Part shown: positions 1-64,000 of the stretch, in pieces | Layout: each line of letters starts with the position of its first letter | How positions within the stretch are numbered: position 1 is the first letter of the stretch | NCBI RefSeq assembly: GCF_001194135.2 | Contig: NC_068985.1 | Location: 33,483,660-33,547,659, forward strand | DNA length: 64,000 nt | From: Octopus bimaculoides | Lineage: Eukaryota | Direction of reading: 5' to 3' | The notes under the pieces: generated by a model | Told to the model about the DNA's origin: nothing | Seen by the model: the letters and a program-made list of their open reading frames with translations, nothing else | The model's database searches: none | Program-made: the position numbers and the translations under genes

Positions 1-10
1 TATATATACA

Positions 11-419
11 TTCTTTTTCTTGTTTCAGTCATTTCAATATGGCCATGCTGGAGCACCGCCTTTAGTCAAACAAATCAACCCCAAGATTTATTCATTGTAA
101 GCCAAGAACTTATATTTTTGGTCTCTAATGCCGAATTGCTAAGCTACGGGGACATAAACATACCAACATTAGTTGTCAGGTGATGGTGGTGGGACAAACA
201 CAGACACAAATACATATATACATACATATATATCATCATCATCATTGTTTAACATCCCTACGATGGACTTCTTTCAGTTTCCATTTACCAAATCCACTCA
301 CATGGCTTTGGCCAGCCAGAGGTTATAGTAGAGGATACATGCCCAAAGTGCCACGCAGGGGGACTGAACCCGAACCATGTGGTTGCGAAACAATCTTCAT
401 ACCAGACAGCCACTCCTGT
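11..419 (-). mobile_element. tRNA-derived SINE, family A (cephalopod-type)
   Basis: The minus strand reads tRNA-like head (GTGGCTGTCTGG...GGGTTCAGTCCC), CTTGGGCA core, internal microsatellite and 3' end ATGACTGAAACAAGAAAAAGAA. The same family recurs at 18740-19120, 27030-27410, 38390-38520, 49505-49650 and 51870-52190. Confidence 0.8.
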
Positions 420-424
420 GTTTT

Positions 425-633
425 GTATATTTATATATGTGTGTGTGTGTGTGTGTATTTGTATATGTATGGATTTGTGTATATCATCATCTTGTAATAT
501 CCGCCTTCCATGCTAGCCTGGATAGAACTAATACATACATATGTGTGTGTGTGTGTGTATGTATATGTATATATGAATATGCATATATGTGTGTGTATAT
601 ATATATGAATATATGTATATATACGTCTATTTA

Positions 634-674
<41 letters not shown>

Positions 675-735
675 CTATATATATATATATCTGTATATAT
701 ATATATGTGTATATATATGTGTGTATATATATAGC
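425..735. repeat. Compound (TG)n/(TA)n microsatellite
   Basis: Directly visible dinucleotide runs. They explain the Y/I/V/C-rich ORFs at 180-826. Confidence 0.95.
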
Positions 736-929
736 CTTCATATGCTTGATCAGTAATTGTGCTTAGCAAATCATTACATGAATAGACAGTGAAATTTGCC
801 CATAGGCAGATGCTAGCATTCCTCACCTATTAATATGTGATTGAGTGACATCACACATTCATTTCCAGAGGATTACAGCACATTTACATATTCTATAGAT
901 AAGTCACAACAAGAGTTCCATGATATGAT

Positions 930-1137
930 GTGATTCAGAGGGTTTGGCAAAGTGAAGAGGTTCCTCTGGATTGGCGTGATGCAACTATGGAGATACTATA
1001 TAAATCTAAAAGTGGAAAGGTTGTCTGTGATAATTATTGTGGCATCTGTCTGTTAGCTGTTGCTGGAAAGGTCCTCTGTAGGGTATTGCTGGATAGATTG
1101 CTTCTGCACATTGCTGATGAGGTTCTACCAGAATCGC
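930..1137 (+). mobile_element. RTE-clade LINE reverse transcriptase N-terminal fragment
   Basis: Translation VWQSEEVPLDWRDATMEILYKSKSGKVVCDNYCGICLLAVAGKVLCRVLLDRL...EVLPES matches the RTE pre-RT segment (W..A.I..IYK.KG...C.NYRGISLLS..GK...R..L.RL...LPESQ). It breaks off at a (CAT)n run. Confidence 0.85.
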
Positions 1138-1149
1138 ATCATAACCATG

Positions 1150-1500
1150 ACCATCATCATCATCATCATTTATTATCTGATTTCTATATGGGTATGGGTT
1201 TGACAAGTCATTATGGTCCAAGTTATTTCTTATTGGGAACCACTGCACTCATATACTGGTTCATGTACATGTTATTTGGCTTGGTTTCTTCAGCTGGATG
1301 TCTTTCTTACTGCCAGTTACTTTATAGAATGTATTGGGTGCATTTTCTCATGACACTAACACTAGAGAGGCTGTTTTGTTCTCAACAAGGCAGTACTAAA
1401 GTTTACTTACACTTCCTCAGCTCATTTGCTGATCACTTTACACTTTGTAATGGGCATATTTTTTGTGGCACCAGCAGTAAAGGTATTATTTTGGTCACCA
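1150..1500 (-). mobile_element. Degenerate 3' UTR/tail copy of the (GAT)n-tailed RTE family
   Basis: Similar to 57720-58000 and 61975-62370; follows a (CAT)n tail on the + strand. Confidence 0.55.
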
Positions 1501-1569
1501 ATCAGTCAGAGAGAGCAGAGGTAGTGCTTTCTGTAGTTCCACCAGCAGAGGACAGGGCTTGTATACAAT

Positions 1570-1910
1570 AACTGTAGGAAGTATTCAGTAACCTAAAAAA
1601 CAACAGGAAAGAGGAGAGAGAGAGAGTGATGACAGCAGAAAAACCAGAACTGGTGAGGGAAATAAAAAAGGCAGGGTTTTAGGGATGTAAATATAAGGAG
1701 AGTGACTGGTAATAGCAGAAGCGGACAAATACAAAGTAGGTGATGGGTGGCAACAGGAGTGGCCCAGATGAGAGGAAGTAATGACTGGCAGTATAGAAAG
1801 GGAAAAGTTAATGTGTATTGAGTACATTGGTTAAAGTAAGTTGTAGAAGAAATTAACAGGAATATGAAACAAATTAAATTGAAAGACTCAGTCTTTGAGT
1901 AGTGCAACAG
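1570..1910 (-). mobile_element. Possible Penelope-like element remnant
   Basis: Purine-rich + strand with the same composition as the better-supported PLE at 39520-41200. No diagnostic motif seen. Confidence 0.3.
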
Positions 1911-3054
1911 AACTAGTGCTAATAAATAAAACTATTATTTCAAATTATAGAGCTTTCATATTGTATGGAAAACTGTTTAACAATTTTTTCTGTGTGACTA
2001 AAGGCAAAAAATGTCTTTAAAGACTTTTACAGACCGTTTTTAACTGATGTCACACTTCTATAAAAATCTAATTCAGATAAAAATATCAGAAAAGTGAATT
2101 GAAATAACAAATAACATAAATAATAAATAACATAAAATTACACAAAAGTTAGTTTTTTTCTGCTGTGTGTCAGTCATTTAATTATATTTATACTTTCCAT
2201 TTTTATTCATTTCCTTCATCTACCGCTTTATTTGGGTTATTACTTTTACCTTCAAACTTTCAATGGTATCCCCTAATTTATTCACTGTTAAGTTGAGGTC
2301 TTCATTGTTGCATTGTTTAACTGTCTTGAAATATTCTATGAGTTTTATCTTTGAATATTCCTTTCTGTAGATTTATAATTCTTATAATTCAGTCATTTCA
2401 TTGGTTTCTTTTCTATATCTAGCAATGTCTTTTAAACATTGATATTTTACTCAAACTGGTTCTAATTGCTTCCATGACTCACTATAAAATGAGCAATAAA
2501 AAAAAATTGTTGAAAACTTAGCAACCCCCCCCCCCAAATCCAATTCAAATGAGTAAAATTTATTCTGAAAAAATATTCAAATTTAGGATCTTTTTTTTGC
2601 ATTCCTTCTTTTACATAATAATGCTGATTAAATGTTTTTCTTTTATTTCTCTGTCATGTATCATTACAAAAATACTTCAATGTGCATCAAGCAAATTCCT
2701 TTTATGGCGATTCCACATAAACATAAACGACTACACGATATATTGCATTGCAATCATACAGGCAAATAACTTGTTTGTTTTGTTTCCAAGCACTATCTTT
2801 CGCTTTCTCTTTCTTTCTCTCTTTTTTCTATGTACATTTAATTCTATATTAAGATCACCAGAAGGTTCTGATTTCAATCCCCACTAAAGGTGGCATTTCA
2901 AAAAATAGCCAGGAGGATACTAGGAGTCATTACCTAGATGAATCTGGCTTCCTAAGAGTGTCAGAAACTAATGGGCCAAAACACTTGCTAAATGGGAGTT
3001 TTTCCCCTGAAAATTTTTCTTGTCTGTCCATCCTTATAACAAGTTTCCACTTAT

Positions 3055-4275
3055 ATGTCTCAATCCACTTAGTTGACAGGAATAAGAATCAGATGTTCAT
3101 ACCATGTAGTCTGAGTTAGACCAGCTTCCTGATACTTTATTTTATAAACCCCAAAGGGATGAAAAGCAAAGTTGATTTCAGTGGGATTTGAACTTCAAAT
3201 GTTAAGATCCTTGAGTAAAAACCACATTGCATTTTGTCCAACACTCATTCTGAAAATCCACCACACTTATAATAATACTTTCTACTATAGGCATTGGGGT
3301 AACATTTTAGGTGAGGGAGCTAGTCAATTACATTGACACTAATGCACAACTGGTACTTATTTTATCAATCCCAGAGGAATGAAAGACAAAGTTGACCCTG
3401 GCAGAATTTGAACTTAGAATGTAAAGAACTGGAAGAAATGCCACTAATCATTTCGTTTGGTGTGCTAACAATTCTGCCAGCTTGCCTAATGGTTTCTGAT
3501 TTAGGCACAAGGCCAACAGTTTTGAGGGGAGAGGATCAGTCAAGTGAATTGACTCTTGTGCTAGACTAATTCTTCATAATTTAGGTACAAGACCATCAGT
3601 TTTACTTTTGTCCACAGTAATTATCTAGTACTTTATTTTATCCATTCTGAAAGGATGAAAGGTAAGGTTGAACTTGGAAGGATTTGAACTCAGGACGTTA
3701 TAAGCCAGAAATAATGGTTTCTAATTTAGACACAAGCCAGCAATTTTGGAGGATGTGAATTAATCAATACCATGGACCCCATTACTCAACTGGTACTTTA
3801 TTTTTTTTTTCAACTCCAGAAAGACCTCAGTGGGATCTGCATTCAGAAAGTAAAGAGTTAGAACAAATACCACAAAGCATTTTCCTAACACTCTAACAGA
3901 ATTTTGTTAGCTCACCATCTTAAAAGTAATAATGGTTATGACTTCTAGTTTAGGTGCAAGGAGAGATGAAAGACCTTGGCAGGAATTGAACTTAGAATGT
4001 GAAGAGTCAGGAGAAATACTACAAGACACTCTAACAATTCTTCCAGTTCCCTGCCTTTAAAATAATGCTTTCTAATTTAGGCACAAGGCTAATAATTTTG
4101 AGGGGAGGGGTTTAGTTGATACCATGAGTCCCACTACTTGACTGGTACTTTATCAATCTCTAAAAAATGAAAAGGAAAGTTTACCGTGGTGAGATTTGAA
4201 CTCAGGAGGTAACACATTGGTAAAAAAGCTGCTAAGCATTTTGTCCAATGCATTAACGGCTCTGCCACCTCACTC
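3055..4275 (-). mobile_element. Array of about six family-B tRNA-SINE copies, all on the minus strand
   Basis: Repeated TGGTACTT(T)AT...GAAAGGCAAAGTTGACC...GAATTTGAACTCAGAATGT...GCATTTT...CTGCCAGC units, the reverse complement of the family-B consensus (GGCAGAAT A-box, GAGTTCAAATTC B-box). Confidence 0.85.
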
Positions 4276-5543
4276 TCTAACATAAGCACAATGCCATTAG
4301 GCAACATTTTAGCTCTCTAAATTTGGATTTAAAGGCTATAGCAATGTCATTATAACATTTTTCATAACAATTATTAAAGTTACAAACAATTAAGTGAAAG
4401 ACAAAAACTTTGAAAATAAAGAAAAATGAGACTGTTTTTATCAAAAGGCTGTAAAGTAAAAGGATATAAAAGATATAAACTATAGAAATATTATAAAAGA
4501 AAATTAGGAACACAATTTTTTTTTTTACCAATTCAAAAAGACACCAATGTTAAAACTAAAAGATTGAATGCCTAAAGGAACTTAATAAAGAACTATTTTA
4601 AAAGATATAAACTTGGTTAGATACATAACCTCTTCCTGTCTGGGATGAAAGCATAAAATTACTGTGAATATAGCATGAAAGATTACATTAAATGAAATAA
4701 AATATATTTTGAAGGATTGAGAAGTTTATTCCTAACTAAATTTATTGAAGAGACATATAGAATAATGGTTTAATAAAAAATGCAAATGCAAAATTTACTA
4801 ACATCTTGCTCTTAGAAACAGAATTTCTTCTCCCAGATCCTCCTTTGTAGAGGCCCTTAAATCTGATGCAATTATTTTTAGCATAGAAGACTTGCCTTCC
4901 AATTCTGACTTGGGTGGGTGGCTTTGCTTGTTAGAGTTCTTGCTACATTACTAATAGCCTTTGTATAAGCAGAGATGACTAATTCTAAAGTCAGTTTCGA
5001 TGAGCAGTCAGACGTTTCCAGTTCTTTTAATCCTTTTAAAAAAAATCTTGCTGAAATTTTTGACATCTACAGTTTTTCTATTTTTTTCTTTTTCTTTCTT
5101 TTTTTTTCTTTTTGTGTTGGTTTACTTTCAAAATGCTTCCTTTTTATCCAAGTATGCTTTGTTTGAAGAGGATGATTGTGAATTACCAATGTTTCTAGTT
5201 TATTTGTTCTGTGTTTTGATAGTTTCAGGTACCACTTGTATTCCTTTCATGTGCATTACTACTTCAAAGAGTGCCTCTTTCCCTTTAGCAATTTGGTCAT
5301 TGTTCAACACAATTCAGTCCATTGGATAGAGGTAAATAGCTGTAAATAGCAGTTAACAGGATTTTATTATCCAGCAAGAGATCATCTTATTTTTGTTTTC
5401 ATAGAAGATTAACTGCCATCAGCATTATATTTAAATTAAGTTAGAGTCAGTGCATTTTTACTGACATTTTTTATGCCAGAAACGCAATAATTACTTTTGA
5501 CTCTAACTCCACAACTTTGGCTCCAGTTTCATGACTCAGACTG

Positions 5544-5547
<4 letters not shown>

Positions 5548-5608
<61 letters not shown>
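5548..5608. repeat. (TA)n microsatellite
   Basis: Perfect TA run. Confidence 0.98.
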
Positions 5609-5611
<3 letters not shown>

Positions 5612-6590
5612 AATCTCAAGAAACACAACCTGAAAAACCATTACATTAAGAGTCATCTGCATTTACAAATATACCTTACCTGGTTAGATATGTAGCTGAT
5701 TGGAAAACTGCTCCATCAGTATTCTCTCTGTGGTTATTCCATCTTTATTAAAACTCGGTTGAGTTTTTGTATATAAAAAGTTACATAACAGGATTTGAGC
5801 AACAGTGCTTCAATAAGTTTTACTTAATCATATTACTCTTGTCAGAAGTAACTTTCTATATCTATGTAATTATATGTCTAAAATATGTGAGACAACTTAT
5901 TAGTATAATCTTAAATTTTAGATATGTAATTACTGAGAAAATTTACTGAATTTTTAAAGTGAAAATTGCTATGTTCACATTTTAGTAAAAGTAGAATTTA
6001 TTTTAAATCATTATTTTCATGAATTGTTTAGTATATACTATATAGGTATCTTGTAGACAGACAAAACAAGAACCAATAGCAAACTAATGTGACTGATGAA
6101 ATTTGATCAGTCTCAAGTGTCATATCCACTCTTACCTCTGAGTTAAAAGAAGTCAGTATAAGTGGAGTTTTCCGTTTACTCAACTACTTTGGCAATTTAG
6201 TCCAATAGCTAGCTAAACATTCTAAAAAAGAGCAGAAGAGTAAGTAAAACCAGGTGGGAGGTAGATTACCACTTAATATATTTCATAAGCTATATCTTGT
6301 TTATTTCTTCCTGTAGGGTGGTGCAACATAAAACTTTTTAGGAAAACAACATTTTCTCACATATTGAGTAGGAAGAATTTGATTTCAAATCAAGTATTTT
6401 CCGTTTTACACTAACTTCTCTTTTATATAGACAGTCAATTTGGTTCAGAGATTAGAGTAATGAAACCAAAATTTGCAAGTAACAAATTCAAACTTTTAAG
6501 TTTGAATTAGAACAATATATTTAAGTAACTGTAATAAATGACTTCTCAGGTCTGAAGAGCTGATGTTTAGCTTCAGATTTAAAGCATTAA

Positions 6591-6804
6591 CCCTTTAACA
6601 TTCAAATTATTCTGTCCAATGTAATGCTTGTTTATTTATATTGTTTTGAATTAATCATTTATTTTCTCATAGCTTTGAGATTTTGATAATTTGATTGTTT
6701 ACTTTTAGAATAACATTGTACAGGTGGTGTGAGAGGCTGAGTCTGGCTGGTTTTAACATAAGCAGAATATTTTGGCTGGATATGCTGGTTTAAATGCTAA
6801 AGGG
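6591..6804. mobile_element. piggyBac-type MITE
   Basis: TTAA target duplication at 6587-6590 and 6805-6808. Termini are CCCTTTAACATT / AATGCTAAAGGG. The internal sequence is shared with 31253-31477 and 25752-25960. Confidence 0.85.
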
Positions 6805-7494
6805 TTAATTAGATGACACTTGAATATTCCCTTGGATTGGCCATTTCCAAAGTATCTGACACCTATTAATATACGTGGAATTAAGTGTACTGTTTAAATA
6901 CTTAATGAAATGTCTTCATTAGAATTGGACTTGTGGCCTTTGAACTTACAGTTCAATATCAGATCCATTCAGCTAATGGTATGATGTTTAGGTGATGAAT
7001 TGAGGATATTCTCCAGTTTTGTAATATAAGCTACTTGTTTTAGTTTTTACACAGAAATTGCTGAATATATAAAAATATTTCCCAACATCTAACATTGTCT
7101 ATTAGGTGATGTTGGATCTCATCTGGAAAGAATATTTTTACTGGAAATAATCTTCTGAAAATGAATTTCTATGTAAGAAGACACTGAGTACATTTCCCCA
7201 TGAGTATTGTTTTAATTTATTTGGATTTTTTCCACATCATTTTTTTTCTCTTTTTTTTTGTTTTTTTTTTTCTGTCTCTCTGTTAGTTGGTTGTAAAAGG
7301 AATTCTCTTCAAATTGATTAGTAAAAAAAAAAATTGAATTCTTCAACAATGTGGTTGCTATAGTAATAGACATCTTTTCTGTGTCTTTTAGCTCTGAAAC
7401 ATAAAAGAAACCAATGATTGAAAACAAGTCTGTTTAATGATTTATTATCTTAACAAAGTTGCTAGTAATCAACAAAACCAGGAAATTCCTTACT

Positions 7495-7750
7495 CTTAAT
7501 TGGCCCAATGCTCCTGTCAATTCTATTGTCATTTACAAAGTTGACTACTGTAATTCCCTATTCCTCATTCCATTATCTTCTAAAAAAAATGCTGGAAAAT
7601 TATAAAACTTCAAAGCAATTACCCTTGTGTTAATGGCAAGACTCCCTTTAAAAAGAGTACAGCTATCAATATTAGTCAGTCTAAATTAATTACCAATAGA
7701 AGTGCATGTGTACTCTTAAAAAATCTTGATTCACCTTTTGTAATCAATTC
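7495..7750 (+). mobile_element. Degenerate L2/CR1-type LINE fragment (post-RT region)
   Basis: Translation IVIYKVDYCNSLFLIP resembles the L2/CR1 LVISRLDYCNSLL.G.P motif. Confidence 0.55.
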
Positions 7751-7984
7751 TAGTTAGCTGCTTTAATTATCATTGAACTCCAATTAATAAATGTCACGGT
7801 GAAAGAAGCAGACAATATTATAGTCTAAAATTTCAGAATGGATTAAAAAGTTTTAGAGTACCTTGTATTTCAGAGAGAAACTGAAAACTGTCTTTTCATA
7901 GTGGCTCAATATTATTTTCTAAACTTGAATGAACATTCTCTGAATCCTTTGTGCTGCCAACCTCAAATAGAACAGAAATTTTCA

Positions 7985-8135
7985 TACATTGTTTATTATT
8001 GTTCTGGTCACCATTGTTATTGTCATCATCTTTATTGACACCACAGTCATTATTACTATTGTCACAACCCTCATTGTTGTTTATCTCCTCCTCATCATCA
8101 TCGTCATTGTCATCATCATCATCATTGTCATTGAT
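7985..8135. repeat. Degenerate (CAT/TAT/TGT)n low-complexity tract
   Basis: Trinucleotide periodicity. Similar tracts lie at 50100-50280 and 60230-60335. Confidence 0.85.
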
Positions 8136-8439
8136 ATTTTGACAAAAATATGCATTAATAATTTTCCTCAATGACTTGCACTAAAATAATTTAGATTACT
8201 GAAGTATCAAGATAGAATAAACAAGTCATATGTATTCTCCAGTATAGTAAGTTTACTGCATAAAATGATTTAGCTCCGTGTATGCACATCTGTTTCAATA
8301 AGTGCAAGTGTAAATGCATTTATGTGGGTGGTGCATATATGTGTGAGTGAAGATTCTTTCCTGCATTCATCTCTGGACGTATTTCCAGTATATTTGTATC
8401 AGTGTATATGTGAGTGACAACACTTCTAGTTGTGTGAAT

Positions 8440-8625
8440 TTAGGATGTTACTGTTGTAGTTGAGCTCCAAGTCAGCCCTGATTGAACAGATCTATGATCA
8501 AAAGTATTTCATCCCATCTTCTTTTTTTAGGCATAGCACATCTATGATCGACAGTAGGCTGTAATTTGGAGGGGATTTGGTTGCAATTTCTGGCAAGTCA
8601 AGCAACCATGTACAAGGTCCCCATG
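8440..8625 (+). mobile_element. Short interspersed repeat, unclassified
   Basis: AGCTCC(A/G)GTCAGCCCTGAT...GACCTATGATCAAAGG...GTAATTTG(A/G)GGG...TTTCTAGCAGGT. Related copies are at 13735-13880, 25590-25745 (minus), 37445-37600 and 51215-51290. Confidence 0.6.
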
Positions 8626-9052
8626 GACTTGTTTAAGATTACGTGAGGAAGTATGTGCCAATGCATGAGAATACACTCATGTGTCTGTATGTGCATTTGT
8701 ATTATGCATAGAACATGATACAGTGTAAATGCTGGGTCAGTAGTGAAGATAATTGTATGGTGATATAAAAAGTATGAACTAAAACTATTTTACTAAATAT
8801 ATGATAGACCTGTTTCATTCAACCCAGTTAAAAATAGATATTACAGTTGCTTCATTGTCTTCTGAGTTCAATTATGAATGGCATCTAAATCAATCAGCAA
8901 TTCTGAATTCGTAAAATAATTCAATCATTATGGATGAATATCTTTGAATTATATAATTAAGCACAGACATATTTATATAGTTTTTGTTTTGCTTTGGTGT
9001 GGACGCATAACATTTTCAGTACAATAAACATGATTTTTTTAAAGCACTTAAG

Positions 9053-9395
9053 NNNNNNNNNNNNNNNNNNNNNNNNNNNNNNNNNNNNNNNNNNNNNNNN
9101 NNNNNNNNNNNNNNNNNNNNNNNNNNNNNNNNNNNNNNNNNNNNNNNNNNNNNNNNNNNNNNNNNNNNNNNNNNNNNNNNNNNNNNNNNNNNNNNNNNNN
9201 NNNNNNNNNNNNNNNNNNNNNNNNNNNNNNNNNNNNNNNNNNNNNNNNNNNNNNNNNNNNNNNNNNNNNNNNNNNNNNNNNNNNNNNNNNNNNNNNNNNN
9301 NNNNNNNNNNNNNNNNNNNNNNNNNNNNNNNNNNNNNNNNNNNNNNNNNNNNNNNNNNNNNNNNNNNNNNNNNNNNNNNNNNNNNNNNNNNNNNN
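9053..9395. other. Assembly gap
   Basis: N run. Confidence 1.
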
Positions 9396-9412
9396 AAACC
9401 TTTCTCTCTCTC

Positions 9413-9445
<33 letters not shown>

Positions 9446-9458
9446 ATGTATGTATGTA

Positions 9459-9503
<45 letters not shown>

Positions 9504-9559
9504 TACACTTTATAGAGTATAGATGTGCACACTAGTCATGGCTTGTACTCTAAAAAGCT

Positions 9560-10300
9560 AAAGACCCTTCATGATTCTATGCTGTTTCCTTTCGTTCAAG
9601 GCAGTGAGACCATGAATATGAATAAAAACCAGGATACTGCCAGAAGAACCAGACAGAATGGGTGAGAGGAGCAAATGTATGATGGTGGTGGTGGGGGAAC
9701 CAGTGATTGGGGTGAGAGTACTGTAGAAGAGGTCAGTAATGGAATTGTCGTAGTGCTGGTGGGTTATGGAGGAGAGACAGAAATGGTAGGAGTAATGGAA
9801 GAAAGACACTGATGGCAGTTACATGTTTAGTGGTATGAGAAAGAGATTGAGTGATGGTTGGTAACAGAGATGGATGAGAGTAAGAGAGTCATGGATGTCA
9901 AAAATGTGTTACTTGGAGGAGAGGGAGTGATGACTTTCAGTACAGAAAGAGTGATAGCTTGCAACACAGAAAGTGTGACAGAAGGCAGTACAGGAAAGGT
10001 GATGAAAAGGAAGGTAGCAAGGGAGATTGAAGAAATACAGATTTAATGCCATCTTTCATTACTTAGAAAACATAATGCGGTGATTAGGAGAAGGAGTGTC
10101 AGAGAGATGTGAGGGTTGGCCCGATCCTATACTATTTCTAGTTACACAGACAGCAAGTGTAGTGGATAGATGACAAATGCTACCTCTAGTAATACATGCA
10201 TGTGTGCTAGATAGATGAGAGGCTATCAAATAAGCAGTGGGAGCAGCAAATAGAGACTAAGCAGAAATATATTAGGCTAGACACCCAAATGTAGATATAA
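9560..10300 (-). mobile_element. Decayed Penelope-like element remnant
   Basis: G/A-rich + strand and C/T-rich minus strand, like the PLE at 39520-41200. No intact motif. Confidence 0.4.
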
Positions 10301-10320
10301 ACTAATAAAATGTGTGTGTA

Positions 10321-10399
<79 letters not shown>

Positions 10400-10424
10400 G
10401 TATATATGTATGTATGTATATATA

Positions 10425-10846
10425 NNNNNNNNNNNNNNNNNNNNNNNNNNNNNNNNNNNNNNNNNNNNNNNNNNNNNNNNNNNNNNNNNNNNNNNNNNNN
10501 NNNNNNNNNNNNNNNNNNNNNNNNNNNNNNNNNNNNNNNNNNNNNNNNNNNNNNNNNNNNNNNNNNNNNNNNNNNNNNNNNNNNNNNNNNNNNNNNNNNN
10601 NNNNNNNNNNNNNNNNNNNNNNNNNNNNNNNNNNNNNNNNNNNNNNNNNNNNNNNNNNNNNNNNNNNNNNNNNNNNNNNNNNNNNNNNNNNNNNNNNNNN
10701 NNNNNNNNNNNNNNNNNNNNNNNNNNNNNNNNNNNNNNNNNNNNNNNNNNNNNNNNNNNNNNNNNNNNNNNNNNNNNNNNNNNNNNNNNNNNNNNNNNNN
10801 NNNNNNNNNNNNNNNNNNNNNNNNNNNNNNNNNNNNNNNNNNNNNN
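10425..10846. other. Assembly gap next to a (TA)n/(TG)n microsatellite
   Basis: N run. Confidence 1.
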
Positions 10847-10945
10847 ATTATATTTCTAATTTTGCTGATCAGTGAATGAACTTCACTATGATTTACATAA
10901 GTTTGTGAAGGCGAAACAGGCTTCTCTATCCAGCTGGCAAGCTAC

Positions 10946-10988
10946 TTCAGGCTGATGACGAGCAAAGACTCAGAAACATGTCCCTGAA
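10946..10988 (+). ncRNA. Minimal type I hammerhead ribozyme motif
   Basis: TTCAGG-CTGATGA-C-GAG-CAAAGA-CTC-A-GAAA-CAT-GTC|CCTGAA. It has a perfect 6-bp stem I, the conserved core, a 3-bp stem II, palindromic stem III (ACATGT) and a GUC cleavage triplet ending at 10982. Confidence 0.8.
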
Positions 10989-11297
10989 TGCTGGCTAGGC
11001 TGGGTGGAGGAGCTTGTCTCCCCTTTGCAAACTTAAGGAGACAGTAATTGTGTCAAGGCCAACAGGAAGCGGTCCAGCTTCCTAGGGCTAAACGGCAGTA
11101 GTGTGTTCCCTTATTGGGATTGTCACATTAAGTTGACAATATACTACAACTTTATATATATATATATATATTGATATAAGAATTTTATAAACTTTCAAGA
11201 GAACATGAAATAATACTTTTTTAGCAGATGTAACAGTTATTTCCACTCTTCAATGTGCTAACCCTTCTTCCAGCTCACCACTATAATAATAATAATA

Positions 11298-11725
11298 ATT
11301 TCTGATTAAGGCACAAGGTCAACAATTTTAAGGGAAGAAGTTTAATCGATACCAACAATCCCAGTACTTGACTGGTACTTTATTTTATTGACCCTGAAGG
11401 ATAAAAGGTAAAGTTGGCTTTGGTAGGATTTGAACTTTGAATGTAAAGAACCAGAAGAAATGCCATAAAGCATTTTTCTGATGCCCTTCTACTGCTCTCA
11501 CACTGATACTAATAACTCTTTCTATTATAGGCATTAAGCCTGAAAGTGTGGCTAGTCAATTACATTGATCCCTGTGCTCAACTGGTACATATTTTATTGA
11601 CTCCAAAAAGGAGGAAAGGCAAAGTTGACCTCAATGGGATTTGAACTCAGAATGTAAAAAACAACAAGAAATGCCTTGAAGTATTTTTATTTTTTCAATG
11701 CTTTAACAGTTCTGCCAGTTTACTG
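11298..11725 (-). mobile_element. Two tandem family-B SINE copies
   Basis: Two successive reverse-complement family-B units, each with an (AAT)n tail remnant on the + strand. Confidence 0.8.
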
Positions 11726-12523
11726 TCATCATAATAATGATGATGAAAATGCTGCTGCTACTGCTGATGGGGGTGGGGGTGGTGATGATGATAACAGTGG
11801 AGTTTTGTGCTTCTTGAGTGTAATAATGTTATTATTAGTTAAGAGGTAATAACTTTGAGTATGGTAATTTTCAATGTGATAGTTAAATACAGGGTATATA
11901 AAGTCATCATTATCAACCAAAAGTTCTCGTTATAACTTTAATTTAAAAGCAGAAACTAAATATATTAACCCAATAAATCAATAGAAAATTCAAAATTGAT
12001 TTGCCACCAATTTTTTTTAATGCATATGTATGCATTATGTGTGCATATGTTTGTTCATTTTAAGCAATATTTTATGTACCGTTTCAAGTACAGAGTTAAT
12101 GGCAGCACTCAACATTTCCTTTATAGCAGAATTTATACAGGGCCACTTGCTTAATTGGTAACATAGTAGTGTGTTCTAAGATATATGGATTGTCTATGTG
12201 TATACATACTCATATATACATATATGTTTTCACTATTAATACAATTAATAGATATATGCACCCACACAAACACACACATATGCATAGAGGCAGGCTTCCC
12301 CATTTGTCTCTGTCTAATAAATTCCACGTACAAGACATTGGCCAAGCCATAGCAGTAGGCACATGTCCAGTGTGCCATGCAAACAGGATCAAACCAGGAA
12401 CCATATAGTCATAAAGCGAACTCCTTAACTACGCAGCCATTCCTATGGCATTGCTGTATGTATATCTGTTAATATTTTGGCAATTTTTCTTTCATGGGAT
12501 ATATCTTTACTTTCTTTGTTCAG

Positions 12524-12587
12524 CATAAGCAATCATAGTGAAGTACTACAAAGCTACTTTATCAATTACCATTCACTGCATTTTATG
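12524..12587 (+). CDS. Candidate internal exon, product unknown (ISNHSEVLQSYFINYHSLHFM)
   Basis: 85-nt AG-free zone and ...TTTACTTTCTTTGTTCAG| acceptor. Donor ATG|GTAATG is moderate. Only one frame is open (starts phase 2, ends phase 0). No homology recognised. Confidence 0.25.
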
Positions 12588-13171
12588 GTAATGACAATAA
12601 TATGACACTATCAGATAACCAGTCATTTTTATCTAATCTCTTTATCTACATCATTGTTTTAGAATTTTTATGACTCTTTAATCTAGAATATTTACAATAT
12701 TCAGTAATTAGCATGTATAATGTGCTCTGGGAGTTGTTAGTTGCTATACAATTGTGTTGTAGTTTTTAAAATTTTTTGGATCAGTTGTAGTAAGTAAAAC
12801 AATGATATTCATAACACTTGACTTGGACTTGTTCTAAATACCTGCCCAAATATATAACCAAATGTTGTCTTTGTTATAAATTTGAGCTTTAGTGATCTGA
12901 AATTGCTCCTAAAAGTATTCTTTGAAATATAGGCTATATAAATTTTTTATTTCAAAAGAAATTATGCGAACTTTATTTAATCACTTGTAACTTACAAAGA
13001 AATAAAACAAATGAAATTAAGGAATAATAAATAAATAGATAGATGAAAATAAGTAATGTTGCTATTGTATGTTGCTAGTATTACTTATCTTATATAGTTG
13101 TTGTTACAGAAATTATGGAAATCTTCATTTATTCATATTTATGACAATTTAGTTTTGGTACTAAAACTTAC

Positions 13172-13260
13172 CAAGTTAGTTGACCTGTGCAAGAAAGTTA
13201 TGTTTTGCTGAAGAGATCGAACAAGACCAAGAAATTTCTGGAATTTTTTCCCTCCAGTAC
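13172..13260 (-). CDS. Candidate antisense-strand exon (TGGKKFQKFLGLVRSLQQNITFLHRSTNL)
   Basis: Minus-strand acceptor CTTTTAGTCATTCCAGCAG| and donor TTG|GTAAGT, with an open frame. No homology recognised. Confidence 0.2.
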
Positions 13261-14405
13261 CTGCTGGAATGACTAAAAGACTATTAGTCATTGAGCTAAT
13301 GATGTCTTTTCCTCATTGCTTAATTATTATTATTTAGCTTTTTGATGCCCTTTGCATTAAATATGTTAGTATTAGTTTAATCATAATTTTTCATATCAAT
13401 GGTGTCTGAATAATTTTTTTTGATGATTGTTGTCTTTGTAAGCTTCATGTACTTTACTTGTTAATAAATAAAGTGTTCTCTTGCATTGCATCAAATATTC
13501 TCTTTGATCTTCTGCTAGAAGTTAATTTGAAAAGTGAAAGATCTGTTTTGATCTGTGCTCCTTGCCACTGTTGCAGGTAGTTATTTAAAAATGTATTGCA
13601 ATCATTGTTAATCTCTACTTGTCAGCTGATGAAGGTTATGTATCACAGTATGAACTGTATCTTGTTTAACTATAACATATGAAATATCATAACTCAGCAG
13701 ATGAAATATTGATCTTACTCATGGGTGTTCAGTTATAGTTTAGACTTAAATCACCATTGACTGAGCTGACTTATGATGAAAGGCATTCCAATAGTGATGT
13801 TCCTATATTTTTCAAAGATATGAATGAAAGTTGAAGGAAATTCAAGATTTTATTTCTAGCAGGTTGAATGATCAGTGTTTCTCATTTTACATCAAATGTT
13901 GGCATTTTGTTGTCCCCACACAGGAGAATTAATCCAGTATGTCTGTGTCCTCTTTAGTGATGGGAGTAAATATCTAATCATAACAACAGTATAACAGCAA
14001 AAAGCTGGCATGCAATCTAGAAGAGTATTCTTCTTTCATCTGTTTAATATCAGAGTTTCCAGAATTAAGCCCCGACTTTGCAAGCTTCTTGAAACATGAT
14101 TTTTATTAATTTACTCCATACTATATTGAACACAAACGTATGACACACACATGCACACCACACATGCACACCACACATACACATGCACACTCTCTTTCTG
14201 TCTCCCTCATTCTCTTTCTATTTGTTTCTTTTTTCTTTCATGTCATACTAGTCTGTTTCATCACTTTATCTTGAAATGCATCATGAATTTTTACAATTTT
14301 TATTTTCATTTTATATTGGGGTATTTTTTGCTATAATTTAATTTAGCCAACAAATACAAGAATTTCGATAGGGTTCATATCAATGTGTTTCTAGGATGAA
14401 ACACA

Positions 14406-14436
<31 letters not shown>

Positions 14437-15009
14437 TGATTTTAAAGCTGCACAATGAAAGCTATTTCTATCGAGATACTCTAAATAGACCAATGTAGTT
14501 AGCAAGGTAGAAGAATCTTTCTCAGTCCAGCCTTGAAATCAAATTTAATTTGCTTGGTGTGTTTGCACTGCAGTAATAGAATGTAACTGCAAATCTCCAA
14601 AATGTTCATGTTGTCAGATCAATAACTCATGCTTTGGATATAATAATTCCATATCACGACAATCTTTATTTTCTTAGTAGGATACCAATTATTGCATCAT
14701 ACAGAATGTGGTGAGATCCTAGCCAGCCAACTTTACCATTTGGTATTAGTTTCAGGCTGAAACTATTTGATTTCTTTTACAGAGCTAATTTACTTGGATA
14801 GGGGATGTATTGCATAACATCTATTTCTACTTCCCTACTAATTTGTCACCTGTCAATGCAAGGAATTATTTTTGAGCACAAATCCTACTGAGGTTGATGA
14901 TACCTTTCAGCCTTGGTGTGTGTGTGTGTGGTGGGGATGTCATTAAAATAAGTACCATCAGCTACTATGGTCAATACATTGACTTTGCCCATCCCCCAAA
15001 TTTGGCAGA

Positions 15010-16315
15010 ATTGTTAGAGCATCAGAAAAGTTGCCTTGCAGTATTTGCTCTGGCTCTTTTACATTCTGAGTTCAAATCTCATTGAGATCAATTTTTGCCT
15101 TTCATCTCTTGGGGGTTGATAAAATAAAATATCAGTCAAGTGCTGAAGTCCATGTAATTGACTAAACCTAACCTACCCTTTGAATTTGCTGACCTTATGC
15201 CTAAATAAGAAATTATTGTTATTATTATTAACTTTATAATTCTGTGCTGGTGGATTACGGAATTAATGGTGCATTGGATGAAATGCTTGTGCTTTAGTTT
15301 CTTCTGTTATGTATCTTGGATTCAAATCCTACCGGATATGACTTTGTTTTCAACGTTCTGAAGTTCATGAAATATGTACCAGTTAAATTCTTTAGTCAAT
15401 TAGATTGAGTAGATTCCTCACTAAAAATGTGTGTGTGACATTTTGTCTGTACAAATAATCATTATTGTTGTTATTGTTTTATTCATTTTAATTCTTTGCA
15501 TTTATCTTTTTCCTGTGTGCATTGTTTAATTATCTATGTAGTAATAAGTATCAAAAATTAAAATATTACAATTATTTTTTTTATTGGTTTCAGTCATTAG
15601 GGCACTGTCTTTTAGAGTGTATAGCAATAACATTGATCACTCCTGCCTCCAGTATTTATATGGTTGACTGATACAATCAATTTATTGAAAGGAGGAAAGA
15701 TAAAGTGAACCAGAGCATAAATGGAAATAGCTAAATGCCACTAGGTATTTTGTCTATTGCTCTGTCTAGTTTGTTTTTACTGGGATATCATCAAAGTAAA
15801 ACAAAAGTATGCAGTTAAAATTGCATGGTTGTTGTTAATTATCACTTGGACAGTAAAGGCAGCCCAATGGCAGAATCATTAGCACATTGAATACAATGCT
15901 TAGCAGCAATTCTTTTGGTTTGGCTCTTTACATTCTGAGTTCAAATTCTATCATGTTTGACATTGCCTTTCATCCTTTTGGGGTCAATAAAATAATACCA
16001 GTTGAGCACTGGGATTGATGTAATTGACTTACCCTTTCCTTCCTAATTTGTTGGCCTTGTGCTCAAATTTGAAACCATTATCACTAGAGGGATGAAGGTG
16101 GCAGAATTGTTAGAGTGTTGGATAAAATGCCTTGCAGTATTTGCCTCAGCTCTTTACTTCTGGGGTCAAATTTACATTTCATCCTTTCGGGGTCAATAAA
16201 ATATTCTGAGGTAAAATTTACCTTTTATCCATTGATAAAATAGCACTCAAGTATTAGAGTCAATGACTAACCCCTTCTTCTTTAAAATTGCCAGCCATAT
16301 ACCTAAATCAGAAAT
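15010..16315 (+). mobile_element. Cluster of about four degenerate family-B SINE copies
   Basis: GGCAGAAT(T/C)...TTCTGAGTTCAAAT...TTGCCTTTCATCC...GATAAAAT...CCAGT units start near 15003, 15250, 15868 and 16098. Confidence 0.75.
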
Positions 16316-18739
16316 CATATTTATTAGAATGGTGGTAATGGTAGGGGCTTACAAATAGAGTTCCATTTTAAATGCTTTTCAATATTTAATTGCATCCTTT
16401 TATGTGCTGAAATCAAATCTCACCAATGTTAACTTTACCTTCTATCCTTCTAGTATTAATTAAACAAGTGCTATTTTGAACCTTAAAAATGCTTTTTTAT
16501 CTTGAAGTTATTTAAAACGATGATTTCTTTTTGAATATATTTTTATTTGAACTTTTTCTTTCATATATTTTTCTTTTATGAATGAAACACTGATTTTTGC
16601 TTTCTCTTAATTAGTCTTTTCCTTCTGTTCAATTATAATATTCATAAATACACATTTAAGAGAAATTTTTAAACAGCTACAGTATGCGTTTTTCTTGATA
16701 TGGTACTAATGAAATTGCATTTTAATAAACATAATTAAAGCAAATACCTGAAAGAACTGAACCAAAAATATTACAAATTTGAGAACATTAAAATTTTATG
16801 GTAAAATTTCTAAAGTATTTTTTCTAAATATAGTTAGATCAGAACAAATACTATTGATCTCTGAGCTATTTATATACAACTTGCCTGACATACATGGATA
16901 ATTTTTTTCTTCTTCAAAAATTTTCTCATTAAAACAACTCTGCTATCGCTATTATGGAGAATGCTTATCACAATAAAAATTTCATGGAAGATTCTCTCTT
17001 TGAAAACTTCTAAAACAAAAATACAGTAGATGTGGGTGCCAAGTCTAGTTTTGAACTTTCAGCTAATTAAAATCTCCTTAGTGAATTGGAAGTTGGATCA
17101 ACTTTATCTTTGCTAATTTAAAAGAAGTTTTCTTTTTGCTGTTTTCTGTATAAGTTTAGTTAGGACAACTAGATTACTATTAAAATTGATAGTACATGTT
17201 TCAATTATTTTGAAAATAACAAGAATATGGAAGGATTTAGTAAAATCATTTACTTTTTCATTTTTAAGCACTAATGTTTATAACATAACTTAGTATAAGT
17301 TTCTCACATAAAAATTATGATGGAAGTTTCTACTAATTTAAATATAAATACTTTAAAACAAGAGGTTTCTTTTCATAAAGTCTTATGCAGGTTGATATCA
17401 AAAGAGTTAACTGAAGCAGTTGTTTTTAGATCTGGATTCTTTCCTGCAATAAATTACTCATTTGAAGCGCAGGAATGAAAGTTGTCAGTGAGACAGATTG
17501 TGGAGAAATGGTTTTGGCTATGGTTTGATGATTAGGTCTAATGAGATCAAAACATGACTGGGATTGTCACCATACTCCTAGAGATAAAACTGATTCACTG
17601 CCGAATTCTATTTTTAGCTAATTTAATTCCAAAGTTGTCTTTACTATCTTTCTTGACCAGATTTAATCATTAAGAAAATGATATTTTTTTCTCCTTATTA
17701 TGGGTGTGATTCTTATCAAACTAAAATTTATTGGCTCATTATGTTAAGCAACAGAAACAAGCAGAAATATATTATTTGTCAGTGGAAGTAATGATTGCTT
17801 GACTTGTTTGAAATAGCTGTCAAATCAGTCTCAGATCACACCCTGCCATCTTGAAGGAAGTAAAAAACACATTGGACAATACAGACCTTGATATACCAGA
17901 TGATGATCACAACTAGGATGCTTTTTGATCATAAGTCTACTCAGGCAGGGATAACAGAGGGTTAAATAACAGTACACAAAAGCTAAGGATTTATGACTGT
18001 GTGGCCAGAAGTCCAGTGGGGTTAACATATTAATACATAAATTTCTTACATTGGTAGAATAATGTAGGAGAGGATTATAGCCAATTAAATTGTCACTTGT
18101 ACACAGTTGGCATTTATTTTACTAATCCTGAATAGATAAAGGGCAAAGTCCACTCCATTACAACTTGAACCTTATGACTAAATACAACAAAGCACCCAGC
18201 CCATTAGGCTGCAAAGCATTGAGTCTTATCATTTCTGTCAGATTGTCATAGTTGTGCTTCATGTTTTATTTTGATACATATATATGTATTCTATTTTGAT
18301 AAATATATGGTAAAAATTAGTCCAAATTATAATTCCTACAAATGAATAACAGTCAAATAGATTTTTTTTTTAATTCATCACTTTGAAATGTTTATGAACA
18401 ACAATACTTTGAGAAACCAGCAAATTAGCTGGTCGATACTTAAACAGAACAAAAATTGATAACTATAAGGGATTTCATCTCAATTCTATTTCAGTGGAAT
18501 TTTATGAAACAGCAGATAAAAAGCATTTTTTATAACATTAGTGTAGTTTAATAAAGTATCTTTACTTTTAGAAATATGTAAATACCATCCAAATTTCATT
18601 TTTTTTTCTTCTTTTTTTGTATGTATGTCAATTAACACAAATTTGAAGAACTTGATGGTTAAAGTCATCAACTTCATCATTACCACCACCATCACCATTG
18701 TCATCATAATTTTAAAGTTCATTTTAGTATGTTGATATG

Positions 18740-18939
18740 TATTTTATCATTTATCTTTTACTTGTTTCAGTCACTGGACTGCAAACATGCTGGGGCACTA
18801 GCTTGAAGAGTTTAGTTGAACAAATCAAACCCAGAATTTATCTTTAAGCCTAGTACTTGTTCTATCGGGGACTTAAAAAAAAAAAATACTGGTTGTCAAG
18901 TCGTGATGGAGAACAAACACAAGTACAAAGACACACACA

Positions 18940-18970
<31 letters not shown>

Positions 18971-19120
18971 GACAGGTTTCTTTCTGTTTTCATCCACCAA
19001 ATTCATTTGCAGGGCTTTTGATGGCCTAGCCTATAGTAGAAGACACTTGCCCAAGGTGCCATGCAGTGGAACTGAACCCAAAATCATGTTGTTGGAAAGC
19101 ATGCTTCTTACTACATAGCC
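18740..19120 (-). mobile_element. Family-A SINE
   Basis: Same structure as 11-419, with an internal (CA)n run. Confidence 0.8.
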
Positions 19121-19764
19121 ATAAAACATGTCTTCAATTATCATCGTCCTTTTTGATATCTTTTACAAACTAATGGATGCCATCCTTCTCTATGCAATAC
19201 TAATGATCTGATATCACTACTGCACACTAAGATACTGGGAAAAATGTATGAAATGTTGTCACAAACCAATGAGAGTTAAGTTTCTCATTCAGTGAGCTAA
19301 TGCAGTACTAGTAACATGATGAACCATGTCCCTTAAACATTTTTGATGTCTTTGTCAATGTGGTCAACTAAGACTGTTCTTAGGTATTTAAACTTAGCAA
19401 CATAGAACTTTTGCTGAGCTTTGAGCTCTGCTTGCTATCATTTTACATCTGAAACGCAGAGAAGCTGAATTAATTTTTGTGACAATACTGCTATTTCTGC
19501 ACAAGATTTTAATTTGGTATGGCAGAATAATGGGAAGCAATAATAAAGTCAATAAAAACAAGTGGGTAAATGAAGTTGGACAATGTAAATAACCAGTTCA
19601 ATGTAAAGAAACCATTGGACATTTTTCTATGTCAATCTGAAATACAAACAAGTATTTTTTTTTTATTGATTGCATTTATTTGTCGATCATTTGAATTCAA
19701 ATCTTAATTCAACCTTTTAAACATTTTTTCAATACAATTTTTTTTCTATGTATTATCATGTCAG

Positions 19765-19901
19765 GTACCTAAAGCCAAATGCTCATCATACATTTGTTTC
19801 AGGATACCTTATTTAGCATATCTTCAGACCATATCTTTGCAAATATGCTCTGATGATGAAGTACTCAATGCAGTTGTCTTTAAGCTGCATCCTTACAATA
19901 G
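19765..19901 (+). CDS. Candidate coding exon, product unknown (VPKAKCSSYICFRIPYLAYLQTISLQICSDDEVLNAVVFKLHPYN)
   Basis: 110-nt AG-free zone (19653-19762) with a poly-T tract before TCAG|. An alternative in-frame acceptor TTTGTTTCAG| lies at 19802. Donor is AG|GTATGG. Only the phase-0 frame is open (45 codons). No homology recognised. Confidence 0.35.
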
Positions 19902-20870
19902 GTATGGACTTTAAACCGCAATCCTGCATCAAAAATCCCAAGAATACCTTCCTTTAACAAGGAAAATTGGCAAGTATTTTTGTGCCTGGTGGCTGTAGCA
20001 AAAACAGAAGCTTTTTGGATAAGGAGAGTTTTGAGGTCAGGTCATTCTCCTTTCAATGAACTTTTCAGTCTTCTTCCAATATCATTTGGAAAGGAAACAA
20101 TAGTGGAGACATAAGGTCTGATAGTCAATAAATTTTACGAAAGATAGATTTGAGTAGTGAGTGTATGTAAATGAATATGTCACTTCTCAAATTTTGTTGT
20201 AGAGTGACAGCAATTGCCCTCAACACTTGATTTTATATTGAGGGCGACTGAGGTCTATGTATGGTACCTCTTTTTATCCTACATGGTCATATCCTCTTTA
20301 GAAAATTTTAATATTGATATTGTAAGTATGCAAATGTAATTTTTGTTATTACCAGTTTATGTAACGTCTCTATTTACTGTTTTGTCTTTTTAATGTTTCT
20401 TCAGCTTTATGGCTAATATACAAAACAAAAACAAAAAAAAAGAAAAAGATTACTATTATTGCTGTTGTTAAAGCAGTGAGTTGATAGGATAACATAGAGC
20501 ACCAGACTAAATGCTTTACATACAGTATTTATTTTAGTCATTTTATGTACTGAATTTGAATCAAGATTTTTAACTCAATAGTATTGTAACACTAATATTT
20601 TTGATAGTCAATTGACTGTACTACTCTCCTACAAAATTTGGGCTTGTATCTATGTGAAAAAACAAAACATAAAACAGACTCATTATTGTTGCTGCTGTCA
20701 TATTTTTATCAACTATATTGCTGTCTTCGTTCAAGTGACACTCCAAAATTCTCAGATGGTTGCTATTCAAATGTATCCTTTTGTTCTTTCTGTATAACCA
20801 GTACTTAACACAAGTTGTGTAAGATCTGGTCGTAGTTAAGCAATGCTTTCTTGTTTGTGTGCATGTGTGC

Positions 20871-20908
<38 letters not shown>

Positions 20909-21064
20909 TTAATTTTTTGTTTGTTTTTATTGTTATTAGAGTTCAAATCCAGTTGAGGTTAACTCTGCTTTACATCATTTAGAGTTGATAAAATAAAGTG
21001 CCAGTCTCGTTCTGAAGTTGATGAGATGGGCTAAACTATTATTGTTATTATTATTAATATCATT

Positions 21065-21290
21065 AAAGGCTGTGAGCTGGCAGAATTGTCAGAATGCTGG
21101 ATGAAATTCTTAGCAGCATTTTGCCTGTCGCTCCATTCTGAGTTCAAATTCCGCTGAGGTTGACTTTGCCTTTCATCCTTTCGGGATCGATAAATTAAGT
21201 ACCAGTGGAACACTGGGGTTGATGTAAATGACTCATCCCCTCCCCCAAAATTGCTGCCCTTGTGGCAAAATTTAAAACCATTATGATTAT
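21065..21290 (+). mobile_element. Family-B SINE, well-preserved copy
   Basis: GAGCTGGCAGAATTG A-box, GAGTTCAAATTCCGC B-box and central GACTTTGCCTTTCATCCTTTCGGGATCGATAAATTAAGTACCAG segment (resembles the Meta/Sauria-SINE central domain, from memory). Confidence 0.85.
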
Positions 21291-21294
21291 TATT

Positions 21295-21860
21295 GTCATT
21301 GAGTGAGAGAGCAGTGCATGCCATCAAAGTGACACTGGGGTAAAATATATGAAGCCTAGTATACCCAACATGACTATCCATCTGATAAGGGTACACCAGG
21401 CACATGCATCACAACCAGATATGCATGAAATGGTGATTTCGTATCAAGATTAACACCTTACAGGTGGAGCCCAGTTAGAATTTTCTTCTGGTCGAGTAAC
21501 CCACCCCACTCAAAAAGTCCCTGAATAAGGTTTGTTTAAGGATGTTGGACAAAACACCCTTATTTCCAGAGGTGAATTATCCAAACTCCAAAGAATTCCT
21601 CTCAACACATGGCTATGATGCTCCCCCCATTACTACTGCTCATGATCTAAGATGCACATATTGCCAGCCACTAAGGGACATGCTCAACTGGTTATGGTCA
21701 AACAACTGACAAGCAAATCTGTGGTATTGAGCAGAATATTTGTTGTAGCCCATCTTTTATACCAAGACAAAACAATGTTCATGATAACACTTCCAGTCAG
21801 TTAAGATCAGAAGTCATGAGAGCCACTGCCTGGTACTGCACTTGGGAGTTTCAGGCAAAT
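21295..21860 (-). mobile_element. Interspersed repeat with (AAT)n tail, probable 3' UTR of an RLE-type LINE
   Basis: Higher-GC, non-coding segment ending on the minus strand in ...CTCTCTCACTCAATGACAATAATAAT. It lies next to the R4/Dong remnant. The family assignment is inferred. Confidence 0.45.
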
Positions 21861-22129
21861 TTCTACTGCATCACCTGCTGCACCTCCATGTTGCTGGGGT
21901 GTGTGCAGCATTGTATGTTCTTTTTTGTTGTTGGCAGTGTGAAAACTCTTCCTGGTATTGTATTGCGTCACTTTCTTTTTAAACTTGAATGTGGTACAGT
22001 TTTTTTGTTGTATTAATGTTTGTGTTGTGTGTGTAGTGCATTGGGATCCAGCCTACTGGTGATAGCTTATTTCATTGGCTATTTGTTATACAGAGTATGA
22101 CTTGTGTTTGTGGGTTGATTTGTTTAGGT

Positions 22130-24130
22130 TATTATTATTATTATTATTATTGTTGTTGTTATTTACATACACTCAACAGAAAAGAAAAGAATCCTAACAT
22201 CAAACTACAGTAAGTAGCCTTAGATAGCAAGAACCCTCCTGTTGGGTTCCAGCAAGTAACCATAGATGCCAAGAACACTCCCTAAGTATCCTAGCTCTCC
22301 CTAATAACACTGTTTTCTGGAGCTGTACTAAACTGAATTTTATACCTATTTCTTCTATCCATCTGTTCAGATCTTTAGGGACAGTTCCCAATGCACCTAT
22401 AACTATTGAGATACATAGATACATTTTATCCGCTCTTTCCATAGTCTCTGTAATTCAATAGCTGGGTCCTGGTATTTTGCTATTTTTTCTATACTTCTCA
22501 TATTAATTTTTTCATCATTTGAGACTGTAAAGTCAATTATGTGACATTTTCTATTCTCTTTATCTACTCCTACCAATTCAGGCCTTCTAACTTCTATTAC
22601 TCTGTCAGTTTGAATGTTGAAATCCCACAAAATCTTGTATTTCTTACTTTCTAGTTCTTTACTAAGTTCATGTTCATACCATTTATCAGTATGTTCAAAT
22701 CCTAGATTTCTACATAGCTCCCAGTAGATTGCTCTCCTTAGATTGTCATGTCTTTTCTTGTATTCTTTCTGTGCCAGTAGGCTACATTCACATACTGAAT
22801 GAGAAACACTTTCCTCTTTTGATTTGCATAATCTACATTGGGAATCTACTTGGCTCTTGTTTATCGTGGCTTTTATCCAATTAGTCCTTAATGCATGATC
22901 TTGTGCAGCTACTAACAAACTTTCTGTCTCCCTCTTCAGCTTTCCTTTCTGCAGCCATAACCATGTCTCACTACTACTATTTGATGAAACCATCTTGTAA
23001 ATGCCTGTAAATGCCTTCTGAAAGCATTCCTGTTAACAGCTTCCACACTAATGGTAAGCAAGTGATTGGTCTATAGTTGCTAGTTGTATTACCCTTGCTT
23101 GTATGCTTCATAATGACTAGTGTTCTCCCTCTAGTCTTCCAATTTGGTATTATTCCTCCATTAAGGCAATCCTAAAGTTGTTCCCTTAGCCTTCCATGTA
23201 AACTACTGAATTTATTTAGCCAGTATCCTTGAACTAAATCTAGTTCTGGGCCCTTCCAATTCGGCATTTTCCCTCATTAATGCACAAGTTAATCTTAGAT
23301 CTGGCTGCTTCTCACTCACTACTTCTTCCTTCACTTTCTTTAACCATACTGTATCTCCATTATGATTGACTGGTTTATCCCAAATATTACTCCAGAACTT
23401 TCTAGCTTCCTCTGCATTAGGTTTCTCCTCTTCAGTACTTCGTTCTCCACTATTTATTTGGTTATAAAATCTCCTCTGGTCTAATTTATTCTGTTGATAC
23501 TGATCTATTCTTTTCTGATATCTGGAGAGCTTGCCTGCTACTGTTATGGTACACTGCTACTCTTCTATTATTGTCCTAAATCCTTTCTCTTTGACTAAGT
23601 ATCTTTCCTTAAGGCAAGATTTGCATCTTGTGTTTCCTAATTAGTTTGTTTTCCAGGCTTCTATTCTACTTAGATCTTGACTTGACTTTATTTTGTAGTC
23701 TCTTTTTCCACATTTGCACTTTTTAAATCTTTCCCTGTGAGACATCTAATCTTCTGGTGACTACTACCCCGCCTGCGTAGATCAATAAGTTAGTGTCTTA
23801 TATATTTTTAGTATCTATCCTACTGATAACAGAATCTACTTTTCTAGTCATTTCTTGTACCTTCCTTCTGTTGGTGCCTTTATTATATAATGGCTTTTAG
23901 TCATTTTTATAGAAAGCTGAAGTATATTGGAAATTCCCAGCCAATGAAATGCTTTCAATTTCTAATTCTAATTGGAGTGGTTGCTTTCCCTTTTTACCAA
24001 TCCCACTGTACCAACCATTATTGGGATTAGCAAAAGTATAGTCATTTCTTCCCCCACTCTTTTGTTTGTCTGTCTATTTTTTCTTTTTGTTTTGTTTCAT
24101 GAGATTTCTTAGTCTCTTGAGGTTGTCTGA
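22130..24130 (-). mobile_element. R4/Dong-clade non-LTR retrotransposon remnant with the RT core deleted
   Basis: The C-terminus has ETESLLVAAQD.ALRT, a CCHC finger (CRLC...SHSVCEC), RHD, ILWDFNIQTD..IE.RRPE (RLE region) and IVIGALGTV...LQKTVLLG. The N-terminal part ends at NYRPITCLPLVWKLLTG. An (AAT)n 3' tail lies at ~22130-22160. Confidence 0.9.
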
Positions 24131-24382
24131 ATAGAAATAAACAATTTTCTGTTAATCTTATTTTTGTTTAGTTTTAGTGCTGTAATAGAATTTGATGCTT
24201 ACAGAAGCATTTGGCACTAATAATTGTTATCTTGTAAAACACTGACAACATTTACAATGTAACTAAGAAAATTAAAAATAAAAATATATTGAAGATAATT
24301 TCATATTTTCCTTTTTCACAATGTTAAAATATCTAAATTCTAAGAATTCTGAAATCTGATTAGATTTAATTGACAACTGTAT

Positions 24383-24413
<31 letters not shown>

Positions 24414-24419
24414 GTATCT

Positions 24420-24848
24420 TGGTAGCGAGCTGGCAGAATTGTTAACATGCTGGACGAATTGTTTAGCAGTGTTTTGCCTGTCACTATAGCCTGAGTTCAA
24501 ATTCTGCCAAGGTCAATTTTGCCTTTCATCCTTTCAAGCAGTTGCATACTGGGGTTGATATAATCAACTGGCCCCCTCCCCAAAAATTTCAGGCCTTGTG
24601 CCTATAATGGAAAGGATTATTATTATTATTATATCTTGGTGGTGAGCTGGCAGAATTGTTAACGTGCTGGATGAAATGTTTAGTGGTGTTTTGCCTGTCA
24701 CTACATTCTAAGTTCAAATTCCACTGAGGTCAACTTTGCCTTTCACCCTTTTGGGGTCAATAAATTAAGTACCAGTCAAATACTGGGATCGATGTGATCA
24801 ACTATCCCCCTCCCCCAAATTTCAGGCCTTGTGCCTTTAGTAGAAAGG

Positions 24849-24898
<50 letters not shown>

Positions 24899-25372
24899 GG
24901 TAGGCAACTGGCAGAATCGTTAGCACGCCAGGCAGAATGCTTAGCAACATCTTGTCCATCTTTACATTCTGAGTTCAAACTCTGCTGAGGTTGACTTTGT
25001 CTTTCATCTTTTTGGGGTTGATAAAATAAGTACCAGTTGAGCACTGGGGTCGATGTAATCAACTTATAGCCCCTTCCCCAAACCTGCTGGCCTTGTGCCG
25101 AAATTTGAAATCATCACCATCATCATTATTATTAAGGTGGCAAGCTGGTAGAATCATTAGCATGCAGGGTAAAATGCTTTGTGGCATTTCATCTGTTTTT
25201 ATGTTCTGAGTTCAAATTCCACCAAGGTTGACTTTGCCTTTCATCCTTTTGGGGGTCAATAAAATAAGTACCAGTCAAACACTGGGGTCGATGTAATTAA
25301 CTTAGTACTCCCCCCAAATTCCAGGCTTTGTGCCTAAAGTAGAAAGGACTACTACTACTACTACTACTACTA
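24420..25372 (+). mobile_element. Four head-to-tail family-B SINE copies
   Basis: Units start at ~24420, 24637, 24898 and 25134. Each ends in a (TTA)n, (CAT)n or (CTA)n tail. Confidence 0.9.
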
Positions 25373-25751
25373 CATTTTTATTGGTTTGGTTGCTGACCCT
25401 TTGAAATCGGTGAAATCAATGTGGTTACCATTTCTCTTGAACAATTGCAAATCAACAACCACAGGAAAATTAATTCTAATATATATGAAGCCTTGCTCTC
25501 TAAAACAATTTTTGGATTATAACTACTAACTCATATATTGTGTAGTGACAACCAATGAGGTAGCCTCTGTTTAGTCACTTGACATGCTAGAATTAGCAGT
25601 TAAATTACTCTCAAATTACAATTTAATACTTTTATTGAAAAAAGAAGGATATATTGGATAATGTAGTCTGAGTTAAACTGTCTGAGAAGATAAGAATGTC
25701 ATAGACCACCATTGGACATAGGTCTGCTTGGTCAGGGATGATCTGGTTTAA

Positions 25752-25960
25752 CCCTTTAGCATTCAGATTACTCTGTCAGATGTGAATCTTATTTATATCC
25801 ATTGTCTTGAATCAATCATACATTATTTCGAAGCTACAAGATTTTGATGATGTATTGTTTAGTTTTAGAGTAACAGTGTAGGGTAGATGTAAGAGATCAG
25901 TTATGACCAGTTTGAACATAAAAGAGGTTAAATATTTGGGCTGGATACAACTGGTTAAAT
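25752..25960. mobile_element. piggyBac-type MITE missing its right end
   Basis: TTAA|CCCTTTAGCATTCAGATTAC start with the same internal sequence as 6591-6804. The right terminus is absent. Confidence 0.7.
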
Positions 25961-26712
25961 GACAACTATATGGGTGTGTTATAGAATTTAAATTTCTCCA
26001 AGTGAAGAAGATGATCTATAAATCTGTAATCATGATGATGCATTACTTCAGTTTGATAAGTAGTAAAATTTTCATAGTAAAGTTTTAGGTATGTAGTATA
26101 GGTTGTATGATATTTACTGTACTACTTTTTTATTGCTTTTAATTATCATTTATGAGGAACAAACAAATGTCATTAACTTAAATTAGAATGTATTTCTGTT
26201 ACTCCTATTTTCTTTCTCTTGATTCACAAAGTATAAAAGCATATGAGTCCTTTTTAACAAGGCTGTAACAGAGAACTATCACATAATAGAAGACCCAAAA
26301 GCTGAACTTTATTTTAAAACTGTAAATGAAAAGAAACCATGAAGCTACATCTTCCATAAATGCTTACATTCAGATTCTTTCCTTTATTACTGTCGGTACT
26401 CATAAGTTTTAAATACCACACTTTATGAATTTGGTGATGTTTTTTTTTTTCTCTTTTCTTTCATATAGACTTTACTGATAGTAAAAGTGTGCTTGTATGC
26501 AATGTTTGCAATTGTGTGTATTTTTTCTCAAATGTTATGTTTAGTCAAACAGTTTCCATAGCAGTGGTGTAATGTTATTGGTTTATTGAGCAATCATCTC
26601 TATACTTTGATTATATTTGCAATGTATATTGATTTTGCCTATACAGAGCAGTGTGTTCACATTTCTATCGATTCATTTTTTTTTTGTCTTCTTCTGACAT
26701 CATTGTTTTCAG

Positions 26713-26812
26713 TCATAGCCATGTTGTCGCAAACTATAGCAACAAGAATTGATATAGCTTAATAATACCATTATGTGCCTCTAAATAAGTTAAATCTTGC
26801 TTAGAACACAAT
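26713..26812 (+). other. Candidate non-coding (UTR, lncRNA or poison) exon
   Basis: CTGAC branch-like motif, T-rich tract and TTTTCAG| acceptor after a 59-nt AG-free zone. Donor is AAT|GTAAGT. All three frames contain stops. Confidence 0.3.
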
Positions 26813-27029
26813 GTAAGTACTAAATTGAGCACTGGCTATCAGATATAGTATTAAAGGATAACATCTGTGTTGTTTGTTTTTTCTCTTTATTATATATCCT
26901 ACATTTACATATTCTTGAAGCATATGCATTTTTTTTTATGCTGCTGGTTGTCCTTTCTGCTGCTAACCATTTAATAGTGAAGTGAGATTAGCATCTATTT
27001 CTAATCATAACAGACTGAATGCAGGAGAT

Positions 27030-27410
27030 TGCAGGTATGGCCCTGTGGTTAAGAAGCTTACTTTGTAGCCATGTGGCTTTCGGTTCAGTTTCACTGCACA
27101 CCATTTTGAGTAAGTGTCTTCTCCGATAGCCCTGGGCCAATCACTGCCTCATGAGTGAATTTGGGAGACAGAAACTATTTGGAAGTCTATCATGTGTGTG
27201 TGTCTGTGTGTGTGCATGTGTGTTTGTCCCTCTGCTATCACTTGACAACCGGTGCAGATTTGTTTGTGTCTCCATAGCTTGGCAGTTCAGCAAAAGTAAC
27301 TGATACAATAAAAAAATAAAATACTGGGGGTAATTTTTTCAGCTAAACCCTTGAAGGCAGTACCCTGGCATGGCCACAATCCAATGACTGATACTAGTAA
27401 AAGATTAAAA
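27030..27410 (+). mobile_element. Family-A SINE
   Basis: GCAGGTATGGCCCTGTGGTTAAGAAGCTT...GGTTCAGTTTCACTG head and ATGACTGATACTAGTAAAAG end. Confidence 0.8.
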
Positions 27411-27657
27411 AAATTGAAGATAACATGTTTCAACATTCTTTTACTCATTCTAACATCAAGGGTAGGGTCTTGGTGTGGCATTGTCATATGTATTTGCATA
27501 CGTTTTTTTACTAGTTTTAGTCATTGGACAGCAGCCATGCTTGGACTCTGCCTTCAAATGTTTTTAGTCAGTTATATAGATTCCAGTCACTAATTTATGA
27601 TTGTCATATAAGGATATGACAGACACCACAACCGTTTACAACAGTATGCATAAACAC

Positions 27658-27769
<112 letters not shown>

Positions 27770-30032
27770 CACGTGCACAGATACATGTGTATGATGTTAA
27801 AAAAAAATCACCTGCCAATGTGCCATGCTGTAGAAGTGAACCTAAAACCATGGAACCATGTAGATGCAAAGAAAATTTCTTAACTCCATGGTTAACTACA
27901 CACTTAAAACGCTTTGGATTAGAGGTTTTCTCTTAAGGCAGCAAGCTAGCAGAATCTTTAGCACATCAGACAAAATACTGCTAAGCATTTTGTCTGTCTG
28001 TATGTTCTGAGTTCAAATTCCGCTAAGGTCAACTTTGCCATTCATCCTTTCAAGGCCAATGAAATAGGTACGAGCTCAGAAGTGAGGTTGATGTAATCAA
28101 CAGACCCTCTCCCCTAAAAGCATCAGGCCTTGTAGAAAAGATTATAGGTTTTCTCAATCTGAGTTAAATGACAACTATATAATGTGTTATGTAATTCTAT
28201 TTGTGTTTTAATAAGCTTCCCATGAGTGAAAATAGAGAAATATAAATTTTCTTCATTTATTACACCTTGTCTGATGGAAGATTGAAATGACTATCAGGAT
28301 TGTCTTTCCATTTTTTCCCTCCATCTATTGAGTTTATTTGAAGAAACTTACTACAGTAAGTTTTTGACAGTTAAAGGAAGGTTAAAAGAGTCATACTTGA
28401 ATTCCGACAATTAGCGCTTTGACATTCTTGCAGTGCTCTTTGGGAAAAATTTTAGTAGGTTGAGTCTAATTAACATGTCTATACAACTAAAGAAAAAAGA
28501 AGCATGCTTAGTTTTAATTAGGATGTGTGTGTGTGTGTGTGCATGTGTATGTGCATTCCTTTCAGTCTATCAGTTTGTGTGTATGTCCATCACATTGTCT
28601 GTGGCTGAATATAAATAAGTATCATCATCATCATTCTTTTTTTCATATTTTCACATCTTGGATGGGTCTTTTGGCATCTCACCTCCTGTCAAGATCCTTT
28701 GCCATTTATTATTCACAGCAACCAAGAAAAATCACCAATTTCTCTTGATGCATATGTCATATTATTTTGTTATGAATTTCATGGTTGGCTGTCCTCTCTA
28801 TCACTAATCATTTTACAGCATGAACTGGGTGTCCAAGTATTTCTGCATTCTCAGAGTCATAAAATTGCTAGCTCTAAGCTCCAGTTGAGTAGCTGGCAGT
28901 GGACAATTTTGGACTACTTGCTTTATATAAGAAACACATGTACTTAAATTTGATTCTAATTTCTCATCCAGAGAACAAAATAGGAATTACATACTTCTTT
29001 AGAAGAATTAATGTCTGGGATATTAGTTGAGTTAAAATATTTCCAAAATATTTAATCTCTATTTTATGATCAGGAATTGAATTGTAAATTTAATAATAAT
29101 TACCAATTAGGATTGAATTTACTCTCATTATTTTAGAAACTCTGAAGCTTAGCTACACGGGAATAATGTTTTTCATGTGGTAGCTTTTTTTTTTCATGAA
29201 AATGTTAGTTATGATTGTCTTCGTGATTTTAAACTCTCCAATATTGGCAAACAAATCCACTATAGATATTTTTTAAACATTTTCATGATATTCTGTGTTT
29301 ACTTTTGTAAAAAAAAGAAAGAATTTTAGCTTGTTTTAGTTATCAATGTAACTTGAATGTAATATGTTTACAATAAAGTTAGAGGGTTTGTGTGTTTTAC
29401 TAAAATGTTTGTTACAAACGAAACAATAAACTGGTTGCAATTACTTGCTGATGGAATGTGACAGAGTACCATATTTCATCATTCTCGTTGCTGTCGGCAA
29501 CATCTTAATCATAATCATCCTCATAACAAGTGGTTCTCAACTGGGGTTGATATAAGATGTTGAGGGGGAGGTCCACACAGGCAAAATAGTGAATTGGGGA
29601 TCCATAAGTAGTATATTAAGGGTTGTTTTTTTGGGCTCACCACATTAAGTATGTCAGCTCTGACTTTAAAGAAACATTTACATTTTGCTAATGGTAAAAA
29701 ATAATTTTGTTGGTTGGTTGTTGAACACTTGCAATTTGAATTGCTTCAGTTGTTATTCTCCCTCCTCACAACACACATTTTTTATAATATACACACCCCT
29801 ACTTTTACCACTTAGCTGCTATCAGTTACAGTAATGACCAGAAATATAACTTGTGAAAAAAAAATCTGTTTGGCTGGTAGACAATACAAGTGTTCTTCAT
29901 TTTGATAGGCATCAATTGAAATGGAAAATATTTATAATACTTGATAGTCTCTTTGCTAAAGTATATATTTCTTGATGATGAGGTACAATGACTGCATTAA
30001 ACAATGGACTGCTGCCCATATACATAATGCAT

Positions 30033-30063
<31 letters not shown>

Positions 30064-30347
30064 TAAACAAACAAAACGCAAATACAAACAACCAAATAAA
30101 CAAACATTTAGTTATGTGTTCTGATCTTATTGAAGCTAGTATGTTGTATCCCTCATCATCATTTAACATCCACTTTCCATGCTGGCATGATTGGATGGTT
30201 TGACAGGATCTGTTGAACTGCAAGGTTGCATTGAGCTCCACTGTCACCTTTGGTATGGTTCCTACAGTTGAGTGCCCTTCCTAAAATGGGAGTAAAAAGA
30301 AAAAAAGTAACTCAGTTTAACTCATTTATGACAAATTTTCATTTCAG

Positions 30348-30430
30348 TGTTGATTGGTTGGTTAGCAATAGGATGAATGTTAGAGCATCTGTATGTAAGA
30401 AATACATATTCTTTCAGCGGTTACGGAGAA
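30348..30430 (+). CDS. Candidate coding exon, product unknown (VDWLVSNRMNVRASVCKKYIFFQRLRR)
   Basis: Acceptor TTTTCATTTCAG| and strong donor GAA|GTGAGT. Only the phase-2 frame is open, matching the phase-2 end of 19765-19901. CpGs are retained. No homology recognised. Confidence 0.3.
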
Positions 30431-30639
30431 GTGAGTGAATACTGATGAAGAATGAAAATTGAAATTAGTTGATCTGATCTTCTTCCTTGGTTGCTGCAAG
30501 TTCTGTAGCCGAACCATGGTGTCTATCTTCATAGTGGGGTTAAATATATGCTTATTAAACATAGCATTTGGTTGTAATCCTATTTACAAATTTAGCAATA
30601 GTCATACTGTTTTGGCGTGCCAGTTAATTAATGAGCATA

Positions 30640-30693
<54 letters not shown>

Positions 30694-30696
<3 letters not shown>

Positions 30697-31025
30697 GTAA
30701 AGACCCCTTCGGTCATGAATAACGATGGGATTGCACCTAGAAAGTTCCCCTCCCAGGCACAAGTCCAGGCAAAGTTGTTTATGGAAGACCAGCAGTTGCC
30801 CATGCATACCATCCTCCCCTCCCCATGCCACTGATATTGTCCAAGGGAAAGGTGAAGGCTGATACAGCTTGGCACCAGTGACATCGCAACTCATTTCTAC
30901 AGCTGAGTTAACTGGAGCAATGTGAAATAAGTGTCTTGCTCAAGAATACAACACACAGCCTGGTCTGGGAATTGAACTCACTACCTCATCATTGTGAGCC
31001 TGATGCTCTAACCACTGAGCCATGA
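30694..31025 (-). mobile_element. tRNA-derived SINE, family C
   Basis: The minus strand begins TGGCTCAGTGGTTAGAGC (A box) and GAGTTCAATTCC (B box), followed by a CTTGAGCAAGACACTT core-like segment and a (CA)n tail. Confidence 0.85.
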
Positions 31026-31252
31026 CTGTATGGTTAAAGAAGTTACTTCCCAATTATGTGGTCCTGAGTTCACTCCTATTGCATGAGATCCTGGGCTAGT
31101 ATCTTTTATCATAACTTTGGGTCAACCCAAGCCTTGCTAGTGAAATAGGACAAATGGAAACTGTGTAGATGTTCACTGAATGATTATTCCAGTAATTCAA
31201 AGGTGTGACTTTGTCACACTGTCATGCTGATTCTACCTAAGAATTATGTTAA

Positions 31253-31477
31253 CCCTTTAACATTCAGATTACTCTGTCAAATGTAATGCTTATTTATTCA
31301 CATCATTTTGAATTAATCATGCATTATCTCATAGCTTTGAGATTTCTATGATGTGATTGCTTATTTTTACTATGATGTTGTAGGTCAGGTGTAAAAAGTG
31401 AGACCTTATCTGGCTTGTTTGAACATAAACCACATAAAGTGTTTAGGCTAGGTATGGTCACGTTACATGCTAAAGGG
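31253..31477. mobile_element. piggyBac-type MITE
   Basis: TTAA at 31249-31252 and 31478-31481. Termini are CCCTTTAACAT / ATGCTAAAGGG. Confidence 0.85.
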
Positions 31478-31588
31478 TTAAGGTATACTTGTCTGCACAA
31501 TGTTCAATCACTTCTACACAAGCTCAACTAGCTGGTTGATCAGCTGATTGAACAACTGAATACTTGTTATTGAAACCACCAAACACGT

Positions 31589-31628
<40 letters not shown>

Positions 31629-31676
31629 TCACTCACTCACTCACTCACTCACTCACTCACTCACTCACTCACTCAC

Positions 31677-32222
31677 NNNNNNNNNNNNNNNNNNNNNNNN
31701 NNNNNNNNNNNNNNNNNNNNNNNNNNNNNNNNNNNNNNNNNNNNNNNNNNNNNNNNNNNNNNNNNNNNNNNNNNNNNNNNNNNNNNNNNNNNNNNNNNNN
31801 NNNNNNNNNNNNNNNNNNNNNNNNNNNNNNNNNNNNNNNNNNNNNNNNNNNNNNNNNNNNNNNNNNNNNNNNNNNNNNNNNNNNNNNNNNNNNNNNNNNN
31901 NNNNNNNNNNNNNNNNNNNNNNNNNNNNNNNNNNNNNNNNNNNNNNNNNNNNNNNNNNNNNNNNNNNNNNNNNNNNNNNNNNNNNNNNNNNNNNNNNNNN
32001 NNNNNNNNNNNNNNNNNNNNNNNNNNNNNNNNNNNNNNNNNNNNNNNNNNNNNNNNNNNNNNNNNNNNNNNNNNNNNNNNNNNNNNNNNNNNNNNNNNNN
32101 NNNNNNNNNNNNNNNNNNNNNNNNNNNNNNNNNNNNNNNNNNNNNNNNNNNNNNNNNNNNNNNNNNNNNNNNNNNNNNNNNNNNNNNNNNNNNNNNNNNN
32201 NNNNNNNNNNNNNNNNNNNNNN
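31677..32222. other. Assembly gap after (CA)n/(ACTC)n repeats
   Basis: N run preceded by (ACTC)n at ~31622-31676. Confidence 1.
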
Positions 32223-32549
32223 TATATATATATACATATATATATATATATGTACAGTTAGATGCACTCGACATACAGCAATTAAATCACATAAATTTTA
32301 GCTCAAGTATTAATTATTTTAAATTCCCATTGTTGTTTGTACACAGAAGTTGTCCATATCCAATGGTAGGCTATGATGTCATACAATGAGCATAACAATA
32401 ATAATAAGAGATAACATGTGTATAACGTGGTACTCTTAATCCATGCTTGCACCATAAGCTGTACCTACTGGTTGCATCTGAATACTAAAACGTATGTAAC
32501 AATTAGAATATATATATATTGTGTGTGTGTGTGTGTATATATATTCGAG

Positions 32550-32838
32550 CGAGATCGTTGCCAGTGCCCCTGGACTGGCTCTTGTGCGGGTGGCACATAA
32601 AATACACCATTTGAGCGTGGCCGTTGCCAGTACCACCTGACTGGCCTTCGTGTGGGTGGCACGTAAAAGCACCCACTACACTCTCAGAGTGGTTAGCGTT
32701 AGGAAGGGCATCCAGCTGTAAAAACTCTGCCAAATCAGATTGGAGCCTGGTGTAGCCATCTGGTTTCACCAGTCTTCAGTCAAATCATCCAACCCATGCT
32801 AGCATGGAAAACGGACGTTAAACGATGATGATGATGAT
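32550..32838 (+). mobile_element. 5'-truncated 3' end of the (GAT)n-tailed RTE family
   Basis: Two ~66-nt TAAAA(G)CACC units, then GCATCCAGCTGTA...GCATGGAAAACGGACGTTAAACGATGATGAT. Confidence 0.8.
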
Positions 32839-33149
32839 ATATATATAACCGTCTATGAATAATACTTAATGTATATACACTAATGAGTGGTATGATGCTG
32901 TGGATTTTTGTCAGAAAGAAAACCTCTTCATAGTCATGCTATATTAAAAATCATTCTGAAAAAATGAAAAAAACAATCATTTTAGCAGAAATTCACAAGA
33001 ACATCAGAGGCATTTCGATCTTCTTAGGTCTTGTCAATAGCAAGAACTCATTAGTCACATGCTGACATGAAATCTGTCCCTCCAGTATATAGGAAACAGG
33101 GAATAATAATCATTGATATTTTGAATAACTGCTGGGTTGAATAAAATCT

Positions 33150-33890
33150 CAGTGTACACAACTGAAACTGTATTAAATTATTATACCATATTAAGCTCTT
33201 ATTTGCAGGTTGAAATAAAGATTGATTTAGAAAATCAGTTGTTGAATATGTGTTTTGCCTATCTCAGTTGTGCTTTGGTTACTATATCTTCAATACTTGA
33301 TCTCTCTGCTTGTAATGGAACCTTCTCATTGATCATCCTGTCTTGCCTCTAGTTTCTTAGTATGTACCATCCATAGTCTTCTTTGGTGGACAGTTTAAAA
33401 TCGCTTTGTGTCTCTTCTACAATACCTAGCTTTCACAACAGTAGGTGTGAGTAGCTATCATTACTGCTTTGTGTACAGTTAATTTATCATTGACAGAAAA
33501 ATTCATATTGCTGTAGACATGCTTTTGTTGAGAACTGTCTGCTGAGTTGACTTTGCACAGTGTGTTCTCTGTTTCTTTGTCTATTGCAATACTGTTGGAG
33601 ACATATCTTCCTAAGTATTTATAAGAAGTAGTGCCAGTGGGACTTGTTCACATGTCATGAGAACATATTCACACATTTGTGGGACTGTATGATGCAAGTC
33701 TAGGGATAGTCTCTTCTAAATCCTTTATGCCATAACTACAGAACCATCTTCTACTGTTTCTCCCATGGCTGTGACCCTAGATTGATACTGCTATCCTGAA
33801 TCAGCATGAACCTGAGAGCAGTAGTGACTAAAGGCTAATTCCTCATACTTCCCATAATTCCTGATTTCTGAACTGGAGACTCACCATTGG
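33150..33890 (-). mobile_element. Decayed RTE-clade LINE C-terminal region
   Basis: Minus translation ...RQDRMINEKVPLQAERSSIEDIVTKAQLR*AKHI resembles the RTE WQD.ITNEEVL.RA...SIE..L...QLRWAGHV motif. Confidence 0.65.
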
Positions 33891-36410
33891 ATGCAGTTTA
33901 CTGTATTGCACAGGGTTACATTATATCATGTAACACAAAACAAATGTTGATAGAACTCATTAGTTGATAACAGCCATTTTATGTGAAACACCAGGAAACA
34001 GAAATTAAATTAGTTAAGTTGTATAAATGTAATGCAAATCTCTATTATATATAGCACATTTCAGTCATAAACTAAATAATTATGCATCTAATGCCACAAG
34101 CAAACTATTTCCAGAATGACTATTTCTGAAACAAACCTGATCTCAATAGTTAGGAAATTTGGAGTCCCATGATAAAAATGAGAAACAATCACAAAAGCAT
34201 TCTCATGAATCTTACAATAAGAATGGCAGTAATAACTGCTACTAAAATCATTTAACTTGAAGATAAGATGGGAGGTCTTGAAACATGGGAAATTTATTGT
34301 TCTAAACAAAGCATAAAGGATTAATGATGATATATCAAAAACCCTTAATAAAACATTGTTTGAACCAGAGTATTGTCAAATTTCCAATAACTTATTTACA
34401 AATGTATATATACATACACCCCCCCATATCTATCTATTTGTTTGTATGTCTGCCCATCTATCTATCCATCCATCCATCCATTCATCCTTCTATCTGTCTG
34501 AATATACTTGTGTATGATTTACATATGTGCATGTTTACAAATATATAAAAACATTTGTATATAGATGAAATCAGAAATATGTTTGTTCACTTGTATGTGT
34601 ATTGTAAAATCTATAAATGTTTTATTTAATAAATTCTAGAGGATAAACTAAAGAAATATTCATTCTGGCTTGGGTAATGGTTGACTGTAATAAAGTTGGA
34701 TTTGAAAGAAAGTCTTGTATTGTTTGTTAGTTTCTTTTAACTCATTCTATCATGATAATAATGATGGCTTTTCTTTTATAGCATTGTCAAAAAATATATA
34801 TCAATAATACAAAATTTTTATTTTTCATCATAACTTCAAAAGCACTTGACTTTTAAATGGATAGACCCCATTGTAAATAATACACTGTATTAACTAGAAC
34901 CTATTACAGGAAGGTATTCATTTCCTTATGGTGTCAACTAAATGAATTAATTGTTAAGTTACATAGCTTATAACTTTTTGAAACAATATATTTATCATAG
35001 CTGAAAGGTTTTGGGTTGCTTTACTTTTTCCTTTTATTTGTTTATTTATTTTGTCATCTTGAATAAATTCTTTTGACATATGTTTTTTGAAAGCCTCTCC
35101 CTATTACGTTCTGACTTTATACCGTGTCAATAAAATGTAGAAGAATTGCTTTTGTTTAGTTATATGAAACCTATGTTATCACTTTGTTTTACATTTTCTC
35201 TCTTACCACTAGTTAAACATTTAAATGTTAGTTTCTATTTAATACTTTAAGTTCTAGATGTCTACTGACATATAAACATAAGTATGTTTCATCTTAATTT
35301 TATTCCCACCTACCTATTCAAGCTGTCACTCATGCTTAACTTGTATGGTTTATGTCAAACCTGTTCACCTCCAGTATATTAAAACAATCACAAAATCACT
35401 GCCTGTATACCAATATAGACATTACTATTTATACCATTTTAGGAACCAACTGTTGATATAATGTTTGTTGAAGCAATTAAAGATTAGCTGAAATAAAGGC
35501 TACAGTGATAGCTTGGTCATTTCATTAGTGTTAATGAACTGATTAAAAACAACTTCAGAGAATATTAATTCAAAAGAATTCTATTATGATGTTTAGTCAT
35601 AAGTTTCTAAAATGTAAGAAGAAAACATTAAAAACCTTCATATTATGAGGACAGCCATAAATTAGAGACAGTATGGTGCTTATAGCAGACAAAGCATAAT
35701 TGGTATGTGGAAACAATAATTTCCATCTGTAATAATGATGACACAAAAGCATCATTGTAGCAAATGTTATAAATCATTACTTACATGTTGACACTTATCC
35801 CAACACTGAAATAAGTCTCATAACTCATTGTATTGTAGACACACCAATGAAGATTTCATCTTCTTATTGTATATCTTTGGGTAAGCCACATTAACAGAGC
35901 CTTCCTCTCTCCACTCTATACTGAAAGATATGCACTGGCATACAGACATGCAAGTGCTTATACATATGCAACAACCTTCTGTATAGGTTTCACTTAACTA
36001 ATTCCTCTGACAAGACACATGTTATTTGAAGACTTTCCCATGTCTCATACAGTAGGATAAAACCCAGAAACATGGTTGTGCAGCAAACTTAATTATACAG
36101 CCATGTCACCTATTCTGCAGTACCAGTTTGTAGATAGTACTGGGCCATTGGAAAGTTTAGTGTCTTAGCCACAAACACAACAGATTGCCAATCATAGAAT
36201 ACAAACTGCTGACTACTTAGTATGTTGACTTAGCCACCTAAGCTCTACATAATCTAAAATCTAATCCAAATCATGGGAAGTCAGTTTCAATGGCAAATCT
36301 CAGCTGAAGAACTTGAATGATAAATATGTATTTATGGACCGCTTGTTGATGATGCAGACCATCTCGAGTTTCCTTGGATACCAGATTTTAACCTGTGTTA
36401 TATATCTCTA

Positions 36411-36702
36411 TTAAGAACCCACTTTTCTTTTCTTTTGGTTTTTCTAGAATCAATCTTAAGTACAATATGCCCTGCTTTACAAACTATAATTAGCAAAAAT
36501 CCACTAGAGTTATGATTACGGCCAAAATTAAGAGCAATTGGGATCAGTCAATTTTAAAGTTATATCCAAAGTTTGTTACAGATATAAGTTAACAATACAA
36601 TTTCAATACACTTATAAACACTGAGCTTATGCTTATGTTTATTGAGTTAAGACTTAAACAAAAATATTCAAGAGGTTACCTTTCTAGGTATTTATCTAGC
36701 TT
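36411..36702. repeat. ~290-bp unclassified repeat, copy 1 (direct repeat of 39110-39379)
   Basis: Both copies start TTAAGAACCCA and end TATCT(A/G)GCTT, with high identity. Copy 2 lacks ~20 nt at a TGCTTA/GACTTA microhomology. Confidence 0.9.
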
Positions 36703-36986
36703 GGTGTTGTGTATGATTGTAATTTTTGAAAGCAGATGACATTTTCATAACAGTATAGCTGTAATTTATTCCATTGATATTGTAAATTGCCAAAATAGCA
36801 AAGATGCACTTCATACAAATGTTGAGGCTCACATTAAACCACAAAAAAGATGAAATCATAAATGTATATATTTGACCTAAAATTTGTAATTAAGAAAGTG
36901 ATACCCAACTTTTCCATATCTCTTCTGTCTAAAAATGAAGTTTTAATTTTGTAAACAATTATAATAAGTAATGTTGACTTAATCTA

Positions 36987-37200
36987 AGGCAGCAAGCTGG
37001 CAGGAACGTTAGCACACCAGGCGAAATACTTAGCAGTATTTCGTCTGTCTTTATGTTCTGAGCTCAAATTCCGCCGAGGTCGACTTTGCCTTTCATCCTT
37101 TTGGGAGTCGATAAATTAAGTACCAGTTGCATACTGGGTCAATCTAATCAACTGGTCTCCTCCCCCAAAATTTCAGGCCTTGTGCCTAGAGCAGAAAAGA
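36987..37200 (+). mobile_element. Family-B SINE, young CpG-retaining copy
   Basis: GGCAGCAAGCTGGCAGGAACGTTAGCACACC...CCGCCGAGGTCGACTTTGCCTTTCATCC...GGCCTTGTGCCTAG. Confidence 0.9.
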
Positions 37201-37740
37201 ATGTTAACTTAATCTGTTGCATGGTTTAACACCACAAGGACCTTGGTGCCATTAGCAGAGTCCACTGTGTTGAAAGCATTCAGGCAAGGCTTTCCATTTG
37301 AAGTTTAACTTCCTTTCTCCCTCCCACCTAGCTCAGAGCCTTGAAGGTCTGACTAAGCCATTAAAACAATTAGTATTTTCAGTAAGAGTTGACTGGTTGT
37401 TATTATTTCCACCACATCTAAGGCATCTTTTCACAAGTTATGGTTGTTGTTATTGTTGTTTAGCTCCAGGTCAGCTCTGATCAAGCATACTGATCAAAGG
37501 TAATCAAACCATGGCCCTACTATCCTTTCTTTCAGACTATGTTATCCAATGTGTTCGTTTTTAAGACCATAGAGCATGGTTCAAGTGTGATTTAGTTACT
37601 TTTTCTTATTTAACCTTCCCACAAATATATATGTATTCATATGTACATACATTCATTAATTCCTTTTCTGCATGCTTAAAATTTACTAGTTGTACTTATG
37701 TGTTATGGATACCTGATGTTTTTATATTTTTTGATACAAA

Positions 37741-37841
37741 CTAATATTCATCTTTTGTTTCTTCTTTTTTTTATTTCTCATAGGTAAGTGTTCTAGAAGG
37801 ATCTACCTGAAATTTAAAAATCTATGTTGTTAACTGTAAGT
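37741..37841 (+). promoter_or_regulatory. Strong 3' splice site abutting a consensus 5' splice site (candidate recursive-splicing ratchet point)
   Basis: CTAAT (37741-37745), AG-free zone 37690-37781, 27 of 30 pyrimidines at 37751-37780, TAG|GTAAGT (37783|37784) and a second GTAAGT at 37836. Confidence 0.6.
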
Positions 37842-39109
37842 AGAAGAAATATTATAAATTACAGGAAATGTGAAAAGCTAAGATATTTTATCTAGTTACA
37901 CCAAAGAAATATGATTGTTAGAGCAAAAGTGTAGCACACTGGAGTACTGGACAGAAAAGTCATCCAATCAAACTCCTGGCTTTACTTACCTAGTAGATGA
38001 GCTGAAAATTGAAACTATTTTAATTTTTAAGTGGTTAATATTAGAACAATCTAAATCCTGCAGTAACAATTCAAATATCCAAATTTTAAAATCATTTCTT
38101 CCACTTCAACATAAAAAAATGTGTTGCTGTATGTCTAAAGGGTTTCTGAATCCTCTCTAATATAAAGTGTCACAAGTGCTTTAACAGAAAAGTGTCTGCT
38201 GGTCTAAGAGAGGGTGTATCACTATTACTTTTCTAAAGTATTGTGACTATTGTTGGAGTGGACTGGTTGTGTAAATAAATTTGATTGATGGAAATGTACA
38301 GAAGCCTGTTGCACATACACATAGATTTACACATACATACACACAGACATTTTTATACATACATATACACATGTGCGCAAACATGTATATATGACTGTGA
38401 TTAAGAAATTTGCTTCCTAACCACATGGTTTTTGGGCAAGTGTTTTCTAATATAGCCTCAGGCTGACCAGAGCCTCATGAGTGAATCTGGTGGATGGAAA
38501 GTGAAAGAAACTCGTGTTTGTGTGTGTGTGCATGCATGCATCTCTGTGTCTGTGTGTGTGTCTCTGTTTGTGTGTTTGTGTGTGCACCTCTGTGTGTGTG
38601 TGTGTATGTGCCTGTGTGTGTGTGTGCGTGCATGCATCTCTGTGTCTGTGTGTGTGTCTCTGTTTGTGTGTTTGTGTGTGTGTATGTGCCTCTGTGTGTG
38701 TGTCTGTGTGTGTGTGTGTGCACATGTGTTTATATGTATATGTATAGGCATGTGCGTGTATATATCCATGCCTGTGTTTATGCTTATATATGTAAAGCAA
38801 GTGCTGTACCCTCCCTTCGATAAAAAGTGTAACTTAATTATTTGAAAAAATATAGATCAGTGAATTAATCAACACACTGAATTACAGACTACAATTGATA
38901 TGATTGACTAAAATTCTTGAAGGCTATGGTTTAAACTAGTAACAACAAAAGAATAGTATAGACTAGCAGTCTTTCCAGATAGAAATTCATCTCTCATCTG
39001 TTTCACAGAATATCTAGAGTCTTGAGAAAAAGAAAAAAAAGAGTAAAATTTTATAATTATGCTGTGAAGAAGAATCGAAGAAGTCAACGTTTTGCATAGT
39101 GTTCCTTTG

Positions 39110-39379
39110 TTAAGAACCCATTTTTTTTTCTTTTGTTTTCTCTGGAATCAATCTTAAGTACAATATACCACGCTTTACAAACTATAACTAGCAAAAATCC
39201 ACTTGAGTTATGGTTATGGCCAAAATTAAGAGCAATTGGGATCAGTCAATTTTGAAGTTACATCCAAAGTTTGTTACAGATATAAGTTAGCAATACAATT
39301 TCAATACACTTATAAACACTGAGTTTATGCTTAAACAAAAATATTCAAGAGGTCACCTTTCTAAGTATTTATCTGGCTT
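39110..39379. repeat. ~270-bp unclassified repeat, copy 2
   Basis: Direct repeat of 36411-36702. Confidence 0.9.
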
Positions 39380-39519
39380 AGGAGAAAATAAAGATAAAAA
39401 GGAAAAGTGGTTTTGTTTATAACAATGCCAGCTCAGTGAATGGGAAAAAAACCCCACAAAAACCAAAAATGTATAAAGCAAGAAATATGAAGAATGTTGT
39501 CTCAGAGATTAAAGTTAGA

Positions 39520-41200
39520 GTGGAAGGAGATAGTGGAAAGAAGCATAGATTAGTGAGGATAGGTTTAAGGAAGAGAGATTATGTTATGCATGTGTGAACA
39601 TGTATATAGGGTGGGGGTACATTGTGTGATTGTGTGTTGGTGCATGTATTGTGGAAATGAGGTGAATGTAGAGTCCTGCTGTGCAGACGGTATAACAAAG
39701 CATAATAGTATGTGTTCATAGTAGACGAGTAGTGTGTGGAAATGCAGTGGTTTGTAGAGCTCAGAAGGGCATTTATTAGAGTATGGAGATGTTAAGAAAG
39801 AAAGTAATGCTGTTAAAGAAGGCAATGTTGGCTATGTTTAGCCAGAAATTTTATTGTTGTTCATGAATCATACAAAAGAGACAGAAGATCTGCGATGTAC
39901 AACAATATTGCAGATGTTGAAATACTGGTAGGTGTGACCAAGAGAATTGAAGGGACAGCCTATAGGCCAGAATTATTTGATGTTATTGCATCAAATAATC
40001 AATAGTATTCCATAAGATTATCTTCCAGATACCAACAGGTTTCTTCAGTATATAAGTCACAGAGTTAGCATTTTATGTTATTAATGAGGTTCTTGGAAGT
40101 ATAGGCAAAGTAGTCAATTACTTAGAAGGGTAAGTTAGGTTTACATTGGGTGGTTATTGTTCTAAACAATGGGGCAGGTGTTGCAATGGGAGTAGGAAAA
40201 GGTATCCAAGTTTGTTGTGGCAAGGACTGAAGCAATTATAGACTTGAAGGTTATGCAAGTAACAGTTGATTCTGAAGGAAAGGGATGGGTATTAGGGAAG
40301 ATGGGAGTGATGGTAGATTGGTGATTGGTATAGATTTCTGTATGAAAGTATGCTGAAATAAGGTAACAGGGTGGTGGTTGAAGGCAAAAGGAAAAGTGTT
40401 GGTGGTATGGTAGACACAAAGCTGGAAGACAGAGGTGTAGCCAATAACATAGATACCACAACAGGCAGCCTCATTGGTTGAGAGTAACCATTTCATATGA
40501 TGATATGTATTGTGTCATAGCTACAGACATGGCAAGTGTGAAGGAATAATATGTAGTGGCGTCAATAGAAAAGATGTCCAGGATGTTAACAGAGGTGATG
40601 GATATGGTGAATGTGATATCTAAGGCTGAGTGAAAGAAGTTCAAGAAAAAGATGGAGTTGAGTTTTTCATCAATGACAGAGCTAAGACTATATACCTTCA
40701 AAGTGGGTCCCTCAAAAAGAGTGAAGATTTGAGCCTCAATAGGACCGACAAACAGATTGACACAGCTGGTGGGGTCTATCCTAATTTTTATGGTTACTCT
40801 AGTGACCTGCTGGTAGAAGTTCCCAATTAAGAAGTTTTTGGTGGTGAAGATAAGATAAGCAGGACAAAGGAAACTAGAGGTATTAATCGCAAATGTAGTG
40901 TGACAATCAAGAAAATATTTTAGGCCTCAGAGAGCATCACTGTGGAGGACAATAGTACAGAAGGACTTCATATTCAGGGTGAAAATAATCTGGGAGGGGC
41001 CTGCAAGAAAGAAAGAGAGTTTGAAGAGAAAAAGAATATGGTTAATGTCATGGATGTGTGATGGAAGGGCTGCAAACTAATGGTGAGAAGTGTTGTTTGA
41101 GGTATTTGGAGATGAGTTCGACAGGGTTGTTATAGATGGAGACACCGGGGTACTCAGGTCCTTCTTATGGATGTTAGGGAAGAAGTAGATGGTGTATTGT
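39520..41200 (-). mobile_element. Decayed Penelope-like retroelement (RT plus GIY-YIG region)
   Basis: Minus-strand frames give NNPVELISKYLKQHFSPLV, FTLNMKSFCTIVLHSDAL, GNFYQQVTRVT, FLNFFHSALDITFTIS and HCNTCP. These match the PLE motifs RPIVS..PTE.IS.YL, DVKSLYT.IPH.DG, GxxYQQ..G..MG, F.N.FHP...FT and C....C.TCP in order. Confidence 0.8.
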
Positions 41201-41880
41201 TTCGTGTTGTGTATAGCAGCAAACCAAAGCTCTGTACACTAACTATATGGATCCTTATTGTTCAGAAAATAATTATCTTGTTTCTTATAGTAACTTAAAT
41301 GCCAAATTTTAGAAGGTTGTTACTCTTTGTATTGTGTAAAGTAGTACACACTTGACAAATATTTTCAAACAGAAATGAAATAAAAGCAACTTAAAAAATT
41401 GTGTCATGAAAATATAAAAAAACGTGATAACATAAGTGATTTGGCAAATTTTCAGAATATTTTGTATTGTGATTGTATGGAAAAAGTTCAAATTCACCAT
41501 TTCAGTAGTTTATATTTGTTCTAAATTTTTAACAATACTAGCCATAAAGTGACTTCTGTTTCATGAGTGATGTGTTAAAAAAACCTGTTCTCTGAATGTT
41601 CTCACGCCATCCCATCCCTATTTTCAGATTTCATTTCCTTTGGTTTTCCATCTTCTACCTACCCACATTTTATTTTCTTCCTTGAATGCTATAAATAAAT
41701 AATATGTACATCTCTTCTTAGATTTACACCTTTCGTAACATTATCTTCATAAATTTGCAGTATTAGCAATCATCATTCAATATTCTAAACCAAATATTAC
41801 ATTACATTAACACTAAGCTAATTTCTAGTTGTCCAGGAAAGCCATTTCATCCCTTAATCTTTCCTGGATTAAGCTATAAA

Positions 41881-41912
<32 letters not shown>

Positions 41913-43249
41913 AGGTGTTAAGCTTCCATCAAGATTGGTGGGCAATTCAGTTTTGTTTCTCAATGGTATTTGCTAGCTTTGTTGTTTCTCTTGTTAAAGG
42001 CATAAATGTCACAATTATAAATTTCTTTATCTCTACCAACATGAAGATTTATATCTCTGCGAGAAATTATTGTTAATGTTGTTAGCAGTATAAATTTAAA
42101 TTTCAGGTGAAGTTATTGCAAATTCTGCCATGGTTGACCTTGCTTTCATCCTTCCTTGGTTGATAAAATGAGTACCAGTCAAATATTGAGATCAATATAA
42201 TTGACTTTACCCTTTCTTTAAATTTGTATCCAAAAACCAAAACTTAGAAATTTCTACTATAGGCACAAGGCCTGAAATCTTGAGGGGAAGTGGCTAGTTG
42301 ATTACATTGACCCTAGTACTCAGCTGGTACTTCTTTCATTGAGCCTGAAAGGGTGAAAGGCAAAGTTAACCTCAGAAGGATCTGAACTCAGAATGTAAAG
42401 ATGGATGAAATGTTGCTAAGCATTTTGTCTGAAATGCTAATGATTCTGCCAGCTCACCATCTTCAAACTTAGAAATAGCAATAATAATGATAATAAATAA
42501 TAGGCCATGTGTATCTTGACTTTTATAAAAATTGGTACACCATATCCCTGCATGACATAAGAAGCTACTAAAAGTATAGGCACCGAGAAGGGTCGTAAAA
42601 CATTGTGGTGTTGAATTATTTATAACTTTGGCATAGGACCATATATTTGTGGAGGGGAAAATTAGTAATTTAATCAACATTAGCACATTACTAGTACTGA
42701 TGAAAATAATATTAATGATAGAAAGATTAGAATTTAGAACATAAAGGAATGAAACAAAACATTACATTTCCTCTAGTATAAAATAACAACAGTAACAAAG
42801 CATGTTTTTGATAATTGTTCTAACTTTTTACATTTTGAGTTAATTTCATTGGCCTCAGTTTTTGTCTTTCAGTCTTTTGGGATTGGTAAAATACTTTGGT
42901 ATTTTATCAATCCCAAGTACTACTCAAATACTGGGGTTGATGGAATTGACCACTACCCAAAGTTGATCTGGATTCTGAAAGTAAAGAGCCAGAATAAATA
43001 CTGCATATGTATTTTGTTCAATGTTCTAATAATTATACCGATCCACTGCTCGAGATGCCATGCAATGGGATCAAACTAAGGATGAAATTTTATATGATTA
43101 TTTTCAAAATAAAAACTTGCATTTTAAACTATCTTCAACCTCTACAAAAAATACTGTATTTTGAATTAATTAATATAATACTCATTAATTTAATAGGCAG
43201 TTAGGGAAGGGCTATGTTGATTACATTGACTCCATTTAAGAGTACCCTT

Positions 43250-43731
43250 CAATTACTGGGCAATAAATTGCACTTGCAAAGACCTGTTGAGTCAAGTGAA
43301 GTCATTGTCATCACTGATGACAATACCGCCTGATTGGCATCCATGCTGGTGGTGCGTAAAAAGCACCATTCAAGTGTAATCGTTGCCAGTGCTGCCTGAC
43401 TGGCTCCCGTACCAGTGGCACGTAAAAAGCATGATTCAAGTGTGGTCATTGCCAGTGCCACCTGACTGGGTTCTGTGCTGGTGGCATGTGAAAAGCACCA
43501 TTCAAGCGTGGTTGGTGCCAGAACCACCTGACTGGCCCTCATGACGGTGGCATGTAAAAAACACCCACTACACTCATGGAGTGGTTGGCATTAGGAAGGA
43601 CATCCAGCTGTAGAAACTTTGCCAGATCTGATTGGAGTCTGGTGCAGCTTTCTGGCTTGCCAGCCCTCAGTCACACTGTCCAACCCATTCTAGCATGGTA
43701 AGCAGACCTTAAACGACTATGATGATGATGT
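43250..43731 (+). mobile_element. RTE 3' UTR copy with an internal ~66-nt tandem array
   Basis: T(A/G)AAAA(G/A)C anchors at 43357, 43423, 43489 and 43555, ending in a (GAT)n tail. Confidence 0.85.
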
Positions 43732-44049
43732 ATGTATGTATGTATTCCATTTTGGAGAAGACTGGGTGGCTAGAAATAATATTGCTCATTATTATTTTTT
43801 AATAATTTTCTAGTTTCAGAAGATTCCTACCTCACTGTATTTTTGTTCTGTGTAGTGTTTCTGTGTTGGTTTGTCTAATGCTTATTCTAAATGCAATCAT
43901 TATTTTTGTTTTTGTTTCTCTGACTATTGGAGAAAGAGGGATAGATTGGTAGAATTATATTATGAGACTTTCCAACAAAATGCTTTGTGGTATTTGTTCT
44001 GGCTCTTCACATTCTGAGTTCAAATTCTGAGAGCAAAGCTGCTAGAATA

Positions 44050-45200
44050 AGAACAGGCTGTTGGTAACAAAGGGTCTCTTGCTCAGAGTGAAAGGCAGAC
44101 TGTATGATGCCAGCATGTGAACAGTCATGCTACACAGTAGTGAAACATGGGCTGTGACTGCTGTGGATATGCATAGGCTTGAAAGAAATGAAGCTAGTAT
44201 GCTTTGCTGGATGTGCAATTTCAGTGTGCATGAATGACAGTGTAAATGTCTTGAGAGAAAAATTGGACATAAGAGGCATAAGATGTGGTGTGCATCTTAG
44301 ATAGCTGCGTTAGTATAGTCATGTGATGCATATGGATGAGGACAGCTGTGTGAAGAAGTATCACACTTTAATGGTGGATGGAACCTGTGGAAGTGGTAGA
44401 CCCAGGAAGACATGAGATGAGGTGGTGAAGCATGATCATCGAATGTTGGGCCTCACAGAGGCAATGATGAGCAACCAAGACCTTTGGAGATATGCTGTGC
44501 ACTTGAGAAGACCTGTCAAGCCAAGTGAGATTGTAGTCATGGCTGATGTCAGTGTCATTTAACTGTCCCTTTAAAAGCACCCTTCAATCGTTGGGTGATT
44601 TGGTATGCTTGTGAAGACTTGTTGAACTGAGTGAAATCATAGTCATGGATGATGTCAGTACCTCTGACTGGCATCCATGTCAGTGGCACATAAAAAGTAC
44701 CATTCATGCATTGGGCTTCATGGAGGTAGGGATGTCAAGCCGAGTGTAATTGTAGTTATGGCCGATGCCAAGTGTCACATAAGTGGCCTGTTAAAAGCAC
44801 TCTTCAATTGTTGGGTGATATGCTGTACTTGTGAAGACCTGTTGAACCAAGTGAAATTGTAGTTGTGGCTGATGCTAGTGCCATCTGGCTGGCACATAAA
44901 AAGCACCATTCGAACACTGGGCCTCATGGAAGCAGTGACAGGTGACCAAGAGCCTTGGTGATATACTGTGGTTGTGACCAGTGCTAGTGTCTGGTCAATT
45001 GCACCCATGCTAGTGGCACGTAAAAAGCACCCACTATATTCTTAGAGCGGTTGGCATTAGGAATGGCACCCAGCTGTCGAAACCTTGTCAAATCAGATTG
45101 GAACCTGGTGCAGTCCTCTGGCTTACCAGTTTTCAGTCAAACTGTCCAACCCATGCCAGCATGGAAAGCGGACGTTAAATGAGGATGATGATGATGATGA
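44050..45200 (+). mobile_element. RTE-clade LINE 3' portion with tandem-repeat 3' UTR and (GAT)n tail
   Basis: Translation RVKGRLYDA...MLHSSETWAVT...RLERNEASML.WMC...GRPRKT, followed by the same UTR as 43250-43731. Confidence 0.9.
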
Positions 45201-45218
45201 TGATTATTATCATTATTA

Positions 45219-45277
<59 letters not shown>

Positions 45278-45289
45278 TTCTTTTTATCA

Positions 45290-46000
45290 CAGGTTTTGTT
45301 GGAGCTCCTGGAGTCTTGCATGCATAGCGGGCTTACTACCTGCAGCCTACAGTACCATGCTATTCATTCCTTTCAGCTGTCTAATACTTTCCTGATTATT
45401 CTGGCCATGCCAAGGAGGCAAGCCTTTTGTAACAGTTCTACTGAGCACTCTATTTATATTCCTCTTGATGCCTTCTGATACTGTTCCCAAGGATCCAACA
45501 ATGATTGGCACTATCTTCACCTTGTTCATTTTCCATAGCCAGGCTATTTTGTACTTAAGAGGGTTGTATCTATCTATCTCTTTGTCTTCTTTCTTGACTA
45601 CTTGTGGGTCAAAGGGGCATGCAGCATCAGCTATATTTCATATGCGGAGCACCTTGTCCACCACCACTAGGTCCTGTCTGTTATGCTCTAGCACCTGATC
45701 TGTTTGGATTGGGAAACCTCAGAGGATTTTGCTAGTGTCTGACTCCACCACTCTCTGTGTTTTGTGTTCAAACCACCTCTTGCCTCTCTAGCCCCCATTT
45801 TTCACACAGTTTCCAATATAGCACTTTCACTACCTGGTTGTGTTACCACAACTTGTAGTGGTTTGGGGCAAATCTAGGGCATTCGTTTGTGATATGGGCA
45901 ATGGTTTCATCCACTCTATTTCAGATGCGGCACAACTGAGACACTTGCTTATTCCTAAGGTTGACCCTCCAGTTCATGGCCAAAGCTTGGTCCTGCACTG
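45290..46000 (-). mobile_element. Second R4/Dong-type 3' fragment, flanked by (TAT)n
   Basis: Minus translation includes KVKIVPIIVGSLGTVSEG and a DQVLEHNRPD-like RLE segment. (TAT)n runs lie at ~45205-45277 and ~46005-46048. Confidence 0.75.
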
Positions 46001-46003
46001 CCA

Positions 46004-46037
<34 letters not shown>

Positions 46038-49000
46038 TTATTATTATTGCAGGTTTTGTGCCTTTAGTAGAAAGAGTTATTGTAATTATTATTATTATTT
46101 GTTGTTTTTTTTTTTAAAGAGATGATGCTAGCTCAAACAACAAGAAACTAGATTAGATGCTTCATTGTGATTAAATTTATGCCTCACTATTTTGCATTCT
46201 AATTATACTGGAGTGAATGCTCTTGTTCTTGTAGATATGATAAGGGCTCAAAGCTGATTAAAATGGTGGTACAACAGTCTAAATCTTGCATCAAAAGGGG
46301 GCAGTCGCAAGAAAAAAAAAAGATATCTTCATCATATATGTGTAAGATTTAAAATCACATCTAGATAGTGAATTTAGAAATAGCGAAGACACCTGGCACA
46401 GTATTAATGAATTGCTGTGAAAGAGTACAGGCTAAACTAAATCTCATATATAATATTGTAAACTAAGTGTATCTATATATGTATGTAAAACTCTAAACAA
46501 CCTTTTAAATCAGTCTAAAATGATAGTAAAATTTTAGAAATTCTAATTTTGATACATTTTTAAAATATTACTTTTATTTCAATTTTGAACACCATATTTG
46601 TTCAAGCCCCACAGCTGTTTCTCTAAAGCCCTTATTCACTACAATTACCATCTCTCCTTTTTCTTCCTTCCACCTTTAAACTTTGATTCTCTTTGTCAGT
46701 TCAACTTACCTCCCTAATTCATGTTGATTTTTACTACCATGACAATATTATTATAACAACATAAAAGGAAGGGAGCAAAAATTGCTCATGTTTAGTAAGG
46801 AGAATATATTTATGTATTTCCACATTTCATATTTTCACACATTTCATAACTTTTAATTTTATAAATGTTTAAAAATTATTATGTGTTCTGGAGTTGTTTT
46901 ACTATTTATTTTGATATTAGAAAAGGACATATTAGATACTCTACTTCCATATATACAAAAGGATGAGATAATATATCACACAAACTAGGGCATTGAGCTG
47001 ACAAAATTGTTAGCACTATAGGCAAAATGCATAGCAGTAATTTCATCCATCTTTACATTCTTAATTCAAATTCCACCAAGGTTGACTTTACCTTTAATTC
47101 TTTTGAGGTACACAAAATAAGTACCAGCCAAATATTAGGGTCGATGTAATCAACAGATCCCCTCCCATGAAATTACTGGCCTTGTGCCAAAATTTGAAAC
47201 CAATATATTGCATAAACTAAGAAAAAATTTCCTGAGGCTGTTATTTCTCACAGTAATTTATAGCAATTTTAATGAAATGCAATTGGCTGGAAATTATGAA
47301 TAATCTAAAATTATGCCTTGAGGTTAGAATTCTCTGTGTCTCAACTTATTGTATTACTCTTGGTATGGTAACCCCCCATTATTAGAACGTATCTTCATTG
47401 TATCTTTTCTGCAAGTATTTCCATGGCCATGGCTCAAGCCTGGTGCTTTCTGTTAAGTCTTTTAAACACATCACCCACTTCTCATCTTAGGTGTTCCATT
47501 TCTCTGATGAGCTTTCTGTTAGTCATAAATCCTTTTATTCTAATAGTTTCTTTCCTTGAACTGCTGCTCTCCGAAACTCACTATCGTCATTTTGTTTTCC
47601 TCTGTTCTATGATGTTCTGTTTTTTAAGCTTTCTGCCAATTGACATTTTTTGAATTTGTAGGCTTCTTCTTTTGCTTATTTGTAGTCCCTTACACTTCAC
47701 TGGCCTTGAGCCTTGTTTGAAATAAAATCATATAAAAAAATTATCAGATTGCTTAATTGCTTTTTAGTTACTTTTCCTTTCTTCTTTTTAATTTGCTCTT
47801 AAGGCATCAACAAACAGAAGTAAATTTAGTAAAACAAATGCAAAATATGATGTTCATCATGATTGAAGGCTATCAGATTGGCAGTTTACCAGGTGGCAAA
47901 TGATAACTCTCAGATTGTAAAGTCAAAGTGTGTGTGGATTCTTTGTTTTCACTGATAACTACTGGTCTCCTGCTAAGAAATTAGGTCACATTTACAGCAC
48001 CACAACCAACAAGCCACTTAAGCACCAAGATACCATTTGGGCAACACCAAAAGTGGTGAGCAGGGTGCAATAGATATCATTACTAGATAAGAAAGAGAAA
48101 ACTTTTACTGCTGCTGATATTACTTCACCTAAGTTCATTTATAATTACCTTGACAAGAAATGAAACAAGATTTTACTAATTTTTAAAATGTATGTTTGAC
48201 TAGTGTGTTGGTGGAATTCCTTATCAGGTGCACTTATTGAACACATCAAGCATAATCTTGATTGATGAGAATTTGTTAGATATATCACAAATTCTCTAAC
48301 AGTTATCATTGCTATTCTTAATGTAATGCTATTTTTAAACAATGGGATTCAAGGAGATTCGTATCTGAAAGGGAATCTTTTTCCTTTTATAAGATGATTT
48401 ATGATGTTGGAACTAGAAACTCTTTATTTTATAAAGTATTGTATCTGTTTATTATTTTTTAGCTTTTGCAGATAGTGCACTACCATATCTCTCATATATC
48501 TGATCCTTTGCATAGAGTTCAAGATTAAATTTATCTATTACAAAGGCATTTGTTTCTCAAACTTTTTCTGTTATTACAAATTTTAAACAACCTGTAACCA
48601 TGGGTATCTTTATCATTCAACATCCCACCTCTTAAATTATAAAATTTATCTACAACTTATAATGCAGTATATACATGTATGCTTTACATTTTCATTGTTT
48701 ATACTTACTTTCTGTTGCATCAAAACACTGCATGGTGTTCTTTGGATGAGTGTTAATACAGAGAGTAACTACTTCCTTACAGCATGAAGCAGGATTAGAA
48801 ATTTTAATTTGAAATCAAAGAATATGAAAAGGATACAAAAAGTTTGTGTGTTTATGTGTGTGTGTGAGAGAGTGTGTGTGTGTATCATGTTTAGTTCTGT
48901 TTCATCCTTTTTAGGCATCTTAGTATGTCTCAACCTGTAAATTCATTAATTAGAGGTATTATAAAGAGAGGCATTACATCAAAATACTTTTGTGTATTAC

Positions 49001-49644
49001 AAGTGTCAGTTTATCGTATGTTGTTTGCACAAAATGCAACTATTCCCTGTGTATTTATCTCATTTCCATTTCTAATTCTTTAATATCTAGGGTGATATGT
49101 CCTCACCTATAAAAAATACCAACAAGATTGTCCTTAGTGCAGCATGTTTCCAAATAGTACATTTGATTAGGTGATGTTCTATAAGCTACTGGTACCATAT
49201 AGCTAAGTACAGCCAGTCTCATGGTTGGGTAACCCACTGTCATCCAGTTTTCTGAATGGAGAGGGTGTTCAAACACTTGACAAGATTAAAAATAAATCCT
49301 GTTAAAGGACAGTAAAGCTTTTTACAGAGAACTGAACCTGTTCAGGAAACAAACACCACAAAGTTATCTATACTGAAACATCTCTTGGCGTGTACCCATG
49401 GCCTCTCATAGTTATGAGTTTTTATGGATATTTACTATAAATATTATTTCTGTAATTTCTATATAGGTGTTCTCAAGCCTCTGTTTATTTTAATGAAATA
49501 TACTGGCATGGCTGTGTAGCTAAGAAGTTTGCTTCTCAAAAATGTGGTTTCAGGTTCAGTCCTAATACACAGTGCCTTGTGCAAATGTCTTCTACTGTAG
49601 CCTCAGGCTAACCAATGTCTTGTGACAGAAACTGAATGAAGCCC

Positions 49645-49682
<38 letters not shown>

Positions 49683-50699
49683 GTTTGCACAACATTAACA
49701 AACAGTAAGCTGCAAACATTAAAGTTCAACAATTCCTTGTCAGCAAATTGTCTAATAGTTCCATGCTTTGAAGATGTCTGGAATTTAAAAAATCCCTTAC
49801 TTGAGAAAGGAGTAAGGGTTAGTGACAGAAAAAGTGCCCAACTATAGAACAATTCCTCAATATTCATTCATCTGACCCATGCAAGCATGGAAAAACAGAT
49901 GTCAAATAAATATTATTTGTTTGACATCTGTTTCATTAGAAAGTCTTGGATTATCAAAAAGAAACTGAAAAATCTTTATTTTCATTAACTTAAGAGTATT
50001 ATTTTCTAAACCTCGCTTAATTAAATAGTATTCTCATACAGACAAATAGCTTAGTAGGTAGACATTTTCACATTTTAAATGTTTCTTCCTCATTACTGCT
50101 GTAATTTTCTTCATTAATATTGCTGTCTTCATTACAATCATTGTCGTTGCCATCTTCATAATCATCGTCATTACTTTTAATATGATCATCATTGCTGTTG
50201 ACATCATCATTTCATCATTGCTCTCTTCATCACCACCATCGTCTTCAACATTTTCATCATCGTTATCATTGTCATCATCAACAAATCTCTATGCATACTA
50301 AATGCAGTTGTTAAGTGGTAGTAGAGGACAAACGCACACGCACACACACACACTAAAATATATAAAACAGGCTTCTTTTAGTTTCCATGTCCCAAATCCA
50401 CTCAAGAGACTTTGGTTGGCCTGGAGCTATAGTAAATGACACTTTGTGGTATAATCTTGTACCATTTCTGTACAATGCAAGCTGGAAGAATCATTAGTAT
50501 GCAAGGTAAAGTGTTTTGCAGCATTTTGCTCATCTTTTAATTCTGAGTTCAAATTCCACCGAGGTTGACTTTACCTCTCATCCTTTCAGGGTTGATAAAA
50601 TAAGTAACTGGTTGAGCATTGGAGAAGATGTAATCAACATACCCTCTCACCCAAATTTACTGGCCTTGTGCCAAAAATTGAAACCAATATAAATGGTAA

Positions 50700-51180
50700 A
50701 ACACTATTTTCACCAAATTTTGTGAGAATGAGGGTCCTCTGGTGAGTGACATAGGAATGTAAAGATCCAGTAAATTTGTTTTTATGAAAGCTGTACTGGT
50801 GGTCACTAACCAGGGAAAGAGGTTTAAAATGGTTGAGAAGACTGGTGTTAATTGCTGTTTCCATTACCTTTTCAATGTTGAAAGTGAAGATGATAGGACA
50901 ATAATTGACAGTGATAGAGTGGTTGTTCTTCTTGAGAATGGCACATGCTGTAGCATGTTTTCAAAGATCAGGCTATATCCCTGTAAAGTCAGAGATTTAT
51001 GTGGATAGGAGATAGAATGGGGGTTGCATTGATAGAGGGTGGTGTAAAGGACATGACTAGCAACCTTATTGATTGGAATTGACTGGAGGTACCATTCCTT
51101 TTAGCATGTATGTTTGCATGGTGCTGAATCTGGTCGAATAGAAAAGAATAGGGAAAGTTTTGAAGGAAATGTACCAAATC
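50700..51180 (-). mobile_element. CR1/Jockey-group LINE RT fragment
   Basis: METAINTSLLNHFKPLSLVSDHQYSFHKNKFTGSLHSYVTH resembles the M(E)..IN..L..HL....L.SD.QYGFR..RST.DLL.Y.T motif. Confidence 0.7.
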
Positions 51181-52280
51181 TTGGGACAAAAAGAAGCAAA
51201 ACCAAGTACTGTACTTCCTTTTTGTTATTGTTTAGCCCTGTTCAAACAAACCTCTGACAGAAAGCAGTTCAGCCCTGACCATTCCCTTTTCTTTTCAATG
51301 AGTGTATCTAAAACTATATTATGTAAGGTGCCCTTCCCTTTTCAAGAGAAGGTATATAATTCGAGGAAGATTTGGTTATTATTTCTAGCAGATCAAGTGA
51401 TTAATAAAAGCTCCCCTCATTGTCTCATATCTATACTGTAATGTACTCTACCGTTTTGATTATCTACACCAGTCCATACCAAATGATAGCCATGTAAATA
51501 CACTGAACTGACAAAAGTTTCTATTCTATTTATTACACAATCAGGTATGTGACAGTGTAATAAATGAATCTAGTTGTGCTCCATTTCTATGAATTCTCCC
51601 TTAAACCTCATTACTTCTCTGTGGATGCTTGCTAGCCCAGAGCTACTCATTTAATATATGATCTGTTGGTAAGATAAAATTGGACTTCAGTTCTAGAATC
51701 TAATCAGTTTTTTAATATTATAACTTCAGGCTGCTAATCTTAAATGAAGGTAGAAAGAAAAAAGTAGTTAGATGAATATAATGGTCATAATAATGATATG
51801 TCTAGTATTCAATAATGAGATCCAGAGAAAAAAATATTCAAGCAAAATATAAATGTTGTGATGGAATAGTTCTCATGGCTGTGTTCATGAGAAGTTCACT
51901 TTGCAACTGCATAGTTCCAAGTTTGATTCCACTGTATGGCACCTTGGTCTTTCACAGCAACCTCAAGTTGATCAGTGTTTTGTGAGTGTAAGTAGATGTG
52001 TGTGTGTGTGTGTTTGTGTTTGTATTGTGTTTACATTTTATCCCTTTATACTCCACAGCTTAGTAGCTCAGCAAATAGGTATGATGAAATCTGTATCAGG
52101 TTGAAACAAGTACTGAAGTTGATATGATCAGCTAAAACCTTAAAGTTGGTGCCTCAGTATTGCTGCAATCCAGTGACTGAAACCAGTAAAATCTTGCTTT
52201 TAAAAATATGTTATTTTTAAAAGCAGATTCTTGATCGAAGATATTCCACTTTTAACAATCTTATTTTTTTTCCTGTTATA

Positions 52281-52491
52281 GTGCTGAAAAGTTCCTGGCC
52301 TTTAAGGGTATTGCAAAAGGCCTGGTTGGAGGCCCTACCTTCCGAGTTCTTTTACAGGGCTTAGTAAAACTGAAGGACGCTGCAATAAGTGTGTGAATTT
52401 GAGAGAAGACTATATTGAATAAAATCATAATTAACTGCTCCCCCTATATTTTCTTTTACCCAAAGCCAGGAACTTTTCAGCACCCCTTGTA
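52281..52491. mobile_element. mariner-derived MITE
   Basis: Inverted repeat GTGCTGAAAAGTTCCTGGC (52281-52299) / GCCAGGAACTTTTCAGCAC (52465-52483), extending on the right to CCCTTGTA. The interior resembles a transposase C-terminus (KLKGRCNKCVNL..DYIE*). Confidence 0.8.
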
Positions 52492-54664
52492 TCTCAAACT
52501 AAATTGTAACCAATATATCCTATCTTTTAAAATGGTAGGGTGAGGGTTTTTTCTGGAGATCCAGGTGCTAATTTTAGTAGGTTGCACAACTATGTAATGA
52601 TTTCCTTGGTTTAAGTATGTGATATCTTTTGGTATCAGTGATGTGGACTACCCTACCTTCCTAAGAGGTAGGATTTCAAATAGATTCAGTGAATATTTGA
52701 AATATTTTTTTAAGTATGAATCATGGATAAGAAAAAATGAGGACTATTTATTTTGGTTCTAAAATTTTGATTCTGCAGTAATCTCATATGAATAGAATGT
52801 TTTCTTCCTTTACGTGCTAGCATTTAATTTTCTTATAAATAAATACATTCCAAATTTCATTATAGGCTGCATAGGGTTCCCCAGTGAGATGCATATGGCC
52901 TGTTGATTTAATATTTTACATATCATACACGAATAGAAATACTAACAAAAAATGCTAAAAAAAAAAGCAAATTAAACTATTTTAACCTTTTATATTTATA
53001 CAGTCAAGATTGGTTGTTTGCATATCTTATAAAATGTAAAACCATGTTTGGGAGCTAAGAATGAATCATTGAGTGTACTTCTTCAAAATTCTCATAGAAA
53101 ATAAAGGTTTGAAAAGAATTCAAACAAGAAAGACAAATGTAAGTGCAACCAGCAGTAAGTAACATAATGAGTGAAGGAAATTACCCATTGGTATGGAAAA
53201 TAATTAGTAAAGTAAGCACTAACACACTTAATGTAACTAGCAAGGAAACTAATTAATCAAAGTTCTCCTGAACTGTGAAGAGGTAAACACTGAAACTACA
53301 TTTAAATTTAACCAAGACAGGCAGGAGTAGCAACCTCAAATATTAAAAAATAATGTAATAAAAGGGCTGACCACTGAATTTCCATCAATTACAACTAGAC
53401 ATATGGTAAACTTAATAAAATTCAAACACCTCCAGAGTTTTCACTGTCATCATCGTCATTCAATGTCCGCTTTCCATGCTGGCATGGGTCGGATGGTTTG
53501 ACTGAGGACTGGCAAGCTAAAAGGCTGCACCAGGCTCCAATCCGATCTGGCACTGTACCTTTCAAAAATCAAATTAATTGTTCCTTTCACTGTATGTCTA
53601 TTTCCAATTTTAATTAATTGAGATTTGAGTCAGCCTATTTCAACTTTTTTTTTGCAATTTTTGTTACCCTTGACTATCTTATGTAAATTTATGCATTGAC
53701 TTAGTGGTTACCCTTCCACAATTCTGGCATTCTTGATCAATTACTTTCCTTGCTAACCACATTGTGTTAGAATTTATTTTACTGATAGAACGTAGGCAAG
53801 TTCATTGTAAACGAAACTGCAGCTCAGAATTGGTTCTTTATATAACTGGTGCTACTTCACTTGTGTTACTGATGCTGCAGGGAAAGATGGGCATCACAAC
53901 AACTATTTTCCCTTTCCTTAAGTTAGTATGTCTAATATCACTTATTAATGATTACTACTGATAATCTTGCAGGAAGGGCAGTATTTGACATTTGACTGTT
54001 TCACCAGTGAATAAAACTGATAAATAATCATCATAAAGCAAGAGCTTTATAGATATATGGATATTGACCTACTGGGAGACAAAGGTTTTAAATTTGTCAT
54101 CAGTATTATGGTGATATAACCTTCCTTGGCAAAAACATTCAATTGTCAATGGGTCAGCTCACTTAATTATAATTAGGTACAGCTAACTATTGCAAATTGC
54201 AAGCTCATAGTGTAGGCTTCTAATTTCTAATCTTCCTTCAGGTCAGAAGAAGAAAAATCATTGTAATATATTTTCTTTCAGAGTTTTACATAATAAAGAC
54301 AATATCTACAATACTTCCCAATGTTACAATGTGAGACATTATTGTTTAATTATATGGGTATGTGAGTGCTTACATTATAATAACTATACCATACCATAGT
54401 TTCACTTTAGAGCCCAAAAGATTGCCACAGAAGACTATTAACTAAAATCAACAATTACCCAAAGACCAACATGAAACTATAGTATTAATCAACTGGAATA
54501 ATTACTTAAAGATAAATGCTTTTAATATGTTACCCCAATAATGGTGCATTTTAGTGACTGAAACCAGGAAAAGAATGTATCAGACACCTTATTCTTTACT
54601 GGAAATGTGTATTGGACACTTCATTGCATACACACATATGTATCCACATACCTAACTCATGTGA

Positions 54665-54729
<65 letters not shown>

Positions 54730-54732
<3 letters not shown>

Positions 54733-55448
54733 ACGGTAAATAAGAAAGTGGAGAGGATACAAAATCGACAGACATCAGCCGGTAAAGATTCTAGTATGTC
54801 TATTTATTCCAATGTATTAGATGAATACATACACATGTAGTACAGAAATGAGCAAATGAGCAGATTGTCAGTAGATGCTAGTTCCTTACAGCTGTTTCTG
54901 CCAAGAGGTAATGAAATTCTCCAGGTTATCTCCATCTCTTCAGTGTTTTGTAGGGATGGGCAGATAAGGCTTGGATGTTGAATGCACCTCTAGGCTTCTT
55001 CAGAGGGTCTAAGTGGTTGGGAGGGCTAGTACATATAAGAAACAGTTAATAATAGGTACAGTTTGTCTTTATAAAAAAAGAGCAGAAAAAGAATAGGAGT
55101 AAGAATAAGAACAAACATGAACAAACATTATTAACTGTTTCTTATATGTATTAGCCCTCCCAACCACTTAGACCCTCTGGAGAAGTCTAGAGACACATTC
55201 ATCATCCAAGCCTTATCTGCCCATCCCTACAAAACACTGAAGAGATGGAGATAACCTGGAGGATTTCATTACCTCTCGGCAGAAACGGCTGTAAGGAACT
55301 AGCACCTATTAACAATCTGCTCATTTCTGTACTACTAATACATGTGTATGTATTCATCTAATACATTGGAATAAATAGACATACTAGAATGTTTACTGGC
55401 TGATGTCTGTCGATTTTGTATCCTCTCCACTTTCTTATTTGCCGTATA
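54730..55448. repeat. Long inverted repeat (arms 54730-55053 and 55127-55448, 73-nt spacer) derived from a Penelope-like 3' end
   Basis: The arms are reverse complements with about 16 substitutions and one small indel region by hand alignment. The right arm carries CTGAAGA...GAAACGGCTGTA, a hammerhead-like motif. Confidence 0.95.
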
Positions 55449-55604
55449 AATCAAGGGTAAACCACTTTTTATCCCCACCCATATATAACACTCAATTGCG
55501 AGCTTGCCCCACAATAACTAGCACTTGGGTAAGAATAACTGGGTACACTACCAACAATATATTGAATAGGTACTATCCCTTAGTTGATTTCTCAACCTCT
55601 AACT

Positions 55605-55664
<60 letters not shown>

Positions 55665-55669
55665 ATTAA

Positions 55670-56390
55670 CAGAATAAGATAAAAATCCAAGGGTGTGAAA
55701 GATTTCAGAACATTTATAAATAGAAGGTCTTACAGCTGTTTCTGGGATATTTTATATATCCCTTCATCAGAGAGTGTGAGAAAATGGTTAAGCAATAATT
55801 ATTCTAGATAAGATATGAAATAGAGTAGAGTGGAAGAATGAAGATAGATGTGAGATATGCAGGGATATTGAATCTGTAGTTCCATTATTTAAGCAGAATG
55901 GTATATATATATATATAAGATTCCTGTACCTTGTAAGTTCCAGTAGTATTTAAAATTGGTTATTCGAAGCATAGAGTTTGTAAACAAGTGTTATTGAATC
56001 GAGGGTTTTTTTAGGGTGACTTAAAAGCTGAGAATGTATTTGTAAGGTCAAATCAAAAACAGGAAGAGAGGAAAAAGAAAAGAAAAAAGGGAGAAAAAGG
56101 AAAGCGAGGGGATAGATAATAAAGAAATGAAGAGAGGGAAAGTGTACTGGTTAGTGGTCAGTCAAGATAAATTGATAGAAGGAATGGGGAGGTGAGGGTG
56201 ATAGAGAGAGAAAGATATCAGTGTGTAAAGATATGAGAGGGTAAATAGTTAAAGAGTGTCAGGTATGTAGTGATAGAGCCTAAGTGAGGAGCAGAGAGAG
56301 GTGGGTAGAGGTAGTAAAATGGTGGAAAGAAGAATTTGGGAATATAGGTTATGTTGGTTAGAGAACAGGTCAGTGCTTAGTAGTAGAAGA
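55670..56390 (-). mobile_element. Penelope-like terminal (pLTR) fragment
   Basis: G/A-rich + strand like the other PLE remnants. It carries the hammerhead at 55728-55773. Confidence 0.6.
55728..55773 (-). ncRNA. Minimal type I hammerhead ribozyme motif
   Basis: The minus strand reads TCT-CTGATGA-A-GGGATAT-ATAAA-ATATCCC-A-GAAA-CAGCT-GTA|AGA. It has a 7-bp stem II, palindromic stem III (ACAGCTGT), a GUA triplet and a 3-bp stem I. Confidence 0.7.
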
Positions 56391-57719
56391 ATATATATAT
56401 GTGATGTATACACATGCATATATCAAACATGTATATAGATATTTATACACGTCAATACCTACACATACAACACGTACTCATATGTATATGTACATCTGAA
56501 ATCTTTCACAGCCTTGGATTTTTATCTCATTCTGTTAATTTTTTTATATATACACATGCTGATATACGACCTACGTTGGACTCCTCATTCGCATAATCAC
56601 CGAACCTGCAGCTTAACTATATTCTAACCATAGCACTTACTCAGCATTACCTGACATCTTTGGGTCTTATTGACACCATTACTTCTCATAACCTCTCTCT
56701 CTCTCTCCATATATATATATATGCATACACACACCAGGGAACCTGATAATGTGATAAGAATCTAATGAAGCAAAGCTAGATAACAAGCAGAAGTGGGATT
56801 TAACCATAATCAATTATATACAGTCAATAAAGACAAACCAAGACTTTATGCAGTGTGGTAGACATAGCTTCTTCTCAAGGCTTAATTCTTAGGATTAGGT
56901 GCTGACAATGAACGTGGGATAGCTACTGTTTGACATTTTTCATTTACTCAATTACTTTGATGTTGTAGATTCTGCCAAACAGAGCTAACTGGAGTTTATC
57001 AACATAAAATACGTTTTAAGTAGAAATAACAGAATGTGATGGAAAATAAGGATATTGTTAATGAAAACATTAAGTTGTCTAGCTGGATCAATTCAACTTT
57101 AATCATTACATTATCCAACAGAAGCAGAAAGACTGACATTTTTTTTTTTACTTTTGCACCATTATTTGTTCAAAATACTGTCCAAAATTATTTATCTGTT
57201 TATTGAGATTAGTTTTAATTGATTTCTATTTGTGTGTATGTAACACAAACTTTTTACTCCAATTACTATTTAAACTATTTAAACTGTGCATGTTTAGATA
57301 TTTACTTTCACACAAATTAAATGACAGCAAAACCAAATGATCAATTATCTTATTTGATAATTCCAAATTCAGAATAGCATGCTTTGGTAAATTACTGGGG
57401 AGTCTGTTTTGAATAACAGATCTGTGATTTATTAATGGCAAATTTTACCATGTTAGTTATAGCATCTAAACAAATCCTTGTTTTCTAAAATAATCTATTT
57501 AATTTTAACTTAAATTTTGTTATTGTTGCTGCTGCTACTGCTCTCATCATTCTCAGTGTACACAAAATTCCTTTTATCCATGTGATTTAGTTGTATAATA
57601 GTTTTATGTATGTTATATTCTTTATTTAGCTGGTGTTTTTGTTCAAGGGAATGAATAGGAGTTAGTTATGAAGAAACAATATGCTTTTATTGATATTCAA
57701 ACAACAATTATTTCATTAA

Positions 57720-59900
57720 AAAACTCATCATCATTTAACATCTATTTTCCATACTGGTATGGGTTGGATGGTTTGACAGGAACTAGCAAGACCAGAGGTA
57801 GCACTAGGTTCCATAGTCTGTTTTGGCTTGGTTTCTACAGCTGGATGACCTTCCCGTCACCAACCACTTTACAGAGTGTACTTGGTGCTTTCTATATGCG
57901 CTTTTTACATGGTGACAGTATCAGTGCTTTTTACATGGCACCAGCACCAACATCAATGCCTTTTATGTGGCACTTTGGTTTAGAATACCATTTCTGCTGT
58001 GGTGGGTGAGTTTTCTTGAGTACAACAACGCCACATATCTCAGTCCTCTATCATCTCCTTTGTGAGGTTCAGCATGTCTTTCTTTCAACATCCTTCCACT
58101 TTAAGTGATTGGCACTTCTTTATGCAACAGTCCTCATCCATCCGCATCATGTGACCAAATCAGCACAGTCTCCTCTCTTGCACACTGCATATAATTCTGC
58201 TTATGCCCATTTTTTCTCTCAATACACTAATATTTTATTACACTTGTACACTGATATTGCACATCCAGCAGAGCATACCAGCTTCATTCCACTCTAGTCT
58301 TTGCATATCCTCTGCATTCAGGGTCCATGTCTCACTACCGTGTAGCATTGCTGTTTGTATTCATGCATCATACAATCTTCATTCCACTCGGAGAAAGAGA
58401 CCTTTGGTTGCCAACAGAAGTAAAAGCTCTTGCTATTGGGTTGTCCGGAAAGTTCGTGCCGATTTTCCAAAAGGTTCTTCTCACTCAACTCATATGGTAC
58501 CCAAACATCGTTGCAATTTAACTACCCAAGCTTTACCAGGTGCTCATGAACGACGGATTTTGATAGGTTGAGGCTTTCTGGCAATTCTCGGGTTGTGCAA
58601 TGTGGGTTATTCTCAATTAATGACTTGATTTGGTCATCATTTGTAGTGGATGGTCTGCCTGATCGCTCTCTATCAATAAGGCTACAATCTCCAGCTCGGA
58701 ACCTTGCAAACCACTTCCATACAGTTTTTTCAGATAAAGAAACATCACCGTAAACTGCGCATATTTCTTTGGTTGCTTGTGAGGCATTTTTCCCTTTACG
58801 GAAAAAGAAAAGCACCAAGTGCCGAAAATGAACTTTCTAGTCTTCCATTTTAAAGGGTTACAGAATTAACACAGGTTATAAGAACATAAACCTTCTTCCA
58901 CGAAAAGATAGCTTAAACTGTGCTCTAAATGGAGGTGTAGTCAAATCCTATTTTATGGACTCAACCATGTTCTAAAATAAGTCGAAAGGTAAGCTACTAT
59001 AAATTGGCACGAACTTTCCGGACAACCCAATAATTACTCTTCCTGTATAACCTCCTCCACTGATAATTAAGTCACATAGGTAGCAGAAATTATTTACAAC
59101 TTCCAAAGACCCTCCAAGGACATTTGATGAAATCAGTTTCCTGTGGATCTGTGGTCTTTATGGCTCCTGTACATCTTCCTTATACAAACACTACTTTCTC
59201 TGTTAACGTTTTCTGCACCTGTTTTCTGTAGCTTACACTAGGTACACTGAATGGAATTTCTGCCTTAACCCATCCTACATATATAGCAGGGCCATTTACC
59301 TGAAGAGAGTAGGGTCCCATCTGATTTCTTACTTTCTAGGATTTGGTCTTTGCTAAGTTAACTTTAAGACCCTATGATTCCAAGTTCTGTTTCCGCACCT
59401 GGAATTTCTTTTCTAATTCAGTTATAGATTCTGCCATGAGGGCCTGATCAGCATATAGTAGTTCACATAAGCTTCCAGTCTTAAATTTCTCTGTTATGAC
59501 CTGGAGGCCAATAATGTATAAGAGGGGCTGAGGACCGAGCCTTGATGAACACCTACCTGTACTCTAAGTTTATCACTGTACCTATGGCTAACTCTTACCT
59601 TACTAACAGCACCCCTATGCAAGGCCTCTACTGCTTTCACAGGATATTCATTTACCCCTAGTTTCCTCAGAGACTACCGTATCACAAAGTGAGGTACTCT
59701 GTCAAAGAGTTTATCTTTATCAACAAATGCCAAGTACAATGGCCTGTTCTTAGCTAAATACTTCTGTTACAGTTGCCTGACTATGAAAATTGCATCACTG
59801 GTCCTTCTCCTAAGGACAAAGCCAAACTGTATTTCAACTAGTCTAATTCTGTATCTAATTAATTGGGCTACAATTCTCTCCACAACTTTTATCACCTGGT
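57720..59900 (-). mobile_element. RTE-clade LINE (RT region to 3' tail) interrupted by a mariner
   Basis: Minus translation QVIKVVERIVAQLIR...QFGFV...TSDAIFIVRQL...YLAFVD...FDRVP...VGVHQGSVLSPL covers 59500-59900. The C-terminal region and the (GAT)n-type tail continue at 57720-58433. Confidence 0.85.
58436..59030 (-). mobile_element. Internally deleted mariner (Tc1/mariner) element
   Basis: 30-bp TIRs TTGGGTTGTCCGGAAAGTTCGTGCCGATTT / AAATTGGCACGAACTTTCCGGACAACCCAA with TA duplication (58434-35, 59031-32). The ORF reads MED*KVHFRHLVLFFFRKGKNA...KWFARFRAGD...RSGRPST...WVPYEL and has no DD34D domain. Confidence 0.95.
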
Positions 59901-60699
59901 CCAGCAATTTACTTTATAAAAAGTTCTATGTATTTTAACTATGCTAGTAATTAATTAAAACTGGAAAATTTTGGATCACCTATTTCTGTTCATTCATTAA
60001 AAAAACCCCACAACTTTACAAATAAAAATTGTTTAAGGTAACTAATTGTATTAATATTTTTATAATCATACTGAAATTTAAATAATTGCTAGCTTTGCAT
60101 CAACTGATCATAGATTTACTTCTTTTTTTTATTGACTTTTGATGTAACATTGGTTTCAATTAGACAGTTCTTCATCATAAAAGCACACATTTTGTTTTCT
60201 AATTTAGTGAAATATATCTGCTTTGTTAAGCTTGCATCACCATCACCATCATCATTACAATCATCATCATCATCATCACCATCACCATCATCATCATCTT
60301 CATCTTCACCAACTCCACTATCATTGTAATCATCATTTTGCATCTGCTTTTCCATACTGGTATGGATTAGGTGAGTCCTTATAGTCTGATTCAGTTTTCT
60401 TTTGGAAGTACTATCCTGCTAGATTGTTTGGGGACTAATTTTTGCTTGTATATTCTGCAGTTGGATGCCTTCCTTAGAACCATGCCAAAAATAGAACATA
60501 AATAATCCTTGCCATAAATAGTTATAAATATATCTTGTGTAGATTCTATATAAATTTCTTGTTTACTTAATATTCTTTCATAACCACCTTTCTAATGAAA
60601 CACTATACATTTTAATTCATCGTCATTTAACATCCGCTTTCCATGCTGGCATAAGTTGGACAGTTTGACAGGAACTGGCTAGGTAGAAATTATCATGAC

Positions 60700-61900
60700 T
60701 CTGCAGGGAAGTTACTATTATTATTAATCTGTTTTTTAGAAACATAACAAAAAGGATCTTACATAATAACCACTGTGAAATTCTTAGTTTGGTATCACAG
60801 AAACAAGAGCAGTCTTGGCAGGCTGGATCAAAAGGGTTTAGAAAATATTTCCTGTCAATGGTATCATAGATATTTCTTGTTATAACCTCATGCTTCAACG
60901 GAAGATAGTGTGTCAGTGATAGTTTTGAATGGCTGCTGAAAATATCTCTTTTCTTGAAGTTTAATGTATTAAATATGGGTTAACACACCAGTAGTCTTGA
61001 AGTTCTTCTATGAAGAATGTTTACCAAATGCTGAGTAGTTATATTGCTTTCAGCTGTTTCTTGTGATTGAAATTGATTGCCTAATTCCTTTATGCTGATA
61101 ATGCTGATGACTAAGAAGGCCAGATGTAGATATTGATGGCCAGGAAGAGTTGGAGAGAATGATTATGGTTTAGATGTTGTTGCATTCAATGTTCTTTAAG
61201 TTTTTCTTTCAGGGAAGGGGGTAATTCAATTACATCAACCCCAGTGCTCGAATGGTGCTTATTTATCAACCCTGAAACGATGAAAGGCAAAGTCAACCTT
61301 GGCAGAGTTTGAACTCAGAACATAAAGATGGATGAGATGCCCAGTATGCTAATGATTCTGCCAGCTCACTGCCTTAGTGATACAGTAATATTAGTAGGAG
61401 TGGTTCTCGGCTTCTATTACCTATATTTTTTTGTCTGAATTCTAGCCATATTGAGGGTTGATGTTAGATGTTCAAGGTCTTTTCCTGGTAGTTAGTTCAC
61501 TGAAGAAATTTAACTAGTCACATATTCTGACTATCATAGCCAATGTTTTATCATGCATAGTTTATGCTTTGAGTGTTGGATATTTTTGAACAGTATTTGT
61601 TAGTTATGTAGTCCTCTCATTTGATGTTTAAGATGGTAAAGTGTCTTTGTTTCATAATATATATATAGGGTGTATATCCTTGAAAAATTGAAGCAATGTG
61701 ATGAATGTTTGTCTACATAAATTGTTCTCCTTATCTATATTGATGTTATTATCCAGTGTCTGCAATGAATACTTAATCATAATATTATTCAGGGTTTTTC
61801 ATCTAGAAGTCTACTGAGATTGGTTTGTCTAATAGCTCTAGTTATATGAGACTAAAAGGATACCTGGCATTAACCAGGAAATAAAGCACTCAATTGCTGG
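60700..61900 (-). mobile_element. Possible heavily decayed Penelope-like element, interrupted by a family-B SINE at ~61200-61380
   Basis: Broken coding-like minus-strand frames that only loosely resemble PLE RT and thumb segments. Confidence 0.3.
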
Positions 61901-61973
61901 TTACTTAGTTGAATTCAAATAATGATAGTGTTGTGTAAAATTACTATTTCAAACTCATTATTTATGTTATATA

Positions 61974-61974
<1 letters not shown>

Positions 61975-62009
<35 letters not shown>

Positions 62010-62370
62010 TATTTAATGTCCTCTGTCCATGCTGGTATGGATTGGACCGTTTGACCAGAACTGGCAAGTAGGAGAGCTGCACCAGATTCCTGTTTGATTT
62101 GGCATGGTTTTTACAGCTGGTTGCCCTTCCTAACACCAACCTCTTTACAGAATGTGTTGGGTGCTTTTATGTGGCACCACATGAGGGCTTTTATGTGACA
62201 CCAGTATAGGACTCTTGCAGGCAAATTTTTTAACTAGGGGTACCAGCCTTAGCTCTTCTGCTGTGGAGTACAGGTCTTTTTGAGTACAGCAAGGCACCTG
62301 GCATCTTGGTCCTTTGTCATCTTGCCCAAAAGGTTCAGCATCCTGAAGTCATCCTTCAGTATGTTGTCCA
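61975..62370 (-). mobile_element. RTE 3' UTR/tail copy
   Basis: (CAT)n on the + strand, then TTTAATGTCCTCTGTCCATGCTGG...CAGCTGGTTGCCCTTCC...GTGCTTTTATGTGGCACC. Confidence 0.75.
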
Positions 62371-62643
62371 TTTCTTAAAATTTTACTTGCATTTTGGTAA
62401 TTTACTATAAAAGGAAATTTAACACATGCACACACACTCACACACATGCACACGCACACATATCTGCACAATAAATGGCTAAGTTGTGCATTAAGCATCT
62501 GCCCTCTATGAACCTTTTTAATATATTTAGAAAATAGTTTTGCTGGATTCTATGTTTTAAACATTGAAGATTACACCTGTGTGCAAAATAAAAAGAAATT
62601 CACAAGCTCAGTTTTCTTTGAAGTATGTCCCCCTCTCCCTGTA

Positions 62644-62718
62644 ACTAATCCTAAGCTCTATACCCTAACCATAAACTCTACACTTAAAACCCAGCCCTAA
62701 CTCTAAAGCCTAACTGTA
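62644..62718. repeat. Degenerate (CCCTAA)n-like hexamer tract
   Basis: CTAATCCTAAG...CCCTAACCATAA...CCCTAACTCTAAAGCCTAAC periodicity. Confidence 0.45.
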
Positions 62719-64000
62719 ACATTTTCCTTTCATGACAATAATTTACTATGTTTAATATGTCTAATTCACAAGGAAACAAATTGGAAAAATATGTCAAAAA
62801 TGGAAAGCTGCTGCTGGTTGTGTACTCTGAGATAGAGATTGTGGACCAGTAAAAAGTTCTTTTTTAATTGTATCTTTAAAACTCTTTTTTTTTCCTTAAA
62901 TCTTAAAGAAACTCTCCCTCCCCTCGAATAGAAAATAAAACAGTTAGGCAGATGGGGTTTCATATTACATACTTATTTAATACATATATAATCTATTTGA
63001 AATATTTTTTTAATATGGACACAAACAAATGTGATAAAAGAATCAGTTTGTAATCATCTGGATTTGGATTAATTTTGCTCAACAAGATCATTAAAAGCAA
63101 TTAATCAAAATTCCAGCTCTAAATTATTGAAAATAAGACCTTTTTAGCATTTCATGTTCAGGGCCTGATGAAAGGGAAAGTATTTACTTTGTCAAAGCCA
63201 GTGACCAAAAAATGAAAGTGTTTTCCTTCAAAATGAAACTGTTAAATAACAGTTAAGTGCCATTTCAATGATGTACAAAGGCTCCACATGATATTTTAAT
63301 TAAATTCTTAATGTGAGCCATGCATGGCTATTATCTATTGAGCTGTATCAAAATGTTAATAGATGAGATTACAATGTTTAACAGCAAATATACAAAATGC
63401 ACTTTTCTGCAAAATTATGGCCTCCTTAATTGCATTTCAATTTGTCCTGGTTGCAGTTATGAAGTAAAGTTTCATGAAAACCTGCATCATGTGAGATGGA
63501 TACCTGAGAGAGTATGCCAAAAGAGTTGTTGCAAGAAATTGTCATTATGAACACATTTTTCTCAAGAAAACTGCTTTGTGAAATTCATCAAGCTTATATA
63601 TTAGTGCATGACATAGTAACCATTAAAATAATAGGTCATGAAACCACTTTCATCCTCATCATCAAAATTACTTTCACTTTTTGACCTAGAAACTCATAGT
63701 TTTGATGAAGTAAATGCTCTATCTTTCCAAGGGCTTTGGAAAATAAGGAAGCACTGACACTTGTTAAAAAAAAAAACTGTGATTATAACAAGTAAACAAA
63801 AACATAGTTATTTATATGAAAGGTTTTAGAAGAGCAGAAATAAAAACTAAAATATATCTATCTCTATTTCGGTGTGTGATGTGTTTTTTCTGAAATACAG
63901 AAAGTAAATTAAGATGATGTAATTTTTCTCTTTCTTTATTGATAATTACGGGCACTTGTTGGTGAGCAAGTGAGTGTTTGTGTTGATGTCATTCATGTAT

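Follow-up and report, generated by a model that had tools for sequence, protein, structure and literature searches.

A candidate recursive splice site with a putative 52-nucleotide cryptic exon in the genome of Octopus bimaculoides

Introduction

Does a stretch of octopus DNA in which a candidate 3′ splice site runs directly into a consensus 5′ splice site hold a ratchet point, that is, a recursive splice site at which a very long intron would be removed stepwise? Recursive splicing has been demonstrated in flies and a few vertebrates, and a 2024 preprint describes its identification in fruit flies, mice, and humans. The initial annotation of this locus had regarded the process as uncharacterized in molluscs, and our literature searches agree: no paper linking the two was found, and searches that combined recursive splicing with octopus, cephalopods, or molluscs returned only coincidental entries in reference lists. 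Cephalopod genomes are large, with many long introns in neural genes, and cephalopods are suited to asking whether bilaterians in general deal with long introns by removing them stepwise.

The window analyzed here is a stretch of 64,000 nucleotides from Octopus bimaculoides (contig NC_068985.1, positions 33,483,660 to 33,547,659); all positions below are counted from its first letter, and a slash marks a potential splice junction. The junction in question lies on the + strand, with 37784 as the first base of the donor. As far as its sequence goes, it is a very clean match to a ratchet point and a good candidate for one.

Splice Signals at Position 37784

Read directly, the + strand runs ...ttcatcttttgtttcttcttttttttatttctcatAG/GTAAGTgttctagaaggatctacctgaaatttaaaaatctatgttgttaact/GTAAGTag. 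A candidate 3′ splice site AG (a TAG acceptor, 13.7 bits) is located at 37782–37783 and is abutted by a GTAAGT at 37784–37789, the candidate ratchet-point donor that would be regenerated after ligation of an upstream exon. TAG/GTAAGT thus spans 37781–37789 (+), with acceptor and donor juxtaposed as they are in recursive sites. Acceptors and donors were scored with a simple weight matrix of approximate frequencies, and all bit values given here are approximate as well. On this scale the acceptor is the fourth best on the + strand and, except for one at 37332, the best to be found outside repeat copies and the LINE remnant bearing reverse transcriptase (RT).

The acceptor is preceded by a polypyrimidine tract, CTTTTGTTTCTTCTTTTTTTTATTTCTCAT, which occupies 37752–37781 (+) and contains 27 pyrimidines in 30 positions, a prominent tract of the sort that at recursive sites is stronger than at ordinary acceptors. 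The preceding AG lies at 37688–37689, leaving an AG exclusion zone of 92 nt (37690–37781, +) that is among the longest of those at the window's 28 top-scoring acceptor-like sites. This zone reaches 62 nt past the pyrimidine tract, an extension to which our own arithmetic assigns a chance of ∼3%, given that AG occurs in the window at a frequency of 0.056 per position. Two candidate branch points are found on the + strand within the AG-free zone: CTAAT at 37741–37745, whose putative branch A, at 37744, precedes the exon start by 40 nt, and TTCAT at 37747–37751, with its A at −34. Because the branch points of fly recursive introns lie mostly at −36 to −21, the candidate at −34 fits, and the one at −40 is slightly distal.

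TT is present at −5/−6 in 99.5% of fly ratchet points, a fly-specific feature that is not required of vertebrate sites; the octopus site has T at −6 and C at −5. In its architecture the locus resembles known recursive sites in the motif, the tract, the 52-nt candidate exon, the stops, and a plausible branch point at −34 or −40, and it lacks the TT dinucleotide of flies.

The Putative Cryptic Exon and Its Two Donors

The candidate cryptic exon (RS-exon) spans 37784–37835 (+). Its length of 52 nt is not divisible by three, and each frame holds one stop codon (TAA at 37785, TGA at 37808, and TAA at 37831). The interval resembles an RS-exon in being short (∼50 nt), followed by a downstream donor, out of frame, and provided with premature stops. 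On recount, the AG/GTAAGT junction, the 92-nt AG-free zone, the CTAAT motif, the 27 of 30 pyrimidines, the second GTAAGT, and the stops were all found exactly where the initial annotation had placed them.

The downstream 5′ splice site, a candidate RS-exon donor, is the GTAAGT at 37836–37841 (+) in the context ACT/GTAAGTAG. The intronic hexamers of the donors at 37784 and 37836 are identical, and any advantage of the regenerated donor hinges on the last bases of the upstream exon. The regenerated donor scores 13.0 bits if that exon ends in CAG and 11.9 bits if it ends in AAG, and the same hexamer with its genomic TAG scores 10.5 bits. The downstream donor, ACT/GTAAGT, reaches 6.4 bits, below the regenerated donor because its exon side is poor. 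After either of these two exon ends, the regenerated donor is predicted to be the stronger of the two.

A search of 5.8 billion proteins with the frames flanking the site (four frames, concatenated) gave 0 matches, and the non-coding open reading frames (ORFs) of this genome are therefore taken to be absent from that collection.

Rarity of the Junction within the Window

The octamer AGGTAAGT is found once on the + strand, at the 37784 site, and twice on the − strand (37984–37991 and 46704–46711). About one copy per strand is predicted by base composition, and the octamer alone is therefore unremarkable. Both − strand copies are without a pyrimidine tract, and 37784 was confirmed to be the sole + strand AG/GTAAGT that has one. 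Among the ∼7,500 AGs of both strands, seven (four on + and three on −) are preceded by at least 27 pyrimidines in 30 positions.

When the 375 AG/GT junctions of both strands were ranked, 37784 came out on top with 22.5 bits, followed by a − strand site with 17.0 bits and, on the + strand, by one with 14.1 bits; it is a 5.5-bit outlier over all other AG/GT in 128 kb of strand sequence. With the list of motifs by which vertebrate recursive sites are called, 68 AG/motif sites were obtained, and only at 37784 was the acceptor worth at least 10 bits. The second-best junction, ttttttatAG/GTGAGG at 49101–49108 (−), has an acceptor of 8.1 bits (sum, 17.0), and no donor was found 25–100 nt downstream of it.

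The chance rate was taken as the number of equally strong acceptors (6–7 in 128 kb of strand sequence) multiplied by the frequency of a GTAAGT-class hexamer after AG (∼1e-3), which yields an expectation of ∼0.005–0.007 combinations of strong acceptor and GTAAGT-class hexamer per 64-kb window. A donor at least as good as ACT/GTAAGT occurs within 25–100 nt with a chance of 12.5%, and an exact GTAAGT with a chance of 1.6%; from ∼0.006 per window and these donor chances, the joint expectation is therefore ∼1e-4 to 8e-4 per 64-kb window. The AG/GTAAGT combination at 37784 exceeds chance within this window, by a rarity test that is post hoc in that the site was chosen for looking striking. Scaled to a genome of ∼2.7 Gb (an assumed size), these rates amount to ∼200–300 chance sites, ∼4–30 of them with a downstream donor. 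Since hundreds of chance sites are expected genome-wide, a single instance cannot prove function.

Surroundings of the Site

The sequence at 37210–38430 is unique, with no second copy in the window, and by this within-window comparison, which detects repeats present more than once, the site does not lie in a recognizable repeat copy. The unique DNA is flanked on one side by a multi-copy short repeat (36952–37206) and on the other, from ∼38430, by a second short repeat and a TG-rich tandem array. The array (38515–38722) has a period of 96 nt and 2.2 copies and follows directly after the short interspersed repeat; another tandem repeat, with a 66-nt unit in 3.2 copies, is located at 43355–43565. 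A repeat segment found at 19055 (−) and 38420–38480 (+) may, as a lead only, correspond to an abundant Octopus SINE, and a literature search with the SINE-like repeat string found nothing. The 24-mer of the site itself had 0 exact matches among JGI metagenome contigs, a form of matching that misses diverged orthologues.

Among the window's strongest acceptor-like sites, many (...gactttgcctttcatcctttcag/G) belong to copies of one short interspersed repeat. Acceptor-like sites borne by this single repeat family lie at 50590 on the + strand and at 42344, 11393, 61271, 3646, 4159, and 18127 on the − strand, and the family supplies what are, from their sequences, ready-made predicted pseudo-acceptors in both orientations.

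No Pfam domain was detected in ORFs of at least 45 aa between 33.4 and 44.5 kb, the threshold being at least 52 aa elsewhere in the window. Throughout the 64 kb, the comparison of stop-to-stop ORFs with Pfam gave no recognizable host-gene exons and transposon pieces only, and the window contained no Rfam families and no tRNAs. With transposon fragments alone and neither Rfam families nor tRNAs, the 64 kb therefore resemble one long intron or an intergenic stretch. As no Pfam-recognizable host exon occurs in 64 kb, an intron here would, if transcribed, be very long, like recursive introns.

The transposon pieces include decayed LINE RT-like frames in both orientations, at 924–1568 (+), 22203–23171 (−), 33429 onward, 50637–50960 (−), and 58975–59913 (−), all recognized by eye except for 22406–23032 (−), where Pfam matched the RT zinc-binding domain zf-RVT. 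The best relatives of this last fragment are 57–61% identical and are found on marine metagenome contigs in ENA. At 58525–58836 (−) there is a remnant of a mariner/Mos1 transposase helix-turn-helix (HTH) domain (Pfam HTH_48, E = 6e-21), whose closest database relative, 83% identical, comes from an amphipod, with ants and bees next; such a patchy spread is typical of horizontally spread mariners. Cephalopod proteins were not among the best relatives of either the RT fragment or the mariner HTH. A further Pfam match, to “Atrophin-1” (E = 2e-6, below the curated cut-off), was rejected as spurious, being the translation of a (TC)46 microsatellite at 27663–27754 into an RE/SL repeat. Runs of N at 9053–9395 (343 nt), 10425–10846 (422 nt), and 31677–32222 (546 nt) have microsatellites on their flanks and are assembly gaps at simple repeats.

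The composition of the window differs between its strands. On the + strand T exceeds A by 5.1% overall and by 4.9% after repeat masking (z = 9), an excess seen in 29 of 32 2-kb bins and 14 of 16 4-kb bins, and G exceeds C by 2%. The polyadenylation hexamers AATAAA/ATTAAA number 129 on the + strand and 168 on the − strand (p = 0.03), and strong donor-like sites number 55 and 38, respectively (p = 0.10). In the introns of Drosophila and humans, T has been documented to outnumber A on the coding strand, and by that measure the skew favors the + strand as the likely sense strand, an argument that is borrowed from flies and humans, is uncalibrated for this organism, and draws on three signals that are not independent. 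CpG is strongly depleted throughout the window (observed/expected of 0.10–0.27 in 4-kb bins). Given the mosaic gene-body methylation reported for octopus, this depletion could mark a germline-methylated gene body; as evidence for a gene body it was set aside for want of a genome-wide baseline against which to calibrate it.

A Possible Route of Stepwise Intron Removal

In the route that we propose, the 52-nt unit would first be recognized by exon definition, between the branch region (∼37744–37750), the tract, and the AG at 37782–37783 on one side and the donor GTAAGT at 37836 on the other. An upstream exon would then be joined to 37784, and the first part of the intron would be released as a lariat. 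This ligation would yield xxG/GTAAGT, which would have more complementarity to U1 than the ACT/GTAAGT located 52 nt downstream, and it is for this greater complementarity that the next step is proposed to use the regenerated donor. Together with the remaining intron, the 52 nt would then be lost, and the mRNA would bear no mark of them. Choice of the downstream donor would instead add to the transcript an exon that shifts the frame and is filled with stops, with degradation as the probable outcome. The architecture of the site and its rarity were computed, and the mechanism proceeds by analogy throughout, with + strand transcription, use by the spliceosome, and the order of the steps being inferred.

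A further element might bear on the choice between the two donors. The sequence ACTTACCTAG at 37983–37992 (+) is a perfect 10-nt complement of ATAGGTAAGT at 37780–37789, lies 194 nt downstream of it, and shares its core with the 5′ end of U1 snRNA. In both the minimum free energy and the centroid folds, these segments are paired with one another. The fold around the ratchet point is no stabler than those of shuffled sequences (z = −0.35), and there are many comparable inverted pairs nearby. Read on the − strand, the complement (37984–37991) is a second AG/GTAAGT, with a weak acceptor of 6.1 bits. That the complement, ACUUACCUAG, would pair with the regenerated donor and tune exon skipping against inclusion is speculative, and we consider it most improbable.

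Alternative Readings of the Locus

The reading in which 37784 is a real recursive splice site with a cryptic 52-nt RS-exon, within a very long intron whose host gene is on the + strand and has its exons beyond the window, is put forward tentatively, with a likelihood that falls somewhat short of even. It may instead be that a T-rich tract stands before AGGTAAGT by coincidence, in DNA that goes untranscribed, is transcribed from the other strand, or is ignored by the spliceosome, a functionless juxtaposition that we regard as a serious possibility, if on the doubtful side. The tract itself may have begun as the A-tail of an antisense retroposon and since decayed, the − strand reading GAAATAAAAAAAAGAAGAAACAAAAG; it is the stretch GAAATAAAAAAAAGAAGAAAC on that strand that suggests an origin in such an A-rich tail. 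A chance origin is consistent with the frequency of AGGTAAGT, which is as base composition predicts (one copy on + and two on −), and with rates of 0.006 per window, or 1e-4 to 8e-4 with the donor, that translate into tens to hundreds of sites in a gigabase genome; the site was, moreover, picked for its striking look. Strong acceptor-like sites also arise readily in this DNA, several of the window's best being located in repeat copies, and the protein, Rfam, and metagenome 24-mer searches returned no homologue, RNA family, or conserved element at the spot. Against chance stand the 5.5-bit lead over all AG/GT in 128 kb of strand sequence, the exact second GTAAGT at a distance typical of RS-exons (1.6% by chance), and the extension of the AG-free zone to 62 nt past the tract (∼3%), together with a compositional skew that favors transcription of the + strand.

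The AG and the two donors could also be put to more ordinary use. The interval 37784–37835 might be a short + strand exon (a 5′-UTR, non-coding RNA, or poison cassette exon, or an expressed RS-exon), maybe clustered with 37332–37469, the GTAAGT at its start being incidental or only occasionally active; we judge this unlikely. Three of the 12 best + strand acceptors, at 37332 (14.2 bits), 37536 (12.1 bits), and 37784 (13.7 bits), span only 452 nt and, together with donors at 37470 (CAG/GTCAGC, 9.1 bits), 37784, and 37836, all fall within 510 nt. The best acceptor-ORF-donor candidate of the whole window, 37332–37469, lies 315 nt upstream of 37784, and in mammals thousands of expressed exons start with donor-like sequence. 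This cluster of predicted splice signals leaves room for a small group of non-coding exons, yet its p value is only ∼0.03–0.1 by our own rough estimate (a scan statistic for the three acceptors within 452 nt gives ∼0.03), and no more than ∼1 of 1,000 exons is expected to open with a perfect consensus donor. The stops in all frames and the length of 52 nt rule out a constitutive coding exon, and a protein homologue for the flanking frames was not found among 5.8 billion proteins. As a coding exon, 37332–37469 (+) was itself rejected: it has no homologues, an exhaustive HMMER search having given two translated tandem-repeat proteins that were judged spurious. It is far less probable still that only half of the motif is used, with the GTAAGT at 37784 serving as the donor of an exon at 37536–37783 or the AG serving as the acceptor of a terminal exon that ends at an AATAAA at 38274. 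The former could draw on the acceptor at 37536, which scores 12.1 bits and precedes the donor by 248 nt (the donor itself scoring 10.5 bits with its genomic TAG), but an exon that ends in a 30-nt pyrimidine tract with a branch-like motif upstream of it would be odd. For the latter, 38274 is the position of the first downstream AATAAA, but U1 sites suppress nearby poly(A) sites (U1 telescripting), and such a terminal exon would begin with two consensus U1 sites that should do so here. Neither form of this reading is accompanied by coding potential or a homologue.

Returning to the recursive reading, its stricter form, in which 37784 is a constitutively used ratchet point in the giant intron of a cephalopod gene, is a little more doubtful. 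If it is true, molluscs, and indeed lophotrochozoans as a whole, would gain their first recursive splice site, and the design of ratchet point plus cryptic RS-exon would go back to the bilaterian ancestor, serving the very long introns of cephalopods. Once validated, such a site would add a third major animal lineage to those in which the mechanism operates and would provide a locus for tests of donor competition outside model species.

Comparison with Known Recursive Sites and Pseudoexons

Antisense Alu elements offer a precedent for the tract, as their poly-T supplies the pyrimidine tract when retroposon tails are exonized. The octopus tract resembles such tails in being, on the − strand, an A-rich tail with AATAAA, a plausible origin for the acceptor. 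It differs in that no repeat copy covers 37210–38430 within the window, and a retroposon origin would in any case be compatible with a present function. Deep-intronic pseudoexons and poison exons are likewise short, stop-containing intronic segments with a good acceptor and donor; the DMD pseudoexons (PMC7175933) are an example. In contrast to the octopus interval, pseudoexons seldom begin with a consensus donor, and a poison exon is visible in mRNA, whereas a ratchet point is traceless.

Vertebrate recursive sites follow the same logic as those of flies (Sibley 2015; Blazquez 2018, both as summarized in later papers). According to these summaries, the vertebrate sites in long neuronal genes share with 37784 an AG/GTAAG that belongs to the calling list and show what is predicted for 37784, namely an RS-exon set by a downstream donor, premature stops upon inclusion, and an outcome decided by donor competition. 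The same summaries describe them as having been called from saw-tooth read density in brain RNA, within introns of tens to hundreds of kb, whereas 37784 has been recognized from DNA only.

There is also a likeness to the ratchet points of Drosophila, which are juxtaposed acceptors and donors that have an unusually strong pyrimidine tract and are conserved (Hatton 1998, Burnette 2005, Duff 2015, Joseph 2018/2021). Fly recursive introns are 11–133 kb long, and fly RS-exons are ∼50 nt in length, generally out of frame, and poorly conserved in content, with a weaker donor of their own, skipping being decided by competition between the donors. The octopus site departs from this set in the C at −5 and in one branch candidate, at −40, that is slightly more distal than in flies; moreover, the fly sites were defined by conservation and splicing intermediates, in contrast to a site seen so far as sequence, and a cephalopod belongs to another superphylum. 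In other respects the resemblance to the ratchet points of Ubx, kuz, and Bx is close. A pyrimidine-rich acceptor is fused to GTAAGT, the regenerated donor would outscore that of the exon if the upstream exon ends in CAG or AAG, and the lack of nearby exons is compatible with a very long intron. As in flies, the junction is followed by an out-of-frame cryptic exon of ∼50 nt with a second donor, the microexons of Ubx measuring 51 nt and the candidate exon of the octopus 52 nt.
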